A DNA stretch of 49,181 bases, the filler included, from Bipalium vagum (lineage: Eukaryota), in NCBI GenBank assembly GCA_037834085.1. It is 3 parts of 3 records of this genome, joined end to end, with 100 filler letters (N's around TTAATTAATTAA, not from the genome) between each part and the next. Parts side by side here need not be neighbours in the genome. Positions count along the whole stretch, not along the records: positions 16,565 to 32,853 come from JBBMKC010118103.1; 2 more parts are not named here. The stretch is one strand, 5' to 3'. The notes beneath the pieces were generated by a model. It saw only the letters and a program-made list of their open reading frames with translations, did not search any database and was not told the DNA's origin. Numbering within the stretch: position 1 is the stretch's first letter; the number at the start of each line of letters is the position of its first letter. The translations under genes were made by a program, and so were the position numbers. Below are positions 1-49,181 of this stretch, in pieces.

Positions 1-582
1 AACATTTCACAGACCACTTTTCTGTTTTCAATTTGCCTATTGTCCAGTTTATGCGGCACCCATTTCCCTTCCTTTAAAATCTTACCCATTGCCTTTAACC
101 TATCAGAAACTTTTTGTCGGGCAACATCTAGTTGCAAGGCAAGTTGTTTCTGAGTTTGGCAAGGATCTTCATTCAAAAGGGCTTGGATTTCTTGATCTTC
201 AAATGATAAACTTCGACCTGGGCGTCCAATATCTTTGATACTGAAATTCTCATTTTTGAAGCGTTTAAACCAACGCTCGCAGTTGTCTGAGATGGAGCAT
301 GGTTCCCATACACCTGGCAAAGTATGTGGTAAGTTTCTACCGCAGTTCTTTTCATAATAAAATAATTTAAGATCACCTCCCGCAAATGCTGTCTTTCCGG
401 AATAAATAGTGTCATGTTTAAATCTAAAAAGAATATTAAAACTTTAATAAAATTTAAATGTTTATCTAAGTAATCAAAACATATCTAAACAAAATACAAT
501 ATTTAAACAATAAGATTAATTTTATCATATATGATAAAAAATGGATTTAAAAATATCTGCATTACTTTCCGGTACACATAAT
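1..582 (-). mobile_element. Mariner transposon, Mos1/mauritiana-like, 5' half; frameshifted transposase, runs off window start
   Basis: ORF 415-173 MTLFIPERQHLREVILNYFIMKRTAVETYHILCQVYG resembles the Mos1 N-terminus. After a frameshift near 270 the frame reads GRPGRSLSFEDQEIQALLNEDPCQTQKQLALQLDV...MGKILKEGKWVPHKL (mariner WVPHEL motif). TIR-like TATTATGTGTACCGGAAAGTAATGCAG at ~556-583. Confidence 0.9.
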
Positions 583-1559
583 ATTACTAGCTAACTTAGT
601 GGTATTGTATACAAGGTGACCATAAGTAAGCCAAATAGGTATTGTCATGTTTCGGAAGTTAATTTAATCTTTATGGTCATATTTTGATTTAATAAAAGTA
701 AAAACTTATCACTTGCATTTTAATATTTATGTTTGTCGAAGAAAAAAGTGCTCAAGTAAAAAATTACTTGTTTTTATTATTTTTGTGTATTTATTTCGAC
801 CAACAGGTTATGTCATTTATTTATTTTGATTAATGTGATTAAAAAACATGATCGGGAAACTATAAACTATTATATTCTTTGTTATTATATTTTTATTTTA
901 TATTTTTTTAATATATCCAAAGTGAGAAGACGTTAAATCTTTTAAAAAATATTTACAAAAATATCCAGTTTGTAAAGAAAATATTGGTTGCAAATGTAAA
1001 TATGTATAATATAATATAATTCAAATACTAAGGACCCCTGGTGTTTAAAAAGAGCTCTAGGGGAAGTAATATTTGGTATTTTGGTATGTTTTTAACTGTT
1101 AGTTAAACCATGAATCTTTTTAATAGTGATCATGAAATTAAGAGTCTTAACTCGTATGAATTTTTAAATTTTCTGAGTAAATTGAAATACACTGTCGGGA
1201 ATAATCTATCTCTGAAAACTTTATATTTCTCTATTTCCTTCTAATTCATACCAGTGAAAAACAATGCTTCTGCATTGCAATGGTCAAATGAATAATATAA
1301 CGTCAAAGAGATATATGAAAATATTAATTGAATAAAAGTATTATTTTACAGGAAATGAATTTCTTGTCAATTCTATGATCAAATGATCCATAAGAATAAC
1401 GAAACTAGTTATGAATATCTAATTATGAATATGTAATTTCTTTCTTTATCATTATGAAAAATATAATTTAGATATACTAGTAAACATGTACTAAAAAGCA
1501 TTAAAAGAAGATCCAAGTGAAAAAAAAATTTTAGATTCTGATCACAGTTGCTAGAATAT

Positions 1560-1960
1560 CCCTTTAATGATCGTTTATAGAACCAAATCATAACTAAAGA
1601 TGAGAGATTGATATTCTTCCATAATTATGACAGAAAAACGCAATGGGTATCTACTGGTAGTGCCAAAAAGAGATGGTAAGCGTATAATGAAATTTAGAGG
1701 GAATTATCCACTTTGAGCTGGTTCCTAGATATACCTCAGAGTTGTATGCAGAGCAGTTGGAACGTGTCTATGACATTTAAAGACACGTTATCAAAATTTA
1801 ATAAACAGAAAACGCTCTCTATTGCAACATGAGAGTCATCCTCTCATCAATCTCATTTTGATTACAGCTCAAATTCGGAAAATTGGTAGCGCGCAATTAC
1901 CTCCAAATCCACCAAACATTCTGGACGTGGTACCTTCAGACTACGAATTATTTCACTTTA
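1560..1960 (+). mobile_element. Degenerate mariner transposase catalytic-domain remnant
   Basis: Broken frames give IITKDER (ITGDEKW-like), GIIHFELVP, SELYAEQLERV, LLQHE (LHDNA-like) and PPNILDVVPSDYELF (PPYSPDLAPSDYHLF-like). Confidence 0.75.
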
Positions 1961-2229
1961 TTTTTCTTCTCTTGTGTACAATTAAATAAATTTTATTTTA
2001 TGAGAACAGGCTTGTCATACGCCCTAATACATTGTATATATTGGCTATGTATGTGTCACAGTTAAATATTTTTAAAATATGAGTGCAAAATTAAAAGATT
2101 AATTTATTAACACTTAATATTTTTCATTATTTTCCATAATCACCAATAGATTCATGAAATCTGTAATAGAATAAATAAACAAAACTTTATTGGGCTGAAA
2201 AATTAATTTGGAAATAGTTTAAGGAAAAA

Positions 2230-2400
2230 TTGTAATAGGAAAGAATACTTTTACTAGACAGTTTTCATCATTCATGCTTTCATGAAAGAAAGGGATCACT
2301 TTCATGTGAATATAAGCACACTTATTCTGAACCTATACTTTTGAACTGGATTGAAATTTTTTGGTTCATTCTAAAGTAGCGCCAGTGTCTCTTTACACGA
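2230..2400 (+). mobile_element. Possible IS630/Tc1-like transposase remnant
   Basis: ILLLDSFSS followed by LNWIEIFWFILK resembles the second Asp region and the LNPIExxWxxLK motif; heavily decayed. Confidence 0.35.
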
Positions 2401-3399
2401 AACAAGGTTTTTCTATTCTCTCAACATAATCTTTCTATTTGACGATGGAATATTTGAATCCAGCAAGAATTTCTAAAGATCTTTATTTGAAACTTCACAC
2501 TATTTTATAACTTGATCAAGGTTTCCTAAAAGTAGTTTCTTACCGATATCGTATAACTCTTAATGTATCTGAAAAATTTATACTTCTGAAATATTATTAT
2601 TTATGTTATGTTCCTATTTCATCAATTCTTTAATATAAAACTTAAGACAAAATCGTGCAGTATAAAATGATTCTTCATACAACAATTTCATATTAGATGC
2701 AAAAAAACTATACATTAAGAATAAATCTGAATATTGAACGATTTAATAGCCCTTTAACTGACTTCTGGATACATCAATAACACTTTAATAATATTGTATC
2801 CTAAATCTCAACTCCCTGAACTGATTGAATCTACTGGTTTTGGAGGCTTCTTTTATGCATCCTTTTTCAGTAAGCAGATTTAACCGGTTAACATACCCTT
2901 ACACATTCTTACAGTGTGGTAATTACCCACTTTGTCGGTATTTGATAAATTAAATAATAATTAGTTAAGCCGATATTCTCCAATTTTAATAAAATATAAC
3001 TATTAATAATTATTTATTATTTAATTAGATTTTGCATTTTATATTATTACAGTCATTCAAACGTAACTTCACACTTTTTGAACCAACGAAATTAAGATTT
3101 TTTGAATTGTGAAATTAAGATTGATCGAGATGTGTGAGATTCTCAGAAATGATTTTTCTGTTAATTTATTACGTGTAATAGTTTCTTTGGAATCAAAATT
3201 GTTATAGGTCAATTGACACATACTATTATCAAAATATCAAATTTTATCTATATTTTTTGCTTATCATAAAACTAAGGTGATTTTGGTTAAAATATGATCC
3301 CTCTGGCCAAACTGTGGAAAGTGGTTGATGAACGATTGTATGATGTATTAAAATAATAGGAAAGAGATTTTATAGTAATATAATAATTCACTATATGGG

Positions 3400-3797
3400 G
3401 AAATTAAAAACCCTGTAGTTATTTTAACATTAAACAATCATCACCGTTGGCCTCCATGTTTCCCGAATCTGTCTCCTCTCGATTATTATTTCTGGGGAAC
3501 ACTGAAATCACGAGTTTATCAGAGATTCAAACCAACAAATATTGAATAGTTGAACGAAAAAAATTGTGAAGAAATTCAAACTATAACAATTGATGAACTT
3601 GCAAGATCAATTAAACATTTGAAGGTACGTTGTTAGCTTTTATTATATAAGAATGGTTCATATATCCAACTGTTCTTATAAAAATTATATAATTACCCTG
3701 TTTGGACATGTATTTTATATAATTTTGGTTTTCTTAAATAAAAGTTATCTTCAAAATTTTTAGAATTTAAAACTTAAGTCACTTATGGACAATAGTA
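3400..3797 (+). mobile_element. Tc1/mariner-superfamily transposase C-terminal remnant with possible right TIR
   Basis: WPPCFPNLSPLDYYFWGTLKSRVYQ at ~3448-3522 matches the WPPRSPDLxPLDFFLWGxLK motif. CACTTATGGAC at ~3780 is loosely inverted to ACAAGGTGACCATAAGTA at ~611. Confidence 0.7.
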
Positions 3798-3848
3798 TGT
3801 GGACAATGAAGTAAGTCATTGGAAAACGAGATATTATAAATGCTCCTC

Positions 3849-4952
3849 CGTGGTGCACTCAATAAGTTCTTGCAAGATGTGGGAAGGAAATATAATTTTG
3901 ACATGCAATAAAATTTTTATTTTAACTATATTGTTATAGGTTTGATTAATGTAGTATCTTTCAAATTTTCATTACGGTTTATATTGAAATTCGTGGAATT
4001 TTTAATTTTATTACAATTCATGATAGATGAAGTGGAATATCGCAGAGTTATAAAGTTCCTGGTAATACACCATGTTCCCAATGAACAATTTTTTTCCCAA
4101 TTGAAGGAGACATAGCGAGAACTCTTCTTCATGCAGAATAATGTACAAGCGGGTTTCACAGTTTAAACAGGGGAGACAATCAGTCTTTGATGACCAAAGG
4201 ACCAATATGAAAAATTTATAGAAAAATGTGAATCTTTACTGCTAGAAGATCGTCGAATCAAAACTGGTTGATGCTGTTAGTGTGACCAAAGAAACCGTAC
4301 AAGTAATTCTGCATAAACTGGCAGTGACATAGATGGCTTCCCGATTTGTTCATCGCTTTCTTTCATCAAAGAAATGTGAGAAGCGCCTGGAATGCTCTCA
4401 GGCAAACCTTCTTCTTTTCCAACGGAATGGTGAGACATTGCTGCGAAATATCTCACAAGATGAAACCCATCTCAGTCTGAATCTTTCAGAATATAAACGC
4501 GAGTTAAATAAATGGAAATTTCCAGGAGAATCAGGTTGCAGGAAAATGATGTGGAAATATATGATTTTTTTTCGATTTTGCTGAAAAAAACCAGATTCAA
4601 ATCTGCACACTACATTCTCGACGAAAAGCACATAACATTCCAATGTAGTTTCTCCTGTACAATGTCCCAAACCATAAACGTGGACTATCCTCCCTACAGT
4701 CCAGACCTTATCATCAGTGATTTTTACCTCTTAAGTGAGATAAACATTTTGCAAATGTTGAAGATTTGAAAGAAAAGGTCGATTAAAAAGTGTATTCTCT
4801 GAACTGATCTACACTGGCAAAAGTGTGTAGTTGTGAATGGATCTTATGTTGAAAATGATTTCTATATATGTCATATGTTACTGTGTCAAAGTTGAGTGTT
4901 CCATTAAATTGCCTTGCTAGTCATAGCACGAAAATATGGGGCGTACCACGTA
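3849..4952 (+). mobile_element. Mariner transposon remnant (irritans/Himar-like), near full span, multiply disabled
   Basis: MIDEVEYRRVIKFLV at ~4020, FKQGRQSVFDDQR, LLEDRRIK, SRFVHRFLS (ARWVPRLL-like), SQDETH (TGDETW-like), YPPYSPDLIISDFYL. Imperfect TIRs CGTGGTGCAC.. (3849) and ..GCGTACCACG (~4950). Confidence 0.85.
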
Positions 4953-5179
4953 TGATAAAACGATGGACAAGATTAAATAAACTATATTAATCTGATAATA
5001 TTTATTCCTAAGTTATATTACAATAAAATTTGTAAAATTTTAATTAAATGTTTAAGAATGACAAAATTTTTAGTATACAAATGTAAACTCTAAAAATAAA
5101 TAACGTAAATCAATCAAAACTTCAGACATTTATTTAATTCAGATGAACATTTTTAATATTTTTTATTATCTCTACGGCT

Positions 5180-5640
5180 AGTAATAATAGTTGCAATTTG
5201 CTTGGGTATTGACACAACAAGTTTCTTGAGAAATTCCTGAGGATAATATTCCATTCTTCCTTAAAAATCATTTCATTTCTTCAACGTTTCTGGGTCCCCG
5301 TTTGACTACTAACAATTTTTATGTTATCAATTTATCCTTTGTATTTTTCCACGTCCCCATGATTCTGTCAGATCAAAATTTTGACAAGTCTTATATCATC
5401 GAACTATAAGAGCTGCTTTGTATTGTTCCTGTGAAACTGATTTCTAATTTTTAAATTTTTATGTTGTGCCTAACTCAAATTTTTAATTGATTGTAAATAT
5501 CATTTTAAGAGTCAGAATTCTTTAACTAATACTCATTGGTTTTAATTGCACATCTGAAAACTTTAAAACATGATTGGTCAGCTTCACTTTTGTACACAAT
5601 AAAGATTTACTGATCACATACTAAAGTAGACAAGAAATAA
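5180..5640 (-). mobile_element. Tc1-like transposase C-terminal remnant
   Basis: Reverse strand EEWNII-PQEFLKKLVVSIPKQIA resembles the Tc1 motif EEWxxIPxxxxxxLVxSMPxR; extent approximate. Confidence 0.5.
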
Positions 5641-6178
5641 TAAAATACATTTGTAAACCGTATTAAAAATACTTCTGAATTTATGAACAATATTTTGAGC
5701 TCACCACCCATATATTTATTGAACAATAATTGTTCTTCCTTTATTTTTTTGATGTTAGAATTAAAGTCCGATTATTTCTCTATAATTATCATTTCCCATT
5801 AAGCATTATACAAAAAATACTCATCTCTAAAAAGTAAAATCAAAAATATTAGAAATGAAACACATTAAAAGATTTTTTTAATCAATTAAAAATATTTTTA
5901 CAAAAATCATTGGTAACAAGAAATAAAATTCAAAGTTATTATCAGAAAATCGAATCATAGAAAATAATGATGTGCATCCAAAAACATAAATTTTTAGAAA
6001 ATAATACGGGTCCAACGAGACCTGGTTTAAATTCTGAGAAAATTGTAACATTGTGAAAAACATATTTTAGAAAGATAGTTCTTTAGATGTAAAAAAAATC
6101 AAGTCGACTTTAAAACTTGTTTAAAAAAATTTTAAAAAAACAATAACATTTATTTCCTATGAAAACTTTAAAAATTCA

Positions 6179-13917
<7,739 letters not shown>

Positions 13918-14199
13918 AACTTTTATATAAATATATTAATGTATAATTTTTTTAAAAAAGACAATCCGCTTAAGAATTCTTAGTGTTCACATGTGATTTT
14001 AAATATAATGCAAAAATATTTATTTCTGTTAAACAATTTAGTTATATAATATGATTTTATATTTAATAAATTTTAACGTTGTAGAATGCCTTTTTAGAGA
14101 GAAAATTGTTAACCTTTGTAAACTTTTAAATCTAAAATAAAGACTATAAACTCTATCTTTGTTTTTAGCTAATATTTATAGGAGCAATGATCATTTTAT

Positions 14200-16464
14200 G
14201 TACAGTTCGGTTGTGTGAGATTTCATTATATAAGACTGTTCTGGCAATGCATTTCTAATAAGGCTCATGTCTTATATACTGTTCGAATCGACATTATATT
14301 CTAGAATTAAGGACTCAATTATAATATTAATTTTATTAGAATTACAACCATTATCAATAAAATATTCGTCATCATCGATACATTTACCAAAAACTGAAAT
14401 TAATAGAGTGACAAGTAAAATTAAATTTTTTGTCAAAAGTTGTCTCAATTTTTTAGCTTTACTCAAAAAAGGTATTTCATAATTACAAACTGTATCATCA
14501 GAAATTACAACTTCAAATTTAATCGATGTATAGGCTTCCTTTGATTGTCTGAGACTATGGCCATATTTTAATAAGATTTGGTTTAACTCTTTTCGGTGTA
14601 AATCTGAAAAGGTTATCCAGTTTCTTAATTTATTAACTGTTTTTTACAAAATTTTAACTGGTATCGGCCATTGATTTATTTCATCGATAATACTTTTTAT
14701 TTTTGTGTGATCCAAACTGCTTTTTACTAATTCTTGACTCAATTTTACGGGAATATTATTCATATATTTACGTTCTTCGTCACTTAGCTCTTTAAATGTA
14801 CTAACCATTTCTCCTGTAATGACTTCTAGCTCATAGTTTATTTCTATTAAATTGTACCATCATGAAATGACTCCACTTTCCAATAAACGTTTATCTTTAT
14901 TGAGTGAAGATCCATAATACAAAAGTCTAACTTTTCTTTCTAATTGTTCTTGTAAAAATATTTTTATTTCTTCACTGAAGTATGTAGAGCTACTAAATTT
15001 TTTATTACTAAATTATTCGGATATTTATAATGAATATAAAATATTTCGTCATTAATTGACCATTCTCTTACTATTTTCTGTACTAGTTGTAACTAAGTAC
15101 ATTTTGGGAGTGTATTACATCTTAAGAAATGTTTCACTTCTTCGACATTGTCTATGGGTATTTCACCATTTACCCATTTTGTTGCTATGCCTACTGCTAT
15201 ATGCAACTTTGCTGCTTTCTCAGTAACTATAGTTATGGGTGTATTAATTTCTTTTTCTTGCTCTTTAAATATGTCAATTTTTAAACATTCTTCTCTTAGC
15301 ATTGACTCTAATTATTCTACTCGAGACATATGTGCTTCCAAAGTATCCTCATTATTATTTTGAGGTTCGCTTACTACATTTATATTTCTTTGGGCCATAG
15401 TAAAACTTCTTTGAAAATGTTCATATCGACCACTTATGAAGCATTTCACTTTTCTTTCTATATTAACCTGTTGCTTTTGAGGGGAATTAAAATTTATACT
15501 TCTGCAAACTGTGCCAATATGGCCTAATTTACCACATTGTAAACACTGTAAATTTACTGCTCAGAATTCTGCTGTATTATGATTATTTCTACCACATTTA
15601 TTACATTTTTTTGTTATCGTACCTTGAACTTTTGAATTTAACGTGAGCATTCCTTTAGGAGGCGTATATGGCATTCTATTATTATTGTTACTGGCATTAA
15701 ATGGTTTATTAACTTGTTCATTAAAACTAACTTTTTTATTTATATTACAATCTCTTGAACTGTGTCCCATTTGCTGGCACTTAAAACATTGCATCATTTT
15801 ATGATTTCTTTCTGGTGATGGGGTATTGTATCCTGTTATTTTCTGTTTTCTTGTTGATGCAACATTAGTGCATTTTTTATTTCTCTTTTTAAATCTGACC
15901 ACCACTGATCCTTTACTATTACTTTTGTGTTTTCATCCCATGTATTCTGTAATCCAAATGCTCGCTGTGCTACTGTTTTTAATTCGTACGTGTATTCTGT
16001 GATACTTGTAGTTCCTTTCTGCTTTGTATTTTAAAACTGTTGCCTGAATAAATTTCCTGTATCCCCTGTAAATATTTGTGCTTCTAATGCTGCTTTTATA
16101 CTTTGCCAGTCTTTGTGCTCATTTTTCCTTAACAGATCTAGATATGCATCTCTAGCTGCTCCTTTTAAATAAATTGGTAACCTGTTTATTATTACTTGTT
16201 CATTGAATCCATATGCCCTCATGGTTATATAATAATTTGCTAAGAAATCAGGTAATTCTGTAGGGTTTCCATTATAAGCATCAATCTTAATGTACCCTGT
16301 ATACGTATTTCCATCATTTTCTCCCCCTTTATTATTATTCATATTATTATTAATATTATTAAGCTGAACTATGATTCTTTCTATAGATTCTTGAGTTCTA
16401 GTTGCAGTTAATTGTCTTTTCAAATTTAATTCTTCAGTTACTTTTTCTCTTATTTTTTCTAAAC
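14200..16464 (-). mobile_element. Decayed Ty3/gypsy-like LTR retroelement internal region: Gag (capsid + ~4 CCHC knuckles) followed by two ubiquitin-like domains; pol core absent
   Basis: Capsid-like IDAYNGNPTELPDFL...LPIYLKGAARDAY...QKGTTSITEYTYELKTVAQRAF (in-frame stop at 16031). Knuckles CFKCQQMGHSSRDC, CNKCGRNNHNTAEF, CLQCGKLGHIGTVC and degenerate CFISGRYEH. The frame 15000-14272 has only two stops and contains UBL-like motifs. Truncated by the gap at 16465. Confidence 0.8.
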
Positions 16465-16564
16465 NNNNNNNNNNNNNNNNNNNNNNNNNNNNNNNNNNNN
16501 NNNNNNNNTTAATTAATTAANNNNNNNNNNNNNNNNNNNNNNNNNNNNNNNNNNNNNNNNNNNN
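16465..16564. other. Artificial scaffold linker N44-TTAATTAATTAA-N44
   Basis: Exactly 100 bp; the 12-mer has stops in all six frames; identical copy at 32854-32953. Confidence 0.95.

Positions 16565-16612
<48 letters not shown>
16565..16612. repeat. (AAT)n microsatellite at contig edge
   Basis: About 16 AAT units immediately after the gap. Confidence 0.95.
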
Positions 16613-16683
16613 CGGAAAAATAATTAAAATTTGTGGGAAAATCTGTAACAATAGGTACAATAGATATTAATTATTTATCGATG

Positions 16684-17432
16684 TGTTATAATAAAGATAT
16701 CGTCGGAGTATTTACTTCCTTTATCTAACTTTGTCTTGGCGTGGAGACAAAGTTAGAAATAATGGGCTATTGTTGGAAATATTCGTCTCTGGTCGTAGGG
16801 GTTGATGATTGTAGCACCAATTATTGAAAAATTATTGCAGCGTAGTTATCAATAGAGTTTGAGTTTGCATTTTGAGGAAGAAAGAATATTATTGTTGGAA
16901 GACGGACAATTCAGAACCTATTCGCAACGATGACTACGGAGATTCTAGTAAAATTTTCTTTTTGCCACGTCTACGATATGTCAAGGAAACAAAATTATAC
17001 AATAGGACGACCCGGGGACCCCTTGAGGTCATTTTCTTGATTTTATTTTAATCTATTTTATTCATTTTTGTTTTTGTTTGTGATCATTATTTATCGTACT
17101 CTTTGAACATCATAACTTTTAACATTCGCTTCCACTGAATTGATTTTCTTAGACAATTGATCAATGTTGATTTTTCGTCTAGAATTGATTTGAATTGTGA
17201 TTTTTGGTGGTTCATGTGACTAGTTTCGCATTATAATAAAATTTTACTGTGATTTGCTATGATTAAATCATTGTGCGGATAGAGTATTATCGTGGGTGTT
17301 TTGATTCTATAGATAAGGTTTTATTGTGAGGAGTTTGATTCGAGTTGAGTGTAAACCGAATAACGAACACAACATTATAAAAGTGAAGAGTTCCGGGTAC
17401 GCAAGTTACTGTCTCAAAATATAATAGTAACA
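16684..17432 (+). mobile_element. Solo-LTR-like repeat, copy A
   Basis: Termini TGTTA...TAACA; AATAAA at ~17236; shares blocks with 17985-18790 (TTGTCT..CGTGGAGACA..GGCTATTG.TGGAAATA..CGTCTC; GTGCGGATA.AGTATTAT; TATAAAAGT; ..TAGTAACA). No TSD seen. Confidence 0.65.
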
Positions 17433-17984
17433 ATAACCTGAATGTCGAGGTGTTAGTTTTACTCTATAGTTATTACTACTAATTTTTATCTCTTGTAAAA
17501 TAAAATTTAAACATCTTTCAGTAGTATTTCGAGTAGAAATTCTATATTGAAAAACTCGTGATCTAGTATTTATATAATAATGATATTTGATGAAAGTGAT
17601 TGAATTAAAGTCATCTACTCTAGATTCATGAAATGTCAGGAAAAAGATATTCTTCAAAAAGTATAATGTTATCTATAGCTCTTCAATCATCAATATTTAT
17701 ATTTAGATTTGCCATTTTTAAAAAAGAAATTTGACTTTTTTATATATAATTTTTTTATATATATTTATTTATTGATATTATTCTGAATCAATCATATGAT
17801 AAAATTCATATATCAATTTATTTTTATGTAAACTCCTTTTCATAAGAAAAACTATCAAAATAAGAATTATTTCCCAACAAAATAGTACACAAAAATGTAA
17901 CAATGCTTCTCAGTTATTACAATCAATCAACAAATAATAGACGATTACAAAAATCTTGCATCAAAGAATGTATCAAAATTGTTG

Positions 17985-18790
17985 GGTTATAATAAAAAAA
18001 AGTTTATAATAATTAATAATAATAAAAATAAGTTCATAATAATAATAATGATAATAAGATAAGGACCAATCTTCAGTCGAGGTTGAAAGGAAGAATTATA
18101 CTCCACCGTGGCAGTTAATAATTCCTTTTGTCTCGTCGTGGAGACAGAGATAGCAATCAGAGGCTATTGATGGAAATAGCCGTCTCGAAGCGTAGAGATT
18201 AGTGATCTTAACCCAATCCCTGCGACTATATAAAGAGACGGCTGTTCTCATCAATTGCCCACAATTTTTTAGACAATCTGCGAGCGAGATACAATTCGAT
18301 TCTACGACAATCTGCGAGGCAACTTAAGTCGGAGAGAAAGTTCCAATTATTCCAGGTCTTCTAACAAGTGAATATGACAGCGCAAATGGATTTAACAAGG
18401 AGACCCAGCGAACTTGGGAACCCCTAGGCGACCTGAGAAGAGGGCTATCAGGGAACCCCTTGTCGCACTTGGTGAGACCGTTTATATTTTTTTGTGAAAA
18501 TTTATGAGACTTTCTTTGTGATTCTCTCTCTCATCTCTTTCATTTTATTAGTAGTGTGTTTATTTTATCATTATTTACTTATTTCGTTTTTTGTTGTAGT
18601 GATTGATATATTGGGATTAGGTTTTTGTCAATAAAGTTTTATTGAGGACGTTTTGGTTCAGTTCATATGGTGCGGATACAGTATTATTGGGGATGTTTTG
18701 ATTCAGATAAGATTTGAGAGGGAACGATCACATTTTATAAAAGTTAGGAGTCACGAGCACACGTTACTACGTCAAAGTATATTAGTAACA
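17985..18790 (+). mobile_element. Solo-LTR-like repeat, copy B (diverged relative of copy A)
   Basis: (G)GTTATAATAA start and TAGTAACA end; TATATAAA at 18227-18234; AATAAA at ~18630; homologous blocks with copy A. Confidence 0.65.
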
Positions 18791-19899
18791 CAATGAATAT
18801 ATATATATATTCAATATTCATCAAATTAAAAATAATTAATTAATAGATTAATTCAAAAAAGAATTGTCTTTTATTTTATTTATTATCATTATCTTTAATT
18901 AATATTATATATTTATTTTATATTATTTTGTATTGCTTATTCATATTATTTTTCAAAACCCAACTTTATTATTTGTTATATATTATAGTTCAATAAATAA
19001 TTTTTAGCAATTTATACCTAATTAATAACAATTATTCCGCATTAAATATATTTAATAATACCTAGAAAATTTAGTATAAAAAAATCTGTTTGAAGACAAA
19101 GTGACGAATAAAAAACAATAAAATTAAAATATTATGTTAAGATACTGAATTACATCACCTCTCAAATTTATTTATTTGTTCATATGACAACCCCATTATC
19201 TTGTCACTTTACCTATTACCATCATTCCAGCCATCTGCAAATTGTTCTTATATGAAAAATGATTGGTTGCCATTGGTCCAATCTTCATATAATGTTATCT
19301 TTGTTGTAACTGATTTTTGTGTGTGTAAACGCATAAATTATTTGCGTGCACACATATTCCATAAATTCTAAAATTTAGATATTCTCAATTTTTAATTTTA
19401 AGGATAATTTAAATTATAATCATTAATATATAATTAAAATAATTTATTAAGACATTTTCCAATACTTGGTTTTAATTTAAATTAAATTAAAATAGTAGTT
19501 TTAATTTAATTGAAATAATAAAAAAACATTTTACATACAAATAAAAATACATAAAATATTTTTAAAACCATAAAAAAATGTTATTTGACAATTTTATAAA
19601 AAAAGGAGTAAGAATATAAAATAATCTAAAACTTAAAAATTACTCATTTTTTAATAAATTAATTTCAGAAATATTTATTGATATTATCATTAATAATAAA
19701 ATTAATTAAAATATTTTATTATCAGAATGTTCTCTATTCTGAATCATGTAAATGCAAATATGGAAAGAAAATAAATCGGTTCTAATTTTTCAAATGATCA
19801 ATGGTTCTTTGTGGTACCTTAAAATGATTTTCTTAAGGTGTAATTTTAAAATCTAATCAATTTTATTAAAATGTCTTATTAAATAATCTTTATGAAGAC

Positions 19900-20620
19900 T
19901 GAAAGAAAACAGAATCATATTTACAACTAGAAAAAGACCTGGATAGTTTGTGAGGAGGTTTCAGATTTCTCATATTTCATTATTGTATTATTTTTTAGTG
20001 TTATCATCTAGCTGATTCCATTCAAGAAATCATTTCAGTACAATGTTAATTGTTTTTTGACTAGATGTCAAGGTACATATAAGTTAATATGGCCAATTTT
20101 ATTGACATTCTAAGCATCTAGAAAACCATACGTTCGTGAAAAAAACTTTTGAAGATTATGAAAATTATTGTTCGTAAAAGATCACTGACCAGCACCAAAA
20201 TCGTCATTGAAAGTAGAATGGTTGACCCAAAGATAATCCATTTTCAGCTTGATAGATTTCAAAAGCTCATTTATTACTAGCTGTTACCATCACATCAAAA
20301 AAAAATTCGAATGTGCTTTGGTCGCAATTGATGGTCGAAAATTGATGATTATAGAATAAAATATGAAAAACGCAGATCTCTCGGATCAAATTATCAGTAT
20401 TTGACTGAGATGTCTTCATGCTTCAAAGTCATATACTGATTACCATCTTTTCCTTACCACAAAATTCCGTGGACCAAGAAATTCATTGACAAGGAGTCCA
20501 TTAAAACTCACGTTGGCTCTTTTTTTACCAATAAGACTCCTGAGTTATACAATGATGTTAGTTGAAAAACCAAGGTAATTCAAAATAATAGTAAACTTAA
20601 ATAGGAAATTATAATGTTGC
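19900..20620 (+). mobile_element. Highly degenerate mariner remnant
   Basis: Fragments LIYY*LL (GIIYYELL-like), FD*DV (FGWEVL-like), TDYHLF and FFTNKTPELYND. Confidence 0.6.
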
Positions 20621-21779
20621 TGTTATAATAATATTTTTTGATTTTAGCTCAGAAATTTTTTTCAATAAATATATTATTGGATTTCAGGAGGCTTTCAAAT
20701 ATTTTTTTGTAAACACTCTGGCAATAATACGACTTTAAATATGATTTTATTAGTGTATTCTGTAAAATAAACATATCCTAAAATATATTTTCTCATTTTA
20801 GTTTTTAAGTGCATATCTAATAAATAATTAGTTAAATTTTGCATGACTAGTTGAAATTAAACTTTATTAAAAATCTTTTGATCGTGTTTATTTAAATTAA
20901 TTTTATATTTAACTTTGTAAATGAAAATTTAAATTAATTCAAACAAAAGTATTTAATTCTTCAAAAAATTTAATTTAATATTTTTTATATATATCTGGAG
21001 TAGAATTATTACCTCATAATTTAAAACTTTTCCTGAAACTCAAATCAAAAATTATAAACAACCTCTTTTTATCTGTAAAATTATCAAATTAATACAAAAT
21101 TATTTTAGTGAACACGTTTTGGCAATAAAATATATTTTAACCACAATCTTAATTTTTAAAAATGTATCACAACGTTTCATAACGTTATCAGCTTTATAAA
21201 AATCAAATTATAAAATAAAATGATAATAATATCAACTGATAATTCATAAAAAATATAAATAATTATTAATTATACAATTTTGATAAATAATTATAAAAAG
21301 ATAGAACTTTAAGTTAATAATTATTCAAAACAAATTTAATTTTCTTTGGTTTTGTTAAGTTGGTATCATTTCTTAGTTGCCCAATTCCTAAGTTTTGAAT
21401 TTTACAATTCTTATATTTACTTTTAAATATTAAATTAAAGTTTTAGTAATTGTATCTATTAAAAACATTTAACTCACGGAGATTTATAACATTTGAAGAT
21501 CAGTTATTTTATAAAATACTGAAAAACTCATTTTATAAAAATATTCTTTATATTATATTTCAATGATAATTTATCTCCAAGTTATTTTTAAAATATTTTA
21601 TCATATCTTTTAACAAAAGACCAAACTAATGTTGTAAAGCAGGCTAATAAAAACGTTTGTTTCCATGTTTTTTTCATATTTGTTTCCAAGAGTCAATTTT
21701 CTAATCTGAAAAAATATTGATTTCATTCCAGTGTATACATATGTTAACAGCCAGACAGTAGATACTCAAACCCTATAGC

Positions 21780-21946
21780 AGATAATATGGTGGAAGTACA
21801 AAACCGGTTTGGGGGTATAAGGTTAGCCAACGAAAATTATCAACTTCACCAAATGCTGATAAGATAAAACCGGTTGAAATTTCAATAAAATCTATTTGCC
21901 TCCATACCGATAACAGACAGACCAACACCAATCAAATGTCAGATAA
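21780..21946 (+). promoter_or_regulatory. Putative GATA-gene proximal promoter/enhancer: six GATAA sites plus two AACCGGTT palindromes
   Basis: GATAA/TTATC at 21780, 21837, 21857, 21862 (tandem TGATAAGATAA), 21908 and 21941. AACCGGTT at 21802 and 21868. Lies upstream of a likely non-coding exon ending at donor AAG|GTAAGT (22109/22110) spliced to an acceptor ending at 22364. Confidence 0.5.
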
Positions 21947-22380
21947 TTGTCGCATGCTTTACGGCACACATACAGCATAATTTTTATAATTGCTCTTTGA
22001 TTTGTCGCTTATTCAGTATCATTATTATTATTAAATTATTATTAGCTCACATGTTACGAATTTGAGATTATTATTTCTAATCTAATCCAAATTTCAATAT
22101 CGTACAAAGGTAAGTGTCGTCACATCACAAGTGGGTTTAATATTATCATTTTAAATTTTAATCATTATCATTGATGATTGCTCTCCTCATCTAAAATTTA
22201 ACTGTTCGTTATCAAAACTGTTTTGATAATATGAAATGTTAACTGCTGATACTCATGTAAATAGCCCATTGAATGTTTTATTAATATCTATTGGCATTTT
22301 TGTTATTGTGTTTAATACTTTCCATATTTAGTATAGATAAAAATTTAACTCAATGATATTTCAGGACAAAATTACACCTA

Positions 22381-24703
22381 ATGGATATTATTTCACCGAA
22401 ATCAACATCAAGTAATATTAATACCCTAATCTCCTATCCAGCTTGTCAAAGTATTGAACTGCAATCTAATGATATATCAATCAGCTTGGCTAATGCTCAA
22501 AACTTCCATGAAATGGATCACAAAAACAGTTATGGGTATAAAATAACAAATAATGAATCAAAAGTTAGTCCATATATCGCTCAAACAAATTTAACAGAAT
22601 GTATGGGAGATATTAATAACGAACTAAAAAATCAAAACGCCCATATAAACTATGGAAATGGAATATCATTTTCCGAGTTTTCCAAATTGTCAGAAAGTAG
22701 TATTCACGGTTATTCACCGTATTGTTTTTCCAGTAAACTATTTCCTATTCCCAACTTTCAAGAGAAAGCTATAATAAATGACAATTATTCAATAAAATCC
22801 CCAGGAACCTTCATTGCTGAATCAAATGACCATCAAAGCACTGGTAACAACGGAACATATATTTCAAGCATGAATTCATACCGAACCGTTATTCCAGCCC
22901 ATTTTCATTTATTTAACCAAAATTCTTCAGAATCAACATCATTTTACAATAATTCCTGGAACAATTATCCTTTTCAATTATCTCCAACTTATCCCATTCA
23001 AAACCTCCCGGATTCAACGATTAATTGGACCACCACAAATCAGATTCCAAACAACAATCTGGTCTTTAGTCCTTGGGGTTGCAAAACAAACCTCAATCTT
23101 CCTCCAATTAATGAATTTGGTTCAAGTAAGAAAATCGATATATGAATATATATTTAATTTGAAATTATTTCCTTTATTATATATTAAAAATATAGATAAA
23201 TAATTTCTTTATACATTGGTAATATAATTCAGACAAGCTAATTGTTTGAATGATTATTAACCGATAAGATAAGCACTGGTATAGGCTAATGCGTTGACTG
23301 TTCTAACTGATTTATCTTGCAGTTGATAAAGTTTCTACTATCTAAAATCGAGTCTATATTTGCTTATGATAAATTGTGTAAATAATCAAGGATTTCTGAA
23401 ATATAAAATTAATTACTCTCAAATCATAAAATTTTTAAAATCCAGATTGCGATGTCAGCAGAGAATGCGTTAATTGTGGAGCTAGCAATACTCAGTTGTG
23501 GTCTCGCGACAATACGGGATATTATTTATGTGATGAGTGTGATAGGTTTTCACAAAATAATAGTCGAAACATTGAAAAGATTCCTACAAACCAAGTGACA
23601 TCCAGTACCGAAAACGAATTCCTAAAAAAGTCAAATGTGGTAAATTGTGTTGATAAAATTTTTTTTATAAATTCTCAATAATTTTATTAAAAAACAATAA
23701 TAGAGCTTTCAACAGTATGGAAAGAGATCGGATCTTGAATGTAGTAACTGCAAAATTACAAAGACATCTCTATGGAGAAGAAATAACGAAGGAGAGCCAG
23801 TCTGCAATGCTTGTGGTTTGTACTTCAAACTGCATAAAGTTGGTAGATTTGATATTCTATATATTTGATATTGTATAATGTCTTGCGAAAAACTTTATTA
23901 AATAATAATGTTTTAGTCGCTAAGACCACTTTCGATGCGGAAGGAAGGAATACAAACAAGAAAGCGAAAGAGGAAAAATCAGCTGAAACCAGTATCAACA
24001 CATGTTACCAATAGTCAAAAAATTCCTTCTTCAGAATCATCAACCGAGCAAAACCAGGTTTGTTTTCCATTTTGTAAATCATACTTATAAAATCATAAAA
24101 TTATGAGACATACAAATGACTTACAATGACACGTGTTTGATATTGTGATAATAATCATTGTTTGGTGTATGGAATCCATCTTATCTAATAACTATTTTTT
24201 TAAATGAAATTATCTCTTCCTGTTTCAAAATTGATAAAACCATCCGGTTTATTTAAAATTGTTGAAATTTAATATTTTTTATTAATTCATTATAATTTTC
24301 CAATTTCAGTTTATCAAATCAACTGAGAATTGTTACAATTTAATTTCCGAAAACTCTCCGACATATATGCCGAATATTCAACCATATAACCGAATTTTAA
24401 ATTCAAACCAATATCTTTATCAGACCAATGAAAACTCGATAAATCAAGTATTGATTTTTCATTTTATAATGAAGTTCTGAAATTTGAAATTTTTAGTCTT
24501 ATTTAAATTCTTCTCTGAAGAACAATAATCCTTTCTATGATTCTGACAGCATACTCTATTCACACAATTCCAATAAAATAAAGGATGAACCCCTTTCCAT
24601 AAGCAATGAACAGAAATTATATTCAACCGTCAATGATAAAAACGAAGTGGTCAATTCCATAGTAAGGATAAACGAAATCTCAAGCAATTCGAATTCGAAT
24701 TAA
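22381..24703 (+). CDS. gata4/5/6: GATA4/5/6-class zinc-finger transcription factor, 6 coding exons, ~519 aa
   Basis: Exons 22381-23125, 23446-23639, 23704-23838 (alternative in-frame acceptor ending 23715), 23917-24057, 24310-24447, 24497-24703 (1560 nt). N-finger [25 protein letters not shown]; C-finger [56 protein letters not shown] and TRKRK are GATA4/5/6-type (GATA1/2/3 have NGDPV and TRNRK). Last two exons less certain. Confidence 0.92.
23194..23372 (+). promoter_or_regulatory. Intronic GATA-site cluster in the GATA gene (candidate enhancer)
   Basis: AGATAA 23194, CGATAAGATAA 23262-23272, TTATCT 23312, TGATAA 23324, TGATAA 23367. Confidence 0.45.
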
Positions 24704-25484
24704 TTATCCTGATCTACTTTTATAACTATATTTAAGAAATTGTACTTCTGAATATAATTTTAATGATAGAATTTTATATCTAAAATGTAATTTTATTAAA
24801 AGTATGCATTTAAATGGTGCAATTTATGTGGTAATTATTTTATTATTAAATAAATGTCGTTTGTAAAGCTTTATCTTATGGCTTTTAGAAGTTCGGCAGA
24901 AAAATATTTTTATTTTTATCATTTCACATAAGATAAAGTTTTCAAAATTAAATGTTATTACTGTCAATTTTTTAGTATTAAAGTAAATAATACATTAATG
25001 CATATATCCAACAAACATAGATTAAAACAATTTTATTTGTTTTAATAAAATCTTCGCTGTTATTTTTATTTAAACAAATATTTTTTTTACTAAATACATG
25101 GTAAATAATTATTCTTTAAACACCAATAAAACTAAGTTTAAAAATTTTCGAAAACCTAACAAATCTGTAACTACTTACTATTTATTAATTTCTACTTTAT
25201 CTAATAGCACCAATAATTCAGAAAAGTGGACATCGGATTATAGATTTAAAAAATTAAAGCTCAAAGTAACTTATAAATAAAAAATATGTATCTTCAAAAA
25301 ATTATTATCGAATTTCATTATTTTGTCTTTATTTTTTTATAACATTTTTACATTGAAAAAGACAAGAAAATTAATTTTATCCTAAGTTTGTTTCTTTACT
25401 TATTTGTTTTTTCTTATTTTAAAATCTGATGATGGTTAATTTATAAATTTTTCAATATAAATTATGAATTTTTCTTTCAAAGAA

Positions 25485-25800
25485 ATGTTGGGTAAAACGC
25501 ACGTTAACAATGATCTTCGTCGATTAATTATTGAGGATAGAAGGAAACGGTGAAAAGATATTTTTTTACCTCTGAAGAAACTATGGAAGAAACCGTGCGG
25601 TAATTGAGTTTTTCAAAATGTGGGAACTGTGCGTGGACGAAATGTGACTTTGTTGACTCCAATAAATTGCGAAAAAATTTTATTTCATAAAATATTCGTT
25701 GGTGGTTGTACCAGTAATATATTTCAAGAATTTCTTAAAGACCTCGATGAGTTACAAGATTATTACAAGATCATAACATTTCATATGGCTGTATTTTCCG
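25485..25800 (+). mobile_element. IS630/Tc1-like transposase remnant
   Basis: VRGRNVTLLTPINCEKILFHKIFVGGCTSNIFQEFLKDL resembles the DDE_3 segment RGxNxSxxxAI...G......F..FL..L. Confidence 0.5.
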
Positions 25801-25849
25801 GGATAACGCACGGCCACATACCGCTAAAACATAAAATTTTTTGATGTAG

Positions 25850-26602
25850 AAATGAAAGATCCATTTTTCCTTCCCCATTTACAAATTACCTGACAAATTA
25901 AGAATTTCCTTAGATATTTATCAAGGTTTCATTCTTTAAATTTATCAGAAACGTTTCCCCATTTATTGGCCGTGTAAAATTTTTGTCCTGGTAACTGCTT
26001 TAAGTCTGCCTTTACACAGGTATCATCATCCAAAATCACAGTCGTATTTCTAAATAACTTTAGGCTATAATTTACGTGCTCTGGTTTTTGCTAATTTATT
26101 CTGGTTTTCCCTGGGATTTGGTGCAACATTAACTTTATATGAGTGCAGCCCAGCCTGTTTACGCACTTTTTGTATGTAGAACGAACATATATTCACTCTT
26201 TTGGCAACATCTCTCACCAAAAGTCTTGATTACATTTAAAGGCTGTCACAACTACTTTTGCATTTTGTGGTTCCATGTAACCTATTTTTCGGTCACTTCA
26301 TTTCTTTTTTTCCACAGAAAGAGTCTCTTTATATTTTTAAGAGAACTTGTGACAGTGAATTTTGAGACCTTTACCTGTCTGGCAATATCTTCATGGGAAT
26401 GTGAAGATTTTCGAAATTAATTTTCGAATCTCGCATTGCGGCAAAGCCATTGGTATAAATAAAATTGATTTGCTGTTTGACTTTTCTTTATATTATGACT
26501 AACGCAACACTGATTAATGGTGTCTTTAAACAATTCGTATATTATTTAATATTTATGAGTTTTAAGTTTTTTTTCGACCAAGTTATTCCGTGCACATAAT
26601 GC
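25850..26602 (-). mobile_element. DD37E (ITmD37E-like) Tc1/mariner-superfamily transposon, 5' two-thirds, disabled
   Basis: Reverse frames: HEDIARQVKVSKFTV (HTH), RDVAKRVN, AGLHSYKVNVAPN, KLAKTRARKL, ILDDDTCVKADLKQLPGQKFYTANKWGNVSDKFK, KFLICQVIC. These match the ITmD37E pattern MDDETYVKADFKQLPGQxFY...IWQAIC as I recall it. Confidence 0.75.
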
Positions 26603-27944
26603 TACTGGCGCTTCCGACGTTTACAATTCATACTTCCAACGTTTCATGTAATCTCATTAAAATTTTAAAATCCTTTGAATTCTCTTCTGGCTTTGAAAAA
26701 ATCTTTTGAATATTTTTATTAGACTCTAACTCTATATTTTTCTGATAAACAAAAGAAAAAATAATCTGCTTTTTATAGATGTAAAGATTGACGGACAACC
26801 CCAATCTTAACTCTCGGGCAGTCTATTTCTATGCATAACTCAAAAATAAACTAAATTAATTTCCCGGCCTTATTTGGGGCCTGTCGTTATCTCAACAATG
26901 AGTTTACGTCAATTTCATTAATTTATTTTATTTTATCAATATATATTATAGTGTGGCATTCGAAGAGATAAAAGAAGTGAAGAGTGGTTTAAGTCAAACA
27001 ATCCAAACCAAACATATAATTTAAATTTTGACAAACTTTGCAATTCAAACTTAAACAACAATAGAATAGAAAGTTTTATGATTCAGAACAAGAAATAGTT
27101 TTATTTTTATTGAAGTATTTTATACTTGTTTATGAGTATTATAAATAAATATTGTAAAATTTTATAAAATATAATTAATTAAATAAGAACTAAACAAATA
27201 AGAGCTCATTTAGTATACTCAGATTTATTTTACATTACACTAATTTGTTTTAAATACATTAATTATTTTAGTGAATGAAATCGCACATTTTAATTTCATA
27301 TTGTAAACTAGTTAAATATCACATATAAATGTATTAAAATTTTATGTTAAATAAATGCGATATAGTTTATTTGGAAATATATGTTTAAAATTTTTTAAAA
27401 ATTTTAGATATGAATTCAAATTTAACAAAAATCAATGCTAATAAAATCATTTTACAAAGTATACTCGATTGGTATATCAACTTTTTTATTTTTTTAAAAC
27501 CATTTTTTATGATCCACTTTTTAAAATATTTTTAATAAGAATTGTGAGAATGGAGTTTTCAGAAATAGTAGGATTTCTTATTTTTCAGAAAATATTTTTG
27601 ATATTTAGATGAAGAAATATAAAAAGGTGAAGTTACTAGTAGTGTATAATTTGTGTTACATATTTACATTTTTCATGATCACAAATTTTATTTTTTACAA
27701 GAATCATCAATAAATATAATTTCATCATTATCACAATAAGTCACTTTTATTTAAACTATCCTATAAATTATATAATCTTAATCTTGCCTTAATAATTGTA
27801 TATAAAGCCATATAAATATATGTTGTCTTATTAAGCTTATTCCATTCATCTTTTATGTGATATCTCATTAAACAAACTTTATTTAAAACAATTTGAGTTC
27901 TTTCTTTATATTTATCATCAAAGATGATTTTACAGGTCATCATA

Positions 27945-28220
27945 ATAACTATGGGCCCAAATTTCATTAATTTTTCGAGCAGTTTCACCTGGTTTTGTAC
28001 CGAGTCGAAACTTAGAAAACAAAATTGACGCAAATAGCGACACGACATCCTAGATTAAAATCGGAAGGGAGTCACATTTTAATTTAAAAGCAAAACAGAC
28101 TAATACTACAGGCTTTTAAGTACATATAATATTAAATAATCTTTAAATAAGTTATTTGAGTTATTTACAATTTTAATGTATATAAATAAAAAATGTGCAA
28201 GACTTTCTGAACAGCCTAAT
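27945..28220 (-). mobile_element. Mariner 5' fragment (cecropia/Hsmar1-like) with left TIR
   Basis: TIR TATTAGGCTGTTCAGAAAGTCTTGCAC at ~28221-28195; frameshifted MSCRYLRQFCFLSF-RLGTKPGETARKINEI resembles the Hsmar1 N-terminus. Confidence 0.7.
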
Positions 28221-28868
28221 AGAAAATAAAGTTGAACTTCGAAATCAATTCAGGTCTTTTATCAAGGTTAATTGAAATATTTATGAATTTAATATTTCTT
28301 ATATAACATCAGTGTATAAATGTTTTTTAGAATTCAAGCTTACAAAATGATTTTTAATTAGCGGAGCGTTTTATGAGAGCGCATCGATCTTAATAGCGAT
28401 CACTTTTGTTAAATTTAAATAACATACTATATAGTTACTAAAGTAAAGCTAAAAATTAATTACTTTGAGATTAAAATAATCATTTAAAACAAAAACAAGA
28501 TGATGTAGCTATATCGAATGAAATCCGAAAATAAATTTAGAAATATATTAAGTCATAATATATTCTAACACGTTAATTTTTTAGATACTTGATAATTGTA
28601 ATGAAGAATATTTAGATGTCATTAAAATTTCAGAATTACATATTTATTTTTTTCCTAATTCTAAGAGTTAACACGAAAAATTTCAAAATATTTCCTTTTT
28701 ATTAATATTACATCCCTGGCCAATATATAAAAAATCAATATAATAAATAATACAATAGAATTAATCAATATTACTATAGCTTTTTAAATTCAAATTTGAT
28801 ACTTTACCATTAAATTTGTATTTCGCCACATACCACGCGTTTTATTTGCTTTTATTCTTGTTTGTAAA

Positions 28869-30428
28869 ATGAGCGATACAGAAAGAAAAATTTGTCGATA
28901 TTTCAACACTCTTGGGGGTTGTTGGTATGGCGAAAAATGTAAATTTATCCATCTGCTTAACAAAAAGCCTCCTTGCAAATTTTTTGGGTTTGTAAAATAC
29001 AGTTTCATAAAATAAAGTAATAAATGATAACTATAACTGTAGGTCATCATCAGGATGCAGATTCGGAGATTCCTGTCATTTTAGTCATGACAGAATACCC
29101 TTTAAGTCGGTTGAGAATTACGAAATCGGTATCTCAGAAGATATCAAAGAAGTAAAACAGGTAAAATAAAATATTTGAGCGGATTTTTACTTTGAGATAG
29201 GATTACAAAGAAAACATGAACCCAAGTGAGTTAACAGGAACAAATAACAACAATATGGAACAAAATTTAAATATTACAACTAATATAGATATAATGATTA
29301 GTAACGCACCAGTTCCGGAAATAACCATTGATTTTTCATCCAAAGAATCAAGCATGGGTGGAGAGATTGAAGTCCATTGTGGTAAAATGTTTCGAGCTAA
29401 TCTTGTCAATTTTTATGTATTATAATATACAGGTTCTTGTAAACGTCTACTTGACAAGCAAACTAATGAGAGCTATTGCAACATACTTAAAGATCATTAT
29501 TTAGAAAGCTTTTTAGATAAGGAAGGTGATCATGTCAAATATGTAAAATTTAAGGCAGCTCTTGACCCAGGACAAATGTACTGGTGTAAAACTTGCATTC
29601 TTATATTTGAAAAACCGTGGTCATTATTTCAACATATGGCTGATAAAGCAAAAGGAAATAAAGTCCAAAGATGGGAGAAAAAAATACACCTCGACTGGCT
29701 GGATACAGTTGCTGGACTTATGGCTGGTTAAGAAATTAAAAGTTTTAGTAATGAGAATATTATATTTTTCAGGTTATGATTTAGGACTATTTAATCTTGG
29801 AAAATTAAGAAATGATTTGCGAAATTTATTAGCAGACCAACATACAATTGAAGAAGAAATGGAAGCAGCAGCAGTAACAGCGGCCGCTATGATGCAATGG
29901 CTGAATCCAGCAACAATCGGAAATCCATGGAGATTACAACAGCGAGAAATGATGAGAAAAATTGAACAGTTGAACCGTCAAATGTATCGAAAAGGAGGAA
30001 GAGGAGTGAACTGGGCATTGCTTACAGGAAATGGTACGAATAATTTCGTATTAGGGTCTCCTAATATTCCTGGACAAATTACTAATACCCCAAGTTCAGT
30101 GGTTTCATCAAGAGGAATGATAAGCAATGTAACAAGCAATGGTGCAAGTTATAATCGTTTGCCGATTGAAGCAAGTGGCGATTCTGCTGAAATATGCGGT
30201 TTGCAACTAATACAAAGTGAAACTGCAAATCTTGAACTTAATGAAAATATAGAATCTGATACTAAAGGCGAATACAAAAGCGACATTGAGGAATCAAACT
30301 TAAGAAAATCAAACTCTGAGTTACCTGAAAAACATCACACGTTAGACATCGTGAAAAATGAATGGATAAATCAAGAACATGTTTCAGAGCTTCAATCGAA
30401 ATGGAATGAATCCTTCTCCTCTGTTTGA
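28869..30428 (+). CDS. Uncharacterised protein with N-terminal tandem CCCH zinc fingers and two C2H2-like fingers, 5 exons, ~455 aa
   Basis: Exons 28869-28987, 29043-29160, 29201-29381, 29433-29726, 29773-30428 (1368 nt; GT-AG introns of 55, 40, 51 and 46 nt; phases consistent). Two C-x8-C-x5-C-x3-H fingers, CRYFNTLGGCWYGEKCKFIH and CKFFGSSSGCRFGDSCHFSH (second one assembled across intron 1). Also HCGSC...KDHY and YWCKTCILIFEKPWSLFQH. Confidence 0.85.
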
Positions 30429-31109
30429 AACTTAAACAGACTTTCTAACTTTATCCATTGAAAGATGTAGTAAGAATTTGTTTTGTGGACTAAAGACCGA
30501 ATTAGGAATTGTGTTGAGTAATTTTGGAGCGCTGGCGCTTTAAATTTTATTCAAATTTTCCTTTTCTATTAGGTCATTGTGGTAAATATTTCATTCTTAT
30601 TATTCTTATTATTATTATAAATGAAAGTTATTTCTGTTACCATCAAATAAAAAATAGTTGTCAGTACAAATGTTTATGGTTAAAACGTTTTTTTAAAAAA
30701 TTGAAATTTAACTGTTTTTCCAAAAGATTAAGTTCTCAAAAATATTTTTGAAGAAAATTAATATTTTTATTACTTTTTACGGAATTAATTTTCACAATGA
30801 ATTAGGAAATGCTACGATAATTGATAAAGATTTAAATGAATTCAGTAATTTTCAGATTTGATTGATATATTATTCAATTAAATTTCAAAATTTCCATCAA
30901 GTAAAAAATCAAAATTATAAACGTATATATATAATATTATTTTGACTTGTAAAATAGATGTAAATATGTGGTTGAAAGTAGATAATTAAAATCTACAAGG
31001 TCTACAGGTTGAAAATGTGCATAATTATTAAATGGATCCAAAACCACAATCTAATCCAGTAAAAATCTTAGTAAAGTTAAAATTAAAGTTAATCACTAGT
31101 TAATATATA

Positions 31110-31550
31110 TGAGGTTGGCAACTAAGTTCCCGCCGTTTTTATAAATTGTAGCATTTCGCATCTAATTAAATTTTTTTGTTTTAATTTTTTAAATTAATCG
31201 ACAGCCACTAATTTGTTCTACCGCAATGTATGAATTTTTTATCAATTTCTTATATTATATATTGATTAATGGATTAACCCGCCATATTCACCCGATTTGG
31301 CACCAACGGATTTCCACCTCTTCCGATCACTTTCGAATGCTATGCGTGGAGTTTCGTTCAATGATGATGCAGAATTGAGAGCTTGGTTGGATAAATTTTT
31401 TGAGTTGAAACCGGATGATTTCTACAAACAAGGTATTGAAAATCTTATTGGACGTTAGGAAGAAGTTATAAACAACAATGGAGATTACATTACTCATTAA
31501 TTAATTGTTTATTTTTTTGAAAAACGGCGGGAACTTAGTGTCCAACCTAA
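31110..31550 (+). mobile_element. Internally deleted non-autonomous mariner (441 bp) with both TIRs and TA target duplication
   Basis: Left TGAGGTTGGCAACTAAGTTCCCGCCGTTTTT and right AAAAACGGCGGGAACTTAGTGTCCAACCTAA, flanked by TA on both sides. Internal PPYSPDLAPTDFHLFRSLSNAMRGVSFNDD...FYKQGIENLIGR*EEVINNNGDYITH*. Confidence 0.93.
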
Positions 31551-32655
31551 TATATAAGTTCTTTTTTGTTTTAATATTTCAAACTAATAGTAAAAAATCA
31601 AATGACATCCGAAAATTTCATACATAGCATTGATTACTATTTTCCTTTCAGTACAAAAAACGGTTTGAGGTTATAGATAGTTATTTCCATTTTAACATTT
31701 AGAACCTTTACAACCCATTCAGAAACTTACATATGGATCTTTCAGATGCAGAGAAATTGTTGGATGAAAAGTCCATATGCAATTTGCAATTACACAGCAG
31801 CAATATAACGCCAACTCAAATAGGTAGGACAGACGCAAAAAGCTTGAAATTGGTTGTCTCAATCTTATTTCGGAAAGTAAGGAGACGATACAAAAATCCA
31901 GTTTCCCTTCTAACAAGATTAAGAAGACGGTGTTTTCTAAAAGATCGTAACGAAGGTTGAAATATGAATAATAACACAAAAGGAAAAATATCTTGCGTTC
32001 TTCCTGGAACTGTATTGTGAAATATCAAAGCAGATAAGCTTTTAATGTACCTTTTGTTTGACAACCTGGTAGTTGTGTACTATGAGTTGATAACACAGCA
32101 TGAACTAGTCATATTCTAAAGGTACATCTTTCCTTTTTGACAAAAAACTTTGCTTTCTATTATTCTTATTAGTAAGAGGGAACTCAAGCAAAAACTTACA
32201 AGATATTATGGCTCGAATATTCAAAAAATTGAATAAATATAAAACCAAATATCAACCTTTTTCGATTCGAAAAAAACTTTTCTTTTATTTTAATATTTCT
32301 TCAACAAAATTTTAATGTAATTTAGTTTCAGTTTAATCAAGCTACATTTGATTATAAATTCGAAAATAAAACATGTATGAAATTTATTTTATTACAAATA
32401 AATAGATCTTCCTTAAGTCTAAACCCATAAAATTCTAACTCAGTATCTTTTTATAGGAAAAAAATTATTAAGCTTTAAACATATAGTGCCGTCCATATGT
32501 TTGGAGCCACCCTGTAAAAATACAAATAATTGTAGATTACGAATTATAATAACTATTTTAAAGTTTTCACTAATTTATTAAATAAAATCTACTTTAATCA
32601 TATTTTACACATTGTTATCTAATATATTTTTATATTTTTAGAAATATTTTGGTTA

Positions 32656-32853
32656 TGTTAAGATCCTAAGAGGGTGGTTATAGATTGGAGCTTAAACTTA
32701 ACTTAGGTCTCAACGGTTGAAGGTTGCTTAAGGATGTGTTCGATTAATTGAATAAACTGAGAAAACGATTTTGATGTAATACTTTTATTTGAAAATTAAT
32801 TTAAAAATTATTATCTTTACAAATGAGTGATAACAATTCTGACCAGATGTGAT
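32656..32853 (-). mobile_element. Possible LTR 3' end fragment cut by gap
   Basis: On the minus strand it reads AATAAAAGTATTACA ... CTTAACA (polyA signal then TAACA terminus); no other support. Confidence 0.3.
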
Positions 32854-32953
32854 NNNNNNNNNNNNNNNNNNNNNNNNNNNNNNNNNNNNNNNNNNNNTTA
32901 ATTAATTAANNNNNNNNNNNNNNNNNNNNNNNNNNNNNNNNNNNNNNNNNNNN
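32854..32953. other. Artificial scaffold linker N44-TTAATTAATTAA-N44
   Basis: Same 100-bp structure as 16465-16564. Confidence 0.95.
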
Positions 32954-33029
32954 AATAATAAATAATAAATAATAAATAATAAATAATAAATAATAAATAA
33001 TAAATAATAAATAATAAATAATAAATAAT
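32954..33029. repeat. (AAATAAT)n tandem repeat at contig edge
   Basis: About 11 copies of a 7-mer directly after the gap. Confidence 0.9.
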
Positions 33030-33579
33030 ACTAATGAAATAATATTAATATTATAATTAGACGGTTTTCCAAATATTTATAATAAAATAATGTAACAGTT
33101 TGAAGTTAAATTTTAAAAAATTTAATATCCAAGATTCCTTTAAATAAAAAAAAAATAATTTCTTTATCAAAATCCTAACAAGATTGTGCCTAAATTATTA
33201 AACAGATTTCCAGCCAGATAAAATACCCAACACTTACACAATGAGATGCGATAATTGGACAGATATCAGAAAAATATGGGAAAAATTAATAACTTGTCCA
33301 GATGCCAAAATGTGTTCCCAATAATTTATTAATTATTTCAACATACCTGATGCACAGAATTAGTAATAATAATAATAATTAATTAATTAGTAATAATTAT
33401 TAATTTATTAATTAATTTTATAAAAAATATTGATTTTCAAAAAAAAACTTTAATACATTTAACATAATTCAATATCAATAATTTATTAATAAAACTTAAT
33501 TAAATAAAAATAAATAAATAAATGATGATGATGATGAAACAACTAAATATTTTTTGTGTTATTTTATTTATATTTACAG

Positions 33580-34362
33580 GCGTCTTAGTGCTAATTTCTT
33601 GTATTCTGTATCCACTGGGCTGGCGCAGCAACTTTGAGGTGGCACAGATTTGCGGGGAATTCACATCAATTCTTTCTCTAGGTATGCTGTGCCGCTGTTG
33701 AAGTATAATTTAATAGTGTTTTTGTGGTGTGCCAATGTTTTAATATTGATTGAGGAAAATCTTAGGGAAATTTTCACATAGTTTTTTAATGCGAATATTT
33801 CCTGTAATAAAATTAATCATTCTTGTAATTGAACATTGGCTTTGCAGGGAGATGTCACATGGGATGGGCATTTGTCTTAACATGTGCAGGAGGTTTGCTG
33901 TCCTTGTTAAGTACCACAATACCGGCGATTCTTATGAAAAATTCGTGCAACATTGTTATTGATAGACAGAAAAATTTCGGTAATAGACGTAACAGTGAGT
34001 TGTTTATTGATTGTTGGGGAAAACGTTGAATTGACCTTCTTCATCCAGTCTCTCTACCGTCTACCACGAGAGAAAGTATGCGATATACTGGTGAAATTCC
34101 GTTCCGTCCAATATCTCAAAATACTGCTACCAACGGAACACGGTATAGTTATGTTAGCTATCAAAGTTTATTGGTACCTAATACTTTGAACTCTGTCAAT
34201 ACCAATTCTATTGTTCGAGGTGATCTAGGTCCTCGACAACCAGGTTACCTTCATCCCGGATATCGATTCATTGCGCCCAACCATACGACTCAATTGCTGT
34301 CTTCCACAGCTGCTTCAGAAAGTAACCGAAGTACAAACAGCAGTAAGGATAAAGATACGTGA
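33580..34362 (+). CDS. LHFPL/TMHS-family tetraspan membrane protein, last three exons only (5' exons not found)
   Basis: Exons 33580-33681, 33848-33979, 34049-34362 (all phase 1) give GVLVLISCILYPLGWRSNFEVAQICGEFTSILSLGRCHMGWAFVLTCAGG..., matching the LHFPL signature YPxGW...VxxxCG.....LGxCxxxWA, followed by a low-complexity cytoplasmic tail. Confidence 0.82.
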
Positions 34363-35109
34363 CTGAAAAATGTATTTACTTGACATATATTCCTATAACA
34401 TTCATTTTTCATTATTTGACGTAATAAAATGTTTATTAAGTGGTTTTTTGTTTATTGATTATAAGGGAAAATTAAATTAGAATTATTTATAAGGTTCATC
34501 CCTTTCATTACTTTTCCATGGTCGACTAGAAATACAGTAAATTTCAAATATTACTCCTTTTATCTTTTTCCCACTATTTTTAATCTTTCTATAAAAATAT
34601 AATATTTATTTTTTTCCTATTTATTTAGTTTTTTGCAATTACTGCAGATATTTTAATAATTCTATTAAATTTTAAAAATTGAGATTAAAACGGAAATGTG
34701 AGAACAATAAAACAAGGATTAAATAAAATATTTTTTCATAAAATCTAAGACAATTTCTTTACACAAACTAAATAAAACTAAAGCCTCGGGAACCTTACAG
34801 TATAACTTCTGGGCAATGAAAATGATTATGGGTTGCTTAGCATGGTCCTTGAAAATCGTATGAAGAACGTTATGAAAATATAAAATGTACATGAACCAGT
34901 TAAGACAATTGTAAGGTCTCAAAATTTTAATTTATTCAAATTTAGTCTTAAATTCTTCAGGATCTTATTGGAGAATGGAAAGGGATATTTTAAGTGAAAT
35001 CCGCGTTTTATAACTGACATAATCATAAAAGTTGACATTTAATTGGTATAAATCATTTGAATAAATGTCAATTAATGATTTTTAAAAATAGGTAATCATC
35101 TGAAATAGA

Positions 35110-36070
35110 AATTATGAATAAAAATTGAAACTTTCAAAGGAAAATTATCCATCGATGATTTACTATGATTTTAAATGTGGTCTGACACCAAAGTAATGCT
35201 CATATCAACTTCATTTAGTCTATCGGAATGAATCCCTGTTAAAGAGGTGTTTTAACGAATTTCATAATATATGTTCCTCAACGTATGTTTCATTCCTTTA
35301 TATTTATGATGTGCATTAAATGATTGAAAAAGATCGACATATATCATACTATCAGATTTGATGCATCCGGTAGTTTCACCATCAAATCAATTGAAATGAT
35401 TTTCCAAGACTAGCTGAAGGTAGGGAAATTTTGTAATTGTTAAAAATCACAATTTTTGTTATCTGAAAAAGAATGTCGAGTTACATGATGCCAAAAATTA
35501 TCCAGAAATTTAACAAAAATCGTTCAGATTTAATTTAGAAATTTTCCACTGATGATGAAACTTGACGACCCTAAAATGTAACACTAGACTGTTTGGTTAT
35601 TTAAAGGTGAATAAAATCAACAATGGTTGTTTTGTTCATCAGTGCTGCAAAGAAAATGATTAAATGTTTCTTCGGCTTAAAAAGACATTTGGAAACAATG
35701 ACCATAGAGAATCATATAACTGTCAATGTTGACTGGTATACAACAGTCAGTGATTTCCAAAATTATAGAGAATAATCAAAATCGACAAATTATTATTGAT
35801 CATTACAATACCAACTCTCAAATCAACGATTTTGCAAATACTAAAAATGTAGAATTAACTATTCACTTCATACTTAACTCACTTAACGCCTGGTGATTTC
35901 TTTTTTTCTCCAAACCATCAAGAAGAAATTATATGATTAGCGCTTCTCATTGCCTAAGGCAGTTATTCGAGGTGTTGGTTTATGAACTACCAACTTCAAA
36001 ATGAAAAGGTGCTTCGAAAAAAAGTTCGATCCCAATCATTAATGTGTTGATTTTAAAGGCGATTATTAAA
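35110..36070 (+). mobile_element. Degenerate mariner transposon
   Basis: MIYYDFKCGLT near the N-terminus, TDDET*, VNVDWYT, DHYNTNS (HHDNA-like) and LTPGDFFF (DLAPxDFFLF-like). Confidence 0.7.
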
Positions 36071-39000
36071 AAAAAGTTTTTTTGGTTTGCTTTGATTTTT
36101 CTATTAATAGATTATACTAAATATACCCCCAATCATTATTAAAAGTCAAAAATTTTAAATATATAGTATAAAAAATTATACTGACAATGAAGATAAAACT
36201 AAAATCAAAGATAATGGAAAACCGTTCAAATAACCATTTCCTGGCTCACCAATAACAAACCATGGTGACACCTTATAATGAAATATAATCTTTAAATTAT
36301 TACTTTCAAATTTTATTACTTTATTCGCAATTAATTGAATTTATAAATCAATAAATTACCTTTCTGATGTCAATACATGTCACAACCAAAAATTTTAATT
36401 AATAAATAAACATCTTATTTTTTCACTTGTGGTATTACAGTTTTTTTGAACTAAAAAAATCAATATAATTTTAATGAATAATCAAAAAAACTAATAGATG
36501 TGAAAAAATCAATTTATCTAAGAAGAAAAATCAATTTTTACAATTTCTTTCTTAATTAATTTTTTTCTTTTTCTTTTCTAAATTAAAATTGACCAAATTT
36601 TTCTTTAAGTTTTTTTTGTATAACAATTAAAATATTTTCTATTACATTCTTTTTTTTTTAATAAAGAAGTGTTTAAATTCATTTCTTTTAATTATTCATT
36701 TGAATTTAATTTCCCACTGAATTATTTCAGAGACTAATATATATTTTTAAAATCTTTTATGACTGAATTTCTGTTTTTTCACTTTTTAATTAATTTTTGA
36801 CATTATTTTTAAAATGATTAATTCTTAATAATTACAACCATCTGTGACCCCGACCTTGTAACAGTTTTTAATAGATTAGATTGAAAATTATTTTAAAAAT
36901 AAATTGGAGATTTTTTTATTTTTTATGAAAAATAAGGTTTCGGTAATTCTTGTTGTAAAATATCTCTATTGGGAATCGGAAAAATATTTAGAAATAAATT
37001 ATGAACTCAAAAAACGAAAAATATTTCCAGTTATCACTATTTTTAAAACTGTTAAATAAAAAAAATTATCGTTTAAACGGAAAAAATGAATTCTTTAATT
37101 AGAATCTCTTTGAAAATGTAAATTCACTTTAAAATTAAACCACCTCAATCTAAACGCCTTACAAAACTGGTATAACAACTTGTTTAATAAATTACCAAAA
37201 ATTATTTTAATGAAAATCAATGTCCCAAAGAAAGGGGGTAAAAAAAATTAATTGTAGGAAAAGATTGATTAATTTCAGATATATAACAGACTCCAATAGT
37301 GAATGTTTGAATATAAAAGTAGTGTACAAATCACAAATGTTTGTAAGAAAATAAGACTAATGGGATTTTACGTTTTTTAAAATTACAAATATAATAACCA
37401 TTTAAATGTTCGAATCTAAATGAGAATTATGCTTTAATTAAAACCGAGTTTCAGTCTACACTGGGAATATTTAATATATGAATATGATAGTTTATACTTC
37501 CTGAGAGCGGAATAACGAGTCGGGTGATTATTTCACCAGACTTTAGTTGTCAGAAGTAAAATTAAATAAAAGTAACTGGAAGTAATTATTTACTTAAAAA
37601 CAGAAACGGGAAATTATATTCAAATTCTGTTATAATTAATTAAGGGCGGTGAATATGATAATTCACTTACATTTTATTTGAATTTGATAGATGAGTTGTA
37701 ATAAACTCATTTTCAATTATTTTAGTTATAATAAACCAATAAAATTTGTTTAATGATTAATTAAATTTTTTTAAAAATAATTTTTAAATATGATAAACTA
37801 AAATGCCGAATTTTGAAATTATAATTTTGATCACTTATTTATACTTGTTTTTATGTTAATTTATACTGCCTTTTAATATTCTATGACGTCATTATGCCTA
37901 ATGAAATTTATTTTATTAACATGTTCTGAAATTTAAAAAAAAACTTCATAAGTTTAAATCAGTTTGTATAATAATATTTTAATAATTTTTATTAAATAGT
38001 TAAATGAAATGCTGCTTTCATAACAATATTGTTTAATTTTATTCAGCTTGCCACAATTACGATTGCAGTTGAATGGACATCCGTTTAGGGTTATAATTTT
38101 ACTCTTAATAATCTTAAAGGTTATATTTAATTTAAGCACCTGACTTTTATGCTTTTCGAATTTCAATACCTATCAAAAAAATTTTCTTTATATTTAATTA
38201 ATAAATGTTTATTTATTAATGTCAAAATCAATATAATCATTATTATTAATAACAAATCAGATTTTATTTAATAATAATTATTTAATAGTATCGATTACTA
38301 TCAAAAATCTCAGCTTATTTCTCAATTGTCATATTTCACATAAAAATTAAATAATGTTAAATCCGGTTTATATGAATTGACTAGTTGCTATTAATTATTT
38401 CTTTTCCACTCCCACAGAAACTTTGATCCCTTCTAATGATTTTATCATGTATTTGGTACACTATATTCTGTTTCTAAACTTGCCTAATAATAGTCAAGTT
38501 TAAAAATTTTTATATATGTAAATATATATGACAGCAGTCATCTGTGAAATTTCATATATTTTGATATCTGGTTATTGATAAAGTTAATATTCCTAAATAG
38601 ACTACCATCAGCATTTAGAATTTTATCAATTTTTAACTGAATAAAATTAAAAAACCAATTTGTCTTCCAAAAATACCTCAACTAAGCTCAGGTTTATTCA
38701 GACTGCACTTACTTTAAAATATAAATTTTAAACTGTTTCGTCATAATTGTTAATATTTGTAAACAATTTCAACTTAGAAATTTACGAATGTGCACGCGCA
38801 GTTGAATGTTTAAAAATTACTGATTACTTTCGAGCAACAATTAACAAATTGATTTTCAATTATCATAATATCTTATTTTAACGAATCTCAGTTTATTGGA
38901 AAACTTACATCCAATCTAAGGTTACTTATCAATTATTATTAATTATCTAACATAGAAATCTTCGTTTCCAACTCTCATGTTTTTGAACTGACAATCAAAC

Positions 39001-39155
39001 AAACAATAAACTTAGCAAACAACCGAAACTTACTCTGAAAATTCATTTTCCAAAGAGACAACACAAAAAGAAGACTTAAAAACCAACCGATAAAATAAAT
39101 TTTGGCCCAAAAAGCAAGACTGAACCTCATAAATCGTAAATCGTTTCGCGTCTCA

Positions 39156-40828
39156 TCAATCGATCTTATTATCATCACCGCCATCACCAAAATGTGATTG
39201 TTTATCATTACCATGACGACAATTGATCAAATCATTGGCCGCGCTGAGTACGACTTCTTCCCAATGTTCCTGCCACGTTCCGTGTCTGGAATGATTGACA
39301 ATATTGTCACGATATCGATCGATAATCGATAATTCGGATTGGTTGTCCTTTTTCGATTTCATTTCCGATAACAATTCTACGAGATGTTTCACCAGACCAT
39401 CGGTTCCACTGAAAAGGCGCCCATTGATTTGATCGATGAGAAGTTCGTGCAGACATTTGTAATTGAGAGCAAGAACAGGCAATCCCACGCTAAACATGTC
39501 AACAATCTGGATCGGCACATGCGCACATACAAACGAATCAATCATGAAGACAAACAAAAACAACACTCACTTTCATTGGCAAATCGAGACCACTGGTGCT
39601 GTTGTGCAAACAGATACCGATGTCGGCCGCCGATAACATGATCGGGTAATCATCGATTTCCAACCACGGGGTTATGACGGACACGTGACACCATTCTTGT
39701 TCGGAAATGATTCTTTTGAAATAGTTTTTCAACGGACCGCGTCCTGATAGACAATAAACACCGATTAATGATATTATTTTGTAAATCAATAAACAAAAAT
39801 CCATTTTATCTAAGATAAAAACTGATCCCGGCCTAATATCTACTCTGTCATTCAATTTTACCTGTGATAACACAAATCAAATTTGGCAATTTTTCACCGG
39901 CGCTTATCAATTTGTTGTATTGATCCAAAGCTTTGAACAGGGTGTCGAAATCGTCATCGATTGTCCAGCTACAACTGCTGACAATGAGAGCTGGTCTTTC
40001 AACTTTGTATTGGATATTTCCATTAATTGATGTTGTCGTCAAGGCTGTCTCTTTATCCGATTCAGTGCTTGATTTCAAAACGGGATAATTTTGTCCCAAC
40101 CTAAGTTAGTTTTCGATTCAATATCAAGCGATTGTGGCAAATTTATATTTTACTTCATGATCAAATCGTGAATTAGTTTCATGTTCCGTTGGCCGTCGAC
40201 TTTCCAAGGCCAATCATAAAGCAAATTAGCTTTGATCTTCCATTTCAACAGTAAATCATTCAAAAATGCTTTGCTAACACAGAAATGTTCTGCCTGAAGA
40301 CGATGGGAGAATTTCACTTCGATATTTTTATAAAATCTAAAATTATACTGAAATCGATAGACTTCGAAAAATCAAATTTCTATACTTGGTTAACATACCA
40401 TCGCCATGAGAGCGGTTTTTGTTCATCAACGTATAACCGTAATTGTGCCAATCGATCATTACATTTATGCGCCTGATTTTCGAAATTAGCCATACAACAA
40501 GAAATGTTGGCACTGCCGGAGGATTTTGAATCATGATTATATCAGTCCATTGACATTTTAATAAGAAAAAAAATAAAGAAATTGTTGTGAATAGAACTTT
40601 AAGAAATAAGAATATTATCCGTTCTTTTCTTTGATTGATAAATGGAGGAGATTCTTTAATTGGGTCAACAATTATATTTTCATTGTTTGTTAATGAATGA
40701 GATAAATCGGAATGTACATAACCAGAAAAATATACTTTCCAGCCAGATTTTGAAAATGATATACAGTGATTTTTCATTCGTGGTGAACAACCAAGATCAC
40801 CGAGTACTAAAATTCTGACAGAACTCAT
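39156..40828 (-). CDS. ALG1: Chitobiosyldiphosphodolichol beta-1,4-mannosyltransferase, 5 exons, ~462 aa
   Basis: Exons 40828-40386, 40336-40154, 40100-39862, 39743-39571, 39506-39156 (1389 nt). Motifs VLGDLGCSPRM, QNPPAVPT, IDWHNYGYT, RPALIVSSCSWTIDDDF, ITGRGP, SADIG-type [21 protein letters not shown]. Confidence 0.96.
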
Positions 40829-41489
40829 TTATATCTTTATATTTTCTTGTTAAATTCAAATTAAATAAATTACATCATCTTGTGACAAAAAAATTTAAAA
40901 AGAAACTTTAATAAAACAAAAGATTAAACTCAAATATTAACCAGTAATTTCACAATTGAACCTAAAATTCATTTATATTTATTTTATAAATAATATTTAT
41001 TAAATGTTATATTGTTTCATTAAATAAATCTAATTTTGATGCAAAGGTTGATTTTTTTTCGAAATTACATTAAATGAATAAAGTAATTTCTCTTCGTATG
41101 GAAAAACTAAATTTAATTTTTGTATATAAAATTGAATTTGTGACATGCATAATATGATTATTATGATGCCTTTTGTTTCATTCATTTCCTATGTATGAAA
41201 ATTATTTTTATTTAGATATCAGTAAAAATCAATAAAAAGACAAAAAATTTAAATTGATGAATTATAAAATTCACAATTTTCAGCAGTCAAAAAATGCAAA
41301 TACAATAATCTTTTCAGGCTGAGCTAAATAATTATTTTCATGTCAATCGCATCGTTGAAAATCTCCTAATCTTGGCAATGATGAAAATGAGAAAAAATCT
41401 ATATATTACTTTTTTATTATTAAGATACGTAATTATAAGTTTTTCTTTATTATTATGCTTAGTATTACTATTATTAGTTTAAATGATTA

Positions 41490-41730
41490 TTTACACATAA
41501 CCCTTCCAATCAACGAACTCAACACACAAACTCAACTACGGATTTTCTCTCTCAATATGAAAAAGGTGAAATCAACATAAACAAAGTTACAGTTAAAGAC
41601 TACTGTCTTTTATACTCCCAAGAAATGCCACAAACCACTACAAACACATTTAGCGAAAACCTCTGATTCCCACCATCCAATTTTTTCTGCAATACTCAAC
41701 AGATTTCCCAGAGAAGACTAAACATTAACA
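41490..41730 (-). mobile_element. Possible short solo-LTR fragment
   Basis: On the minus strand it starts TGTTAATG, has a TATAAAA box (GGGAGTATAAAAGACAG) and a strongly G/T-skewed U5-like tract. Confidence 0.3.
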
Positions 41731-42462
41731 AAAATTCCACCAATAAACAAAAACTATAATCTTATATTCCATAATGACGATTATTATATCAATAATAATA
41801 AATGATATTTTCATTTGAGCTGAGTTTAGAATATAACAATCGATTAAGTGAAATAAATGGAAAATAAAATAAAAAAACCAAAATATGAAAATAAGCATTA
41901 TTTTTCAAGATAAAATTTGTTGCTAGAAAAAAAATGAAAAAATAAGGAGTTGATTAAAAAAATCATGTTCCATTTGTTTTATATGGGAGTTTTGAAACTT
42001 GAAAGTTATTAAAGGTTCATGAGACCGAATTCGATTTTATCTCATAAGGCCAAACCGAATTAGACTTCGGCGATTTCAGTAAAGCTGCACGAGATGGTGA
42101 TGAATTTGAAAAGTCAATAAAATCCTTTATCTATGGGAATCATATTAAAAAATAATTTTCCAAAATTAATTTAAATAACATTATTTTTAATGATTAATAA
42201 GAAAATTTAACAAATAACGTTATAAGTTTTTAAATAATGTTATTAATAAAAATTTGACTTATTTAATAAAAGTACAAACCATTCGAATATCTCCACAGTA
42301 AAATTTTTGTGATCGTAGAAAAAATGATTTTTTTTAAAGCATGAATTTGTTACTCATTTTGAATATAATATTTTAAAACAATTAAACATTCTTTATTAAT
42401 ATTTTAAGTTATTAACACATTTCAACAACCAGTCTACTTTATGGAAAAAAAATACTCGAAAT

Positions 42463-43200
42463 TAGTAACTTGTATTCAGGTCTGTATTTTTGATTATCTT
42501 GTCGATCCTTCTTGGTGTGCTTGTATAGACATTTTTAACTTTACATGCTGAAAATGTCTCCCACTGCTCTTTCGAGGTATACAAACTTATTTCCTACAAG
42601 TAGCAGCCCTGACTTTCAAGTCAGCCTACAACGGCTTAATTATATAATCAGATATGGTGACTGAGTCAGTCAATCACGGAGTACATATAATTTTGACGCT
42701 TCCAAAAATGAAGACATCAATCTTGATTTATGGCATTAGCAGCATTCATTTCTTTAATAAATTATAATAGGTAAAAGAATCATCTGATTTGCCGAAATCA
42801 TCTAATCCCTATCTTTAATTTTCACATTTTTTGGTATATATCGATTCATATCTGGCCTGCGGATATATTCTTTTTTCTGGAGATTTCCATCCAAAATTCA
42901 TGAGTAAATATGACTTCATTCTATAAAGAAGGATACAGTGTACCATAGTCTCAGCACCACTTTAAACTATTTATGATATGTCGTTCAGTTAATAAAGATT
43001 TTATTACTCCAATCTGTCCAATCAATCCATACTTTTTCAGAATACACTTCACAGTACTAACTGAGGAAGTTTAGATTGATTTCCAGAACAATTTTTTATC
43101 AAACATTTTATTGTTAAGGCTTCATGTCAAATAAAAGACCTAAGCCAGAGTAAAGGTGAAACTAAATGTTTTTCGAGTTAATTTATATTTATGCTATACA
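42463..43200 (-). mobile_element. Tc1-like (DD34E-type) transposase remnant
   Basis: Reverse frames ID*LTQSPYL..IKPL*ADLKVR and EQWETF..NVYTSTPRRIDKIIKNTDLNTSY* follow the Tc1 C-terminus (WPxQSPDLNPIExxW...SMPxR...TxY). Confidence 0.6.
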
Positions 43201-44887
43201 CGTGATACTGGAAAAGTTTGTGGACTTTGGTACTTTAAGTGATATCTGAGTTTTATAACTAAATCTTTCAGCTCTCACAATAAGCTAAAGTGACAAAAGG
43301 ATAAAATTGAAGTGATATTTTTCATTTCAAAACACATAAAAATATTTTTAAAACACAAAGTTCCTGAATTGTCTGGCTTTAATTAGAAAATTGCACGACA
43401 AAAATCCACTTTGGCGAAGAAAAATAAAAAAACACCTTTCTTTGAAGTTTTAAAAGTTGTGAACGATACCACCAAAGGGCGATTTTTGCAAGAGTGAAAA
43501 CCTTTTCAATGGACAATTTAACGTAAGTTAATCAATATTTGTTAAAGAAAAAGAAATTTGTCTCATTGCATAATTATACGAATTCAAAACATTATAAAAT
43601 ATAAAACCGTTATTAATTGCCCCTAAATGGAAATTATTGACAAAGACATTTAACAACAAAATACATTATCATTGCAAATGTGGGGCTAGGGGGATATAAT
43701 GTTTAATTTTTCTTATGATTTTCACTATCATTTTGCAGACGAAACCATTTGTAATTGTATATGAAGAGATCTTAAATTTCGATTAACAGTCTCATTTTAT
43801 AATGATATTTATAATGACGTCTCCTAATTTATGTTATTAGTAGTAGTTGAAATCATAGCCGAAGAAAGATTCGGACAGTTAATACATTACAGAAAATTTT
43901 AAATTGCTTTACTAATATAAATGTAAGTTAAAAAAATCCTATTTTTATATTATATCTTCACATTGAAGAGAAATGTATATGTTGTATTATTATTACAATT
44001 AAAAATAAATAAATAAATAATTATATTTAAAATATTTTGTGAATATATATTTGAATTACAATTAAAAAAAAATATATATTTATTATTTATATTTTAAAAT
44101 ATGAATAAATAAATAATTATATTTAATTTGATTATCGAGGCTCTCGCTGAATTTTTGTTGTTGTGAGAAATATTCATTTGAAGCTAAGCAGATCTGTGGG
44201 TGATTGTCGTTGATCTTTACAGTGGAATGTTAGAACTTTTGAACCTTGATAAGATCAATCAAGTGTATTTTGCTGACGTTCCATTCATGATGTGTATGAA
44301 AATGTTTGATATTAAAGCTATTAAATTAGCGAGATTTACTTCAATATTGATTAATAAAGAAAAGTTTCATTTTAACTGTTTTGTTGAATCCTATCTTTAA
44401 TTAAAAACTTTTTTTGTGATAATTCAAAAATGATTTTTGTTCAAACAGTCTCATTGATAAAATAAAAAATTTTCATTCAGGTTTAACAATAACTAAAGGC
44501 ACCTTACAATCTTGGGAGTTATTGATAAAAACAATAATTGTTTATGAACGGTTTTTTTATGAGGACAGAGACATTTTGATTAACTCTACTTTTAATTACG
44601 ATTACTTAAGTTGTCATGAAGATTATTATTATTTGTTGGACTTTTAGTGTTGTTAAACAGATTTAATGTCTAAATGAGTGAAGTAATACATTTAACTTAA
44701 AGGTTTTTCTGGAAAATAAATCTCCGGATTTTGGCGACTGAAAATATTTGAAATATTTGAAAATTCCCTCTTTTGGACTTCTTTAAAAATAAAAATTACT
44801 TTTGGAGGGTTTTTTTATTTTCTAAGTATGTTCAAACAAAAAATATCTGTAAATTTTTAATTGTTTTTCAAGTGTTAATTAATTTTA

Positions 44888-45067
44888 NNNNNNNNNNNNN
44901 NNNNNNNNNNNNNNNNNNNNNNNNNNNNNNNNNNNNNNNNNNNNNNNNNNNNNNNNNNNNNNNNNNNNNNNNNNNNNNNNNNNNNNNNNNNNNNNNNNNN
45001 NNNNNNNNNNNNNNNNNNNNNNNNNNNNNNNNNNNNNNNNNNNNNNNNNNNNNNNNNNNNNNNNNNN
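44888..45067. other. Assembly gap (180 N)
   Basis: Plain N run without linker. Confidence 0.98.
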
Positions 45068-45345
45068 GGTTATCTTTCCCTTGGGGAATATCTTGGTTAA
45101 ACCCAACAAATGCTTATACAGTCATTCAACTACCAGAAAAAAATTACAGTATGGTGTGGAATATGGACAAGAGGTGTAATTGGTCAATAAAAATAGCCCA
45201 AACTTGTAAGGATGTCAAAGGCGGTCATTTTAATGACATCATATATAAAATATAAATTTTGTAATATCTGTGTTTAAATAAAGGTATAAATTAAATTACT
45301 TTGCTTTTTAATTATTATGTACGGAGAAATAGCGACTTACAGTAG
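45068..45345 (+). mobile_element. Tc1/mariner-superfamily C-terminal fragment cut by gap
   Basis: FPWG ... CKDVKGGHFNDII* resembles the DFFLWG...CxxxxGxHFExxL terminus. Confidence 0.45.
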
Positions 45346-45739
45346 TAAAGCTTCTTTTGGAAGACTCTGTATAAAATCACCATCGATATCAACACTTTTT
45401 TAATTTCATAATTTTTTCAAGTCACAATTTTAGACCTATTGAACTACACAGAAATGACTTACAACTATTTGGGAACTTTACATTTCTTAAGTACTAAATG
45501 GTTTTTAAAATCAAACATTTTTAATTCAAAAGAAAAATTATTTGCATGATAGTCATTTGTCCGTTAACTTAATAATGTATTCGTTTACAATTCGAGAAAA
45601 CTTAGGTTAACCAGTTTTGCCCATAAATCAATGACAGCCCTAAAAGGCTTTGTCAAATTGATTTTAAAGGAAATCAAAATAACTGCACATAGAAGTAAAA
45701 TAGTGAAAATATTTTATTGTCCCAAAAAATTTTCTTCAT

Positions 45740-46330
45740 AAAAGAAGCGATGTAGAATGATAACATTTCAGTTTGTTAAATCGGAACTCTACAATTCGTT
45801 AGTTGAAAATAAAAACAGAGTAACAATAACTGAAGCAATTTTGATAGAAAAAACATCATGCATTGCAAATGAGCACCATGTTTTGGCCAAGTCAGAACAA
45901 ATGACTAGAGGATGGATATTTTAGTTTCGAAAACGCCATTTACTTAAGAAAATGACAACGTCCGGAGAATCTGCTTCTGTATTTCAAATAGAAATTCAAA
46001 CCCATTTATGAATTCTGCAAGAAAAAACTGAGGAATTCTCACCTGAAGATATTAGGTAATATTTACAATTTCAATGAAACAAGCCTCTTTTATTGTCTTT
46101 AACTAAACCAAACTTTATTTGTGAAAACCGGTTAATGATTGGAAAAATAATTTGAAAAGACTAAGACTTGAGTTAAGCGAAAATATCTCTGGATCTGAAA
46201 AGTTAAAGCCAATCTCCAAAGAACAGCTTTTCTTGATCTTGGGTAATGCGATTTGTCATAAATGTGATGAAATGTCTTCGAAGTGCATTGAAATCTTATT
46301 CTAAAAAACAAACCTCGTTATTGGATTTTT
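45740..46330 (+). mobile_element. pogo/Tigger transposase remnant (CENP-B HTH and first Asp region)
   Basis: VTITEAILIEK, TRGWIF*FRKRH, SGESAS, FSPEDI..YNFNETSLFY (cf. SxGWLxRFKxRH, GEAA, YNxDETGLFY). Confidence 0.8.
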
Positions 46331-47091
46331 TCAAACAAATATACGTTGAGTATTTTTTATCTTATTTCACTTATTTCAAGCACCATTTTTAATTTCACTG
46401 TCAAAATTTTTTTCCGGCCCCATAATGTAAAACGAGTGATATGATAGTCCATCGACTGTCAATGTAAATTTTATTCACGAGATAACTAAGCATATCTTAA
46501 AAATAGAAATAATGAAACGGTCTTCACCAAAAATCAATTCAAATCAACATAGAAATGAGAATTACACAAATGACCTTAACATTTTCCCCTCATTTTGATA
46601 AAGTTATTTATCCAAATATATATTATTTTATTTTATAGAACTGGTTGACATAAAATATGAAATTTCATCGGTATTTGAAATGTAATTCAAAAAAGAATAA
46701 TGTCTACCCAATGTCTGTTTTCTCGGAGTATATTGAAAATTTAATTGCAAATTATCATAAATACTTCGTTATTGAAATTATTTTATTCATTATCGAAATT
46801 CCTCAAACATTATTTTACCATAGAAAAGTTACGTAGAGCTTAATCAGATGCCTTTATAAATGTGATATCGAACATTAGTAGGACTTCTTTCTTTTGTTTT
46901 TAGATCATATTAAAATAATTCCGATCATGGTACTGTCAACTTTTGTTTTCGGTTAAGCAGTGCTATGCATAAATTCACAATTGGAAGTTTCTTTCAAATG
47001 ATAAATATTTTTATTTACTTTAAAATTACTGATATGAAAATAATATAAAAGTTCTTTTACTTCTGTTTCTTTATAATAATAATAATAATTA

Positions 47092-47485
47092 TTATTCCCC
47101 TTCATTCAGGTCTGATGAACAACTCGGTCGCAGCTTGTCAACTAGACTGGTGTCGTCTTCGTTGAAGTGTTTAAAGCAGATTGCCGCGGTATTTCGATCG
47201 ACTATACCTATACCTTCAACTTTACCAATTTGTTCGGCTGCAGCTTTTTTTGCACTTGGCCTTTTTTTCCAATAATGGCGCACGAATTGCTATTTTATCA
47301 TCATTCATTTCAAGCGATATAAATCTTTAAAAAATTTAATCTCTAAATTTTAATATAATGTAACTTTATATGAAAATCGCGCTCTAAAATATTAACACTT
47401 AACAAAGTAAAAAGTAATTTACTTTAAAACACTAATGTAAAATTAGTAACTAATTAAGCAGAAAGACTTTCCCGACAACAAAGTA
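47092..47485 (-). mobile_element. Mariner 5' fragment (HTH region) with left TIR
   Basis: RHYWKK..SA..AAEQI..VEG...V...T..CFKHFNEDDTSLVDKLRPS (cf. WFxRFxxGDTSLEDxPRSGRP); TIR-like TACTTTGTTGTCGGGAAAGTC at ~47485-47465. Confidence 0.75.
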
Positions 47486-47559
47486 TTGTAATTTTAACGT
47501 ATTATTTTAGATAATTATATTTTTTTAATAAAAAATATGGGCTGAGAATTTTTTTTGTA

Positions 47560-48442
47560 CTAGTTCCAATTCGGTTATACTGTTGTGATTTTTATCTAGA
47601 GTATAATCAGTGTATAAGTAGACCATATTATCTGGATTCCGAGGCATTGACAAAATATGTAGAAAGATCGAAGAAATTATACAGAGATAATTGCATAAAG
47701 TAGATATTATTAATAAGAGCGGCCGAATTGCTCCTCATGAATTAATCCTAGAGCAGGCAACTAGGCTATTGAATATTTTCAGTTAACTTTTGCACGATAT
47801 CGATTTTCTTAAAAGAATTGTAACATGTGAAAAAAATTGGTTTTATTACAGCAATTCAGATATGGCAAAATAATGTATTTAGAAATACCAATTGGTAAAA
47901 CTAGTCCCAAGAAAAAGCCGATTTGATAAGAAAAGCAGTGTCATGCGTTTAATGGAACTACGAAGAGTTATTTAATTAATGACGACCTATACTTCTAAGA
48001 AATAGATAGAATGTACGCTGTTATCCTCTAATGATATCCATCACAAACCAATCGAAAAAGAGTCATTCTTCAGAAACATAATGCTAGCTTATATACGGCT
48101 ATTTTAGTTAAAACAAAAATTAACAGTCTAAATATTGAAATCGTACCACATTCAGGATATAGTCCCAATCTATTGTCATCAGATTCCTACCTCTTTCGAT
48201 TAACCTTCACGTTCTGAAAAGAAAGGAAATAAATAAATCTCAATGATATTGAAAAAGCATGTCACAAATTCTGTTGATCCAGGGAAGTGGTCTGGAATCA
48301 AAATGATAGCTTGCTGAAAGATAGGTGAAGTCAATTAAGTATGAGGAATTGTATTTTGAAGAATAAAATCCACTTTTATAATTTTTATATTCAGAAACAA
48401 TATTATACTATAAATTCCGAAAATCTATGGACCACCCTATTA
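47560..48442 (+). mobile_element. Degenerate mariner transposon, 3' portion with right TIR
   Basis: GRIAPHEL, DFLKRIVTCEK, KHNA, VPHSGYSPNLLSSDSYLFR; end AATTCCGAAAATCTATGGACCACCCTATTA. Confidence 0.8.
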
Positions 48443-48445
48443 CTA

Positions 48446-49181
48446 CAGTATGACCTGCTTAAACAGAACATGTTTAAACAGAATAAGATTTTTAATTTTT
48501 AACTTCTAATAATTTTGATTTTGGATAATAATGCTTGGATGACGTCCGAAATTTTCAAAAAGGAATTAATGAAATGGGATACAAGGCTTAGAAATGGTAA
48601 GAGAAAATTTTTACCGATCGTTGATAATTGCTTAGCGCATCCGGATATCAATAATATTTTAACAAACATAAAAATGGTATTCTTGCCATCAAATACAACA
48701 AGTGTGTTGCAACCTTTGGATGCAGGAATAATAAAAATTTTTAAAGTGAATTACCGAAAAAGTTTGTTTGTTCAATTAATAAACTGTATTGACAACAATC
48801 AAGAATACAATATTAATATTTTTGATGCAATTCAAATGATATCGGATGCTTGGGAAAGAATATTCTCGGGAACAATTTATAATTGCTTTCATCATTCAAT
48901 TTTATCGAAACAAGTAAACATTCCTGAGACTTCTAAAGATGTAAATTCTTTAAATAAGAACAAAATCAAAGATGAATCTAATGTTTCAGCTGAATTTTTT
49001 GAATCAAGACGAGATTTAGAGGATTATTTAGTTATTGATAATGTTTTGAAAGTAATGGGGATTGAAGAAGAAACTGAGAATATTCATGGTTCAGTATTAG
49101 AACCATTGGATAAAACAAATGAAATTGAAATTGGTGATGTTTTAGAAGCTTTAAAAATAGTTAAGGAATACTATTTTACAG
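48446..49181 (+). mobile_element. pogo/Tigger-like element, internally deleted; uninterrupted DDE_1 frame 48521 to window end
   Basis: TA|CAGTATGACCTGCTT terminus, then NNAWMTSEIF...IVDNCLAHP...FLPSNTTSVLQPLDAGIIKIFKVNYRK...AWE...NCF; about 220 codons without a stop. Confidence 0.88.

Follow-up and report, generated by a model that had tools for sequence, protein, structure and literature searches.

Sequence comparison places an intron-split CCCH zinc-finger gene of Bipalium vagum as the planarian orthologue of a flatworm testis gene

The CCCH zinc finger, in which aromatic residues two positions past the second and third cysteines (C2+2 and C3+2) stack on bases, recurs in several described groups of proteins. 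The TTP/TIS11 proteins are marked by an 18-aa spacer between fingers and an (R/K)YKTEL lead-in before each finger, CPSF30/Yth1 by five CCCH fingers, and antiviral proteins of the ZAP/PARP12 type by a four-finger array with WWE or PARP. Here we analyze a zinc-finger gene at 28869-30428(+) in a 49,181-nt stretch (the window) of AT-rich eukaryotic DNA with short introns from the planarian Bipalium vagum. Its predicted product shares with TTP/TIS11 proteins, including planarian zfs1, two C-x8-C-x5-C-x3-H fingers with aligned aromatics, but its spacer measures 7 rather than 18 aa, no (R/K)YKTEL lead-in is present and an additional core follows. Because lead-in and 18-aa spacer are absent, the AU-rich specificity of TTP cannot be transferred to this protein; by analogy, post-transcriptional control in the germline is likely to be common to both. 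Makorin, CPSF30 and ZC3H4/KIAA1064 also have close-set CCCH fingers, but the B. vagum protein has neither a RING nor a five-finger array, matches them nowhere beyond the fingers, and does not show the ZAP/PARP12 arrangement. The shared close-set fingers could be taken to indicate a testis-specific nuclear factor of pre-mRNA processing, acting like CPSF30 in 3'-end formation or splicing. We consider this unlikely, as the matches are not significant and would be expected of any CCCH pair, and the protein has two fingers against five and no zinc knuckle.

Published work on relatives of the gene, found in separate planarian, schistosome and liver fluke literatures that our analysis joins to one gene family, centers on the testis. 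The named Schmidtea mediterranea protein (P0002) and Dugesia ryukyuensis TR34243 represent the same gene in other planarian species. In the available text of PMC12654950, TR34243 is described as the homologue of the S. mediterranea gene, serves as a testis marker, is 5069-fold higher in sexual than in asexual D. ryukyuensis, has its onset at week 3, later than nanos, and is among 27 genes lowered by RNAi of nhr-1, dmd-1 and klf4l. The three TR34243 primers given there translate to peptides of finger 1 and the tail of this family, and mismatch the B. vagum DNA at 5/20, 7/21 and 3/20 bases. In Schistosoma mansoni, zc3h31 was screened as a germline-stem-cell-enriched gene and belongs to the 6, out of 39 genes screened, that showed a male germline defect; according to one sentence in the available part of the report (N = 6 worms), RNAi caused spermatogenesis defects and left proliferation unaffected, the knock-down thus hitting differentiation (PMC7817839). 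Among the proteins compared, the peptides encoded by both zc3h31 primers are unique to the S. rodhaini protein P0030. The Fasciola hepatica gene D915_005258, tied to this family by name only, is a FISH-confirmed testis marker (AUC 0.979) in the accessible text of PMC11484910, where the name of the gene is credited to Wang et al. 2010 (S. mediterranea); in PMC3224759 no mention of the gene was found.

An earlier note on this DNA had described the gene as hidden and of unrecognised architecture, and had proposed it as a germline or stem-cell granule factor or an antiviral/anti-TE factor. Published testis-marker and RNAi data in relatives, as far as these sources extend, indicate that the gene is neither hidden nor a general stem-cell factor: it has been named since 2010, serves as a testis marker in two flatworms and gives a phenotype on RNAi in a third, and its sexual bias, its onset after nanos and the unchanged proliferation in S. 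mansoni point away from a general stem-cell role. A germline role, by contrast, is upheld by the testis expression of relatives and the schistosome spermatogenesis phenotype. As gene discovery the locus adds little, the orthologue having already been named, localised and knocked down in other flatworms. Nothing was found in support of an antiviral or anti-TE factor. A germline defence factor against transposons or viruses would share its germline expression and zinc-rich RNA-binding anatomy with known factors of that kind, whose loss commonly ends in sterility. Such a role nonetheless seems very improbable: no nuclease, PARP, WWE, Tudor or helicase occurs among the Pfam families listed for 27 members, the gene is near-silent (in the portion of the planarian data available) in asexual animals, whose stem cells also need silencing, and its core is extremely conserved in flatworms rather than fast-evolving.

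The gene comprises five exons and four GT-AG introns of 40-55 nt (Table 1), with a GC content of 32-38% in exons and 17-25% in introns. The model of the earlier note (ATG at 28869, stop at 30428) encodes 455 aa with no internal stop. Since 288 GT-AG combinations keep the frame open, 32 of them with four introns, an open frame is insufficient to fix the model, and candidate models were tested against homologues. The best-scoring model tested has introns at 28988-29042, 29152-29200, 29382-29432 and 29727-29772 and yields 452 aa; it departs from the earlier one at the second intron, previously placed at 29161-29200. Donor 29152 ranks first whether models are scored on P0002 or on seven parasite proteins summed, and tblastn also puts the end of exon 2 at 29151, while donor 29161, 9 nt downstream and in frame, ranks second. 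Intron 2 thus most likely starts at 29152, giving a protein of 452 rather than 455 aa, although both donors may be in use. The S. mediterranea protein aligns gap-free across junctions 1, 3 and 4 and, as one continuous protein, bridges all four, so that the junctions rest on protein homology. Judged by this homology, the gene is real and intron-split, and the four introns previously proposed stand, with the second donor probably shifted. Just upstream of the ATG, 28820-28868 seems conserved: the planarian-like protein P0051 continues across it with almost identical residues, a pattern suggestive of a conserved promoter element or 5' leader.

Table 1. Features of the B. vagum zinc-finger gene, in window positions
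Feature	Position	Strand	Evidence
Exon 1, from the start codon through CCCH finger 1 into finger 2	28869..28987	+	100% identical to P0002 residues 1-40
CCCH finger 1, C-x8-C-x5-C-x3-H, residues 9-28, aromatics at C2+2 and C3+2	28893..28952	+	Pfam PF00642, 39.1 bits (cut-off 20.5)
CCCH finger 2, residues 36-55, interrupted by intron 1	28974..29088	+	Pattern; Pfam zf-CCCH
Intron 1, 55 nt, GT-AG, donor looks weak	28988..29042	+	
Exon 2	29043..29151 (29160 with the earlier downstream in-frame donor)	+	Homologue scoring; tblastn
Intron 2, 49 nt	29152..29200 (alternative 29161-29200, 40 nt)	+	Donor 29152 scores best against homologues
Exon 3: Asn-rich linker of variable sequence, then the first Cys of the core	29201..29381	+	
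xxNNN short motif, 34 aa past finger 2, candidate SPSB/Gustavus-type docking site	29228..29257	+	Alignment; strict consensus not matched
Conserved core, residues 131-312	29363..30005	+	179/182 identical to S. mediterranea
Putative zinc site A: C136-x2-C139 ... H158-x11-H170	29378..29533	+	Alignment; metal binding inferred
Intron 3, 51 nt, splits the first CxxC	29382..29432	+	Read-through in protein P0001
Exon 4: most of the double-zinc core	29433..29726	+	66-99% identity to 34 proteins
Putative zinc site B: C188-x2-C191-x12-H204-x17-H222	29585..29689	+	Alignment; metal binding inferred
Intron 4, 46 nt	29727..29772	+	
Exon 5: core end, flatworm-conserved helix, RKGGRG, disordered tail, stop	29773..30428	+	
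Flatworm-conserved helix (PWRLQ...RQMY), then RKGGRG	29925..30005	+	Alignment; P0036 model
ASGD short motif in tail, flatworm-conserved	30171..30182	+	Alignment
First AATAAA past the stop, possible poly(A) signal (candidate)	30646..30651	+	Sequence

Both N-terminal fingers match zf-CCCH in the Pfam scan, and finger 1 is the sole occurrence of C-x8-C-x5-C-x3-H in the six frames of the window. The pair agrees with what had been read from the DNA, namely two such fingers 7 aa apart at the N-terminus and set closer than the 18 aa of TTP/TIS11. Finger 1 has Y/F and finger 2 F/F at the aromatic positions, and both positions align with TIS11d and tristetraprolin, which are among the best PDB sequence matches of the alignment profile. 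The spacer measures 7 aa in all 12 flatworm rows in which both fingers were matched and 7-20 aa outside flatworms; on these alignments, a 7-aa spacer is not a fixed trait of the family.

P0002 and the B. vagum protein share the same C-terminal end and are identical at 367 of 456 columns (80%), unevenly distributed over the fingers (64/66), linker (22/35), core (179/182) and tail (77/140), with a 15-aa stretch of the B. vagum protein absent from P0002. A search with exon 4 returned 34 proteins among 83 candidates, at 66-99% identity; a species name is attached to 30 of the 34, all of them flatworms, and the matches include proteins from flukes, tapeworms and a monogenean that bear the name 'CCCH domain-containing protein 31'. 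A tree of 35 core rows puts B. vagum 0.015 from P0002, its nearest neighbor (three-row set, 100/100), and unites the 21 flatworm rows in a clade (96/96) whose stem is long and whose inner branches are short, subject to the program's warning that joins among long branches may be false. The window holds one copy of the gene. Taken together, the alignments and tree indicate that the gene is the planarian orthologue of the named flatworm testis gene, C3H-zinc finger protein 1 / zc3h31.

Automatic labels within the family are misleading. The name 'CCCH domain-containing protein 31' presumably derives from a DExH helicase, and neither the 'Helicase ATP-binding' label of P0033 nor the 'RING-type E3' UniRef label of P0008 has backing from the Pfam scan. 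No RING was found among the Pfam families listed for 27 members or in the Cys/His pattern of the B. vagum protein, and the Pfam scans of the same 27 members contain no helicase or NYN domain, in line with the original reading, which had seen no makorin RING, helicase or NYN domain.

Fluke and tapeworm proteins share with the B. vagum protein the 7-aa-spaced finger pair, the xxNNN motif, the double-zinc core (66-83% identity) and ASGD; testis expression is on record for the relatives described above. Core identity to the B. vagum planarian is 79-83% for most flukes and tapeworms and 66-70% for Schistosoma, the most divergent named trematode members tested; the knock-down evidence comes from this divergent schistosome protein, which limits its transfer by analogy to B. 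vagum. Beyond flatworms, 1.84 billion representatives searched with a profile contained 498 matches at E<=0.001, the best 150 of which were listed; among 173 proteins, a core HMM picked out 52 with scores above 8 bits, and a C-terminal HMM 54 with scores above 15 bits. Two further searches (13/6290 and 16/7999 candidates) retrieved relatives with the full architecture in Haliotis, Patella, Lottia, Dreissena and Mercenaria. These mollusc C3H1 proteins (H. asinina for Haliotis) share the CCCH pair and the eight-ligand core, with 22-29% core identity in the five tested, but unlike the B. vagum protein they carry a C-terminal module and spacers of 10-20 aa and lack the flatworm helix. Since molluscs carry the full architecture, the family is, on the range of these non-exhaustive searches, at least spiralian, with the near-invariant version specific to flatworms. 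The earlier suggestion of a lineage-restricted protein therefore holds for the highly conserved flatworm version and fails for the architecture as a whole. In the Mercenaria protein P0177, a MYND-finger segment lies between CCCH pair and core, as a real fusion or an annotation chimera.

The core reads as two extended C2H2-type zinc sites with eight near-invariant ligands and long His-His spacings of 11 and 17 residues. In a 24-row alignment, from which P0175 was left out, C136 is present in 22, C139 in 21 and H158 and H170 in all 24 rows, as is each of the site B ligands C188, C191, H204 and H222 (numbering of the 452-aa model). The HCGSC finger of the earlier note is accordingly replaced by a site A of C136/C139/H158/H170, the His of HCGSC not being a conserved ligand. 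The model of P0036, which shares 52% core identity with the B. vagum protein, reaches pLDDT 88-98 across the zinc domain and shows a beta-hairpin followed by two helices, then another hairpin with three helices, and finally a separate helix (268-290) matching the flatworm PWRLQ stretch; RKGGRG is present in two planarians and absent from flukes. A fold of P0002 from 23 close sequences had a mean pLDDT of 45 and was kept out of structure searches, and a homodimer prediction for its residues 126-312 scored 0.00, which is uninformative either way. Pfam searches with exons 3-5 and with the core gave nothing above cut-off, bearing out the view that the core lies outside any known Pfam family; hits to Sirohm_synth_C, JIP_LZII and CrAss_Ring_2 (E 0.03-0.2) were rejected as chance. 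With the model of a whole relative as query, no significant structural match to the core was obtained, and the best ESM Atlas scores, 0.87 and 0.84, are leads only. No literature on the molecular activity or the core domain was found, in a coverage without most subscription papers. On these searches, the core appears to be an undescribed domain.

The C2H2-like character of these sites raises the alternative of a DNA-binding transcription regulator of the testis programme. The first half of site B (CxxC-x3-F-x5-L-x2-H) lets the wider-family profile match classical fingers, PRDM9 and Zif268 among them, over about 23 positions, and the ESM Atlas feature neighbors are C2H2 proteins, all scoring below 0.9 and thus leads only. 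Classical C2H2 fingers (PF00096), however, have H-x3-5-H and form tandem arrays, whereas the second His here lies 11 and 17 residues past the first, both sites sit inside one helical domain with neither tandem array nor canonical linkers, and of 27 members no more than 4 give any PF00096 match at E<=0.1. DNA binding by the core is accordingly improbable.

The linker between finger 2 and the core varies in sequence, but NNN occurs in all 16 flatworm rows (4.06 expected from shuffles; the rows are related and three have mis-set bounds), mostly 33-35 aa past finger 2. Outside the flatworm clade, [DE]xNNN lies 27-38 aa past finger 2 in 4 of 15 rows against 0.04 expected, and these four matches represent two or three independent lineages; Patella relatives have DINNN. 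The consensus SPSB ligand is (E/D)(L/I)NNN in the available text of PMC2923778. In B. vagum the motif reads G-T-N-N-N-N, Gly-Thr replacing (E/D)(L/I), and departs from the SPSB/Gustavus consensus. The xxNNN motif, also undescribed, is positionally conserved and resembles an SPSB/Gustavus degron, for which it is a candidate. These observations bear on a further alternative, an RNA-linked adaptor of the ubiquitin pathway, makorin-like without its own RING, that would recruit to mRNPs either a CRL5 ligase of the SPSB type or a ubiquitin-binding module. The recurrence of xxNNN about 27-38 aa past finger 2 in flatworms and the four other rows speaks for it, as do SPSB-annotated and C3H-zinc finger protein 1-annotated transcripts, matched by annotation only, that fall together in the accessible part of a planarian data set (PMC6881696); SPSB terms gave 0 matches in the D. 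ryukyuensis supplements outside files 13-17. The Gly-Thr of B. vagum, the small number of independent lineages, the absence of the C-terminal module from planarians and the fact that a protein carrying a degron would be the substrate, not the adaptor, leave this proposal little probability.

The tail has two parts, and the acidic disordered tail described earlier applies to residues 366-452, which are acidic, while 313-365 is uncharged and Asn/Ser-rich. Structure models give it low confidence, and apart from ASGD it is variable in sequence. A GASGD-like motif recurs in flatworm tails, P0005 and its relatives included, and the parasites have a second motif, SNNTNS.

At about 565-830 aa, full-length proteins of the parasites exceed the B. 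vagum protein in length and close with a module, GF..EV.ELL.QG.KPW, that the latter lacks: the module scores neither in the protein nor in the six frames of the window, and no downstream exon for it was found. P0044 is likewise without it, as is the S. mediterranea namesake P0002, so that its presence is no defining trait of the planarian form. Among schistosomes, at least S. japonicum and S. margrebowiei have retained it, and in the proteins compared it is lost in planarians. The hitherto undescribed module (34 aa; P0005 726-759, P0054, P0154, P0182 and others) ends many otherwise unlike CCCH proteins of worms, molluscs, fungi and a fern, including fern CCCH proteins and basidiomycete TPR-CCCH proteins; it is predicted as two short helices (pLDDT about 90) and matches no Pfam family.

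With moderate confidence, we favor a male-germline mRNA-binding adaptor. The gene would be turned on in testes downstream of nhr-1, dmd-1 and klf4l, as reported for D. ryukyuensis in the text available, and the N-terminal CCCH pair, judging by finger type, would stack on single-stranded mRNA. The double-zinc helical core is extremely conserved and shows no catalytic signature, which suggests that it and the helix after it engage either a conserved partner or another RNA surface, a contact that would set the translation or stability of spermatogenic mRNAs. Disordered linkers would carry short docking motifs, of which xxNNN may, speculatively, time removal of the protein. Loss would impair spermatogenesis and leave stem-cell proliferation unchanged, as the excerpted S. 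mansoni data show. A bolder version of the mRNA-binding adaptor is possible but doubtful: an old family of CCCH pair, double-zinc core and QG.KPW module, its undefined double-zinc domain without a solved relative, would have been captured by flatworms as a near-invariant regulator of spermatogenesis mRNPs, timed by an SPSB-type NNN degron in a switch resembling Vasa-Gustavus. If so, the protein may be a fertility factor of parasitic worms without host counterpart, as the searches, which were not exhaustive, returned no named vertebrate member. The zinc domain keeps about 80% identity from free-living to parasitic flatworms, belongs to a gene needed for schistosome sperm production and offers a tractable target; the locus holds its open value in this undefined domain, in the NNN motif and in the C-terminal module that planarians have shed.

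Elsewhere in the window, about 700 nt downstream of the gene, 31104-31556 is a short element whose two inverted arms of 42 nt are 88% complementary and lie 369 nt apart; its 31276-31455 segment (60 codons) looks to us like a mariner transposase C-terminus, gives no Pfam match, and the element is probably an internally deleted mariner. Coding-looking frames at 31703-31960(+) and 33750-34362(+), without Pfam match, are possibly exons of a neighboring gene. Further mariner-like fragments lie at 173-484(-), with an HTH_48 match, and at 1774-1989(+) and 4333-4769(+), judged by eye. The remnant of a Gag-like retroelement at 15312-16516(-) has CCHC zinc knuckles and is interrupted by stops as well as an N gap. 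At 22357-~23900(+), an Asn/Ser-rich exon of 262 aa, with a GATA finger match that stays below the cut-off after it, probably belongs to a GATA transcription factor, and a glycosyltransferase family 1 gene with a weak Pfam match (~38975-40828(-)) we take to be ALG1 mannosyltransferase. The many-exon gene at ~6400-13935(-), with GARS_N, AIRS_C and formyl-transferase matches, is the trifunctional purine-synthesis gene GART.
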